The notes beneath the pieces are model-generated. The model was not told the origin of the DNA and ran no database searches. It saw nothing but the letters and a program-made list of their open reading frames with translations. A stretch of DNA of 62,651 nucleotides, counting the filler, from Asterionella formosa (taxonomy: Eukaryota), in assembly GCA_002256025.1 (NCBI GenBank). It is 2 parts of 2 records of this genome, joined end to end, with 100 filler letters (N's around TTAATTAATTAA, not from the genome) between each part and the next. Parts side by side here need not be neighbours in the genome. Positions count along the whole stretch, not along the records: positions 31,391 to 62,651 come from NKIB01000728.1; 1 more part is not named here. One strand, given 5' to 3'. The position numbers and the translations under genes were made by a program. Below are positions 1 to 62,651 of this stretch, piece after piece (position 1 is the stretch's first letter; the number at the start of each line of letters is the position of its first letter).

Positions 1-473
1 CCCCCCCCTTGCTGTTACTTCTTACTCTACCATTTATGAAGACAACATTGCATGTCTTTCCCAAGCCAATTTTCCAAAAATGACTCCCCGTACCAAGCAC
101 ATTGCTGTTTCTTACCATTGGTTCCGTGAATACGTCCTCGCTGGCGTGCTACGCATCCTGAGAATTGACACTGCAGTCGACCCCGCCGACATTTTTACCA
201 AAGGTCTTGTTGCTGAGAAATTTACAGCTATTCGCAAACTCGTCTGTGGTTGGTGACATTTTGCCTCCCCGGCTCAGCTGAGAGGAAGAGTTAAATACCA
301 ACTTATACCTCTCCAGAATTTTGGTTCCAACGAGACTTTTCTAGTCACTGGTCAACTAAGAAATGAAAAATGAATTAAAACGAAATGCTAAACTAGAAGT
401 TAAGTCTACTACTACTTATACTTCTCCTTCCCTAGTAATGCAGCCATCAACAGTAACTATGTCTACCTTGACA
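1..473 (+). mobile_element. 3' end of a Ty1/Copia LTR retrotransposon: RNase H C-terminus, PPT and putative 3' LTR (~289-473)
   Basis: Translation TTIYEDNIAC...PRTKHIAVSYHWFRE...QPADIFTKGL...CGW* (stop 254-256) is a Copia RNase H end; purine tract GAGAGGAAGAG follows, then AGTTAAATACC...CTTGACA. Confidence 0.85.
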
Positions 474-598
474 CCTAACCAGCAGTATGAACCATCCCAA
501 CCACTTCTACTGAGTGCTGATGGCAGCATTGCCCTGCTATTTCTCAGCGACCTCATTCATAATTCATATTTTGTTGAGGAAGAAGTGGGTGACAACAA

Positions 599-1252
599 TG
601 TCAAGTTGGAGAGACAGGAAAATATTAATAGTGGAGTTACCACGATGGATATGACTGTTGTGGGACCGGAACTTGTTAATAGGGGAGTAACCACGATGGA
701 CAGGACTGTCGTGGGACAAGAAAATAGTAATGGAGGAGAAACAACAGTCCTGGCAGGACTGTTAAGAGACAGGAAGTTAGTAGTAGTGGTGGAGTATCCA
801 CGATGGGCAGAGAGACATAAGTTGGTATTTAACTCTCCCCCTCAGCTGAGCAAGGGAGGCAGCCACGTGAATTGCAGTGGAAGCCTCGTCATTAATGATG
901 TGGCAAAGGCGAATGAGGTCACGGCATCTACTAGTGGAGAGCACCTGGTATTCAGCCTGCATGGTAGAAAGGGTGAAAGTGGTTTGTAGTTTAGTTAAGA
1001 AACCCATAAAAGGGCACAGTCAGCAAGAGTAAGGACATAACCAGTGCGGGATTTGGCGCAAACGGGATAATTCGAGTTTTCGGTTCTTCCAAGAAGACCA
1101 GCAAAGTTACTATCGACAAAACAGTCGATTTTAAACTCCGATGTAGATGTAAAACTGATAGCCTCGTGTAGAGTAGCTACCACACAAATAACGGCAAATT
1201 TTCTTAGGAGCCACTTCATGTGAGGCACGAGGACAGTGAGAAAATCGAGCAC
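599..1252 (-). mobile_element. Second, decayed Copia 3' end in opposite orientation (frameshifted, internally deleted RNase H; PPT; putative LTR ~599-834)
   Basis: Minus-strand IDCFVDSNFAGL...KSRTGYVLTLADCALLWVS / KLQTTFTLSTMQAEY motifs; 817-861 is a near-identical reverse complement of 262-306; LTR ends in TTGACA and holds three GGAGT-ACCACGATGG repeats. Confidence 0.8.
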
Positions 1253-3366
1253 ACTGGTGTGCAGCGAATTTTTGACATTTTCATTAGGTCAAAAGAAACA
1301 AAAAGGTAACAAGAATACCAAACACTTTGACAAAAGTACTTACATTGAAGGAACAGAACAAAAAAATTAACAAATGTCAGTGGCAGAACTGAAATTGATT
1401 GTGCGTTCTTATCAAGTAGTACAATGTCTTCAAGAAACCATAAATAGGTTCATGGAAACAAGCGACATGTGGCAAATACTGCCGGTATGGAACAAAGAAG
1501 CAAGTACCAAAATGATTAAACAAAGAAAAAGCGAATTGGCGGTTATCCAAAGGAACCCAACTGGCAACTTGTGGAGGTACTACCCCATCGTCAATGGGGA
1601 AACCATCAGCTACACAGGATACCCAAATTGCTTCTGAAAGCGATGATGATGTTTCTTCTTCAGTTGTTGCTACAAGAAAAAAGGCTCCTGTTGATGGTGC
1701 CATTAATAACTCCCGGATGCAGATGGACGACATGGTTCCAAATCATAAATTTTCTAATCGCAAGGACCAACAAGTACACGACAAGCTAAGGGAAAAATTT
1801 TGCACTTGCCACAGGATATTATCAACTGGTCAATGAACTCAATCACTACAAAGGTCGTAATTCGGTTCAAAACTCGTCCATACGAGGTCATCAAGAAACT
1901 TCTATTTCAGCAGCCTTACCAGAACGTTGTTCACAAAGGTTGTGAGGTGCCCTGGGGGTACCTCTTCCCTACTATGTTGGCCCTTTCCCGCCTCACAATA
2001 CGGCAGCACCAGCTGCAAGAACTGCTCATGCATCAGACGCGGTGGCTGACCAATGATCACGACTACAACGGAAAGCGATGGAAAACAACACTACAATAAT
2101 CGATTTTGGGGCCGAATGCTCTGTCCTTCTAATAGCGGAGCCTCCCTTCGAACTCAATTACAATGTGCCGACAAAAATGGCGACAACACTACTACAACTG
2201 ACGATAACTACGATGATTGTTGGAACACCAAGAAAAATAAAGGAATGGAACACAATATTATGGCCGCAGGCGCCAACCGCAATCGCAATACCGCAACACA
2301 CACACAAAGCTTATGAGCCTTCAAAATGCATTCATCTCCTCAAATCGGCGTGATCAGATCAAGCTGACAAACGCAGCAACTGATTTCACCATGCCAGACA
2401 CTTTCTTGCCCAATACAGTGGCGATCGCTGCGCGACAATCTCAGGTATCGGACAAGATGATACATCGTCCTCCTTCCAGCGCAACACTACGGCAAACAAT
2501 GTTACAACACAAGACTTGACGGCCAAATCTTCTCTAAAGGCGGAACTCTCAGTCGACTCTACTCACTTCTCCCGTGCTGCAACGACTGACCCTGATATAC
2601 TATTTGACAAAAAGAATAAAATTAGATATGAATATAGTCTACACAACAACGAGAAGATGGACTTAAAGAAAAGAAAGAATGAACTAATGCAGTGATGTTG
2701 GAAAGAATTTGCGCATCCCCAGATGTAACAGAGATCAATCACCAATGTTGTACTACAAAAGTAGGCCCACAATATGAATTGTGGAAGGAACGTCATCCTT
2801 TGGTGCAATATTGGCCCCCTTAGGACTTATTATCTCTCCAGAGTCAGGAAGGTCCGGTAATCAGCATACATAGCGTGCAGGTTGCTCGTTTTCTGTTCAT
2901 CGATTCACATACGAGAAAAGGCAGGGGTACACCCACCCCAAAAATTGTCGAACACTTAAATTTTGCTTGCGCCACTCCGTGATTCTTTAAATAGTTGTTT
3001 ATATAGACCGTAAGCCGTTAGTCATTTTATTGTCAAAATGAACTATGTCTATTTCACAGTTTTAATTATGTACGGAGTACCAGGTACCTCTGTGTTAGTC
3101 GCTATAGCAGGAGCGTAGAAGGCATTGCTTTTAGTATCCCAACAATGAAAAGATGCTTCCATCGTGATAAAATATGAAAAGTAAACACGACTCGTACACT
3201 GGTACCGGTAGTTGTTCTCTTCATATGTACAAAGTAGGTTGCTTGACGTCCGTCAGCAAGTTAAAGTTAGCAGTCAGCGATTTCGTGTCAGTAGTCAGCA
3301 ACTTCTTGTTCCTATATAGCGGCAATATCCCACCCATCTGGGAAATTATCATTTTCGTTTGGGAAT

Positions 3367-3783
3367 GTAGAGTGCATGGCAGTTGAAATCCTGAACTAGG
3401 TTCACTCAGCCATTGTTTGACCAACAACTTTGCACCACTAAGCGAGGGAGGAAACGATGTCTTCATATGTTTTTTTAATGTCTGGTGTGATGGTCCACGA
3501 TAAATTTTCTCGAAATTACCCACGTTACGGCGGGCCTTGAAAGGCCAATTCATTACATCGCTCATCAAAGAATGAAGGTGGCAATAAATTTTCGTTGAGA
3601 AATGACATAAGTTCCAACTCGATGGGATCCATTGCTAATGTTTCCCTTCTGGTAATACCCAAGTGTTTTGGACGAGGAATATGTTTCGCTTGATCCAACA
3701 AAATTCCTTCATCATTCATAGTTTTCAACATACTGTATCTTTTTCCTGAAATCGAATCAATGTGTATAGTCTCTTCTTGTTCC
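3367..3783 (-). mobile_element. Decayed DNA-transposase-like fragment (Plavaka-like), paralogous to 52720-53120
   Basis: Peptides LKTMNDEGILLDQ..RETLAMDPIELELM..LLVKQWLSEPSSGFQLPCTLH are shared with the 52.7-53.1 kb copy. Confidence 0.5.
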
Positions 3784-5300
3784 TATATAGCGGCAATATC
3801 CCACCCATCTGGGAAATTATCATTTTCTTTTGGGAATGACACATTAACAGATGATTGTGGAATAGAGGGAAAATTTAACGGATGTGTTTGTTGTTTGAGA
3901 ATGAGATGTGTTTGTTGATTGAGAATCAATTGTATATCCAGCAATTGTCTATCATGTATTAAATTAAATTCAAGAGGATTTTGAATAATGTCTGCGAAGA
4001 TTGGATGATTGAGTAAATTGGTAAACAGAGGTTCATAAACTAATTCAATTGAGAAAGTAGTAGAAGTGGATGTTGATGCTGAAGATTTCGGCCCAATATC
4101 ATCCCCCACCAAAGACTCAAGCCTCGGGAGGCGAGAGATAGAATCTGTAATATTTAGCATTATCAGTACCCTTCACATCGTGAAAAGTAAGAAGATATTC
4201 TTCAATATAAAGCCTCCGCCGGAGAACACATTAAGTGTCTGTGTAAGTTATTATAGATTAAAATATGATGATCAGTGTGAACATGTAGAACAGCATTCAA
4301 TAACATACTAGAACGAAATTCTTTGAAAGTTTCTTAATTAATTATCAGAGACATCAGTAAAATATGGAAAGGAAAATTACGATCAGGATAACGCATGAGT
4401 GTATCTGCAACTAACAATGCTTTCATTGATTCAAAAGCTTGTTGATGTAGTCAATGCATAGGTAACCAGTCAAATGGACCAGTTCCATTTAAATCCCTTT
4501 TTAATTTTGAAGACCAAAATTTGAGGTCAGTTGGAGTTTATCGATATCCCAATGAGTCAGTTTCTTCAATAGACTATTTCATTTGGAATTGTGCTTGATG
4601 ACTTGTGGTTAAATAAATTTATGTCAGCCATAACAGCAGCTTTTCATGTCTGTATAGTTTGCAGCTTTAATGTTCCATGTGTAAACATAATCCTTGATAG
4701 GTGTATCAAAATATAACAACCCATTTTGTAAATGTTCTGTATCATTATAGGAATCAATGACATATAGAAAAACTGATATATCCATCATGCAGGACATGGT
4801 ATTTTTGTACAAAATCCATCATAAATTAACCAGCTGGTCAAATGAACAAACTCGCAGATGAACAAATTTGCAGAATTTACTAAGACCAGGTAATTCTGTT
4901 GCAAGACATAAGCTGACAGATTAAATTTTGGGAGCATCATGTTTATGAAAGAGTACTGGCAAAGGAAGAAAACTTCATACCTGCTATGCAAGGCATATAT
5001 TAATTATAAATGTTCGATGGACAACGAAATGTCCTTAAGTCCAATCAATTCATAAGTTAAAGATCAGGACCCACCGCAATGAAATAAGATTCATCTCATG
5101 TCATGTATATACACAGTAGCCACCAATCCTTGGGTTGCTAATGAAATGGGAATGAAATGCAATGAAGCTAATGCATTCTTAGGCAAAGAAAAAATGAGAC
5201 CGGAATCAGGCCTTGAGATGTGCATATGGGATGATAAATTGAATCTACCTTTGCATTTTAAAATATCCCACATTACAATAGCAGCAATATCCAACCTGTA
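3783..5300 (-). mobile_element. Heavily decayed Ty3/Gypsy pol (RT, RNase H, linker)
   Basis: Frameshifted minus-strand motifs EETDSLGYR*TPTDLK, HQQAFESMKALLVADTLMRYPDRNFPFHI, HTDHH, VLRRRLYIEEY, DSISRLP. Confidence 0.7.
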
Positions 5301-5951
5301 GTTATCCTGTAAATAACAAATGTTATCAAGGTAATTATTAATTTAAGACATTTTCAATGTGCCGTCATAAATATATATATATATATATAAATACATTATA
5401 AAAATCATAGCATTGCTATTGTTGCACATACTTCTGTTAAGGCAATCTGTTCAGCATTCTGTTGGTTTTTAGGCACAATGGCTACTAGCTGACCAACAGG
5501 AGGGTTCATGACCACTAAAATTTTCTGGGCAGATTCATAAAAGTTGGCAGGTATGGCCATTGGCACAGTAACCTAACCAGACATTATCATAGGGTTAACC
5601 CATGGATTTGTATAAAACATGCATGGAAGAAGAACATGAATAGTAGAGTTAGCTGTGTCAGTATGATAATTCGCTCCATGTAGAGTTTCCATGCCAGAGG
5701 AACAGGAACAGGGTTAGTAGTGTTAGTAATGTTAACTCAATGGGCTTATGTTTGACTGTTGTTTCACTATCTCGAGTTCTCTCATTTTTGAGTTCTGATG
5801 TAGATGATATAACACTAACCCTATATACATCTGTATTGATGCGCAAGCTTGCTCACCAGATAAGGGACTACTGGTACCAGGTAGGTACCATGCCAGGGAC
5901 TGGGTACCTGGTAGTCTACACATATCTTTGGTCTATACTGGTGTCAGCATG

Positions 5952-6515
5952 TGTCTGTTAGGCTGTTGATGTCGACTGGTGTCCAAAGACTAGATATGTC
6001 TGAGGAATGTCAAAGCCGAAATAAACAGGAATTCTATAGCAGAATAATATGCAGACGAGCGGTGTGAGAATTATCTTGACTGGTCATTTCAGGGCAGTAC
6101 TGGAGCATGCTAGTAGGTGCCATATATTTCAATATGGTAGCAAGCTCGTTAGTACAAGTGGTACGAGGATATACGTGAAAACCAGAGGTCGACAGTTCGA
6201 GTCCTCAGCAAGGCAGAACAGAAAGAAAAAAAGAAGAGAGAAAGGAAAGAAGAGGCGAAGAAGAAGAGAGAGGGCACTATGAAAATTGTGTCGAGCATAC
6301 ACATTAGGATGATGTGGTATATCGAGCATCAACAGAAGAGGGTGTCAGTGTGTCTGTTAGGCTGTTGATGTCGACAGGTGTCCGAAGGCTAGATGTAGTC
6401 TGAGGAATGTAAAAAACGGAAATAGACAGGATTTATGTAGCACACGAATAATCTGCAGACGAGCGGCGCGAGAAAGATCTTGACCGGTCATTCCAGGGCA
6501 GTACTGGAGCGCGCT
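5952..6515. repeat. Diverged ~160-bp direct repeat (5952-6113 and 6350-6515), possibly part of an LTR
   Basis: Both copies begin gtgtctgttaggctgttgatgtcgac and end cagggcagtactggagc; spacing ~398 bp. Confidence 0.8.
6143..6215 (+). pseudogene. tRNA-like relic or SINE-type Pol III head
   Basis: A-box-like TAGTACAAGTGG at 6150 and B-box GTTCGAGTCC at 6195, at tRNA positions 8 and 53; stems do not pair well. Confidence 0.4.
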
Positions 6516-7030
6516 AAAGTGGTGAATTGTACAACCAATTCTGCAGTACATCTATCGGTATGTATGAAAACCAGTATTGGATGCAAGACAGATTGTACAC
6601 TACAGGATATTGAATTAATGACGTCAGAACACAGTTCAAAAGCTCAACACGAGTACCGGTAAGCAATTTTCAGAAGGCAACAAGCCAACCGATGTTATTC
6701 GCATTCCAGAAGACACGCACGAGAAACGGAGATACCATTTTTGCTCGTGTATATAAAATAAACAGTGTTCGGGCGTTGTCATGACGGATCAACTAAGCTA
6801 CCGGTAGAGGAGAATATCCAAAAATAAGAACGAAAGTTGGATTAACATTCTTTAGCGCGAGAAGGCCACCAACACCATCATCGAAAAACACGTACCAGGT
6901 ACCAGGTACCCTGATACTCCCTCCGCAATTGAGCCGGAGAAAATCGTAGGAGTCGAAATTTCCACGGATAAATTTGAAAAATCGATGCAACTGTTTCCGG
7001 ACAGGGAGTACTAGGTAGGTGGTAAGAATA

Positions 7031-7107
7031 ATGATCCAGGAGCGACAGGAAAATCATGATATAGGAGCGACAGGAAAATCATGATCCAGGAGCGACAGGA
7101 AAATCAT
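7031..7107 (+). repeat. 3 x 25-bp tandem repeat just upstream of the HSF gene
   Basis: atgatccaggagcgacaggaaaatc at 7031, 7056 (variant) and 7081. Confidence 0.95.
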
Positions 7108-7136
7108 AAACTAAACGACAATTGATTTCGGTAACG

Positions 7137-8306
7137 ATGATGCCTTCTCTGTGGTTAGATCGTCCTGATGAGCGCGCTGTTGCCCTCCTCAATTTCCAGC
7201 GTGATACTGCTGTTAACTTGAACCCTGCCGTTGCGGCCGCAATTCTCAATGAGGGACCGACTGTGTCGATCAACGGCTCGTGGCATCCTTCGCTACGACC
7301 AAACGAACTCCAGCGCAATTCCACATCTTATCCAGAATCGTCCAATTCGAACCCCGAACTTATGGCCGCTCTTGCCCTTGATACTTATTTTTCAAATCAT
7401 CCCCTCAATGCAATCTCCATGTCAAGGGCACTGCAGAGTCACTCGACTTCCCCTTTCGTGAATTCTCTCTTTCCTTTTTCATCAATTCCTCGACTTGGCG
7501 AGCTCTCATCCCAATCACGGAGCTTTGACGTTTCAAGTTTGTTACAGAATGATTCCTTTCTAGAGGTTTCAAATGCCGTTCAGCATGAAGCAACAGTATC
7601 AAAGGCTTTTCAAAGAGGCCGTGAAGAAGCCATTTTGTCCTTACTTCGCTTTGTCAAGCCACAAGCCCCTTCCGTCAATCACACAGCTGCAACTGTTGGA
7701 GGTGTGGCTCATGAAGCGGCTGATCTTGCAAGCGCGAAGGTCCCTACTGATAGTGTGCTTAAGATACTTGGTCTTGACACTCGAAGAAAGTCGAAAGCAT
7801 CTTACATTGATGCTTCCTCCCTCGATGACCCTGATGAAGCAACCTTGTCCAAGCGTCGCACAAGAGGAGGAGTCATTGAGCCCTTCCCAGAGAAGCTTCA
7901 CCGCATGCTCCGCGAATCTGTCGAGAACGGGGATACTGAAGTCATTTCTTTCTACCCTCATGGGCGCGCCTTTGGTATTCATCACCAAGGTCGTTTCTGT
8001 CGCGAGATCATGCCCAAGTACTTCCGGCAATCTCGATTGTCGTCGTTTCAGCGACAGTTGAATCTATACGGATTTCAAAGAATCTCCTCTGGACCTGACT
8101 GCGGAGGATATTATCACGAACTATTCCTGATGGGAAGACCGGCCTTGTGCCTTCACATGCGACGTGTGAGCACTTCTCAAGTTACCGCCAAGGGGGTCAC
8201 TCATGAACCAAAGTCTAGTGTTCCCTCTGGTGCGTCGCCTGACTTTTACTCTATGTCGCCTATCAAAGGAGGCAAGGCGGCAAGTTCTGTAGATGCACGT
8301 TATTGA
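7137..8306 (+). CDS. Heat shock factor-family transcription factor (diatom type, C-terminal HSF DNA-binding domain)
   Basis: GGVIEPFPEKLHRML...PHGRAF...MPKYFRQSRLSSFQRQLNLYGF...YYHELF; first in-frame ATG at 7137. Confidence 0.92.
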   Translation: MMPSLWLDRPDERAVALLNFQRDTAVNLNPAVAAAILNEGPTVSINGSWHPSLRPNELQRNSTSYPESSNSNPELMAALALDTYFSNHPLNAISMSRALQSHSTSPFVNSLFPFSSIPRLGELSSQSRSFDVSSLLQNDSFLEVSNAVQHEATVSKAFQRGREEAILSLLRFVKPQAPSVNHTAATVGGVAHEAADLASAKVPTDSVLKILGLDTRRKSKASYIDASSLDDPDEATLSKRRTRGGVIEPFPEKLHRMLRESVENGDTEVISFYPHGRAFGIHHQGRFCREIMPKYFRQSRLSSFQRQLNLYGFQRISSGPDCGGYYHELFLMGRPALCLHMRRVSTSQVTAKGVTHEPKSSVPSGASPDFYSMSPIKGGKAASSVDARY

Positions 8307-8704
8307 TGCATTTTAGTACATATTTACAATTTACAGCGCTAATGCATAGTAATGTAGTCCTATTTTTTACTGTTTCATTTGTGGGCTGATCTATCATAAT
8401 TTCATCAACTTCGGTGGTTGGCTTCTCTGGGTAACCCACTATACATGGATCAATATTATTTCTACATCCAATTTCGCCCTTGACTGGGAAACTAGGACGG
8501 GTTGTCTCAAGCAATGGCGCCGGAATGGGTCTCCAATTCCTGCTCCTTCACACCACAAGCACATCTCTTGTTTATTGCTAGAAACGATAAGTGGGCACCA
8601 AGTTCAATGCCGGCTTCATTACTTGTCTGAATTATTAGCACTGGATTAAGTCCCTGAACGAAGTGACGTGTCGAGCTCGAAAACTTGCGCATATTTCATC
8701 AATT

Positions 8705-10231
8705 TCATTTCGCCATCGTTTTCTTAGGCGAAGTCCTTCGAAAGCTAACCGTCGCACTATTACTCGAGTCAGCGGAGTCAAAACGAGAGAAGTGATGTGG
8801 CTGTAGGCTCTCAAGTGATCGTCTCTCGTATCCATCAGCTTCGTACGGAGGTAATTTCTCCAAATTGAGATCATAGACTTGGAAATTCTCAGGCAAAAAC
8901 TCATGGGTGCCCCAAGTATCCCAATTTTCACCACAATTTCCATCGTCGTATTCACCGATCAAGATGTATTCATCCACTTCTCCTTGCCGAAAGATAGAAG
9001 TCCAGTCAACTCCAGCAGGCATCCAGCTGCAAATAACAATAACTTGCTTCGAAGGATTGCTGGCATATTTATTAATAGCCTCAGCTACACCAAGTGTTTC
9101 TACCATCGCTTTTGGTTTTATTCTCCAACTGCCGTCGTCGACAGACATGACATCAGGAGTGTGATTTGGTGTTGATTTCTTGATAGAAGTCTTCTTGCTG
9201 CTGGAAAAATTGCTCCGTGATTGTATTGAAAGTTGTTGACGAATCAAATTCCCGAGAATGCCGTTGCCTGCGCCAATATCCAAAATTACGGTATCACCAA
9301 TATGCGAATTTACTTTTTCGCGAAGGTAATCTCCAAGCCCTTCGATATATTCCTTTGTCCAAAATTGATAAATATCATATTCATTACAAAGTACATTAAA
9401 CGTTCCACAAGAGGCAACATGAGCACCAGCGATTTCGAGAAGATCCTCGAGGGTAAGCGATGAAACATCCGTGTCCATTGGTATGTCTGCGATTCTCATG
9501 CTAGACCCGAAAACCACCGCGACCTGTCCACCCAAGTCATCTGCGAGTTTTTCCATGCGAGCAAATATCCCTTCCTCATCCTTGACTCGTCTCCATTCCT
9601 GCATTCCAAATGCATCAATGATAGTTTTGGTTGACGGAATTGATCCAATTCTACCAATTGAATTTTGTTCCATATTGTTGTGATCCAACAATGTATTGCC
9701 TTCCTGATTGTGCCCCGCTGTTGATATTTGAGGTGACTCCCGAATCTTCGGATGGCGTTCGAGGGCTTTCTTCAGTGCGAAACTGTACTTCGCTGCGAGA
9801 AACTCTTCACGGGCCCATTTGATAAATCGTGTGTGATACTGCCACCTAACAACGTCCGACCACTTCTCATTTGGCACCAAGACAGGTCGCAAGTAATCTT
9901 CTAGGATCTTCACACGCATCTGGCCGTCCGTAATCTTGTGCAGATATTCGTGATCTGGTCCCTCCCCAAAGACGGAGTCAAAGATCTTTTCAATCCATTG
10001 CTCCAGCGAACTTTCGCTCCGCTTTTTCCTATCTGAAATGTCTTGGTCAACTTCCAGACTGATAATCTTTTGAGCCCATGGAATGGTAAGCATCTGATCC
10101 AAGAATGGATTGTCTCGCAATTTCCCCATTCCAAGAATATGCCGTACCCGTAAGCCATTGCGAAGCAAGAAAGGACCTGCCAACCGGTTAAATCGAATTG
10201 TAACCTTGGCAAGGATTGTCAAGACGACCAT
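8705..10231 (-). CDS. Uncharacterised class I SAM-dependent methyltransferase-like protein (start uncertain)
   Basis: >500-codon ORF; SAM motif I VILDIGAGNG; VICSWMP...EYILIGE block; first ATG at 10231, ORF open from 10309. Confidence 0.65.
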   Translation of the reverse strand: MVVLTILAKVTIRFNRLAGPFLLRNGLRVRHILGMGKLRDNPFLDQMLTIPWAQKIISLEVDQDISDRKKRSESSLEQWIEKIFDSVFGEGPDHEYLHKITDGQMRVKILEDYLRPVLVPNEKWSDVVRWQYHTRFIKWAREEFLAAKYSFALKKALERHPKIRESPQISTAGHNQEGNTLLDHNNMEQNSIGRIGSIPSTKTIIDAFGMQEWRRVKDEEGIFARMEKLADDLGGQVAVVFGSSMRIADIPMDTDVSSLTLEDLLEIAGAHVASCGTFNVLCNEYDIYQFWTKEYIEGLGDYLREKVNSHIGDTVILDIGAGNGILGNLIRQQLSIQSRSNFSSSKKTSIKKSTPNHTPDVMSVDDGSWRIKPKAMVETLGVAEAINKYASNPSKQVIVICSWMPAGVDWTSIFRQGEVDEYILIGEYDDGNCGENWDTWGTHEFLPENFQVYDLNLEKLPPYEADGYERRSLESLQPHHFSRFDSADSSNSATVSFRRTSPKKTMAK

Positions 10232-10737
10232 TGTCTGAGTCTGACTTGGTCGATTCTGAATCAATCGTAAGCAAAGCAAACTTATCAAGATGCTAGCTCG
10301 GCATACCACGTGCGTACTGGCAGTCTATTGTCACAGCATTGACCATGGATGGTCAATTGTAACAACAAGGGGGCCAAAAGGTGTAGGTTCTCTGGAGCCA
10401 ATGCATGGGCATGCCATCATGATGGATGTCAGATCCTGTCTGTGTGCACCCTGGTACCAGTACCGGTAGTGCGTGGGCAAACATGGTACCGGTAGGAACA
10501 ATCACTTTGAGTGCTCATAACCCAGTGGAATCTCGATAACGTCAAATCATCGCCATCTTAACGTCTATTTGGCCGTGACGGCTCGGCATCTATTCGTTGC
10601 AGAGGTGAATATTTCCATACTTTGGCTCACTGTGGAAGTACGCCGCTGTTGCAATTATTAAGCACAGGATCCTTTTGTACGAGACCAGGTAACTTCTTAA
10701 CTCTTGTCTATTTATCAGAAGAAGAAAAGACTTGACC

Positions 10738-11892
10738 ATGTCAGAAGTGCCCCCTACTCGTATGAACCAGCAGGTCTTCAAAGGAAAGAAGAAGGCTGCT
10801 GAATCCGGACATCGTTTGTTGAAAAAGAAGGCAGATGCCTTGAAGGTGAGGTTTTTCCGCTGGAGCGTACTTTGGATATTCGGCGACGGAAGCGGCATTG
10901 TTGCAAACTTGGTTGGAATCAAGTGGCTGCGTTTTGCTCTTCTCGGTGCTTTGTCGTACATGGAATATGTACATGCATCGTGGGACCTGGTACCAAGCTC
11001 TCGCATGGGGGCTTTCTAAAAAACTTGTCGCTTCTAGGTCTTTCTCGCTGTATTTCTCTATATTTGATACGGCATCAAGAATGGCGTTACAGTTCAAGTG
11101 GCGTAGAAAGGGCTTGTCTATGATACTCGTATATTCTTACTCCTTTTTCATCCTATTAACAGGTGAAATTCCGTGACTACGCCAAGGCTATTGCGGAAAC
11201 CAAATCTTCCATGGCGAATGATGCATCAAGTGCTTTTTTCTCCATGACGCAGGCTGAGTATGCTGCTGGTAACTTTAAGCAAAAGGTTGCAGAAGGGACT
11301 CTCACTGCAAGATGCCGTGTTGGTGCCGGTGTCGATAATGTGGCCGGTGTTAAACTTCCTGTTTTCAGCAAGTACGAAACCGGGGCCGTTGCTGATAATC
11401 AATCCCTGGGTCTTGTTGGAGGAGGAAAGAAGATTGTTGCTGTCCGAGAGAAGTTTACCGTTCTTTTGGATAACTTGATTAAGCTGGCCTCTTTGCAGAC
11501 ATCCTTTGTCACGTTAGACGAAGCTTTGAAGGTCACCAACCGTCGTGTCAATGCTTTGGAGAATGTAACTATCCCAAAAATTGACGGAGTTTTGGACTAC
11601 ATTTCTCGCGAGCTTGACGAGTTGGAACGTGAGGGTAAGTCTTTGGCGATTTATACATTTTGATTTAGAGAAAAATCTAACAGCTTCTTTGGTTTGCCAT
11701 TTTTCAGATTTTACCCGTCTCAAACTTGTCCAGGGAAAGAAACAAGTAGAAGTCAAGGAACAAGCGAAAATGAAAGAAAAAGAAAATGCGGAAATTCTTG
11801 CCGCAGGAAAGACCATTAGTCGCGGCAAGGAGAACTCACAAGATATCACAGCCCAGTTTGATGCCTCTGACGACGCCGAAGTTGTCTTTTAA
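10738..11892 (+). CDS. ATP6V1D: V-type H+-ATPase subunit D; exons 10738-10845, 11163-11634, 11708-11892
   Basis: PTRM...GHRLLKKKADAL, NVAGVKLP, LASLQTSF...TNRRVNALE...ELDELERE-DFTRLK; GT-AG introns of 317 and 73 nt restore the frame. Confidence 0.95.
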
Positions 11893-12131
11893 ATGGAATG
11901 GAACACGACGAATTAGACATATAGTGTTGTTCTTGTATTCGACTACAACAGTGAATTTATGCTAAATGGGTGAGATACCTAGATACTTACTAGTTAGACT
12001 TTCGTCGTGGTGACACTTGCAGAATCAGTTATGGATGCTGCTACTACTTGAACGACATAGACGTAAGTGCCATCACCTGAGCTTTTATGTTTCACCATTT
12101 CTCGTTTTGTGTACGTGTCCAAACCCTGGTT

Positions 12132-13100
12132 TTAGTTTTCTCCACCGTCCAAATCACTCTTTGAAATGTCACTATTCTCCTTTTCTGTGTTGTTTTTGGT
12201 CTTTCCAGGTTGGGCACTGCCATTTCTCGCCTTCGTCATCTCTTTCTCCCGCAGCATGCGTCTCTCTAGTTGCGCTTTCTTACGTTGTTCATACTCTTCT
12301 TGAAGCTCCGGTGGACGCTCAGGAAATTTAACTGTCTCGTAAGTTTCAAGCTCCCGCTCCAGTCCATTTTTCTCGGACCATTCCTTCTTGACCCAAGGTC
12401 CTACAAGTTGAAGCTTTCCAAACCTTTCCGATGGACGAAAGTTGCTAGTCGCTCGATACTCTTGAAGCTGGCCCATGTATTCATCTCTGAGTTCCCTGGA
12501 AAATGTCGTATAATACTCTCGTTCAGCCTTTGTCATGCTAAATTTCCATACCTTCGAAATCTCCTGAACTACTTTTGTTTGATTGTGAAGCTCGGATGGA
12601 TGATCATGCCTATGTTTGCACGTCATTTGACCAAGAAAAATGAGATATCCCGATGGTGGTGGCTCTGGTGGTGCGCCAGGGAGATCCTTATCTCGTTGAA
12701 TTCTTCGGCGACGCTCACCAGGAATTTTTGGTTTATCCCATCGATCCTCTCCTCTAGTTTCTGGCTGCATGAGTCTCGATCTTCGCTGTAAGAGCCTCTT
12801 TAGCTCGCGAATCCGGTCCCTTTTCTTGTCACCCGTCACCTGAACCACATGATCTGTATTTGAATGTCCGCCTGTCGTCTTCAACACAACCACGTTTCCT
12901 CTAAAGGCAGGATCCAAAACGCTCGATTCTGCCGAAAGACCAACAGGTTCAATCAACTCTCTAACTTCTTGCAAGTCTTTGGCAGCACCCTTGAGAGTGG
13001 CATCGGCTTTCACGAGAAGGCTCTGCACCTTCCGGCTTGTCATATACTTGCTTCTCTTTCGTTTGCGGACGAGTTCAGTGTTTAATTGTTCCAAAGACAT
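12132..13100 (-). CDS. HMG-box protein
   Basis: PPEPPPSGYLIF...VVQEISKVWK.SMTKAEREYY...RDEY HMG-box pattern; first ATG at 13100, an upstream exon is possible. Confidence 0.8.
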   Translation of the reverse strand: MSLEQLNTELVRKRKRSKYMTSRKVQSLLVKADATLKGAAKDLQEVRELIEPVGLSAESSVLDPAFRGNVVVLKTTGGHSNTDHVVQVTGDKKRDRIRELKRLLQRRSRLMQPETRGEDRWDKPKIPGERRRRIQRDKDLPGAPPEPPPSGYLIFLGQMTCKHRHDHPSELHNQTKVVQEISKVWKFSMTKAEREYYTTFSRELRDEYMGQLQEYRATSNFRPSERFGKLQLVGPWVKKEWSEKNGLERELETYETVKFPERPPELQEEYEQRKKAQLERRMLREKEMTKARNGSAQPGKTKNNTEKENSDISKSDLDGGEN

Positions 13101-13823
13101 TCTGCCTTTCTTTCTGTTCAAAGGGGGTGTGAGCCTGAAACTTTGCTGTTAGTGTTCAATGCTGGCCATGCGAGGTTTTCATCAAGGAATGCCATCATGA
13201 CAATCGCCGTTGGTCGAACAGAAAATTGTCGTTCTACAGTATCAGCCACGAGCCAAATATGGAACCGGTAGTACTCCCCTATCCTATAGAGGAAATTACG
13301 ATAGTCCACAACGGCCGTAGACTAAAACAATTAAAATTAAATAAAGCAGGGACGAAGATTGTGATTCGTATACTATTCATGTACACTTATCGGCTACGTA
13401 GCAGTCGATATAATATTGGTTTATCATGTGTGATGATTGATGCTCCCCCTGCTCGCTACATAGAAATTAGATATTCCGTACTGATAAAGGCCTTAACTGT
13501 TTACTTGGCTTTTGTCCTGCTGCCCCCGTAGATTCAGTACCAGTCCTGAACTCTGGGGATGAATAGTGGGGGGCTTAAAAATACCCCTGTGCGTTACCTT
13601 TGTAGTAAAAAACGCAAGCAAAGTATAATAAAATGGAAATACAGTATTGTCATAGACTACCGGTTATATCGTTAGTCAAATCAACAGTCAATGAGTACTG
13701 GTATTGATTTTGTTGAGATCGGCCACACCAAACGAAGTGGCTTGGCAATCAAAGAATTCTAACATTGAGACTTCTTGGCACGCCCTATATTCCTGTATCT
13801 CTTCTATTTGAACTGTTACAACC

Positions 13824-14108
13824 ATGGGAGGACATTACAACCCCGCTGCTGCTCCAAAGGATGATCAAGATATTGAGGCTATCAAAGCCGCACGAGTTCC
13901 GATTGCGAATCGAGACAAGTGCGCTCATCTGCTGATCCCTCTCAACAAGTGCCGTCGCGCGTCGTATTTCAGTCCATATGCGTGCCAGCATGAGCGCCAT
14001 ACCTATGAGCAGTGCCTGCATTATTTGTACCTCACACGAGTGGAAAAGAAGACGCAAGAAACTCGGATTAAGAAAGAGATGCAGGAGGCTGCTGCAAAAG
14101 CAAAATAA
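13824..14108 (+). CDS. NDUFB7: NADH:ubiquinone oxidoreductase subunit B18
   Basis: N-terminal MG; RDKCAHLLIPLNKCR...CQHERHTYEQC twin CX9C signature. Confidence 0.93.
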   Translation: MGGHYNPAAAPKDDQDIEAIKAARVPIANRDKCAHLLIPLNKCRRASYFSPYACQHERHTYEQCLHYLYLTRVEKKTQETRIKKEMQEAAAKAK

Positions 14109-14350
14109 TAAAAGTGAAAGGTTCTGTGTTATTTGAGAGGTCATTTTATATTTTCAACAGGTGAACGCTTGATGGTTGGTATCGTCAATCTGTTGCTAAG
14201 AAAGACTCAAATAATTCCACTTGTTTCATCAAATATGTTGTCGTCTTTATGCATCCATATCTATTCTTGTTGTTTTTCCACTTATGTGTTTGGAATCAGC
14301 CTTGATAGACAAATGAAAATTGTGATTCCTTCCTAACTTTTAAAAGTTGG

Positions 14351-15457
14351 CTATGGCTGTCTATTGCTCGAAGGACTGTTTCCAAATGTCAATTTGACTT
14401 TTTCGGGTAATATCGCGTCGATGACTTCTCGCAATGGCGAAAATGCAACGCTTGCAACAGCAGAGCCTGTCTTTAACAGTCTCCGTCTTCTTTTCCAGAC
14501 CAAATAAATGGAAAGAATTGCCATGGCTAATTGTGAGCGCACTTGCCAGTTTGGACGTTGGAGATTACGCCGAAGGTATTGAAGGAATTTCTCGGCCAAT
14601 CTTTGAGGGAGAGAAGAAAGAGTGAGTTGTGGAGGATATAGCTGAGTCGGGAGATAATTCTTTTCAAGCGTTACTTCAGAAGCTGATTTGATTCCGCGAA
14701 GTGTCGATAGTTGCTGCCTTAACGTCGCTTGGAATTCGGACGATAGGCGCTGTCGAGAGCAAAAGATTTCCAGTCTGGAGAGAATCTCGTTTAGACTTTC
14801 GTGATTAATAATATCTTGATAGGAGTATTCTGATGACAGATACAACCAATCCTCATTATTCGATAAGACTTTGTCCAATAGCTCTGTGACATAACACGGA
14901 TCAGTTGAATGCGGTAACATCTTAATCAATAGTGTCCATGACAAATCTTGAATCAGCTCTGCATCTATCCAATGTTGATCAATTGTGTTGGATAAGATCG
15001 CAGCCGCCATATTGACGGAGTGACTCGTATTGAGCTTTATGGCAAAACAAAACTGAACCCATAAGAGAGCTATTGCAAGTGGCATGTGCCTTTTTTCTTC
15101 ATAGCACTCCATAAATGGGGCTAGATGGTTGATGTTCGGACGAAACTCATAATAGGCTTGCAATGAAAGGCCTGCGGCACGGTCGATTAAATCTAATGGA
15201 TCTGCCATCAATGATATATTCCAATCGTGAGACGGACCAGGTATCCGAAGTTTCCCCTCGAAGGACGATCCATGTGTCTTTGATATCGACGATTCGTCAA
15301 GGATTTCATTCGTCAGCTCCAGAGCCTTTGCAAAATTGCAGAGGACAAATGCATGCTCAGCTGCCGATAACTTTTTGTTGAGCTCGGAAATGTGCTGATC
15401 AAAGTGGACACCTACTGGCACTCGTGACAAGCCAGATTCAGCAACAACTTCCGCCAT
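14351..15457 (-). CDS. Tail-anchored protein, PEX26/APEM9-like peroxin candidate
   Basis: 368-aa ORF; helical N-terminal blocks AEHAFVLCNFAKALEL, AAGLSLQAYYE, MPLAIALLWVQF; C-terminal hydrophobic segment followed by KRRRR. Confidence 0.6.
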   Translation of the reverse strand: MAEVVAESGLSRVPVGVHFDQHISELNKKLSAAEHAFVLCNFAKALELTNEILDESSISKTHGSSFEGKLRIPGPSHDWNISLMADPLDLIDRAAGLSLQAYYEFRPNINHLAPFMECYEEKRHMPLAIALLWVQFCFAIKLNTSHSVNMAAAILSNTIDQHWIDAELIQDLSWTLLIKMLPHSTDPCYVTELLDKVLSNNEDWLYLSSEYSYQDIINHESLNEILSRLEIFCSRQRLSSEFQATLRQQLSTLRGIKSASEVTLEKNYLPTQLYPPQLTLSSLPQRLAEKFLQYLRRNLQRPNWQVRSQLAMAILSIYLVWKRRRRLLKTGSAVASVAFSPLREVIDAILPEKVKLTFGNSPSSNRQP

Positions 15458-15781
15458 GATCGACTTCAGTAATCCACCATTTTGCGAACAATCAGCATAC
15501 CGGTGGTAGCTTGCATTATGTAGCTATGCAAACAATTTAAGAATGTTCAGGTACATATAGTAACTAATATTTATGTACCGTATTTACCCATTATGCAAGG
15601 GAAATTTTTATAGGGTGACGGTAAACACGGTTTATACAAGAGAGATAACACAGTACTCGCGCCTCGAACGCAAACATAATTGAAATGAAGAGGACAAGAT
15701 TTAATAATGATCTGTGGTATACCGGTTCTTTAGAGCATCACAGTTTTATCAATCTCGAGCACTTTGTAATGCTTCAACACC

Positions 15782-17611
15782 ATGAAAACTTGGCGATACA
15801 TTAGCCCTGAGATTCTAAAGGAGGGAGATGACTGGTCAAGGTATTTGATGACGAGCGAAGGGCTAGTTCTGAATCACCTTTTCGCTCTTGTTGTTGATTA
15901 CGAATGGGACCTGGTCCTCAACAGACTTTCTTGTCTCTGGAAGGATCTCATGCCTGCAAATGCTAACATCCAACATTGGTCGGATGAGGATGTTGAAATC
16001 GTGAAAAGTGAACTCAATGGTATCGATCCCGAAACTGGAAATACAATCTTGCATACTGCGATTGACAGCCAAGCACCTTTTGTTGTCATAAAGGCTCTGA
16101 TGCTGCAAAATCCTTTCTCGTCGTTAGGAGATCTTGTCCCTTTTGAAGAATCTTTTGACGCTAGGATTCCACAATGCAGGCCTTTGGCAGCTATAGTCAA
16201 CCACCATGGTGACACAGCTCTTCATCGAGTCACTTTCAACTCGTCAGATGTTCAATTGCTCAAATTGGTCTGCTTGGCCTATCCGCAAGCGTCATTGACG
16301 AAGAATAATGATGAATCTCCACCTGCATTTTATGCTTGCTCTATGGATTCTCCCCTTCGTGCCATCTCAGAAATACTTGAAGGATCCACTACAGGAAGTG
16401 AAGAAATCGATGGGTCGATTGACTCTAGCAGTCTCGACAGTGCAAATGACCAAGGTACCGAGGAAAAAACGAAGGTGCATCGCCTACAAGGAAAAGTGCT
16501 TTTCAATATGCTGAAGAAATGCCCTATGTTTGATTTTATGGAATCTAAAGACTCGAAGCGTCCATTTCGTCTATTGTCTGTATTTCTCGATGTGTGTCCC
16601 AGAGAAGCGCTTCGCATGACAGACGCCTTCAACTGCACCCTCCATCACTTTGGTCTGTTGAAATCTATTGATGATGAGGGACTTGCACTTCTATGTCAGA
16701 TATACCCAGAGGGTTGTCAGGTGCAAAACAAATTTGGGTGCACACCCTTACAAGCTGCAGTACGCATGAAAACCACATTTCATCAAATCAAAATGCTCGT
16801 GAACTGCTTTCCCAATGCGTGCTCATTACCCAACAATTTGTACTACTTGCCACTTGGGAGAGCTGCTCAGAACAAAATGTCAATGGAAGTCATGGAGTTC
16901 TTGCTAGATATGTTTCCTTTAGCTCCTCTCTTTGCAAACAAAAAGGGCTTAAACTCCTTTGACCTTCTAGACATTGCATATGATGCCCCCAAGACTTTTG
17001 CACCAGTCATTCAAGATCCCATGAGCGACTCAATGTCCGAAGAATTTCACGATTGGTGGGATCGTGCAACTCTCATGATGAAATATATTGCCATGACACG
17101 TGATCCCCAGAAGCTTTTTCGGCCCTTACATGCCATCATGTCCATGGAAGTAACAAAGACGATGCTCAATGTTGGTTTATGGTACTATCCCTTGCATTTG
17201 AGGGAGGTGGACGAAGATGGACGCTTTCCGCTTCATATTGCATGTGCCGCCAAAAATGTTGTTTACGGTCATGGTATTGATCCGGTGGAAGAAGTGGTAG
17301 TAGTAGATGACAATGCTGAACACATTGTTGTTTCATTGATGCGAATTTACCCAGATCCAGTTCGACATGTCGATAATACCAGGTGTTTGCCTCTTCACTT
17401 GGCTATCAAAAGTGGCCTCATTCTGGAATACCCAGAAGTTATGGAGAGTCTTTTGGTGGCTGCACCCTCCAGTATTGATGTTGCAGATGGGGAGACGAAT
17501 TTGTTTCCCTTTCAATCAGTGGCATCTCTGCAAGAATGCAAAGATGAGCATGCTCAACTACAAGCTATATATCGGTTACTCCGGGCATCACCATGGCTAG
17601 TAAATGCTTAA
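15782..17611 (+). CDS. Ankyrin-repeat-like protein (diatom-expanded type)
   Basis: Repeated GNTILHTA, GDTALH, GCTPLQAA, GRFPLHIAC, LPLHLAI, LFPFQ motifs in a 609-aa ORF. Confidence 0.85.
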   Translation: MKTWRYISPEILKEGDDWSRYLMTSEGLVLNHLFALVVDYEWDLVLNRLSCLWKDLMPANANIQHWSDEDVEIVKSELNGIDPETGNTILHTAIDSQAPFVVIKALMLQNPFSSLGDLVPFEESFDARIPQCRPLAAIVNHHGDTALHRVTFNSSDVQLLKLVCLAYPQASLTKNNDESPPAFYACSMDSPLRAISEILEGSTTGSEEIDGSIDSSSLDSANDQGTEEKTKVHRLQGKVLFNMLKKCPMFDFMESKDSKRPFRLLSVFLDVCPREALRMTDAFNCTLHHFGLLKSIDDEGLALLCQIYPEGCQVQNKFGCTPLQAAVRMKTTFHQIKMLVNCFPNACSLPNNLYYLPLGRAAQNKMSMEVMEFLLDMFPLAPLFANKKGLNSFDLLDIAYDAPKTFAPVIQDPMSDSMSEEFHDWWDRATLMMKYIAMTRDPQKLFRPLHAIMSMEVTKTMLNVGLWYYPLHLREVDEDGRFPLHIACAAKNVVYGHGIDPVEEVVVVDDNAEHIVVSLMRIYPDPVRHVDNTRCLPLHLAIKSGLILEYPEVMESLLVAAPSSIDVADGETNLFPFQSVASLQECKDEHAQLQAIYRLLRASPWLVNA

Positions 17612-18234
17612 AGCCTTTGGTTTTGTTGTCAATCATTCCATCATTAGGCAAGTTTCTTCATTGTTCATCTGTATGTTGCATGTTGCATGACTTTGAATGA
17701 TGAGCCATTGTTGAAATAGTTGATACATGAACTGTATGTTGTATATTGCATGGATTTCAATGATGAGCCAATTTTAGAATAGATGATACATGAAATTCTT
17801 AGCTGTCTATAACACTTGCCTAACCACACTGCTCCTTTAATTTCCATGGTACATAGATCTTGATCCTTTGTTTTATCTTATGGCTGCCGTTCTGTGCAAG
17901 GTGCACGAGATAGACAAGCAAACACGGTACCAGGTACCCGGTACCGAAATGCTGGTATCTATGGACGTCTCCCTATGTACCGGCATGTGATAAGTATAAG
18001 AAGCCGGGTACGTATCTTAGAGCATACTGCCTTCATAACCTAATAACGATTCGTACCATTCATTTCTGACTTATGCGTGCAACCAAAAAGCGCCATAATG
18101 TTGTAGTAAAATTTGTATTTGTTGATGTTGGTATCATCGGAAGAAGCAGGGCTATGCTGAATCAAACAATACAAAATCCCTTCCAAAGGAAACTCGTTTA
18201 ACACTAGTGTGCTGTCATTGTTTCGACCAGCATC

Positions 18235-20664
18235 ATGGCTGCCAAAGGCAAGAAAAAGGCCACCCCCAAGGTGGAGGACATTCCCGAACTCTCTGTTTCC
18301 TCGGAAGAAGACGACGAAGGGGAAGAAAGCGACGACGACGACGACGAAGAAGAACATGATTCTGTCTACGATTCCGAAGTCCATTCATACGACGACGACT
18401 CGGAAGCAGAGGAATACAACTTTGAAGATCAGGGATCTTCAGATGAGGACGAAGAGTTGCTAGAGAAGCAGCGCGATGGCGATGATTCCTCCGAAGGGTC
18501 AGTTGAAATTCTCGACGAGATCCAAGATTACGAGACCGCACCTCGTAAATGGAAGCGCAGTGTCACTGACGCTCCAAAACAGTTGAAAGTTCAGAAAGAA
18601 GATCCGAAGAAGGCTCTCTGGATGCACACAGACGATCTCTCGAGTGATGACGAAGATGCCGAAGGTGTGCACAATCGCATAGGGAAAGTGCCCCTTCACT
18701 GGTACGACGAATACGAACACATTGGATACGACGGTCATGGTTCGAAGGTGATGAAGTCCACTGCTGGTGGTGATCGTATTGACAACGCCATTCAGAATGC
18801 TGACAATAAGGGAAAGAAGTTTGTTGTACACGATGCTCTTAATGATAAGGAGGTTGAATTGACTGAGCGTCAGCTTGAACTGATCCGTCGCGTACAAGCC
18901 GGTGCATTCGCCCATCCAGAGTTTGATGCTAACCCTGACTATATTGACTATGTCAGCGGAATCGACAAGGAGATATCTGGCCTTAGTAGCAACAGAATTG
19001 AACCAAAATCGCGTTTCCAGCCGTCGAGGTGGGAGCGTCTGCAGGTACAACGCTTATTGGAAAAGTTAAAGGAGGGGAAGATCAACATGGATTACTTGAC
19101 GGGGAAGATCCGTGACATGCGTGACGCGAAGAATAAGGAAGACCCCAATGCTCCCTTCATACTCTGGAAGGGCGACGAAGAAGACGAACTTGCGCTACGA
19201 AAGGGACCTCAGCACTTGGCTGCTCCCAAACTTCCTCCACCCGGACATGCAGAATCATACATTCCTCCCGACGAGTACCTTCCAACAGAGGAAGACCTGA
19301 AGGAATGGGAAGATTTGGATCCAAAGGATCGCCCTCATGGTTTGCTGGTTCCAAAGAAGCATAAAAATCTTCGATCGGTTGGAGCTTACGAGTTCTCTGT
19401 TCGTGAAGCATTTGAGCGATGTTTGGACCTTTATTTGTGTCCTCGAATAATGAAGCGCCGCTTGAATATCGACCCAGAGAGTTTGGTACCAAAGCTCCCC
19501 AAAGCAAGCGACTTGCGCCCCTTTCCAACTGCGAAGTGTGTCGAGTATAAGACGCCCTACGAAGGTGAGCAAGCACCAATTGTTCGATCGGTTACACCAA
19601 GCCCCGACGGACAGTTTATGGCCAGCGGCGCTTCCGATGGGATCGTTAGACTTTGGGAGGTCCAGACTGGACGTCTATTGCAATCATGGAATGTTGCCAA
19701 AATCGTCTCTGCCTTTGACAGTGAAGGTGAAGACGGCAGCATCGCCAAGGCAGTTGTTGCTGTCGAATGGAACCCCAACAAGCAGCATCATTGCCTAATC
19801 GCAGCCGTGGGCAAATGTATTGTGCTTATTGCTACAGGAACTGGTGACGCACTGACTTCTGAAATCACAGAAGCTCTGCTCTCGAATGCTCGCACGGGTG
19901 GCAATGTGACCAATACCAAGGCTCAAAAGGCTGTCGAATGGAAGGTGCTGGAGTCCAACGAGACACCTCTCAGTTCGTTGGCAAGTCGATCAGGGCCTGT
20001 CGCAGCGCTTGTCGCGTCCAAGGAAATTGCTTCGGTTCGCTGGCATCGTAAGGGCGACTATTTTGTAAGTATTGCTCCCAAGGCTGGAGCATCTGCCGTG
20101 CTGATTCATCAACTATCAAAAGGCAACTCCCAGCAACCCTTCTCCAAGGCCAAGGGCGAACCACAGTTGGCGTGCTTCCACCCCAGCAAGCCTTTCCTTT
20201 TTGTTGCATCCACTCAGCATATTCGTGTTTACCATCTTGTCAAGCAAACTATGGTAAAACGTCTTTTGAGTGGCTGCCGACACATATCCAGCATCGACGT
20301 ACATTCGTCTGGTGATCATTTGATTGTTGGTTCGTTGGACCGCCGCATGATTTGGTTCGATCTCGATCTAAGCCATACGCCGTACAAGACTCTTAAGTAC
20401 CATGAACGAGCCCTTCGTGGTGTGACCTTTTCTAACCGTTACCCACTTATGGCATCTTGCTCGGACGATGGTGTTGTTCATGTCTTTCATGCCATGGTGT
20501 ACACAGATTTGATGCGCAACCCCATGTTGATCCCAGTAAAGATATTGAAAGGTCACAGTGTCACCAATAAACTGGGTGTACTGACTATCAAGTTTCATCC
20601 AACCCAACCCTGGTTATTTACTGGAGGAGCCGATGGCCGAATCTTTCTCTACCAAGACATCTAA
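18235..20664 (+). CDS. BOP1: Ribosome biogenesis protein BOP1/Erb1
   Basis: Acidic N-terminus, NRIGKVPLHWY, PPPGHAESYIPPDEYL, FERCLDLYLCPR, WD40 repeats ending FHPTQPWLFTGGADG. Confidence 0.97.
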   Translation: MAAKGKKKATPKVEDIPELSVSSEEDDEGEESDDDDDEEEHDSVYDSEVHSYDDDSEAEEYNFEDQGSSDEDEELLEKQRDGDDSSEGSVEILDEIQDYETAPRKWKRSVTDAPKQLKVQKEDPKKALWMHTDDLSSDDEDAEGVHNRIGKVPLHWYDEYEHIGYDGHGSKVMKSTAGGDRIDNAIQNADNKGKKFVVHDALNDKEVELTERQLELIRRVQAGAFAHPEFDANPDYIDYVSGIDKEISGLSSNRIEPKSRFQPSRWERLQVQRLLEKLKEGKINMDYLTGKIRDMRDAKNKEDPNAPFILWKGDEEDELALRKGPQHLAAPKLPPPGHAESYIPPDEYLPTEEDLKEWEDLDPKDRPHGLLVPKKHKNLRSVGAYEFSVREAFERCLDLYLCPRIMKRRLNIDPESLVPKLPKASDLRPFPTAKCVEYKTPYEGEQAPIVRSVTPSPDGQFMASGASDGIVRLWEVQTGRLLQSWNVAKIVSAFDSEGEDGSIAKAVVAVEWNPNKQHHCLIAAVGKCIVLIATGTGDALTSEITEALLSNARTGGNVTNTKAQKAVEWKVLESNETPLSSLASRSGPVAALVASKEIASVRWHRKGDYFVSIAPKAGASAVLIHQLSKGNSQQPFSKAKGEPQLACFHPSKPFLFVASTQHIRVYHLVKQTMVKRLLSGCRHISSIDVHSSGDHLIVGSLDRRMIWFDLDLSHTPYKTLKYHERALRGVTFSNRYPLMASCSDDGVVHVFHAMVYTDLMRNPMLIPVKILKGHSVTNKLGVLTIKFHPTQPWLFTGGADGRIFLYQDI

Positions 20665-20849
20665 AAGAATGCATCTGAGTAAAACGAAACAGTAACTATT
20701 GAAAACTTCACTTATTAAAACTGTTGAAAGCTGTTAAATTTTTTGGAACAACACCGAGAATTAAAAGTTGTTCGTAGACACAAAACATACTGCATTTAGA
20801 TTTTGCCTTGCCGTTCGAGTATAGTTCCCCGCCTTGCTGTAAGGTGATT

Positions 20850-21530
20850 TCAAAGCACTGGCGTGCAAGTCTTGAATTTCCTGGCATTGATGGGCATGAT
20901 ATCATTTCCAAGGTCAAGTGCTTTCTTTCGGTGGAGAACTTCCGACCAGAGCTCTATGGTGATAGATTTGGGAACGAAAGGCAACGATTCAGTCATTATG
21001 AGCAGCTCACTTGACTGCTAATATTGCAAACAAGCATAAAAGTACTCACCTTCTGGATTGGGCCGGTTCGCCCCGCCCATTGCATTCTCTTCCGTGACTG
21101 TTGTCTCCCAGTGGCACACAAGGTTACCATGATGAGCGTAAATGACAAAGGCAGGCTGCACCACTCCGTTTGGATATCCCTCCGTCAAATTGAGATCTTC
21201 CTTGGGAGTCGTGATTAGATTGGGCAAGATTTCCTCCTCCTGGAGGTAGTTCGCCAGAGCGCAGGTCTCGTCACCAATCACTTGCTTGTACTGGTCCAAA
21301 CCCCAGGCGGCCTTGGCCTTGTCAGCCCCCGCTTGGCCTTCACTTGTCCATGCAACTAGGTAGGCATTCGGGGGGAGGTCATCAGTAGCCAGCTTCTCCA
21401 AGTAGTGCGCATCATATTCGCACCAGGAGCCGCGAAAGATAACGATGCAGACGATGGCTTGGTCGTTGGTGCCATTAAGTTCCGCGATCCACTGTTCTGG
21501 ATCAGACACAAACAATGGAATTTCCGACAT
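20850..21530 (-). CDS. AhpC/TSA-like (thioredoxin-fold) protein; exons 21530-21050 and 20953-20850
   Basis: IVIFRGSWCEYD, GVVQPAFVI, GGANRP; GTGAGT donor and CATAG acceptor (96-nt intron) give in-frame ELWSEVL...PVL*. Confidence 0.75.
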
Positions 21531-24207
21531 GATCACTGATTTCCTAGCACAGCTGGATCGAGCGAATGGAGGTGGCGGTGGAGGTGGAGTGAAGTGTGGG
21601 GTCAACGGTACACTATACAACTGCTGCCAGTAAGGATGATTGGATCTACTTGCGACGACTGCAATCTTGTTTGAAAGGGAGACACAACTGAGCTGAAGTG
21701 GCTGATTCTACGATGTGACGCTGCTGCCACGCTGATTGGTGCAAGCAGTGTCTGATGCCGGTCGTGATGATACCGTTTTGATACGTATGTAGAATCATCC
21801 TGATGAAGCAACCGTTGAATTCTCGTGCGGATTCTCTAGCGGTACCAGGTACTTACTGCCTACATATGAGTACTATCGTCAAAAAACCTTTTAACATGGA
21901 TAGAATCGACACAGCCGAATCTGTTTTGGGTGGTACTGGTACCAGGGTACTCCGTAGCTTTTGCCGCGCTCACGTATCTGTTGTTTATGCTCGCTCCCTG
22001 TGTCGGAATTCCGGTATTGAAAACAGAACAATAACATCGGGTAAACAACAGTTATTATTCGTGGATTACCGGTAGCAATGGACCGCACAAGGGCAATCCA
22101 TTTCTCAATCACCATGTACACATTGAGAATATTTGTGTACCAGGTACCTGGTACCAGGAACTGCTCTGACCAATTGAATCCAGAATTACATAACTCGTTT
22201 TGCTATCAAAACTTGAAAAATAAACGTAAATTCTGAGAGCTCTGGCTCCTTCCCAGGCATGTAGGCCACAGTTGTCAGCTGTGAACCAGGCGGTAATTGC
22301 TTTGGCTGAGATTTGCATTCAGTTGTTCAAATTGATAGATTGCCTGGAATACCGGTAGTCGATCAATGAATAAATCAGGATGAACACAAGTTAGGGTAAG
22401 TTTAGAAGTTTCCTTATCATATGATATTCGATGATTGATAAGAAAATTTCGAAATTGATTTGAACCTTAACCTCATTGCAAGTATATTCATTTTGAATCG
22501 GTATTTACTTCTACCACAGAGGCAGCAAATTATTTAGGTGCACAGCATTATCATGCACATGCATCATACATGGTTACTGGTGTGGAGTACATAAATGGTG
22601 CAAAGTCAAAGTTGTGTAATAACATGCATGCATCACAAATGCTTTAACACATGGCCTAATCCGTCCTCAAAAAAGTACATACATTTATTTTCATCACTTT
22701 TTTAATGTTAAATTATGATGATGAATGATCTTAAATCTCTTTAAAAATCTTTGACTTTAAACTTAATTTTACATTTATTTTTCCTATGAAAATTCGGGCA
22801 AGCTATAAACAGACAATTTGATTCTGGTCAATTTTGCTTGCATGGAAATTGTAGAGCAATACAATCATTTGGAGGATTAGTTTTCTTTGACCTTACTCTT
22901 CATAATGAAATTTATCCATGATCCTACTAAGAAAAGACCCTAAGCACACTTCATTCCTAGAAGTTGTTTGACAGTTTATTAAAACATGAGAATCGAATTT
23001 TTCCATCAGGAGAAAAAAGCTTGTCACATAGTGTTCATGAGTCTTGTACCCGCCCATTTTAGACATTTCTCTTCTGCATTTCATTTTCAGCTTATTGCAG
23101 GGTCAGTTTTCGAACCACCATCCATTGATCCCCAACAATTCTTTATTTGGAGAGGGAATTTCCAATAAATCAAGGATGAGAATAAAGTGGTTTTGTCTGT
23201 AGTAGGTAGTCTCACAATGCATGGCGACTTCTGTAGCAGTCCGTTTTTCAATCATCTACATCAAACAAACCTCAACCAAAGCAACACTCAAGGATGAACT
23301 TCCACTTTATCCAAAAATTATCTGAAGAGTCATGAGTTGTGATCCATTCCAGCAGCCCAAGCAAGTGTTAAACAACTGATGGAACACATGAGCCTGAGCC
23401 GACTTTTTTGCTGTGGAATTTCTGGCAATGGAATCTGTACTTTTCCTACAAGAAGTTAAGGGATGAAAACAAGCAAGGCTGGAATACCTGATGTAGGAGC
23501 TGGAAGTTGCATGGTGGTTTAGCCCTGTTTACAATTTGATGTGAGGATCATCACGCTTGCTGTTAAGGTCCTGAATGGACTTGACAGTAGGTGCTGTAGC
23601 AGTAGTGCCTTGCACCAGATTTTGACACTCCCTTTTCTGACCTCATCAACTGTCAAACTTTCTCGAATAGATGGCATCCTGTTAACTGGCAGATCACATG
23701 CTGCTGCTAATCGTAGCAACATGATGATCATGTCGTCATCATCAACCAGCAGCAACAGGATGAGATGAGAGGAAAGCCAAGCAATATGGTCTGTGACCAA
23801 TGTCTGCACCACCATGAAAATGTTACACACATATACCGGAAAAAGAGGACGAGACTTTGGTATAATTAATTAAGCTGTTAAAAGTTACTAGAGGTAAAAT
23901 TTTTATTTCATGCCAGATAAGTACAAAATCTACTTAAAATATTTGGTGTATCCGAGCACAACGACGATATTATTTCTCAAATCACCAAATAAATTGTATT
24001 TTTAACATTTTGGGCTCATATCGACACAAATCATTACCGCATAGGAATTTGCTTCGCTTCAGAGCGCGCCCACTACTGCAAATCATTAGATACTACTGGT
24101 GTCGGAACAGACGACAAGATGCTTGATGATGAACAAGGGGGTGTTTGGAAAACAGGGAAAGAAAAATCGACAGCAAAAGAAAAAAATAGTTCACGGCGGC
24201 CGCTGCG

Positions 24208-25812
24208 ATGGAGATGAGTGCACAGCCGTCAAATCAAAAGCAGCAATCTCATGCTCAGGGCCTGTCACAATCTACACCATTAGTGACAGTTGCCAATGTG
24301 CATCAAGGAATTCGGCCAATCGCTGGAGGTCTAACGAACGTTGGCATGGATCATCCCCTTGCCCAGGCCTCTGTGGCAGCAGCGCCGCCCTTGTCACCTC
24401 TGCCGCGTCCACCTCCTCAACCAACCATGGATTTACCGTCCCCGGGCTCTTCTAGGCCATCGAAAGCGTCTGCTCTTCCATTGTCTCCTGTACATACAGC
24501 GACCGAGAGCACTCAGGGAACTGGACTATCCCCAGGCGCAAAATCGTTGGACGCACTCGCTGATCAGTTCCTATCAGCACCGAGCTATCGAACATCGGCA
24601 CTTCATCTGCTACCCATTCTCAAGCCCCCTGCACTTCCTCATTCAGACTCTGCTATTGGAAAAATGCGATTGCTCGCGGAACGCCGGGCTTGGGGAGACG
24701 TTTTGCAGGTAGCTGGAGACTTGCTCCGATCGCCTACTTCCATGTATGCTCCCATCTATACCAGTCTCGTTCAAAATACTACGTATGAAATCGAAGGAGA
24801 CCCTGATTTAACACAGTTGCAGTCAGAAACAGTTGAATTATTGACTCTCGAATGTCATGCTTGGCTCAAATTGCGACGATTTTCTGACCTTGGACGCGAA
24901 GTCGATCGATGGGAGTTCATCGTGGACTCTTTGAATGCTCCTGTTTGGATTCCACCCTCTCTTTACATACTTGCCGCGGAGTCTCTTCAATACACTGATC
25001 CTCAAAAATCCACCAAGTGCTGTGATAGTTTGTACAAGCTGAGACAGACCTTCCATGATCAGCCTCAATGGCTGGCTTCCATCAACAACGCCCTTAGCAA
25101 TGCATTTGTTCGGCAAGCAGAATGGAGGCTAGCGTTGGTCAGTTTGGAAGATATGAGAGCGAATGCTGGAGGCGTGGTTGACTGGGAATTGAGTCAAGAT
25201 GCTACACTTGCTCCTCACCGAGATGAACTGGTTGCCGCCTTTGAAGCTGAGGTGTTGACACGCCAAGGTCGCATCCTATTGCAAGTTGGCGCGCTTCCTG
25301 AAGCGTGGAAGTTGTTCGATGAAGCCAATACCCTCGGGTATTCAGTATCACCTCTAAAACATTACCTAGCTCAGCGACTACCTGGCCAACTGATGCTCAA
25401 CAATGGACTCATGGAATTTGCTCGTCGCCAGCTTGATAATTCAATGACAGCATTCAAGTCTGCTATTGATTTGCTTCGTGAGTATCACGATGAGGGATTG
25501 TATGACCTACGACTCTTTACTGGCCCTTTTTGCACTGAATCGAATGCATCCTTGCTGAGTAGTTGCTGGAACAACTTGGGTCTAGCAGCACTCTACACGT
25601 GTCGAATGAAGGAAGCTGTTCGCATGATGGAATCATTGGTACGGGAGAATCCAACTTTGTATTTGACCGAGCGCCTAGCCTTTAACTTATGCACATTGTA
25701 TGAGCTTGGAGCTGACACGGCGATAAGTGCAAGAAAGAAACGAGTGCTGCAATTGGTCGCCAAGCGCTTTTACTTGCACGACATTGGACCAGAGTCCTTC
25801 CGAGTGGGCTAG
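24208..25812 (+). CDS. TRAPPC12: Trafficking protein particle complex subunit 12-like TPR protein
   Basis: C-terminus WNNLGLAALY...MESLVRENP...LAFNLCTLYEL...KKRVL matches the TRAPPC12/TTC15 pattern; TPR-like helices. Confidence 0.8.
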   Translation: MEMSAQPSNQKQQSHAQGLSQSTPLVTVANVHQGIRPIAGGLTNVGMDHPLAQASVAAAPPLSPLPRPPPQPTMDLPSPGSSRPSKASALPLSPVHTATESTQGTGLSPGAKSLDALADQFLSAPSYRTSALHLLPILKPPALPHSDSAIGKMRLLAERRAWGDVLQVAGDLLRSPTSMYAPIYTSLVQNTTYEIEGDPDLTQLQSETVELLTLECHAWLKLRRFSDLGREVDRWEFIVDSLNAPVWIPPSLYILAAESLQYTDPQKSTKCCDSLYKLRQTFHDQPQWLASINNALSNAFVRQAEWRLALVSLEDMRANAGGVVDWELSQDATLAPHRDELVAAFEAEVLTRQGRILLQVGALPEAWKLFDEANTLGYSVSPLKHYLAQRLPGQLMLNNGLMEFARRQLDNSMTAFKSAIDLLREYHDEGLYDLRLFTGPFCTESNASLLSSCWNNLGLAALYTCRMKEAVRMMESLVRENPTLYLTERLAFNLCTLYELGADTAISARKKRVLQLVAKRFYLHDIGPESFRVG

Positions 25813-26607
25813 ATAGATATCGTTTAGAATACTCATGTTATGTTATGTCATTTACTGTATTATTATTGTTATTTGTACAACCATCACTGTCTTGTAACTG
25901 AATAGCAATAGGAAGGAAGCACAACATTTTGTTTCATTAAATAATCCAGTTTACTGGTAGTTGATGTTATAATGCTTACAAGCTACCGATAATTATGCCT
26001 GGTGTCGGAATGCAGAGGTTGGATGTTAGAAAATACTCCACATTATTCCGTTATTGTAGCTAGGATATATTTTATACAGTACGAATGATGAAGAGGATCA
26101 TATTTTACGTACGACCATGTCAGTAAGTACCTGATGGTACGAGTATCGGCGGTATGAGAAAGTCCATCACAAAAGACCCCGGAAACTCGATCGTGACGAA
26201 TCAAGCACGCCTGCCTGTCTGTCTGATGATGATTATTTGCGTGATCCCAACTTTCGTCACGATTCTTTGCCTCGCGCGCATAAAATATCACGCGGACGGT
26301 CATATCATGGCTGTCTGGTAATTAATAATCCTGAACATACCGGTACTTACCATCATTCTACATAGAGTACATACTAAACAGGCCTAGGTACCTGGTAGTA
26401 AGGACTGTACCAGGTACCCTTACTTACATATGACGACATGCATGGTACTGGCCAGCATTCTTATTCATATAGGTAGGGTACAGGTAAGTGGCTGTTCGCC
26501 AGGACGCACATCATCATGTCCTGATTGATGGTTCAATGAACAACGTGCTTGTTCCCAACCCTCGATCACCCTTAGCAATTTGCAGACCTAATATATGAAG
26601 TGAAACA

Positions 26608-27799
26608 ATGAAGGTGAATACCGGCACTCTAGTATTCTGCATTACTTTTGCGGTTGTCTCGTCGGCATTTGGATTTCATTCGCCAACAAGATGCGCTTAC
26701 CAAAGAAAGTCATGTCACCACCTCCCCGCTTATTCTGAAGGAGAATCCAACGAATTCTCAACCTCAAGGCGATCTATGGTGCAGACTCTTTCGCTAATAC
26801 CAATTTTCAGGCCCGATTCAGCCTTTGGTGCCCCGCCAATGACACTAGGAGAATCAGACGGACTTGGCGCCAGAGCCGAGCGAGCAATGAGGGCGAAACC
26901 ACCGAAAGTGTTGCGAACCAAACTTAGCCAGGATTTTGCAGTTTTGCTAATGAGAGCATCCTACAACGCGCTCGATCAAATAGATTGTATTGCAATGGTA
27001 CGCGTCAACATAGGGCTGACCGGGTGGACCATCATACAACGCGTCATAATCTCTCACCTTTTTCCGTCACTGCCTCCGCCCTCGTGTTCAGGATCAGTTC
27101 CAACGAGACTTTTTCTTTGTCCGTCAAGCTGAGTATTTGCCATACATTAGCATCCTTGGACCAGGCTTGGTTCAGCAAGGTGACCTGCAAGACCCTTATT
27201 ACTTCGATTTTATTTCATTTGCTCAATATGCATGTATATCAAGAGCTATTAATCAGGAACCTCCTGCTGTTTTTGAGGAGCAACAGCCTCAGGAACCTCA
27301 AGACGAGGACAAGCCAACAGTATTTGTTGCAAAATTAGTCAAAAGGGACCGACAATTGACAAATGATCGACTCGCACCAGAGCACAGCAAAATTGTTGGC
27401 GAAGCAATTCTCGATAGACTAGACGAGACCTTCCGGAACACAACCAGCGCAATTCCTGTTATTGCGCCAAACAGTAGACCAGGACCTGAAACAATCATCA
27501 TTGCCCTGCAGCAGCTGGTAAAACTATTTTTGTTGAATGGATTTGCTTGGGATGGAGATGCAAGTATCGAGAGGAATGGACAGGGTCCAACTGCGTCAGG
27601 GACACAATTTTCTATAACACTTGGAACTCCCGCGACACTGTGGTCAGGAAAAGCACTGCAATTCAGGAGAGCAAACCCAACTAACTCGTTTATTTTGAAG
27701 GCAGCCACCGAGCTGATTCGACGAGCCGGTTACGAAATAGCTAGTTCGTCGGTGAGCTATGACGGAAATCAAGAAATCTCAACGCTAACTTTGGTATGA
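26608..27799 (+). CDS. Hypothetical plastid-targeted protein (possibly thylakoid lumen); exons 26608-26997 and 27092-27799
   Basis: Signal peptide with SSA-F cleavage motif, then SRRSM...SAFG twin-arginine-like segment; 94-nt GT-AG intron joins CIAM to DQFQRDFF in frame. Confidence 0.8.
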
Positions 27800-27893
27800 A
27801 TACCCTTAACATCAGACCAATTTATGACCCTTCCTTCATCGAGTCGTAGCAAGTAGCTGGGATATAGAGACTCGGCTAGAGCAATTGAATTTA

Positions 27894-30131
27894 TTAGGTT
27901 TTATGGAGAACGAAAGCCTTTCCTGTCGCACGTTGAGTTGCCTTGAGAGCACCAAGCGACCCACTGCCAGCTTTGCCTTCTCCAACTTGCCGTGATGCCA
28001 ATCTCGCTTCTGCTTGCTCGCGTTCCACTTGACGAAGTTTTCGTTCTTGGTTCTTCTTGTTCGATCCATGACCATGGAACTGATAGCAAAGGTTCCGATA
28101 AGCCTCTTTTCGAGTCAACAATCGTCCATGCTCATCGCGGTATTCGAGTTTGATTTCACGGTTGGCAAACTCGCGATCTTTCTCTGTTGCGCGAGCTCCA
28201 AGTTGTACAACCTTTTTGAGGTCAAGATTTTCATAGTCTTCATAGGTTCGCTCATCTTTGGCGCGACCCCTCATTTCTTCCTTTGCATTCTTCCCAACAA
28301 TCTCGCCAGTGTGCTTAAGCATTGACAACACGTTTGAGAGGCCACGACCAACCGGGATAACGCTCGCCGTGGTTCCGTCGAATCCCGCTCCGTCGAAACC
28401 AGCTTCTTCATCCTTGATATCCTTTGCAAGTTCCTCCATATTTGACTCTTCTTCCATAGGTACATCCTCAATACCATTTTCAGGAGGGGCTAGATCCTCT
28501 GGTTTGTATGATCCCACCAAAGCACTCTTTGAAGCCTTCTTGGCGTTTTGCCTTTCAACTTGCTCTTCTTTCATACGAAGGGCTCTGGTGAACTCCCTTG
28601 TCTCATCGATGGCAAAGGTGATACTATTATTAATCACCACTGGTCTTTGGTTCTTATTGGCAGCCAGCACTGCCTCGGCAATAGCGTCCGCACCTCGGGC
28701 CATAGGTGCCGATATTTCCTTGAGCTTCCGTAAACGTCGCGCTTTAGCCAAAGCAGCGTTCAAAAATGCGTCGTCAGGTTCTTCGTCGTCCAAGTCGGCG
28801 ACAAGGGCCTGTTTGCCATCGACCTTAAAGGCCGCGGCAGCCCGAGCGTTACCCTTTGCCATGACTTTATCATATTTTGCTCTCTTTTCGGTATTTTCTG
28901 GTTGAATAGAAGGCCTATCAGCCTCCTCGTCTTCATCGTCTTGTGGTCGACGACGTTTTCTCTTAGAATTTCCTTCCATTGCCGTTGCCTCTAATGCAGC
29001 CAAGAGTCCCTTGCCTGATTGCTTGAATAAAACTGGAATCTCGTCGACATCATCGTCATCTACTTCTTTTTTTCTCTTATTTTTGCTTTTTTCTTTCTTA
29101 GCTGATTTGCTTTTGGATTTAAATGTCATATCCTTCTTTCTCTTTTTGGCCAACGTTGCTTCGTATTCTTCTACAGTCAAAAAGTCCGACACAGTTGTGT
29201 CATGAGCAGACGGTTCCAGAGATATTGCCTTCCCCTGTAGAAACGAAAACATGTCATTTTTTGATGTATCTTCTTTAATTGCTTGGCCAATCTGAAATCC
29301 ACGACTTTGAGTGTTGTTTTCGGGATAATTTGGTCCGCCAACTCTACCCCGGGACATCTTACTTGGCGCAGAAACGCCACCAAGTTCTTCGAATTCATCA
29401 TCGTCGTATCCAGCATACCCTCCCGCCCTTCCCATTCCTAGTTCCACTTGTCGCTTCTGAAATATACCATCACGTTGTTGCTGGGCATTACTGAGTTCGA
29501 TATTTTCCAGTTCATTGGCCGCATCGTTCAGCCCTACAACTCTATTGGAACCCTCTTTGATTTCGAGAAGTGACGAATCAGCCAAGGTTAGAACGACGGT
29601 GGATCCAGCTTCGAAGTCTGAGAATGCATGAGAAACGTTCATCCCTTCTAAGTCTTTTTCTGAGTAGGGTATTGTTGACTTCGCTCTATCATCCGGTAGT
29701 GCCTTCTTTGCTTGTTTCTGGCTGTCGGAAAGTCTCATTTTCATAGCCCAACTCAACGCATCAGAGCCTTCGTTTCCCAATCCACTTCCGGAGTATTTTT
29801 CTTGAATATTTCTTCGAACTTCCCGTTCCAGCTTTGCTCGTTCAAGGCGAGCTTGCAGTTCTTTCTCAATCCCGTCATTTTCAGCCGGTTTATGGAAGGC
29901 TTCACTGGCTGTTTTACCACTTTGAGTCCCATCCGATACTTTCAGAGGTTTCAAGCCTAGCTTCTCACGCAAGTCATTTGTCGCTTCAACACTGAGCTCG
30001 AGAACTTCAGACGATTTGGATGGCTCAGGGACAGATAGCGATGCAACAACGCCTCGAAGCGCTGACAGTCCCAATTTCGCGCGAAGCTTGTTGGTTTCTT
30101 CCACAGAGAGCTCAATGACTTTGTCTGTCAT
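27894..30131 (-). CDS. SART1: U4/U6.U5 tri-snRNP-associated protein 1 (SART1/Snu66)
   Basis: Two HIND motifs (LSVEETNKLRAKLGL, LSVEATNDLREKLGLKPL); C-terminal LEYRDEHGRLLTRKEAYRNLCYQFHG. Confidence 0.96.
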   Translation of the reverse strand: MTDKVIELSVEETNKLRAKLGLSALRGVVASLSVPEPSKSSEVLELSVEATNDLREKLGLKPLKVSDGTQSGKTASEAFHKPAENDGIEKELQARLERAKLEREVRRNIQEKYSGSGLGNEGSDALSWAMKMRLSDSQKQAKKALPDDRAKSTIPYSEKDLEGMNVSHAFSDFEAGSTVVLTLADSSLLEIKEGSNRVVGLNDAANELENIELSNAQQQRDGIFQKRQVELGMGRAGGYAGYDDDEFEELGGVSAPSKMSRGRVGGPNYPENNTQSRGFQIGQAIKEDTSKNDMFSFLQGKAISLEPSAHDTTVSDFLTVEEYEATLAKKRKKDMTFKSKSKSAKKEKSKNKRKKEVDDDDVDEIPVLFKQSGKGLLAALEATAMEGNSKRKRRRPQDDEDEEADRPSIQPENTEKRAKYDKVMAKGNARAAAAFKVDGKQALVADLDDEEPDDAFLNAALAKARRLRKLKEISAPMARGADAIAEAVLAANKNQRPVVINNSITFAIDETREFTRALRMKEEQVERQNAKKASKSALVGSYKPEDLAPPENGIEDVPMEEESNMEELAKDIKDEEAGFDGAGFDGTTASVIPVGRGLSNVLSMLKHTGEIVGKNAKEEMRGRAKDERTYEDYENLDLKKVVQLGARATEKDREFANREIKLEYRDEHGRLLTRKEAYRNLCYQFHGHGSNKKNQERKLRQVEREQAEARLASRQVGEGKAGSGSLGALKATQRATGKAFVLHKT

Positions 30132-30710
30132 TGTGCTGGGTTCTGGGGAGAGCGCAGCTCGTTAGATAAGAATTTGAGGAACAGAAAGTAACGCAAATAA
30201 TGTAGATGATGATAGAATCAGCCATTCGGGTTTTGCAATAATTGGTTGCCGGTAACAATAGACTAGTCTACCCTGGGCTTCTATGTATGTAGACTAGTCA
30301 TAATTTTGAGGGTACTTCGTACCGGTATTATATTTTATACGATAGGCTCGAATCGACTCCTCATTTTTAATTTGAAATGCCTGTATAAATAAGAATATTA
30401 TAGTCCAATCATATCTGGCTGTCGCGAGGTACATAGTACCTGGTACCAGTACCGGTAGACCATCCAGATTTTTTTGTTTGCTTTGCTGGACAGCAAGCAA
30501 CAACAAATCAATAACTTATTCATTGCCAACTATGTTAGCATATCATCGTGGCTTTACGAACCACAGGGAGATTTTACCTGTTTATTAGGTAAGAACGGTA
30601 TATATACCGTTATTGCTCAAGGTTTGTTATATATACAGTGGGCGCGCTCTGATAATAAAAAATTAATATATCATGTGTATTATAACACAAATCGTTGTAC
30701 CCATAACCCC

Positions 30711-30773
30711 AAAATTTGTGTTTGTGTTGACCAAATTTGGTTACCAAATTTGGTCAACACAAACACAAATTTT
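30711..30773. repeat. Perfect 31-bp inverted repeat with 1-nt spacer
   Basis: aaaatttgtgtttgtgttgaccaaatttggt-t-accaaatttggtcaacacaaacacaaatttt. Confidence 0.95.
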
Positions 30774-31290
30774 TTACAGTTATAAATAACAGTGCATTAT
30801 ATAAAAAGATGTTTAGACATGAATGACTATATAGAATTTCCCGGAATATTTCAAGACTTGCTTGCTCATACTCAAAATGGCTTGCTCTTGCCAAAATAGG
30901 TATGCATATACATATGCATATCGTTACATATCAATCAACCTCCTCAATAAATCGATCGTCATCGCTTTTAGATTTCGGCCATGTCTTCATCTTCTTCTGG
31001 TCAAAGGAGAGCAGCCAGGGAGGGCTTCCCTTCCTCTCCAAGGCTGCTTGAATGTCGCCGTCACCAGCAACAAGAACAACAAGAACAGACTCAACCAGAA
31101 GAAGAGGAGGAGGACAACGACAAGAATGAAGATGACACTGGTGCTGATGAGTTTGCCAGTGACGATGAGGACAGTAGGATGGGTGTCCCAGGTGTTTCTC
31201 AGATTGGTGTTTCTGGGGTTACTCAGTCCCCATCAAGGAAAAACAACGATTTTTCACGTGCTCCTACTAGTTCAGTTTCAAGAACAGCAA

Positions 31291-31390
31291 NNNNNNNNNN
31301 NNNNNNNNNNNNNNNNNNNNNNNNNNNNNNNNNNTTAATTAATTAANNNNNNNNNNNNNNNNNNNNNNNNNNNNNNNNNNNNNNNNNNNN
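31291..31390. other. Artificial contig-joining linker (N44-TTAATTAATTAA-N44)
   Basis: Symmetric 100-nt spacer with stop codons in all six frames. Confidence 0.95.
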
Positions 31391-32456
31391 ACAACGACAA
31401 CAATTATCTAGTAGTACAATGTCTTCAAAAAACCATTAAGAGGTTCACGTGTTTGCAATTCACACTGTGCCCGAAGACTGAGTTGAAATTTGGTCACACC
31501 AGATTTGTCTCCTGTTAAAAATGGTTCTCCACGGCTTGTCCAGCCTATAAAATACACGGGAGCAAGAAAATAACTCCAGACTCGGTATCCATGGCTTCCC
31601 CTGTCAATGTCCTTTGACTGCGCAAAACGATAAAGCGTCAACGCCCACCTAATAAAGTCATCAATATCCATAGTCTGGAAGTTAGCTATATTCTGTTAGA
31701 CCTCGAAAATTGCCAAACGTCTGATATTGCCCATCATTAAGATATATTTTGTATATTTCATATGTTATCATTTTGGCAAGACAACAGACGCCAATTGCCC
31801 CTCGATTTTCCAGCCCTGGGATTGCCGAAATTGGCAAGGGGTCTACTTAGGGAAACCATTTTATATACTCTACAGATTTTAGTAGTTTATATCTAGAATT
31901 CACCTCGTTTTTGCTTGTGTCCTGAAAAGTGGACTCCGGTAATTCACCTTCCACAATGCTAATTGACCGGTTTGAAGCAAAATTAGTTCAGCGATGACGC
32001 CAGTAGCGATTCATTGTATAAGAAATGCGGTTGGTTGTTGGATTGCTTGTCTTTTCAAGGGATTCATGAAGTCGCATCATCCATATTTCGTCGGACAAAC
32101 GATGATATCGATACATCTGATGTTGGTGGCAAGTTTTTGCTCCGGTCATGCATCTGGCTGATGATACTGGATGCTCGACCGTTACCAGGGTACCGGTACT
32201 GATATTCGGGAACTGATCAGAAAGTACTAGGCATTAGAATACGAAAATGATCACATGACTACGACATATACTAGCTGTGCAAATACGTTGGCTTTGGCTG
32301 TCACTACTGAGGCATATCTACTATCACTCCCCCAGCACGTCATAGGCAACAGAATACGAAAATGATCACGTGACTACAACAAATACCTGTAATTCGCGTA
32401 GATTACTTCCATGGTTTGAGGACTAGATTGGTACCAGCAGCTCATGTACCGGTAAG

Positions 32457-32916
32457 TTAAATTCTTCTGCAGTCTGACTGCAATGCTGCTCTTTCTAGAC
32501 AAGCTCAGTGTATTAAAACCTTCTGTTCTAATCCCACCTTATTGTGAGCTTATTTGATCTATCTTGTAATCGTTCACATGACCAATTATTAAGGTTCTCT
32601 TCCCAAATTTGTATACAGATATTCATTGTTTTGTTAGACATACAATTCTCAACTGACAACTCAACTCCACTCACTTAGTAGAACAATCGTGAATATTCAA
32701 TGCTATCTGCATTGCATATATACCTTTCCTTCATTGAAATATTGATTACTTAGAACATTCTCCATTCGAATATTTACCTTGGTTTGCTGATATAGTTCTT
32801 GGCAATCAATGCTGTTCAAATTCTCACAGCGTTTCAATATGGGATTTTGGCTGGAATATTATTCAAGATTGATTAGTTCGACTGAACTAATATGCACGCA
32901 GTACTAGATCTTGACA
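32457..32916 (-). repeat. 3' LTR of the minus-strand Copia
   Basis: About 7 substitutions and 1 indel versus 37166-37626 by eye. Confidence 0.95.
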
Positions 32917-32927
32917 TCCTCCCTGTT

Positions 32928-34403
32928 TCAGTTCCAACAATCCATTGTCCCATTGCAAATATCATATGCATGCGATTCATGCACCTTCTGAGTTACATTC
33001 TTTGACAGCAGGTCACTAGGGTTTTCACATGTTTGTACATAGACCACAATAACATATCCATCTTCAGTCTTCTCATGTATAAAATGATATCTGACATCAA
33101 TATGCTTTGTCCTTGATCCAACTTGTTGGTTTTTGCTTAGGAAAATCTCTCCAGTGTTATCCTCGTCAATTATTGCTGGCAGTTCCACATAGTAGACCTC
33201 ATCCAATAGATTTGTAACAAATGTAGTATCCTTGACACCACGGCTTAGACTGACATACTCAGCTTCTGTGCTTGATGTTGTTACAATGTTCTGTCCTTTG
33301 GATGACCAAGTCACCAAGGAGCCTGCTCCAATAGTTCCGAGATATGCACTTGTACTTTTGCGAGTATCAGGGTTAATTGCAAATGCACTGTCAACAACAT
33401 CCATTAGGCGCATTTCTTTTGGGGTTCTCATCTTCATTCGCCGATGTTTCTTGTCTGCATATAAGAATCCCAACAGACGTTCAACTGCCTTCCAATGAGC
33501 CTCTCCTGGATTCTCCAGATGCTGAGACAATTCTCGACATGCATTGGCACAAATTGGAGATATCTTCTTTACAAAGTATAAGATTTTTCCAACCATGGAT
33601 CTGTATTCACTAGAATGTAGAACAGTGTGGGCATCATTCTTGGACAAACTTGTACCTGGCAATCCTGGAGTTGGTGCAATTGTGGGATAACGTCCAAAGA
33701 GATTCTTATAGTCTTCAAACATTCCTTCAACGAAATCCTCCATAGTAGATTCAAGAAATCTTCCATCAGCATCCTCTCCCCAGTCATACCGAACTCCTAA
33801 ATGTTTCTTGATTGGTCCAAGTTCCTTTATGGTGAAATGCTTCTTGGCTTCGGCCTTAAGCCAGTCAACATCGGCTTGTTCTCCTGCGACAATGCAGTCG
33901 TCAAAATAGATACAAACAATTAGAACCAATTTCGAATCACGTTTCAAGAAGAAAATGCATGGATCCACTTTGCTCTGTTTCATTCCAATGAGAATCAGAC
34001 GCTCCACAAGTTTCTTGTACCACTGTCGTGCAGCCTGCACCGTTCCATACATGGCTTTACTTAGAAGAATACAATTTTCTGAGACAACCTTAGTGTCCTC
34101 AAAGCCAAACTCAACAACGCCTTCAGGCCATTCAAGGTAGATGTCTTCCTCTAAATCTCCTTCAAGAAAGGATGCTTCGACATCAATGACCTCCAAAGTC
34201 CATGTCTTCTTGTGCATGGTGATTGCAAAGACAACTCTGATACTTGTATCTGTAGCCACAGGTGCAAACGAGTCGGTAAAATCAACACCGGGGATTTGGA
34301 CATATCCCTTGACGACCACACGTGCCTTGTAGCGTGTAGTCAAGTCTTGTTCCTTCTTTTTCTTGAAGACCCATCGACTCCCAAGTGGCTTGCGTCCATG
34401 CAA
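32928..34403 (-). pseudogene. Copia reverse transcriptase and RNase H
   Basis: GSRWVFKKK, YKARVV, MYGTVQAARQW, YRSMVGKILY, SSTEAEY. Confidence 0.9.
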
Positions 34404-35709
34404 TTCTGATTGTGGGAATTTTGATCAGACTTTTCGTTTTATAATAAAATTATTTATTTCACTTTTGATTACTGGAATCCATTTTTCTCTGTCATCTGCT
34501 TTCAGTGCCACACTGTAGGTCTTGGGTTCACCTCGATCTGATGCAAGTGTAGAGCTGTAGATGTAATGAACCTCCATGGATGAAGTAGGCTTAGAATCCA
34601 GATCATGATCATCATCTACAATAGTATGCAATCTTCCAGAATGTAGTGTAGACATCGTTGGAGCAATTTCATGACCAAGTTTCTTGTGCTCTCCTTCAGC
34701 TCTTGTAATAGCAGGTTTTGAAGTATTTGAAGCTTCCTTCTTCCCTGCTTCAGATACCTGCAAGTCATTAAGAGTCGAAAGTGATCCAGTCTCATCATCT
34801 GGGATGACAGTCGGAGTTGGTGCAACAGGTTGGTCCAGTTCCTCCTCAAACTCAATTTCATCAATCCCAGTCTTGAACATGGTCAGATCATCGGTAGGTT
34901 TTCTCCATGCCATTCAATCCATTTTACATCATGGCTCTGAATCACCTTCTTGGTTATAGGGTTAAAGAGTTGGTAGGTATCACCTGAGTGGTTTTCAGAG
35001 TATCCAATCATGACACATTTAATTGCTTTATCATCAAGCTTATTCACAGGAGTTCTTATGGTGACATATCCAATTCGTCCAAATTGGATCAAGTGTTCAT
35101 CACCGTTCTGCTGAGGTGTATTTGGTGCTGTGTATTCAATCTGAATACCATGCTTGGTGCATACAGATGACAAATTTTCGAGATTTTCACCTGCATTATC
35201 ACATCGTAGATACTTGATGACATATTTTGCTGCAAATAGCTTGATAAGTAGGTCGTCCACAATTTTGAATAGTACATTCTTCTTCCTAACAAAAAACTCC
35301 ATGACTTTCCAGAGAATTGATCAACCACAAGTATACAGTAATGGCTTCCCACAATGGACTTTTTGTACGGCCCTGAAGTGTCCATGAAAATCCGTTCACC
35401 GGGTAGTACAGCCTGTACAGTCGACACTTTTGAAACTGCCTTTGCTTTTGCCTTTGCCTTAGAGCATCCGTCACATGACAGGAGGGTACCAGTAAGTTCT
35501 ATCTTCAGTGCTTTGAACGTAGCATGTAGTGCGGCTTCCCCAATATGCCCGTAGATATTGTGTGCCTCGTTGATATCCTGTGACTTCATTTTGTCCTCCC
35601 CACTCATAACTGTATGGGTGTTTGTAGACAAGTTTTTGGTACTATCGGCCCCCTGGGACAATGGGGCAATAACCATGGATACGACATCGGCATAACTCGC
35701 GCGACTTGC

Positions 35710-37164
35710 TTAAAAATAATAGAGAACTCCATTGGTCTCTCTGTTAAATGAAATATGTCCTCCAGGACCTTTCTTAACTGTCATTGTAGACCCCTTGACT
35801 GAAAGGTCAAAACCGTCACAGATTAGTACGCCCAAACTGACGATGTTCTTGTGAAACTTAAGCGTGTACAGGACATCCTTCAATGCCATAGTCTTTTCTC
35901 CGTTGGTGAGCTTGATGTCACCGCGTTTTGTGCATTTAATTTCCGAGCCATTGCCGACGACGACTGTGACACTGACTGGGCATACATTTGTCATACCGAC
36001 GTCACTCATTGTGATATAGGCAGTAGCTCCAGTATCAGCGAGCCAATTCTCCTGTAGAGCAATAGAGCGAGAAGCAACAGCAGAGGGACAAAACTCTTTA
36101 TTATTAATTTTTACATCACAATCATCAATAATTTCCTCGCAAATACTGACGAAAGTCCACTCTTTATCGTCGTTCTCGTTGTACTTGTCATTCGTATCTT
36201 GTTTCTTTTCGTTTGCTTCGATGTCTTTGTAGTCAATCGTACACATGCCAACAAACATGCCGGTCTCTTTCCATGTAGTACGTTCTCGTTTGGGTTCAGG
36301 GCAATCTTTTGCGATGTGTCCGGCATGCTTGTTGCAATTGAAACACTTGACGCCTTTCGGAGGAGGCCTGTTTCTGTCGCCGTGTGTCTTGTTCTTGACT
36401 CGAAAATCGGCTGCCTTGTGTCCTTGCTTGCCGCAAGAGCGGCAGAGTCCTTTGAACTTAGTTCCAAAGGCAGCAAGAGCAAGTTCGCCATCCGACTTTT
36501 CGTTCTTAAACTTGCGTTTGAAGAATGCACGTATCTTGGCCTTAAGGTCTTCTAGTGTTAGGGAGGGCATAGCATCAACCATTGTTACCACTTCTGAGTA
36601 CTCCTTAGGTAGTTTGTCAAGTATGTGGGCAATCATCTCGAGATCCTTCTTTTCGTAAGCAGAGTCAATCCTCGTCATTCGATTCCTCAACAACTCGAGT
36701 TGGATGAACCACTCGTCTGGGTCTTGCGTCTTCCCCTCACAGATGCACTTGTTGAACTGTCCTGACAGTTGGATTAAGTCACTTGTAGCATTAGGAACAT
36801 AGCGAGCCTTGAGGTAGGTCCAAGCAGGGAATGCATCGCCGTCTTGATGATTCTTTGTCTTGGCTTGGTTAACCAAACCAAACGCAATCCCAGTGCAACT
36901 CATAATCAGGAGCTGGTATGCGCGATCGTTCATCTTGTAGATCTTCTTGACATCGTCTTTGTCTGTAGTTTCGTAGACAGCATCGCTGCATGGATTGGTA
37001 TCCTTCATGTAGGCATTCTTGAATCCTCTTGTCTTGGCTGGTGCCAGTGTCTTCACACTCCACTCATGCCAATTGGCATCCTTGCCATCGAACTTCACAA
37101 GGCGAATGGTCTCACCTTTGTCTTCAGTCATGTTGCAAAACGAAGTTGATCTGCTTGCAAGCAT
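35710..37164 (-). CDS. Copia gag-protease ORF
   Basis: KFDGK..W..W gag start, LDKLPKEYSEV, two zinc knuckles (first has C to F), DTGA protease motif. Confidence 0.9.
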   Translation of the reverse strand: MLASRSTSFCNMTEDKGETIRLVKFDGKDANWHEWSVKTLAPAKTRGFKNAYMKDTNPCSDAVYETTDKDDVKKIYKMNDRAYQLLIMSCTGIAFGLVNQAKTKNHQDGDAFPAWTYLKARYVPNATSDLIQLSGQFNKCICEGKTQDPDEWFIQLELLRNRMTRIDSAYEKKDLEMIAHILDKLPKEYSEVVTMVDAMPSLTLEDLKAKIRAFFKRKFKNEKSDGELALAAFGTKFKGLCRSCGKQGHKAADFRVKNKTHGDRNRPPPKGVKCFNCNKHAGHIAKDCPEPKRERTTWKETGMFVGMCTIDYKDIEANEKKQDTNDKYNENDDKEWTFVSICEEIIDDCDVKINNKEFCPSAVASRSIALQENWLADTGATAYITMSDVGMTNVCPVSVTVVVGNGSEIKCTKRGDIKLTNGEKTMALKDVLYTLKFHKNIVSLGVLICDGFDLSVKGSTMTVKKGPGGHISFNRETNGVLYYF

Positions 37165-37165
37165 C

Positions 37166-37626
37166 TTAAATTCTTCTGCAGTCTGGCTGCAATGCTAGCT
37201 CTTTCTAGACAAGCTCAGTGTATTAAAACCTTCTGTTCTAATCCCACCTTATTGTGAGCTTATTTGATCTATCTTGTAATCGTTCACATGACCAATTATT
37301 AAGGTTCTCTTCCAAAACTTGTATATAGATATTCATTGTTTTGTTAGACATTCAATTCTCAACTGACAACTCAACTCCACTCACTTAGTAGAACAATCGT
37401 GAATATTCAATGCTATCTGCATTGCATATATACCTTTCCTTCATTGAAATATTGATTACTTAGAACATTCTCCATTCGAATATTTACCTTGGTTTGCTGA
37501 TATAGTTCTTGGCAATCAATGCTGTTCAAATTCTCACAGCGTTTCAATATGGGATTTTGGCTGGAATATTATTCAAGATTGATTAGTTCGACTGAACTAA
37601 TATGCACACAGTACTAAATCTTGACA
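37166..37626 (-). repeat. 5' LTR of the minus-strand Copia
   Basis: Direct repeat of 32457-32916; begins TGTCAA on the minus strand. Confidence 0.95.
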
Positions 37627-37645
37627 CCAGTAGTCTGGAAGGAAA

Positions 37646-37774
37646 AGCCTGTAACCGTTGAATTTTCGTGATACTCTTTATTTTATTTTTGTTGAGAATG
37701 GATTCTTTCGGTTTAAATCGAGTACTTTTTCAAAAAAATGATACCAAATCGAAAATGATAGGAACTACCCTTAT
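37646..37774 (+). repeat. Dispersed repeat (TIR/MITE-like), inverted copy at 62290-62449
   Basis: gtaaccgttgaattttcgtgatac...tttcggtttaaatcgagta...aaaaaaatgataccaaatcgaaaatgata matches the reverse complement of the 62.3-kb copy. Confidence 0.85.
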
Positions 37775-38092
37775 CGACCAAATATCAGGTATTTGTTCGA
37801 TTAGACTCTGATCGTAGCCAAACAAATGAAGCGTTTCTTTTGGTCAAGATTTTGGCTTGCGCCGACAACATAACGTCGACTGTTTAATTGATCCACAAAG
37901 GCTGACAATACAAATTTACTATAATTTCTTGATAAAGAAAAAAATAACTAAACTACAAATATCGGTACCTTTGGATAATACCGGCAGCTATTTAGAAAAC
38001 AATGCCTATCATGCATAAAATATGACAATTTGCTGAATGTTCTCCTTCAAGTCTTTGACGGTTCCAGTAAACTATCGTCATGCATTGGCGTT

Positions 38093-38183
38093 GCAGCAGG
38101 ATCAGGATCAGGAGCAGCAGCACCAGGAGGAGCAGCAGGAGCAGCAGGAGCAGCAGGAGCAGCAGGAGCAGCAGGAGCAGCAG
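38093..38183. repeat. GCAGCAGGA 9-bp minisatellite
   Basis: Run of ggagcagca units. Confidence 0.9.
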
Positions 38184-39317
38184 CCAACAAGGATGATTTA
38201 TTGCCAGTTTTAGACAAGACCAAAGTTGGATTATTTTGGCGCTGTCAAGAGCGACAATCGATAGCGATGTGCGAGTTTCATCAAGGCAGCATTGTTCCTC
38301 ATGTACCGTGAGGTGTCATCATTGGCAGACTGCTGCATGTCCCTGGCTAGTATTGATATCTCCTTCCATTACCTGCAGATCAACATTATACTCAAGTTTG
38401 CTCAGCATTATATGATGTTATGCCATGGGTATATTGTGTAACATTTTACAGTGTCGATGGTCAATTAATCAGCTGAAGGATTAAAAAAATCCAAGAGAGT
38501 TGCGCCAGTTAACGAAGGGCTTCATGCCAATAAAGGCAATGTCATTTAAGGAAGAAAGTGAAGGAGGGATTAGGTGTGATCCAATTGCATCTCAAAAATT
38601 CAAGTGCTTCCAGTACTCCACTGTCCCACCTGTCATCCACCACTGATGATTTTGATGTAATAGATGATTCGAAATGAAGAAAAATAATATAGATTACCTG
38701 TAGATGCTAGTATGATTGATTAGAAAGCTATCACTCTTTCTAATTGGAAAAACGGAAGGGTTTTTCTGTTCTAGAATACCAATATACAAATGCAAAGTCA
38801 TATTAGTTTTTGATGGGCAGTTTAAAAAGGCGTAGTACTAGCTGCGTAAGAAGAAGGAGTTTACAGGACATATGATGCTACTAATATTCAAAAAACTACA
38901 GGTACAGACTAGCCAAGCAACTTCCTTTGATCCTCCGCCTCCTCCTTTGGTTGCCTTTTCTAGTTTCTTCCTGTATATGTACAACCGGGATGTACGGAAG
39001 TGTAGGAGCGGTCTTCATCTGATGAGTCGCTATTGTTGCTCATTTCATCAGGCAGATATGTATGAGTATGCAGGTCCCATCATTTTCTTAGTGGTAGTAA
39101 TCGGGTTTATAATGATACACATGTAAGAACATTCTAGTGCTATTTCTATTCGCTAAAAGTTTCGGTGCGAGATTTGACTATTCTAGGATTTGGTCGATGC
39201 GGTGGGAAAAAACATGAAAATTCGACTATTGATAAAAAATTCTCGACCAAGTGACGTGTATTGATATTTTCAACTGGTATTAGCTTTGGTATTTGGTCGA
39301 TACGGTGGAGATGCTCT

Positions 39318-39481
39318 TGTTAATATCTGCATATGCTCCATACATGCGCCATACGAACCATGCCGGCGCAGCCACCAGATTAGGTACATGTTTGAGTGCT
39401 AACAACGATGTATTCGAAACAGCAATAGAATAGTCCTAATATTGTAGTTCACCTTTATTCATGACAAGGTTCCCCTCAACA
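39318..39481 (+). repeat. 5' LTR (164 bp)
   Basis: TGTTAAT...CCCTCAACA; about 8 substitutions and 2 indels versus the 3' LTR. Confidence 0.95.
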
Positions 39482-39628
39482 GAACTACAATATCTGTTCT
39501 CTCTCCCTTGTCCGCACCTGTGACGTTGCGGCTTTTGTCGGCAGTGCAAACCAGCACAGTTCTCAACAATCAACTGTACAACAACGCTTGCCCATTCACT
39601 TTCCCTGTCTCTCGGGCCTTCTTCCACC

Positions 39629-40717
39629 ATGATGAATCCACTCGTTTCCGCTGTTTTCCCATTCCCTCATCCGCTCTTGACGCCGATCGAGGGCAAACCT
39701 ACAGCCCTCACTGTAACCCGCCTTCGCAAGGAACTCTTTGCCAACGCTCGCTCTGTCCACTGTACCAGTGGTGGTGGTGCCAATGGTTTCCTTGGTATTG
39801 TCGTGGCTGCTGCTCCTTATCTTTTACGTGCTGGTGAACCCTTTTTACCGCCCGAACATCCCGGCACCCAGCCGCCACACAGTGCTACTGCAACACAGTC
39901 CCAAATCACTGCTGCCAACCGTCTCTTTGACACCTCCCTTGACGCATTACGCCGTTACTCCCAAATCCGTGAAATTCTCCGGCAAAAAATTCTAACAGCC
40001 ATTGACCCTACTTACTACAACGTTCTGGAAGATGCTACATTTGGATATGCCAACATCACTGTTCTGACCTTGCTTGCTCACTTAGAATCTACATATGCAA
40101 CGTTGAGTGCGGATGATTTAGAACTAAATCGCATGTGCTTGGCTGATGCTTGGACACCAGAGAAACCTATTGAACATTTATGGATCCGCATCAAACATCT
40201 TTGTGCCATTGCAGATGTTGGTGGGGAACCTTTATCTGACAGTACTGTCAGGCAGTTAACTCTTTCTGCTTTAGAACAGGCTGGTGTCTATTCTCATAGC
40301 ATTCAAACTTGGCGTGATCGCGCTGAGATGGACCGTACATGGGTTAATTTTTGCCTGCATTTCATGCATGCTGATAAGGAACAATTGCGCCTTGCCACTG
40401 CCACCACCGCCGGTTATCATGGTGCCCATGCTGCCATTCAAACCAGTGGCTCTCCCCCACTGCCAGGAATTGCTGCAGCTGCTCCTGCTGTCCCTTCTGG
40501 ATACACTTACAACAATGTCCAATTAGGCTATTGTTGGACTCATGGTCTCACCAAAAACCCTGACCATACCAGTGCAACTTGTAATCATCCATCTTCTGGC
40601 CATCATATCACTGCCACCCTTGATCGACATATGGGTGGCAGCGTCCGTATTTTCAGTGATGGTACCCATCCCACCCGGCCACCCTGTGTTTCACCGCCAC
40701 CTTCACCACTTGCTTGA
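39629..40717 (+). CDS. Copia gag
   Basis: LTPIEGKPT, GGGANGFLG, GYCWTHG...HTSATC...GH...MGGS. Confidence 0.88.
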   Translation: MMNPLVSAVFPFPHPLLTPIEGKPTALTVTRLRKELFANARSVHCTSGGGANGFLGIVVAAAPYLLRAGEPFLPPEHPGTQPPHSATATQSQITAANRLFDTSLDALRRYSQIREILRQKILTAIDPTYYNVLEDATFGYANITVLTLLAHLESTYATLSADDLELNRMCLADAWTPEKPIEHLWIRIKHLCAIADVGGEPLSDSTVRQLTLSALEQAGVYSHSIQTWRDRAEMDRTWVNFCLHFMHADKEQLRLATATTAGYHGAHAAIQTSGSPPLPGIAAAAPAVPSGYTYNNVQLGYCWTHGLTKNPDHTSATCNHPSSGHHITATLDRHMGGSVRIFSDGTHPTRPPCVSPPPSPLA

Positions 40718-43700
40718 TGTGGAGGGGAGCAAGTTGCGTCGATAATACTATTACCACAAACTTATCTCCCATCACTTGTCCCCCTGTCACACTCATTGCT
40801 GATTCTGGTAGTTCTGGAAATTACGCCACTGTTGATTTACCTGTCATCAACAAACGACCTAGTACCACCAACCCTACTATCACCATTCAACTTCCTAACG
40901 GCAACCATGTTAAATCTACACATCAGGCCGAATTATCTTTACCTATGCTATTACCCGCTGCTCATCATGTACACATTGTCCCTGGTCTGCATAATTGCTC
41001 TTTATTGAGCATTGGACAACTATGTGACTCCGGCTACAAGGTACTCTTCACCAAATTGCACATGTCTGTCTTATCTGATGGTCATTGCATCCTTCAGGGC
41101 CATCGCTCCACCACCACTCGATTATGGCATGTCACCACCGCCACTATTGATCCACCATTGCCTACCCCTAAACACTACGGTGCTACCGCCATTGGCAGTC
41201 CCACTGCACCAGCCCTTGTTGCCTTTGCCCATGCGGCCCTCTTTTCTCTTGTTATCTCTGCTTTGGAAAGCGCATTACGTCATGGGTATCTTGTCAATTT
41301 TCCAGGTCTAACCTTAACTGAAACACTACGCAAACATCCCCCGCATTCCATCGCAATCATCAAAGGCCACCTCGATCAAACACGTCAAAACGTACGGTCC
41401 ACATGTGTGCCCCCAACTATCATTGAGCCTGACCTTTCATCTATTCCTACAAATGTGCTGGGTGATGCCGATTTCCACCCTGAGGGTCTTGCAACCCCTA
41501 CCCATATGTGTTTTGCGTCCATTATTGCACCCACAGGCCAAATTTACACCGATCAAACCGGAAAACTCATACTCCCCTCCCACTGGAAACAACTACATTA
41601 TGATTTTATATGATTATGACAGCAACTACATTTTCGTTCAGCCCTTTCATAACCGAACCGCTTCCTGCCTCCTTGCAGCATATAAAACATTACATCAACG
41701 TTTGTACAAAGCTGGCCTACGTCCCAAACTTCAAAGCCTTGACAACGAGTGTTCTACACTCCTCAAAGAGTTCTTGCTCGCCGAAGCTATTGACTTTCAG
41801 TTGGTCCCGCCAGCTGTCCATCGTCGCAATGCTGTTGAACGTGCAATTCGCACCTTTCAAAACCATTTCATCGCCGGTCTATGCAGTGTCGACAAAGACT
41901 TTCCTCTCCACTTGCGGGACTAACTATTAGTTCAAGCTGAACTTACTTTTAATCTCCTCCGTGGCTCACACATCAACCCCGAACTGTCTGCTTGGGCACA
42001 GGTCAATGGAACATATGATTACAACCGTGTCCCCTTGCTCCACCTGGCTGTCGGGTCCTTATTCATGCCAAGCCCCAACACTGCACAACATGGGCTCCAC
42101 ATGCTCTCGACGGCTGGTATGTCGGCCTTGCTGTGGATTCCTATCACTGCTACCGCATCTGGATGTGGGACACATGTTCCATCAGAATTTGCAATACTGT
42201 CTCGTGGTTTCCAACCAAAATCCACCTACCCTGTAATTCATCCACTGACCTCATCACAACCAGTTTGCAGGACATTGCCTTTGCCTTGTAGCATCCCACC
42301 ACTCGGTCTCCCGTTGCCCCACTCACTGCAACCCACAAAGCTGCTCTCCAGCAGCTCCTTGAAATTCTCTCACTGCCTGAGCTCACCTAACTACCCATCG
42401 CTCCCCTCCTGAATAGCCCCATTCCATCACTGAGGGTGCCGGGACGCCCACAGCATCCACCATCCACCTTATCCCTGATCCTGATCCTGATGCCTGTACA
42501 CCTTTCCCGGTCTCTCCAGCCCTCGAAGGCACTGCCCAACCACTGAGGGTGCTTAACCCTAACCCTAACCCTACCCCTACCGACCCGAGTGTTGTTAACC
42601 CTACCCCTAACCCTAACCGTCACGTCGCTGGCATTCCTAAACCTAACCCTACCCCTAGGTCCCCTCCTGCCAGTGGCCGCAAGATCATTCCAGCACCCCC
42701 TCGCACCTATCGCGATCCTGTTGTGCTGCCCAGTCCCCTGCCACCTTCCCCTCCGGTCACTTATGAAACTACCACTGCACTCAAGAGCCGTCGTCACCAT
42801 AAAACCACACCACGTAAAGCACCACATGCCAGCTGTCCCCACACCCAATCTTTGCTTGACAACTGTGCTCTCTCAGCCCCTCCTCAAACCAGTGCTACTC
42901 CCCTGGCCACTAATTTTTGTTTCCATGGCACCGCTATCAACCTTGACAATGGCAAAATTGCTGGATATAGAGAATTATTGACTTGCAGCACTGCTCCCCT
43001 GTGGGCCACTGCCAACGGCTTAGAAATTGGCCGGTTATTTCAGGGCTTGGGACCCCATTCTGACATGCCCACGGGTACTAATTGCTGTTCTTTCATTAAT
43101 AAGCATGCGATGCCCTCACACAAACGCGCCACTTACATCCGCATAGTGTGTGCCGATCACCCCGAAAAAACCATTCCCCAACGCGTTTGTTGGACTGCTG
43201 GGGGTGATCGTGAAATTTACACCAGCAATGTCAGCACCAAGACTGCTGATCTCACTACTGCAAAATGTTTGTACAACAGCACCATCAGTACCCCCAATGG
43301 CCGCTTCATGACTCTGGATTTATCTGATTTTTATCTGGAAAGTCATCTTGCACCTACCGAGTATGAATACGTTCGCATCCCTATATGGATGATCCCCCCA
43401 CACATTCAAACCCTCTACAACCTAGCTCCCAAAATCATTGATGGGCACATATACGCAGAAGTCCGTCGTGGCATGTATGGGCTGCCTCAGGCTGGTAAAC
43501 TTGCCAATGATCAATTTGCGCAGTTCTTGCTCCCACATCATTACCTCCCCTGCCCAGTCACCCCTGGCCTATGGATGGATACCACCAGTGATCTCATGCT
43601 TATGCTTGTTGTTGATGATTTTGGTGTACGTTACACCAAACGTAGTGACATGGACCGTCTCCTCACCACTTTACGCACCAAAGACTGTCTCACAACTGAT

Positions 43701-44600
43701 TGGACTGGCTCTCGTTACATTGGCCTTTCGCTGACGTGGGACTACAAACATTGCACCGTTGACCTCACTATGCCTGGTTACATTGTTCGTGCTCTACAAC
43801 GATTCACATACTCCACCCCAACACACCCACAACATGCCCCCCGCGCCTGGACTGCACCTAGTTATGGCGCTCGCCAGCAATTTGTTGTTCCTGATGTCAC
43901 TCCTGTCCTTGACCTCCATGATAAAACACGTGTGCAGGAGATTCTTGGTACTTTATTGTATTATGCCTGTGCTATTGACTATACTATGTTGCCGGCCCTT
44001 GGTACATTGGCTACACAACAAGCAACCCCCACTGTGGCTACCTTGACTGCTATTACTCACCTTCTCAATTATTGTGCCACTCATCCTGAAGCCACACTTT
44101 GCTTTACTGCCAGTGACATCATGGTCCTCCATGTTGAAAGCGATGCACGTGGTCACTCCCACGCTGCCGGCATTCACTTTCTCGGCTGTAAACCCCTGCC
44201 TCCGCCTAGCCTCACTTCGTCCATCCCTCCTGTTAACGGTGCTATTTACGTCCACTGTCAAATTCTTAAGGAGGTTTTATCAAATGCTGCTGAGGCCAAA
44301 TTAGCTGCTTTGTTCCACAATGGCAAAGAGGCATATGCTATTTGCAACATTCTTGCTGAGCTTGGTCATCCCCAACCGTCTACCCATATTGTCACCAATA
44401 ATAGCACTGCCAGTGGCATCGCCAATGATACCGTCCAACAAAAATGCTCCAAAGCTATGGATATGTGTTATTACTGGGTACACGATCGGGTTTGCCAAGG
44501 CCAATTTCTTGTATACTGGGAAAAAGGCAGTTTGAATTGCTTGTGCTGATTATTTCACTAAACATCATCCCGCTTCCCATCATACTTTGATGCGCCCACA
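40714..44600 (+). pseudogene. Copia pol (PR-INT-RT-RH) broken by frameshifts and stops
   Basis: ORF pieces 40714-41613, 41405-41923 and 42549-44549 carry successive pol motifs in different frames. Confidence 0.9.
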
Positions 44601-44746
44601 CTATCTCCATTGCCCTCCATCCCTCCCTAGTCCTCCAAACTATTATGCATGCTTGGCTTCGGATGCTGCTATCATCTCCGCCTCGGATGCTGCTATCATT
44701 TCCGCCCCAGTTCCTGTTCTTCTGCCTGAATCTGGTGTTGAGGGTG

Positions 44747-44914
44747 TGTTAATATCTGCATATGATGCTCCATACATGCGCCGTATGAACCATGCCGGCG
44801 CAGCCACCAGATTAAGGTACATGCGTGAGTGCTAACAACAATTTATTCGAAACAGCAATAGAATAGTCATAATATTGTAGTTCACCTTTATTCACGACAA
44901 GGTTCCCCTCAACA
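44747..44914 (+). repeat. 3' LTR (168 bp) preceded by a short PPT-like GAGGGTG
   Basis: Direct repeat of 39318-39481. Confidence 0.95.
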
Positions 44915-45107
44915 GCTTCAAGGGCCAATCTTAACAGAGATACAAAAATAGAAAAAATGTTGCTCGGCCCAATTGCACAAAACCCGAAAAGTACGTGGAG
45001 ATATTAAAATAGATTTACAATAGTGCATAAATGATATCAATAGAAAGTTTATACTTAAATTGCGCCCAAAAATGCATGGTTTATACCTCCCTTAAAAAAT
45101 CTTCCCG

Positions 45108-46147
45108 ATGCTTTCTACAAAGAAAAAACGCAAGAATATTTCCTTGAAACGTTTTTTCTGGAGGAATGTGATCCTTCTCTTGGGGCTGCTCGCATTGGTA
45201 ATATCTTCATTCAATTGGATGAGATCTATGAACTACTCAGGTAAAGCGACTAGACCTCGAGCGTATTTATTGCGTCAGCAAAAAATAGAATGTCGATCTG
45301 CTTTGCTTCCTGGAGGATCCTTTAAGAATAGTGCCAGCCAGAAGATTCGTTTTACTCCCGAGCTTTATGACAAATATGTTACGATGTTTTCTGAATGGGA
45401 GGGATGGATGTCGCCACCGTCGTTTTTCTTTACTGGTTTTCTTTCTCAAGTACAGCACAGAAATGGCATAGTTGGACCTGTGGGTGAAATTGGTGTTCAC
45501 CATGGAAAGTTTGCTGTAGCGATTGCAATGTTTGCCTTTGAGACTGAGAGAGTATGGGCTGCGGATTTATTTGAGCGCGAAAACGAAAATGTTGATGGAT
45601 CTGGAAAAGGGAGTAAAGAAATGCTATTGAAATACTTTAAAGAGTTTGGTATTGACACCATTAAAAACAATCGCATTGTTACTGCAAATAGTAGAGTCTA
45701 AAAGGGGTGGACCTTCAGTCAGATGGATTTTCCGCTTTTCGGTTTCTATCAGTAGACGGTGGTCACACACATGAAACAACTTTGAATGATTTATTCTTCA
45801 GTTGCGAGCTAGTTCAAGAGGGATCGATTGTCGTTTTAGATGATTTTGTAAATCATGAGTGGCTTGGTGTTCCCTCTGCTGCATTTCAATTTATTAGGAC
45901 TCAGACTCGTCTCGTCCCTTTTTTGTGGGCATCAAACAAGTTGTTTTTTACAACTAAAAGCTTAGCCCCAATTTATCTTCTTGCTATTGATTCTTTGGAG
46001 CAGGTACTCTGTGACCCGAAAATGAATATTATAAATTCTAGGCAAGTCTTTCCAGAGAGGGTATGTGTTGTCACTTGTCAGAGTGCTGACTGTGACTCTG
46101 ATATTTTCATGAAATCATATAAACAACTCCTTCTCTTCAATAAATGA
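45108..46147 (+). pseudogene. Membrane-anchored class I SAM methyltransferase (Methyltransf_24-like), split by a 1-nt frameshift near 45698
   Basis: N-terminal TM segment, VGEIGVHHGK, then in a shifted frame FRFLSVDGGHT...NDL...VVLDDF..HEWLGV. Confidence 0.75.
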
Positions 46148-46855
46148 TCTTGAAATCTTTTGGGGAAAGCTCATGAATTGTAAGTGCAGAAACTCTCTGT
46201 TACACGAATTCATAATTTCATAATAAACCCTTAAAAGTACTTACATAGTATTGCTTGATGTAAAGATAGATGCAATAATACATTAATTAATACTATCCCC
46301 TTCCTAAATTCTGTCCCACTCCACAAACCAAATGTTGCGGTTATCATTTTTGCCAGTTTTTGCATTTTGTTCGTTGACGTGAGAGGGTACTCGCAATTTA
46401 CATATTGTCTGATTTGTATACTGTCATTAGCCTCTTTTCCATTTCTGTTGGAGAAATCATTGTGCTCTTGGCATGATTTATTTTTCCAAATGGTTCATTT
46501 GGTCATGCCCTGATCAAACTTGTATATGCAGCTGTGCTGTTTCATTTTGCATTCCTTTCATTGTTGTTGTTCAGGAAATATACACCCCAGCTTTATCCTT
46601 CCACCTGGTGATGCCCTACGGTTGTCAGGATTAAGCAAGTAGGTTCTGGGTAATTATGAGCTTAACGATTAGTGTATCTATATTAGATGTGAGTCCAAGG
46701 GGACTCACAAGGGTCTTAATGAGTAGGGTATGTACTAGGTGTCAAAATCCATGCTAGGTGTCATGTTTTAGCCTAGCATTGGTATGTCTTTTCTATAGGT
46801 ATATCTGTACCAATAATTACATATACCAAATCTGGGCTTGAGTCCAAAGTCTGAC

Positions 46856-46909
46856 GCCGCCAAGTCAGACTTCATGACAAATGCCGCCAAGTCAGACTTC
46901 ATGACAAAT
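46856..46909. repeat. Perfect 27-bp tandem duplication
   Basis: gccgccaagtcagacttcatgacaaat x2. Confidence 0.95.
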
Positions 46910-48249
46910 AACAATGGTTATTGTAGTAAAGCAGTATTAATAACCTGGTTATTATTCCGGTATACCAAGTCAGAAACACTGTACATCAGTATAAACCAGA
47001 TTGTCACTCACCATTATAGTCTTACCGGTACTACCATTTCCAGTAAGTTAAATCCAATATTGTAGTTATCCTATCTTCCATTAAAATCGCAAAACAATCG
47101 TCCCAATCCATTCCTCCTGCTCCAAAGTTGTCATCATTGTGATTGTGGTCATGCTTGACTGCTATTACCACCAGACACTGCAGCCCGCCAAGGCATAAAT
47201 TCATGCCTTGTATCATTCTTCATTGTGGATTCTTTTTAGCAGGAGTGCGATGAGCCTTGGCTTTTCGGATACTGAGCAGCATTGTTCCAACATTTGTAGT
47301 ATTGCCATGGGTGCTTTCCCTGGTGTGCAGAGATTCCTGACATTGCACAAGCATCTCTTCCCAATCAGATAGCTATCACAAAGGGCTATTTTTGAGTGCT
47401 TCTTTTGATTGAATTTGACCATGCAACTTTCTGGTAACATGGACTTTAGATGCTCCTTCATTTTATAATGCAACCTTAGCTAAAGAAGATTTGTGAATAT
47501 TGAATTTTGTAGTTACCTTCAGAAGGAAAGGGAATAAATTTCCGAGAGTTAATGAAGTGTCTGGAAATGTCAGGGGCTCTCTCTGGTGGAATCTTGGCAT
47601 ATGAAGTTTTTCAGTGGATAGGTTCAATCAATTATATAATGGAAGATGATATAATGCTTCAGATTTAAAAAGGTATTTCTGTTAAACTTGTCCTTTCTGC
47701 CAGACACTTTTTTTCACCAAAAACTTTCCTTTCCTTGACATTGGCTAACAACAGATTGTGGATTAAGTCGGTTCAGATCAGGCAACTTGGTCGCTTATCA
47801 GGAACTCTTTCTGTACAAAGAGGAAACTTGCCAAATGCCACATGCAGATGACAAATGGGGCAATGTTGTTGGTTGCCTATGGCCCATTCATTGACAAAAT
47901 GAAGATCTCGGACCCCACATCACATGACAATGTGATCCACTTTTGGAAAATGTTGACAATGGTCATTCCCGGTTTTTTTACACAGATCCCATTTGCAGCA
48001 GGTAGTGCAACCAATGTCAGCAAGGGTATGCTACTTACCTGTACATTGTTGCACACTCATGTCAATTTGTCAACACAATTTTTACACAGGTAAATATCGA
48101 ATCAGTATACTAAGCATGTATATTAAGTAAACAATGCGCCTATGGGGTCTCCTATGCAGCATGCTGGTGATAGGACAGACATCCCTCCTCACCATGGCGG
48201 AAGACCCGTTTTTCACGACCATCCTTGCAGCAGGCATGAACTTAACAAT

Positions 48250-49363
48250 GCTCCGGTATCCAACTTCGGTAATTTATCCCCTATTCAAAACTTTGGCATA
48301 CACTTCCATCCTGCAACCATCAATGAAGTATCCACTATGCGGGTCAACCTTCACAGTCACTGAAAGTGCCAAAATAGACAGGTCTTATTTGTCCACTTTC
48401 TTAAAACAAATGGGCTTCCACTTCATGACAAAACGTCTCCTATTTTTCGGCCCACCATCCTTAGATGTTTTGGCTTTAGTGATACCTACATAGATCAAGG
48501 GATCTTTCAACTCCAGATGCTTTTAAGTCATCTACGATGTTGCGACAAATTGGGTTTATTGATATGGATTCTAGTAGAAACACTACATCTGATCATCGGC
48601 CTTCCTAAAGACCCATTCACCTATTCCCCCAATATCTTCCGGTCATATGTTGAGCAGTCTTGGATTACAAGCACATGGGAATTTATCTCCTCCCTTAAAG
48701 GGGCAATTCACCTCAAAGATTCGCCCTCAGCGAGAATTCGATGCAAATGTCATGCAGATATGGACAACTCCACATTGGAACTTAACTCCGAAAACTCTCA
48801 AAAGGCTGAATGCCTGCTGCCTCTATCTCTGCGTGATTACGGTGTTAGACATAAGTGACTGCAACAGGTCATACATACCCATGCATATCTTGAAAGGTCA
48901 CCTACATAAAGATAGAATCAGTTCATATACATGGCCACATCAGGAATCCCTTTTTCTCACAGGCATGGACACTAAGGCATACAATTCTAGGCCTTACACT
49001 GATGAATCGATGAAGCAAGAGACTTCATACTCCCCTGGTAAGCTGGCTTCATCTTCCAATATATCAGAAATGAAAATTCATTTTCGATCCATCTAAACAA
49101 AGTCTCATTGAAGAAATGGAGAGTGGGATGTACAAGGTCCACAAACAAGCCCACACATTTCGTATTTTCCACAGTTCTTATTCCATCCATGTTGCATCCA
49201 GTCACAATCACCGCGCAATCTTCAAAAACAATTGAGATATCCGGTACAACACCAACAGTGCACAGATACCCACCATCTTCTCAAGTACAGCCCATTGATA
49301 CAGTGGATGCATACATTACCCAATTTCCTCTTCCTTTGCAGCATGCAATTGGGGACTATCAAT
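48250..49363 (+). mobile_element. Decayed non-LTR retrotransposon (Ambal-like LINE), post-RT region
   Basis: Frameshifted PSMKYPL, LKQMGF...LFFGP, LLSHLR, SWITSTWEF, PQREFD, LNACCLYLCVITVLDI, SSYTWPHQ. Confidence 0.7.
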
Positions 49364-49439
<76 letters not shown>

Positions 49440-50113
49440 GGGGGGGGGGGGGGGGGGGGGGGGGGGTGGGGGGGGGGGGGGGGGGGGTGGGGGGGNNNNN
49501 NNNNAATTGGGGCCTATCAAATCCCCCCCCCCCCCACATGTCTGCAAATGAAAAAGTATCATGCATATAGGATCAAGGGTATCGTACGCTAAGTGGCATA
49601 GGATTTTCGTAAATATGATAATTTTTCGATCAAAAATATGATCAAGGTATCTTGTAACTATGATGATTTATTAATATGTTACCGACCTTGAAGTATAATG
49701 ATAATAAGAGCATTATCATCACACAATGTATATAAACTGATCCACAACATTTTTCATCAATATCATAAACCTTCTCATATTATTTTCACTTCTCGTGATC
49801 GCCCGATGTAAATTATAACTACAATGCATCCTAAAATCAGCTAAACTATATACTATCATTTGAATTGTTTCATCATATAACTATCTTAAATATGATCCTA
49901 TTTCTAATTACAAAGATTGTTAAAAAAGGATTGAAATGTATTGTAATTTAATTGACAAATTTAGCAATGCTATCTATGATTCTACAGGCCAGCGACCCAA
50001 CGTTTCTCTCTCTACTTGGCTCAATGTATATTGTTCCTGTCTCGCCCTTTCCTTCCCCTATTCTGAATCTTGCGCCATGCAGTGCTTAATGTCTCGCAAT
50101 TCTCCCTGCATTT

Positions 50114-52573
50114 AGTGACATTCTGAACTTGCCGACTATTCCGTTGTTTGATTGTTTCTATTGTCCTATGCATGCAGTTACAGTTACAATGAGAAGGAAT
50201 GATTTGTTAGCTAGTTATTTTACATTGACACAACGACAAACAATTCCATCGTATCCTCTTGCTTCACTTACCACAAATCAATTCAACTGAGGATGCATAA
50301 GTGTGTAATAGTAACTTGGCAGTAAGCCAAATTCTTGAATAAGTAAGTTTCGGGTATCCAATGTTGTCGAATAAAACTTACCAGTTCATTTTTGTCAGCT
50401 TAACTTTGAGAGAAGGTAAACATTTTGTCAGTTTTGTTCCAACAGAAGTGAATAGGTCCAACAAGCGACAAGAGCACTTACGCAATTTGGTTTTGTTTTA
50501 CATTGGTGCTCCCCAACAAGCGAAAGGAGCTGTTGAATCAACTGAGAAAAAAGGAAAAGTGGCTGCGTTTAGTTAACAATTTATTCTTGTGCTGCCTATC
50601 TCCCAACGATTGTCATCCAAGTACCACATTGATGGCTTCATTACCTTAATCATTCTCCATCCTTCGAATGCGCAATGTGTCGAAGCCACCATGTTTTTCG
50701 TTATGTATTGCGTAAACTTTCTTTGCTTGTCATGTGCTTTACTATGACGTATCTTTTCATGAAGCAGCAGGCATTGTTTGTTAACATGACAGAAATTGAT
50801 TTCAAAAATATATATGCCATGAATATAGTAATAATAAAATTTGTAAATATATATACATATGAAAAGCTGTCTTATACATTTATAAAATTCAATGGCGCTC
50901 TCGATATGGAACATCTGATATGGTTGAGATGATCATACTCGCATATACATAATTCGAAAATACTCAATGCACTATATGTCCATTGTTTTCCACGACTACG
51001 TGTACCGGAATTGTTTCTGAAATTTGTTTGCATCGATATTTTCTACGTCCGCTGAAACTAATTTTTTAGTCCATTCAATCGGTGGAAGTCGTAACCGCAA
51101 GGGTTTTGGTAGCAAATTGTTTAAGCCCCTTTTTTGGTTGGGAGCTCTTCATGTGTACCGATACATCATATGACAATAGCAATATATTATATATATACAC
51201 ATAGTACCAGTAGCAGGTAGTAAGTGATATACTGGGGGTTGTCGGAGTAGTAGACTAGCAACAGAACACCATATGTTCAGGACTGTTGCTACTGCAGTGG
51301 GACAGTAAATTATCATAGTTTTAGGATCGTATGATCGTAATACTGAAAAAGATAGCCGGAATAATAAACAAGCAACAGAACATCATATGTCTATGACTGC
51401 TGCTACTGCAGCGGGACAGTAAATCATCATAGTTTTAAGAGCATATGATCATAATACTAAAAAAGATAGTCAAAGTAATAAGCAAGCAACAGAACACCAT
51501 ATGTTCAGGACTGTTGCTACGACTGCAGTGGGACAATAAATAATCATAGTTTTAGGATCGTATGATCATAAAATTGAAAAAGAATAGTCAGAGTAGTAAG
51601 CAAGCAACAGAACACCATATGTTCATGACTGCTGCTACTGCAGCGTGACAGTAAAGCATCATAGTTTTAGGATTGTATGATCGTAAAACTGAAAAGCGGT
51701 AGTCGGAGTTTCTCACCTCTCCACTTGTCTCAATGTATATTCCTTTCTCGCTCTTTCTTCCTCAGTTCTGAATCGTGTGCGAGGCAGTTCCTTACTGATG
51801 CTGCGTCTTTTTCGTTCCTGTAAGTGACATTCTGAACTTGCCGACTATTCCGTTGTTTGATTGTTTCTATTGTCCTATGCATGCAGTTACAGTTACAATG
51901 AGAAGGAATGATTTGTTAGCTAGTTATTTTACATTGACACAACGACAAACAATTCCATCGTATCCTCTTGCTTCACTTACCACAAATTAATTCAACTGAG
52001 GATGCATAAGTCTGTAATAGTAACTTGGCAGTAAGCCAAATTCTTGAATAAGTAAGTTTCGGGTATCCAATGTTGTCGAATAAAACTTACCAGTTCATTT
52101 TTGTCAGCTTAACTTTGAGAGAAGGTAAACGTTTTGTCAGTTTTGTTCCAACAGAAGTGAATAGGTCCAACAAGCGACAAGAGCACTTACGCAATTTGGT
52201 TTTGTTTTACATTGGTGCTCCCCAACAAGCGAAACGAGCTGTTGAATCAACTGAGAAAAAAGGAAAAGTGGCTGCGTTTAGTTAACAATTTGTTGTTGTC
52301 CTGCTCTCCAACAATTGTCATCCAAGTACCACATTGATGGCTTCATTACCTTAATCATTCTCCATCCTTCGAATGCGCAATGTGTCGAAGCCACCATGTT
52401 TTTCGTTATGTATTGCGTAAACTTTCTTTGCTTGTCATGTGCTTTACTACGACGTATCTTTTCATGAAGCAGCAGGCATTGTTTGTTAACATGACAGAAA
52501 TTGATTTCAAAACTATATATGTGCCATGACTATAGTAATAAAATTTGTAAATATATATACATATGAAAAGCTG
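50114..52573. repeat. Near-identical ~755-bp direct duplication (50114-50868 and 51823-52573)
   Basis: Both copies run from agtgacattctgaacttgccg to atacatatgaaaagctg; their 71-aa ORFs differ at 2 residues. Confidence 0.95.
51240..51708. repeat. Tandem array of about four 114-118-bp units
   Basis: agcaacagaacaYcatatg recurs at 51257, 51371, 51485 and 51603. Confidence 0.92.
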
Positions 52574-52639
52574 AGCGAAACCATTCTGCAGAAGTAGTTT
52601 CATTGTAGATGCGTTTTCTGCAAGTTGTGAATTTCTCTT

Positions 52640-53447
52640 GTGGGTAGTACACAAAATGTTGCATCACGTCAGGATCTCGTAGCATGGAACCCACCAGTAA
52701 CCCAACAGGATCGAAATAATGCAGAGTGCAGGGTAGTTGAAATCCTAAATTAGGTTCACTTTGCCATTGTTTTACCAACAACTTCCCCCCTGTAAGAGAT
52801 AGAGGAAATTATGTATTCAATTTGTTTTTTAATGTCTGATGGGACGGTGCACATTGCTTTTTCTGGAAATAGCGAGCCTTGAAAGCCCAAGTCATTATAT
52901 GATCAAAGTATGATGGTGGCAAGAAATGTTCGTTGATAAATAACATTAGCTCTAACTCGATTGGGTCCATTGCTAATGTTTCTCTACTGGGAATAAACAA
53001 GTTGTATGGCAGAGGGATATGCTTTGATTGATCCAATAAAAGTCCTTCTTCGTTCATTGTTTTCAAAATACTGTATGTTTTTCCTGAAATCGATTCAAAC
53101 TGTATAGTCTCTTCTTGGTCCTCTGTCGAGATAATATCATCATCATCTTCGAAACTATTATTTCCTTCAGGGAAAGAAACATCACAGGCTGGTTGCTGAA
53201 TGCCTTCCAATGTTTATCTGAACGTGATAAGGTGTTCAGAGGGAGTTTGGAAACAGAATTCCGAAGATGCAATCATCGACGGATCTAGCTGGTGTTCTTG
53301 ATAACAAACACGACACCAACCAAATGGTACGAAAGAATGATTCGAGCAAATATTGTGATGCAATCTCGATGGTTTCCGATTTTTCCTCACTTTGTAGCCA
53401 CATGGTGGACACCAGTTATAGATCCTTCGTGTAGCACCTGATAACAT
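52640..53447 (-). mobile_element. Plavaka-like transposase N-terminal fragment with a Cys/His-rich leader
   Basis: WCPPCG...HHNIC...CRVC, then MDPIELELMLF..., LHYFDPV...LRDPDVMQHFVYYP; paralog at 3.4-3.8 kb. Confidence 0.5.
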
Positions 53448-53870
53448 TTGTCAACCAATACCATCAGTCATCGAATGAAATGTCTTCGTCTTCACTTGTA
53501 ACTAAGTTTCATGATGATTAGCAATGGGAACAACTAAACATTCATGTTAGAATACTGTATAATTTGTTGTTACTCTCTAACAATAGGTTTGCCCTACCAG
53601 TATTGCAGTATTCCTCATGCCATTGATGAATTTCTAACGTTTTTGACGGTTACTTTACGGCCGTTACTAACCGTTGACCCAAACCAAAACCCAAAAACGT
53701 ATTTTTGGATTGTTTTATTTATGAAATTAGATCATAAGTTTGACCATCCTATCCGTCATGTTGCAATAAGAATAACGAGAATTTCTGCTTACGACCACAT
53801 ATTGATCCATCAATGTGTATGTTGTTATCCTGTCGTTTCAGTTCGGCAACAGAGTGTCCATTTCTTTGCT

Positions 53871-55099
53871 TTATAAATGGCGACAAATAGAAATGAATCC
53901 GTAGAGCACCATTTTAAAACTATTATCCAAAGCTCCTCCATGGACTATATCTCCATGCATGAGAAAGATGAATTTGAATGGTATGGACAAATGTATTGCA
54001 TGCTTCTTATCCGCACAATTATCCCATATATTTAAACAGTTCCCTCCTAAAGATAAGGACATTATCATTCCCCAAGGCATCGGAGTTTCACTTTCGCATT
54101 CTGTCTGTGTTGAAGTTTTGGGTAGCCATTCTTTCCAGAATTGGTGAACAACATAGTGGCAGTGTGCGGTATAACTCTGTTGCTATTGCCGGAGACATCA
54201 TCGGAACCTGGTATTAACAAGCACTTTATCATATGCCAAAATGTTTTCACATTTGGCAGATCCAGCTTTGAATATTTTAAGCTGTTCGTATAATTCTTGA
54301 AAGGAAACACTCACATGGCTTTCCCTTCCATGATATTTGCAAGTACTTTATATGTTGCAGTTGTTTTGAATGTTTGTTTCAACAAACGAATAAGAGGGTA
54401 TTTTCTCGGAAGTACAAAAAGATTTCGCCACATGTAATAATTGATCGTCTTTTTCTTCCATTCCAAAAAAATCAGGAAAAACACATGCTCTTCTTGTTCA
54501 ATTCCGTCAATAACATAAAGGAAGTTATCGGTTCTCATGACTGATTTTATTAACCGTAATGAATCAGTGATGAAACATAGGAAATCGTCTATTTCTGCTG
54601 CATTTGGTGGCATATTATTGTCTTTCTGATGTAGTCTAAAATCTCGAGGAAAGTGAGTTTTCCATAAAATCATCGCTGGTCCTATATGTTTCCGAAATTT
54701 CCTTGAAGTTTCAAATGATGTTTTGTTAAACAAGCCAGAATCTAGGATCACATAGAATTTGATGAGAACAAAATCCAGGACACTGTCATCTAGTCTCGTC
54801 TCCTTGCCTTTGTCATCATGATCAAAGTATCTAACCAGTAAGAGTTGTTCCTTACTCTTCCGTTGTCTCTTGAACAGACATGAAATACCCCGTAGAAACA
54901 GATTTTTCCGTATTGAAAAATCTGCGATCGGTATCCCCTTCACAACCAAGAATGTTCCATTCCTTGTATCACTTGGAACATTTACCATTCCAGATAACAA
55001 GTGATATATTGCACTATCGATAGCATGGGAATGTAAAGTTGTCAAGAGAAACGTGACTGTAACAGAACAAGGAAGCAGAAAGGGATAATGATCTGTCAA
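53871..55099 (-). pseudogene. Decayed ORF ending in a 2OG-Fe(II) dioxygenase-like domain
   Basis: QNFNTD (HxD-like), MPWGMIMSL, FLMHGDIVHGG and ALRIHFYL across frameshifts; 262-aa upstream ORF. Confidence 0.4.
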
Positions 55100-55182
55100 C
55101 TATAGGATTAGACAGAGGGCAAGTGCTGGATCGGAAGGGAAGCAGCACCAACATACTCAGTAATAGACATTTGATTGGTAGC

Positions 55183-55550
55183 GCAAAGCTACAGTTTCAT
55201 AGTACCAGCATAGTAATAGGTACAGTTTCACAGTAGCCACGTCATGTTCCGACCGGGTATTGAAACAAGGGGAAGAAGGGAATGCTGGTAGGGCAAATCT
55301 ACAGTTTCACAGTACCAGCGTAGTAATAAGTACAGTTTCACAGTAGCCACGTCATATTACGACTGGGTATTGAGACAAAGGGGAAGAGGAGAATGCTGGT
55401 AAGGCAAACCTACAGTTTCACAGTACCAGTGTAGTAATTGGTACAGTTTCACAGTACCCAAACCTACAGTTTCATAGTACCAGAGTAGTAATAGGTACAG
55501 TTTCACAGTAGTCACGTCATGTTCCGACCGGGTATTGAAACAAGGGAAAG
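55183..55550. repeat. Tandem array of ~110-bp units with internal tacagtttcacagta sub-repeats
   Basis: gcaaaNctacagtttca at 55183, 55293, 55404 and a partial copy near 55459. Confidence 0.92.
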
Positions 55551-58500
55551 ATGGGAATTACCTCAGTCATGCGTTGTCAACCCTTGAAAACGAAAATAGT
55601 CTTGCCTACCTTCAATGTTGGGCTTACCCTTGCTGTTTGATACTCGTTCCTTTTCGATTGCGTTCTGTTGCTCAATATCAACAAGAAGCTCTCTGTAGAA
55701 CCTCAGTGTTTCATCATTCTAGCAAAAAATCAACCCATTGACTTGGCATGGACTGTTTCCATTGCATCCCTTTGCAGATCCGCCAATCAAAACAATTTCT
55801 TCATAGGTAGTGGCGTTAAGGAACTTTTCAGGAATATCAGTATGCATCTTCATCCATATCTCCATCCAGATACTGAAAATTTTTCAGGGTGCTGTTAACT
55901 ATAAATTTACCAAGAACACTCAGGAAAGTATAGGCCTCTGGGCTGGGATGAATGGAATCACCAACATGGGTGCCATGAAGAAGACACTTTCCTTGCTTGC
56001 TGAGCCTGTGCTTGAAGGATCTTACTGGAACCAGTAAGTAATGGTCGTGACTCTTGATTCCTGTTCGAAAGAAGCTGATAGGAGCTAATAATAGGAGGAA
56101 AGCCCAGTAGTACTTGGAGGAACAATCACAAGTGTCCAGGTGAACTGGTACAGAGAAGTAACCCAAAAAATAAAATCGGATTTATTATACTCTGTAAAGT
56201 TGGTTTCGGTTACACCAACTAACAAAGAGAAGAGAAGAAGCAAACAAATATAATCAAAAAGCACACAATAAGGAATCCAAATAAACTTACTCAAAACTGA
56301 ACAAATGAAATGGTTCAATGTCAATTGGAAGTAATGATATGTTTAATGCACATTCCTCCAAACGTACGGTCAAAGTACTCTTTTCTTTCCTTAGTACTTC
56401 TTACAGATAGAAAATCGGTTCCTCTATGAGAAACTTCTTCAACACCATTCCAGATGAAATCCTCCAATTCAGAATCATCCTTAATGGCAACAGCGATTTT
56501 GGGATGACGTTTCAACAAGAACGAAATGCACAATCTTGCATACCAATGACTTGTTGGACTTGATATTCCAATACTGCTTGGCATACATGTTTTAGCAGGA
56601 TGTTTGTAAGAATGTAAGGACAATGAAAGTAAAAATGGTTGGTAACGATATCAAAAACAAGGTGATTTGAGGAGATTTAAATATGTACATGAACTCACCT
56701 GGGTGTGACAAAATTTTCTATTGTAAAATATTTCAACAACTACTTTGGTTGCAAGAGAGGAAGTTATTGATGCAACTATATCGTCTTGTATAAACAGTAG
56801 TGGCAAGGCTGGAATCTTTGTATCCACTGATAGAAGAGTTATTCAGGGAAATTTTGCGTTCCAATAGGGCAATCTTATTATGAAAGTTGTTGAACATAAA
56901 ACAACAACAGATAATGATGCATCTGATCTATCACTGTTTCACGGCTAAGGCGGAATGGCGATATATATTTGAGATTGTCGCCATTATCGAGATGTAACTC
57001 CATAATATTTGTCTTTGGTTTATTAGAGACTGGTGAATCATCACTCCTTCCTTGAATGGGTGGATAAAAAGGCGGCACCTTCTTGTTACCAGGAGAGGAC
57101 AGTTCTGACAAAATATCATCATTGTCAGAATCTGAATCTTGATGATGATCTCGCTGTTTTGTTGAAGCAGTATTATTTGTTACAAACTCTTTGTACTCAT
57201 GAGACAATTTCGTTCCAGGAGTAACCAAATGCCTGCTATGTTTGACATGAGTAGGAAGCCTTTTTTCCGAGTCTTTTCATCCAGGTTACTGTTGCGGTAC
57301 TTCTTCTGAGACAAGTTATCAACTCTAGAATTGCCGCTTCTTTTTATTCCTCTACCCGACATGACGATAACAATGTACAGGGGTCAAGATAAATGGGCCA
57401 CTGATGCTTTAAAATCAAAGAATGAAACAATAATAAAAGAGAAAAGTCTGATGTTATTTTTGGCACGCCAAGATTGAAAAGGGAGTTGGTCTCTTTGATC
57501 ATACAGAAATGTTAATTTATCATTCATTACATACCTATGTTATAATTTGAGTACTTCGGCATTATACCATAATAATGCACCTCAAATGTTTTCAATCATG
57601 TTCAAATACCTACTGTTACTATTGATCAATACCTTAGCCAAACTTGAACATTAATACAGTACCGACAGGAACATAGACGAAATGTACGGTACCCCCTGGT
57701 ACCAGGGTAGTTCCCGTTTGGAAAACGGTGACGTACGAGGTCCTGTTACTGTACTCTACTGAGCATCATGTAAATTCCAGTATTCCTCCATCATGTAAGT
57801 ACAGTAAAATTTGACGGTAGGTGTATGTACCTATGATACATGGTGTCCACTGTGCACTATATAGGATATGATAACTGGAAGTATATCGGGTACCATATTC
57901 GAATTCCTGTTAAGTCTTGTATATTTTATCTAATCATACATACTGGTAGGGTATTAAATTTTCCTTCAAAAAAATTACTAGACATACAGAGATGTATGTT
58001 ATACACACTTTTTGAAGAAGAGGAAATGTTGAGATATTGTTAAAGAATTCATACCAGTAATGCCTTCTATTCCACGTAACAAACTGATGAGGGAATGGTG
58101 ATCGAGAGCCTTCTACCGGCATCAAACCAACCGGTGGGAAGAGGTAAGTTATATGATTGTTTTGCTTCTCAACTGTGGCTACCAAAGGGCTTATGGTTGG
58201 TACCGTGTGAGACCGGAAGCAAACTATAAAATTGTATTGCTGTCCGTGTGCGCTGCCTGCCACTCAAAGTTGCTACACTTCTTCCTCAGGATGAACGATA
58301 AAAATCAACCTAATTACGAGGTAAGAAACCGCACTTAATATGTTTGTGCACAATGCATGCTGCAGAGGGTTTGCAGTGTCTATGTCCATTAATTAGGATT
58401 TCGACATTAACAACGCTACCCTGTCACCCATCAATCAACAGTGAGAGCATAGGTAAGTTACTATAATCTCATTTGATACTCGCTTGTTATGTCGATTGGA

Positions 58501-59497
58501 ACGTGAAGTGCGTTATATAGATTGTTTATGTCATCAGATCGTGGCACATGTGTGGCTGGAGATGCTTTAATCGTTGCAACACTTTTGCTAACATTGATAT
58601 TATTTCCTCAAAATCATACAGGAACCTCGGAGAATGTCGCTTGCTACCATTCTTAATGGAAGCAACAATCAACCATGAGAGCACAGGTAAGTAATATGCA
58701 CATTACCTGGTGCTCATACGGAAATTGGAGTGATGGATTGTTCATCTGATTGTTTCGTTGCACATATCTACTCTACGTTTAGATGCCTTGCTTACTTGAT
58801 GCAACAGTTTTGCTAACATTGTTGTTATTATCTCTTACAGGAGAGTCGTACAAGAACATTGGAGAATGTGACTTGCTGCCATTCGCAATGGTAGAGGTTC
58901 GAATAAAGCATCATCAATTTCGTTTAGTCTCTCATTTCATTTTGAAAAGGCAATGATCTAAACATAGCTACCGGAAGTGAAATTAAGGTATTGAAGACCA
59001 CTGTGTGATCATTCTGATAGAGGAGGCACAGTGGAAAGTATGTGTGACCAGTAGTAGAATATTTGATTATTAAATAGCAATCCATTTAATTCGATTTATG
59101 TTCATCATTGATCGAACATGATAATAGGTTTGATCAATGAGAGAAATTAGTTAGATCAGTAGTAATGAACGTTAGATCGAAAGCTACAAATTATATTTGA
59201 TATTAGCATTCCAAAGGTTAGACTGAATGAATAACTGATTTGATCTCACGATTACTATCTTTAGATCGAACACCAAAATGTTAGTTGATAATAAGAGTGA
59301 GAGTGCTGTATTGATCATAAGCATATCATATGATCTATCGATTTGAAACGCATTGATATATATATATATATATATATATTGAGTGTATACTAAATGTGCT
59401 TCGTTTTTAATGTTACAAATGCAATCGAAAAGATATTACATAATATGTATGTGATCTATGCTAAGCATACGTAAGATCAATGATACAATATTGATCA

Positions 59498-59630
59498 ATC
59501 AATCAGTTTTTTGCATGATCAATCAGTATTTCTGTATGATCAATCAGTATTTTTGTATGAACAATCAGTATTTCTGTATGATCAATCAGTATTTCTGTAT
59601 GATCAATCAGTATTTTTGTATGATCAATCA
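59498..59630. repeat. About 6 x 21-bp minisatellite
   Basis: atcaatcagtatttctgtatg units. Confidence 0.95.
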
Positions 59631-61159
59631 AAAGATGGTACGTCATACTGAGAATTTTTGGGGCAGTGGGTCTTACAGCGAAACTGTTGGGCCTAATGGT
59701 TTTTTATTTACAGACAATCAGTACTCACACAGAAGGAGTCTCTCACATGTATATCCATATACCTGTACATGAAAATATATGGAGATCTATTCTATACAAT
59801 AATTGGTTACACATATCTACATATCCCTATGTACGACTGTCCTATTGCAACACGAATGATTCAAATTCAGATTGGATGGTTGCTGATGGTTTGCAGCCAG
59901 TTATGGTAAAAATAAATACATACATGTATGAATATACAGATTCTTATAATATTCTCTGAGACGATAAATATTATGCATGTAAGATAAAAAAATCGAATTT
60001 ATATTATTATATATTTGTCATTATAAGATGCATCACACAAATAAGATTTTTTCTTTTCGCAGACGCAATGATAATGGGGAAAAATTCAGTTCGTGCTGGT
60101 GTTGTGCCTGCAGGTGACAAGGTTGTGAGTTCTATGTTTCTGTCTTTAACCATTTCCTTTTCTGCACTGGAATCACTCTCATCAGAAGAAATTTTTACAG
60201 TGCTTTTTCAGATGATTCCTCCTCTAAAAAATTTTTGATTTGAGGAGCTCGAAGAACTAGAAGAACTAGATATCAACAAAAAGATTTCTTCCCATGCAAA
60301 AGAAAGTTATCAAAACATTATTTGTCACAGGCTTAAGCCAACCGCAATAATGACGTACACATCCTATGTGCATGAATAATCCAAATGCAAAGTGATTAGA
60401 TACAATACACAAAAGAGCTGCACCACCAGCCAGAGTTAGCATGACAACTTGAGTACATCCCCTAAGAGTAATCAGTTACCATTGGTACTAATAAGGGAAA
60501 ATCTCTATTTTATTACTACCAGGTCATATACTATCCTGCTATATCATATGCATGGTCTGCTATATATGCTAGGTATTTGGCATGCATTCTTCTAGGTACT
60601 ACCAGTACTTGCATGTGTGTTAGTACTGCTGACTGTGGTGTGGGGACAATGAGACAGTAAATCCATCTTGACCATGACGAAATTATTGGACTCAGAATAT
60701 CTTCACTAATATTGACAAAGAACAATTCCTATCTCGCAAGTATATTTAGAATAACATAGATGAAATAATCGCTCAAAAATGGAATTTTTTGCAGTAGTAT
60801 TGACAACAAAAATTTGAAATCGCCGCTAGAAGTTGTTTCTGGTCATCGTTTGCTCAGTTTTGAGGATGTGAACAAAAACGAGGCATCGTTGAGTCTGCGG
60901 TTAAAAATTTGATAAATTCTGTTAGATAATTATTTCTATCTGCTGTACGAATAGATGAGAAAACTTGAGCAATAGAAATCTAGGAGAGAGCACAAGAACA
61001 TCTCGAAATGCAAGAAACATGCATAAGGTAGAATTATGTACTGACTATCATGTTCATATTAATTTTTGTGGTTCATATTTCTATGGAACCTTGAAAAGGT
61101 CATTTTGCAGTTTTATAACGTGAACCCATATTCAAATGGTAATGACATCAAAATCGAGT

Positions 61160-61720
61160 ATACCCTACAAATTTGGATCTGACGGGAGAGTTGCCTGGTA
61201 GTGGCTCACATTCCTGTCACTGGGAGGCGATTATGTTTCTTCTGATACTAATTCTAAAAGACCGTTAAAGTCTTTGGCAGATATATTTGCTGATACAGGT
61301 GAAGTTACATCTTCTCCAGGCCGATAAGCCATTTCTCTAATGCATGCCCATACAGCATCATTAGCTGCCACATGGGTGATATCAGCAGTCCCACATAAGA
61401 TAGAGTTTGAAAATTCATTGAATTGGAATGGGTGAACCAGTTCTCCAAAGGAATCATTCACAAAGGAGGTTGCGCTTGCCTGTGCAAGGTGTTTGATGTT
61501 TTGTTGGAGAATCTGACTAAAAAATATTTCCTCAGAATCTTTGACAGTTTGAAATTCAACAATTTTCCCAGTGTCATCATAAATTGGTTTATCAATTCGA
61601 TTTAGCCCCGTGCAGATCTCCCCTTTGGCATATCGTCGTAATTTTGGCAAAGCTCTAGACATATACTATTCTGCTGATAGTATAGCCTTAAGTTTTCGAT
61701 TTTTGGTTTGTCTCCTTTGT
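61160..61720 (-). mobile_element. Decayed non-LTR retrotransposon fragment (pre-RT region, Ambal-like)
   Basis: ILQQNIKHLAQASATSF, SILCGT, ISAKDF, EET*SPPSDRNVSHYQ resembling the TSSSPSGRHYGHYK block. Confidence 0.6.
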
Positions 61721-62289
61721 TTTTCTCCTCTTCAACCCGGTTTTCCAAATATTGTTTCTTAAATGCCTGGAACATTGCAAATGAAATAAAATGTAATCTA
61801 GTATCAATAGAAACTAAATCAGGCTATGAGTCTTCCCAATTTTCACTCGGAGTGACAAAATGTGTTTTCTGTAGTTGATCTTGTTGGTGGTCGCCTTGCA
61901 ATAGGTGAGCCTGTGTTACAAAAGTCATTGCTGTAATACTCAACTCATTCACAGGTGAGTTGTAGTCATCTGACAAAGGGCTTGAGCGAGGAAAGACTTT
62001 ACTTTTCTTTGAGTAATACTCATTAACAAAATTCTCCCGCTTCCTTGTCCTCTGAGAAGACAAACTGTCTATCTCATTTGCATACAACAAATTGTACACA
62101 CGAGTATATGGAGAAACGGAATCCAGAATCAGCTTGGATGTAATGCTTGATGTCGAAATCGAGCATCACATCATCAGCATATCACTCACACAGAGAGCGA
62201 TATACTGGTATTGCAGCTGGTAGCACGATGATACATGTTTCACCAGTGAACTTACGGTATGTACTAGTAGGTATACTTTGTGAGGGAGT

Positions 62290-62449
62290 ATAAGGGTCGT
62301 TCTTATCATTTTCGATTTGGTATCATTTTTTTTGAAAAAGTATCATGTAACGGCTACTCGATTTAAACCGAAAAAATCCATTCTCCACAAAAATAAAAAT
62401 GAAATTGTATCACCCAAAAAGTATCACGAAAATTCAACGGTTACGGGCT
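62290..62449 (-). repeat. Inverted copy of the 37646-37774 repeat
   Basis: Ends caacggttacgggct; carries two short insertions relative to the 37.7-kb copy. Confidence 0.85.
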
Positions 62450-62651
62450 GGCTACAATCATGTGCATATCCCTCCAGGCTTCCCTCCAGACTATTTCGAT
62501 AATTTTCATTACTAAAACCATGTAGGAAAACTACGCGTATTATGTAGCAGTATGGAATATATAGCTGACATACCTGCTTAATTCTTGATTTGCCATGAGT
62601 CAACACAGACATGCAAGATCCTCTATACACTTCTTCTTACACTTCCGCTTG

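Follow-up and report, generated by a model that had tools for sequence, protein, structure and literature searches.

A covarying inverted repeat across the LTR/internal junction points to Tf1-like self-priming in a clade of diatom Copia retrotransposons

A stretch of Asterionella formosa DNA of 62,651 nucleotides, filler included (assembly GCA_002256025.1; hereafter the window), carries a Ty1/copia-type LTR retrotransposon in which the first bases past the 5' LTR are the reverse complement of a segment inside that LTR. Complementary arms of this kind recur in related elements, and their exact position, their conservation across the clade with compensatory changes, a motif upstream of the LTR arm and a constant spacing between this motif and the arm are all directly observed. 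We consider it probable, at roughly 0.78, that the minus-strand DNA of this diatom Copia clade is self-primed in a Tf1-like manner. A preliminary description of the window element had proposed that its lineage self-primes, and this reading finds support at the comparative level in a clade-wide covarying pair whose 3' arm abuts the LTR.

The window element, a Ty1/copia-type LTR retrotransposon of a diatom-like host, lies on the plus strand, as do its parts given below. It is delimited by a direct repeat consisting of a 5' LTR of 164 nt (39318-39481), which begins TGTTAAT and closes with CCTCAACA (ending CAACA), and a 3' LTR (44747-44914). These are the only two copies within the window and are 92.9% identical. 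The LTR ends, TGTTA...CAACA, are of the TG...CA type, and the flanks, GCTCT and GCTTC, agree at three of five positions, this being an old copy; together with a clean 5-bp target duplication in a relative (CTCCT in L032, see below), these ends are those of a Ty1/copia element. Three contigs from RNA run X1 diverge from the window sequence just 3' of 39481. Past the 3' LTR the host flank comes next, without a complementary arm.

Between the LTRs, a gag-like ORF (39629-40717; 362 aa from the ATG) has a C-x2-H...C-type motif close to its end and yielded no match in a Pfam search. It is followed by protease (DSGSS motif) and integrase pieces spread over several frames of the translations (40660-42412) and by a reverse transcriptase (RT; LVVDDF) with RNase H (42984-44549), whose ORF continues towards a putative polypurine tract (PPT). 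The order of Pol motifs in the translations is DSGSS (ORF 40660-41613), an integrase-like D..DSN..E (41318-41923) and the LVVDDF RT (42417-44549), i.e., the order protease, integrase, reverse transcriptase and RNase H characteristic of Ty1/copia elements. A tblastn search with the relative P0020 matched the window at 40945-41580, 41582-42097 and 42001-42420 in differing frames. The purine-rich tract GGTGTTGAGGGTG (44734-44746), the putative PPT, lies directly 5' of the 3' LTR and overlaps the polyprotein C terminus (...GEGVL). Thus, at 44734-44753, GAGGGTG|TGTTA combines the purine-rich tract with the first bases of the 3' LTR and encodes the conserved ...GEGVL, and this overlap of coding sequence, PPT and LTR start is seen in the window and in most of the 80 related loci described below (L001-L080).

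The assignment to Copia rests on relatives because the window's own ORFs barely match Pfam: at an E value of 0.001 they gave no match, and the window RT matched RVT_2 (PF07727) weakly (E 0.01; 15.9 bits, under the cut-off of 31.6). That cut-off is exceeded by two full-length relatives, P0020 (34.3 bits) and P0057 (34.0 bits). In P0020, a match to SH3_retrovirus, the integrase C-terminal domain, at 365-421 (E 0.00045, under the curated cut-off) has RVT_2 (768-951) C terminal to it. At E <= 0.001, a search with the RT region gave 2456 homologues, many of them with a precomputed PF07727; those that bear names are from the diatoms Fragilaria crotonensis, Cylindrotheca closterium and Nitzschia inconspicua. 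Two close RT homologues, P0010 and P0103, carry the source labels Marinobacter shengliensis and Actinobacteria MAG; in both cases a eukaryotic contig has most likely been binned, or deposited, among bacterial sequences.

Within its group the window copy is old and dead: its LTRs have diverged by 7%, its frames are broken, and the initiator-like motif in the 5' LTR is mutated. Some further features of the locus deserve mention. A three-copy direct repeat rich in CCCTAA/CCCTAC and telomere-repeat-like in appearance (42545-42664) lies within the polyprotein frame in the interval between integrase and RT, where it translates as a Pro/Asn/Thr-rich linker; positions 42547-42587 were skipped as repeat when RNA-run contigs were mapped. 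In the 5' flank (39200-39317), the summed contig depth in RNA run X1 is very high (980 in the first bin), and at 39318 contigs from run X5 part from the window; the insertion site of the element seems to have been in a different repeat. Three runs of N (31291-31334, 31347-31390 and 49496-49504; 97 bases in total) all lie outside the element.

In the window copy, the LTR arm, ATATTGTAGTTC (39439-39450), which would form the 3' part of a putative self-primer, has its exact reverse complement in GAACTACAATAT (39482-39493), the 12 nt directly 3' of the LTR. The latter arm, which lacks a TGG start, thus holds the primer-binding-site (PBS) position, and the two are separated by a 31-nt loop made up of the rest of R plus U5 (39451-39481). 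The preliminary description had pointed to this pair, and the match is exact as claimed; equally, ATATTGTAGTTC does recur unchanged in the 3' LTR (44872-44883). The polarity is also that required of a primer, with C39450 paired to G39482, so that extension would copy A39481 and C39480 first, i.e., the ...CA of the LTR, and regenerate the LTR end. A search of the whole window with ATATTGTAGTTC at no more than one mismatch gave four matches against 0.38 expected, a number reached by none of 100 shuffles; one of them, a one-mismatch match at 47057-47068, was rejected as part of any element. RNA folding of 39430-39510 recovers this 12-nt hairpin at -15.4 kcal/mol (z -3.05), and one of 200 shuffles folded as well. 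An Rfam search of 39250-39700 gave a single meaningless match (E 0.37, far under the gathering score) and no tRNA-like or otherwise known RNA, and ARAGORN found no tRNA gene in the whole window.

The earlier claim of a second stem within the loop fared less evenly. ACCTT (39451-39455) and AAGGT (39466-39470) do form a local stem in the window, and among relatives it is kept only in L001, L002 and L003. In a 12-family alignment (A4, described below), only 46.7% of the cells of this inner stem are paired, and RNAalifold does not predict it. When the loops of 33 distinct hairpins from relatives were folded, the mean z was -0.49, with only 4 of the 33 under -1.5. On these three grounds the inner stem was rejected as a general feature comparable to the U5-IR of Tf1.

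To sample relatives, 29 homologues were aligned with the window RT (A1), and a metagenome collection was scanned. Relatives are encoded by 506 of 597 stretches; the best 80 (L001-L080; RT identity 40-90%) were kept, and the loci sampled come from marine, estuarine and freshwater metagenomes. The closest, L001, is 90% identical in RT (tblastn) and 90% identical at the nucleotide level in the LTR region, and its arms are the same as those of the window. Many of the metagenome contigs, including L001, L004, L006, L013, L015, L025, L058, L063 and L071, are circularly permuted, their ends overlapping by 64-127 nt or more, and in this they mimic circular genomes. This is what the collapse of two LTRs in assembly would give, and contigs so collapsed still hold an LTR followed by the internal 5' region. 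The same pattern is seen in RNA run X3, where one contig links 44783 back to 39352. We rejected the terminal repeats of the contigs as R regions or transcript ends, as their lengths (64, 77, 78, 99, 100, 111, 123, 126, 127...) are like those of assembly overlaps.

These loci were surveyed in two ways. The first survey was anchored on GGGNGTG[TC]T, which is present in most of the 80 loci shortly downstream of RT/RNase H; since the codons for ...GEGVL extend over the purine-rich tract into the beginning of the LTR, this motif marks the LTR start in most loci. A hairpin was accepted if it had perfect arms of at least 10 nt, a loop of 19-60 nt and YA directly 5' of the 3' arm. This rule was passed by 31 of 56 non-redundant LTR-start segments, against a mean of 0.4 of 56 (maximum 2) in 20 dinucleotide shuffles of the same segments and by none of 50 coding controls. 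Most of the anchored segments have a perfect inverted repeat of 9-14 nt with a loop of 19-53 nt and CA or TA abutting the 3' arm, which in the relatives begins directly after the terminal YA of the LTR.

The second survey scanned all 80 loci (386,689 nt) without an anchor. There were 55 matches on the element strand versus 6 on the opposite strand, and 46 of the 55 fall within two zones, comprising 11% of the bases, where the position of RT predicts the LTR/internal junction. The density of matches is 1.06 per kb within these zones versus 0.026 per kb outside them. A zone match, which is to say a perfect hairpin of at least 10 nt, is present in 42 of the 80 loci (the best 80 of 506), with arm sequences that vary greatly from family to family; the complementarity persists in sister families, as the self-priming reading had anticipated. 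Where the whole expected zone is available (51 loci), 32 loci have a match and 19 do not. In eight of the latter (L013, L063, L018, L029, L046, L062, L041 and L015) the arms are 9 nt long or contain one mismatch or G-U pairs, and in about 10, which may or may not hold a true LTR/internal junction, no canonical hairpin was found.

An anchor independent of the hairpin rule is provided by L032, which has two LTRs (2388-2588 and 7488-7688) flanked by the 5-bp target duplication CTCCT. There the 3' arm, GACGTTACTA, begins with the very first base past the 5' LTR. A different arrangement is seen in L078 (5876-6100 and 16-230), where the end repeat extends 18 nt beyond ...CAGTA / ...TAGTA and the post-LTR arm, GATATTAACTAAT, lies inside both repeat copies; this suggests a tandem or LTR-sharing arrangement and not a simple insertion.

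Comparison of the arms between families revealed great diversity combined with retained complementarity. L002 and L003 (approximately 60% RT identity) have the arms TATTCTAGCTC / GAGCTAGAATA, which in a plain MAFFT alignment differ from those of the window by two compensatory double changes. Other families differ widely and are still complementary within themselves, as in the pairs TCTTGCTAGAAC/GTTCTAGCAAGA, AAATTAAACACTTC/GAAGTGTTTAATTT and CTTTAGCAATGTC/GACATTGCTAAAG. In all, there are at least 33 different post-LTR arm sequences, of which none has TGG at the very start and 2 of 33 have it within the first 8 nt. In A4, a MAFFT alignment of 12 hairpin-positive families from which L077 was left out (its 3' arm being misaligned in the alignment A3), 97.9% of the cells of the outer helix are paired, against 30-38% in slid controls. 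Ten of the 12 pairs show two-sided changes and no pair a one-sided change, the covariation score was reached by none of 500 shuffles, and the unaided RNAalifold prediction is exactly this 12-bp helix. The test of covariation in sister families that the preliminary description had called for was thereby passed. The 33 hairpins underlying the pair tables and A4 were picked by a rule requiring perfect pairing, and hence these tables speak to the diversity of the arms and not to an unbiased rate of pairing, which is given by the segment survey and the 80-locus scan.

Certain positions hardly vary among the 33 hairpins, with C-G as the first pair in 30 and A-T as the fifth in 32. Directly 3' of the LTR arm the base is mostly A, and a T-rich stretch comes next (e.g., ACCTTTAT, ACCGTTAT and ATCTTT...). 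The near-fixed positions and this A/T-rich context may be a recognition context for the presumed RNase H cut.

A short motif, CATWA, precedes the LTR arm. In 30 of the 33 distinct hairpins it occurs no more than 14 nt upstream of the arm, at a distance of 1-7 nt, against a fraction of 0.018 of other LTR windows; CAT alone is present upstream in 32 of 33, against a background of 0.27, and the exception is the 5' LTR of the window itself. There the initiator-like motif has decayed to TCCTA (39434-39438), for which the 3' LTR has an intact TCATA (44867-44871) immediately before its LTR arm. CATWA fits the diatom initiator-like consensus TCAH+1W (or CAY+1A) proposed from Phaeodactylum genes (PMC4686930). 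If, as we did here, +1 is taken as the base after the CA of CATWA, transcription is predicted to start at this motif, at T39437 in the window, which gives indirect support to the start near 39439 put forward in the preliminary description. The distance from the predicted +1 to the 3' end of the arm is 13-16 nt (median 15) and the length of the perfect arm ranges from 9 to 14 nt; such a constant spacing would be expected of a primer consisting of the RNA's first ~15 nt. Eight RNA runs hold 8-18% of the sampled words and one more holds none; mapping of four runs (X1, X2, X3 and X5; 85% likeness) gave contigs with no sites at which molecules begin or end. Their joints across the LTR are of the kind that LTR collapse would give and are no proof of transcription.

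From the sequences we infer an RNA start, an RNase H cut and the priming itself. Transcription would begin at the initiator-like TCAT(+1)A within the LTR, and the first ~14-15 nt of the RNA (39437-39450 in the window) would fold back over a short R/U5 loop, of 31 nt in the window and 19-53 nt in relatives. This 5' stretch would pair with the 9-14 nt abutting the LTR (39482-39493), at the place where other Copia elements have their tRNA-binding site. The element's RNase H would then cut past the last paired base (C39450 | A39451), as in Tf1, and the freed 3'-OH would prime minus-strand DNA, the first bases of which would copy the ...CA of U5. In retroviral-type replication the primer is copied during plus-strand synthesis. 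The primer proposed here would likewise be copied back, and a change in the LTR arm would pass to the post-LTR arm. Such re-copying in each cycle would, by the general logic of retroviral replication, keep the arms perfectly complementary while they diverge between families. Counting against the scheme are the 19 loci with a whole zone and no perfect hairpin of at least 10 nt, the poor conservation of an inner stem such as Tf1 needs, and the short loop, which would leave less than 19-53 nt of R for strand transfer.

Of the alternatives, the one with most left to it is that the hairpin is a conserved RNA or DNA structure with another role and that something else primes, a reading that we hold to be improbable. 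It might serve packaging or dimerisation, mask a 5' polyadenylation signal, control translation, or assist integrase or strand transfer. Conservation and covariation prove that the pairing is selected or templated, which falls short of proving priming; according to work cited in PMC4600332, U5/leader stems near the PBS are used by retroviruses and by Tf1, and ascomycete Copia elements have a conserved hairpin of unknown role at the place of the PBS (PMC5445492). Against this, the 3' arm starts at the first post-LTR base, precisely where a primer needs its 3' end if the end of the LTR is to be regenerated; a primer, unlike these other roles, requires both the polarity and the constant 13-16 nt spacing from the motif; and no alternative TGG-type site lies past the LTR, the two hairpins with TGG within 8 nt aside.

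Ordinary priming by a tRNA or tRNA fragment, with the LTR complementarity being incidental or regulating access to the site, has very little probability left. It is how other Pseudoviridae replicate, in that the ICTV profile has a host tRNA prime pseudovirids, usually initiator tRNA-Met, with a short tRNA segment used by hemiviruses (PMC8515867). A tRNA shared within a host would, however, keep the post-LTR arm constant, whereas the sister families show paired double changes. With at least 33 different post-LTR arms, none starting with TGG and each tracking its own LTR, a single host tRNA primer is unlikely, and so is a tRNA primer for these elements on the sequence comparisons; the Rfam result for 39250-39700 also goes against it. 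From the host-tRNA priming by which the ICTV profile describes the family, the present elements differ, with no TGG-type site 3' of the LTR and a site that matches their own LTR. That descriptor concerns mechanism and is no criterion of phylogeny; the plant TAR lineage is a further exception to it.

An inverted repeat arising by chance in an AT-rich LTR, or an artefact of assembly, for which one could cite the many contigs circularly permuted by LTR collapse and the fact that the window copy is a single dead element, is refuted by the segment survey (31 versus 0.4 of 56), the strand-resolved scan and the approximately 40-fold zone enrichment over 80 independent contigs, and by the two separate LTRs with flanks that both the window and L032 possess; the relatives' hairpins, shuffle controls and positional enrichment thereby bear out the earlier estimate that the match is unlikely to be fortuitous.

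Returning to self-priming by the element's own RNA, we lean, with slightly better than even confidence, towards a more sweeping version, in which an abundant diatom Copia clade gave up tRNA priming altogether and the first ~15 nt of each family's initiator-driven RNA prime its DNA, re-templating the post-LTR site in each cycle, so that co-evolution of the arms is automatic. If this is true, self-priming is either ancient in Pseudoviridae, and common to the plant TAR lineage, or has arisen repeatedly, and the elements would not depend on tRNAs supplied by the host and would go unseen by defences directed at tRNA-type primer sites. In diatom genomes, LTR retrotransposons form a major component that is activated by stress. 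The covarying self-primer signature offers a simple diagnostic for LTR ends and the RNA start in very divergent elements, and the dozens of arm variants constitute a natural series for working out what a self-primer requires. A concrete question is also raised, namely, whether tRNA-independent priming is old in Pseudoviridae or convergent.

To our knowledge, the Tf1/sushi group of Ty3/gypsy elements is the only one in which self-priming has been shown by experiment. In Tf1, Lin and Levin are reported to have found in 1998 that a U5-IR stem-loop between primer and PBS is needed (cited in PMC4600332). The initial 11 bases in Tf1 RNA anneal to the PBS, and RNase H cleaves between bases 11 and 12 (PMC7175516); Tj1 of Schizosaccharomyces japonicus is drawn with the same self-priming layout (PMC4600332). 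The diatom elements resemble Tf1 and Tf2 of Schizosaccharomyces pombe and Tj1 in having an LTR stretch near the RNA 5' end, predicted on the diatom side, that is complementary to the post-LTR site in priming polarity (12 of 12 positions in the window) and in lacking a tRNA-type site. Where Tf1 uses 11 bases, the diatom clade has an arm of 9-14 nt that ends 13-16 nt past the predicted start; its loop is just 19-53 nt, and a U5-IR-like stem between primer and PBS is not conserved across the clade, the diatom side of this comparison being drawn from sequence. The two also differ in ancestry. Tf1, Tf2 and Tj1 are Ty3/gypsy elements with the order RT, RNase H and integrase, whereas the diatom element has protease, integrase, RT and RNase H with an RT of the RVT_2 type; the gypsy gene order and chromovirus-type RT of the Tf1/sushi group are both absent from it. 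Given this Copia gene order and RT type, it stands outside the Tf1/sushi clade, although it would work like Tf1.

Within Copia, the preliminary description had ventured that self-priming was undescribed, which is too strong. Neumann et al. 2019 cite an earlier self-priming proposal for Houba and Osr-1 (Capy 2005) and themselves predict self-priming for the plant Ty1/copia TAR lineage, including Houba and Osr-1 (PMC6317226), so that self-priming in Copia is not new as an idea; it has so far been a bioinformatic prediction for this one plant lineage, and the ICTV profile still describes Pseudoviridae as tRNA-primed (PMC8515867). The TAR lineage shares with the diatom clade its membership of the Copia superfamily, the lack of a tRNA-complementary PBS and the prediction of self-priming (PMC6317226). 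Its hosts are land plants and those of the present clade are diatoms, and the likeness noted here is one of description.

Other Copia groups offer partial parallels. CoDi elements (Copia from diatoms) are likewise Ty1/copia-type elements of diatoms, the source also of the named homologues of the window RT. Our literature searches found no link between self-priming and diatom elements, and by a term search of the CoDi paper of Maumus et al. 2009, the terms tRNA, self-, hairpin and PBS in the retroelement sense are absent from it (PMC2806351). In Drosophila copia and the hemiviruses and in the plant Osser, Bryco and Bianca lineages, which use half-tRNA priming, the Copia PBS also does not match a tRNA 3' end (PMC6317226, PMC8515867); there, however, the site matches an internal tRNA segment and is constant per lineage, whereas the diatom site varies by family and matches its own LTR. 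The conserved hairpin structure (CHS) of ascomycete Copia elements is similarly a non-tRNA structure at the expected PBS position, but by its authors' own account no complementary U5 inverted repeat was ever found (PMC5445492), while in the diatom clade the complement in the LTR is the defining feature. The case is thus best filed under a mechanism of a known kind, and what is new is the probable placement of a broad diatom Copia clade among the self-primed LTR retrotransposons.
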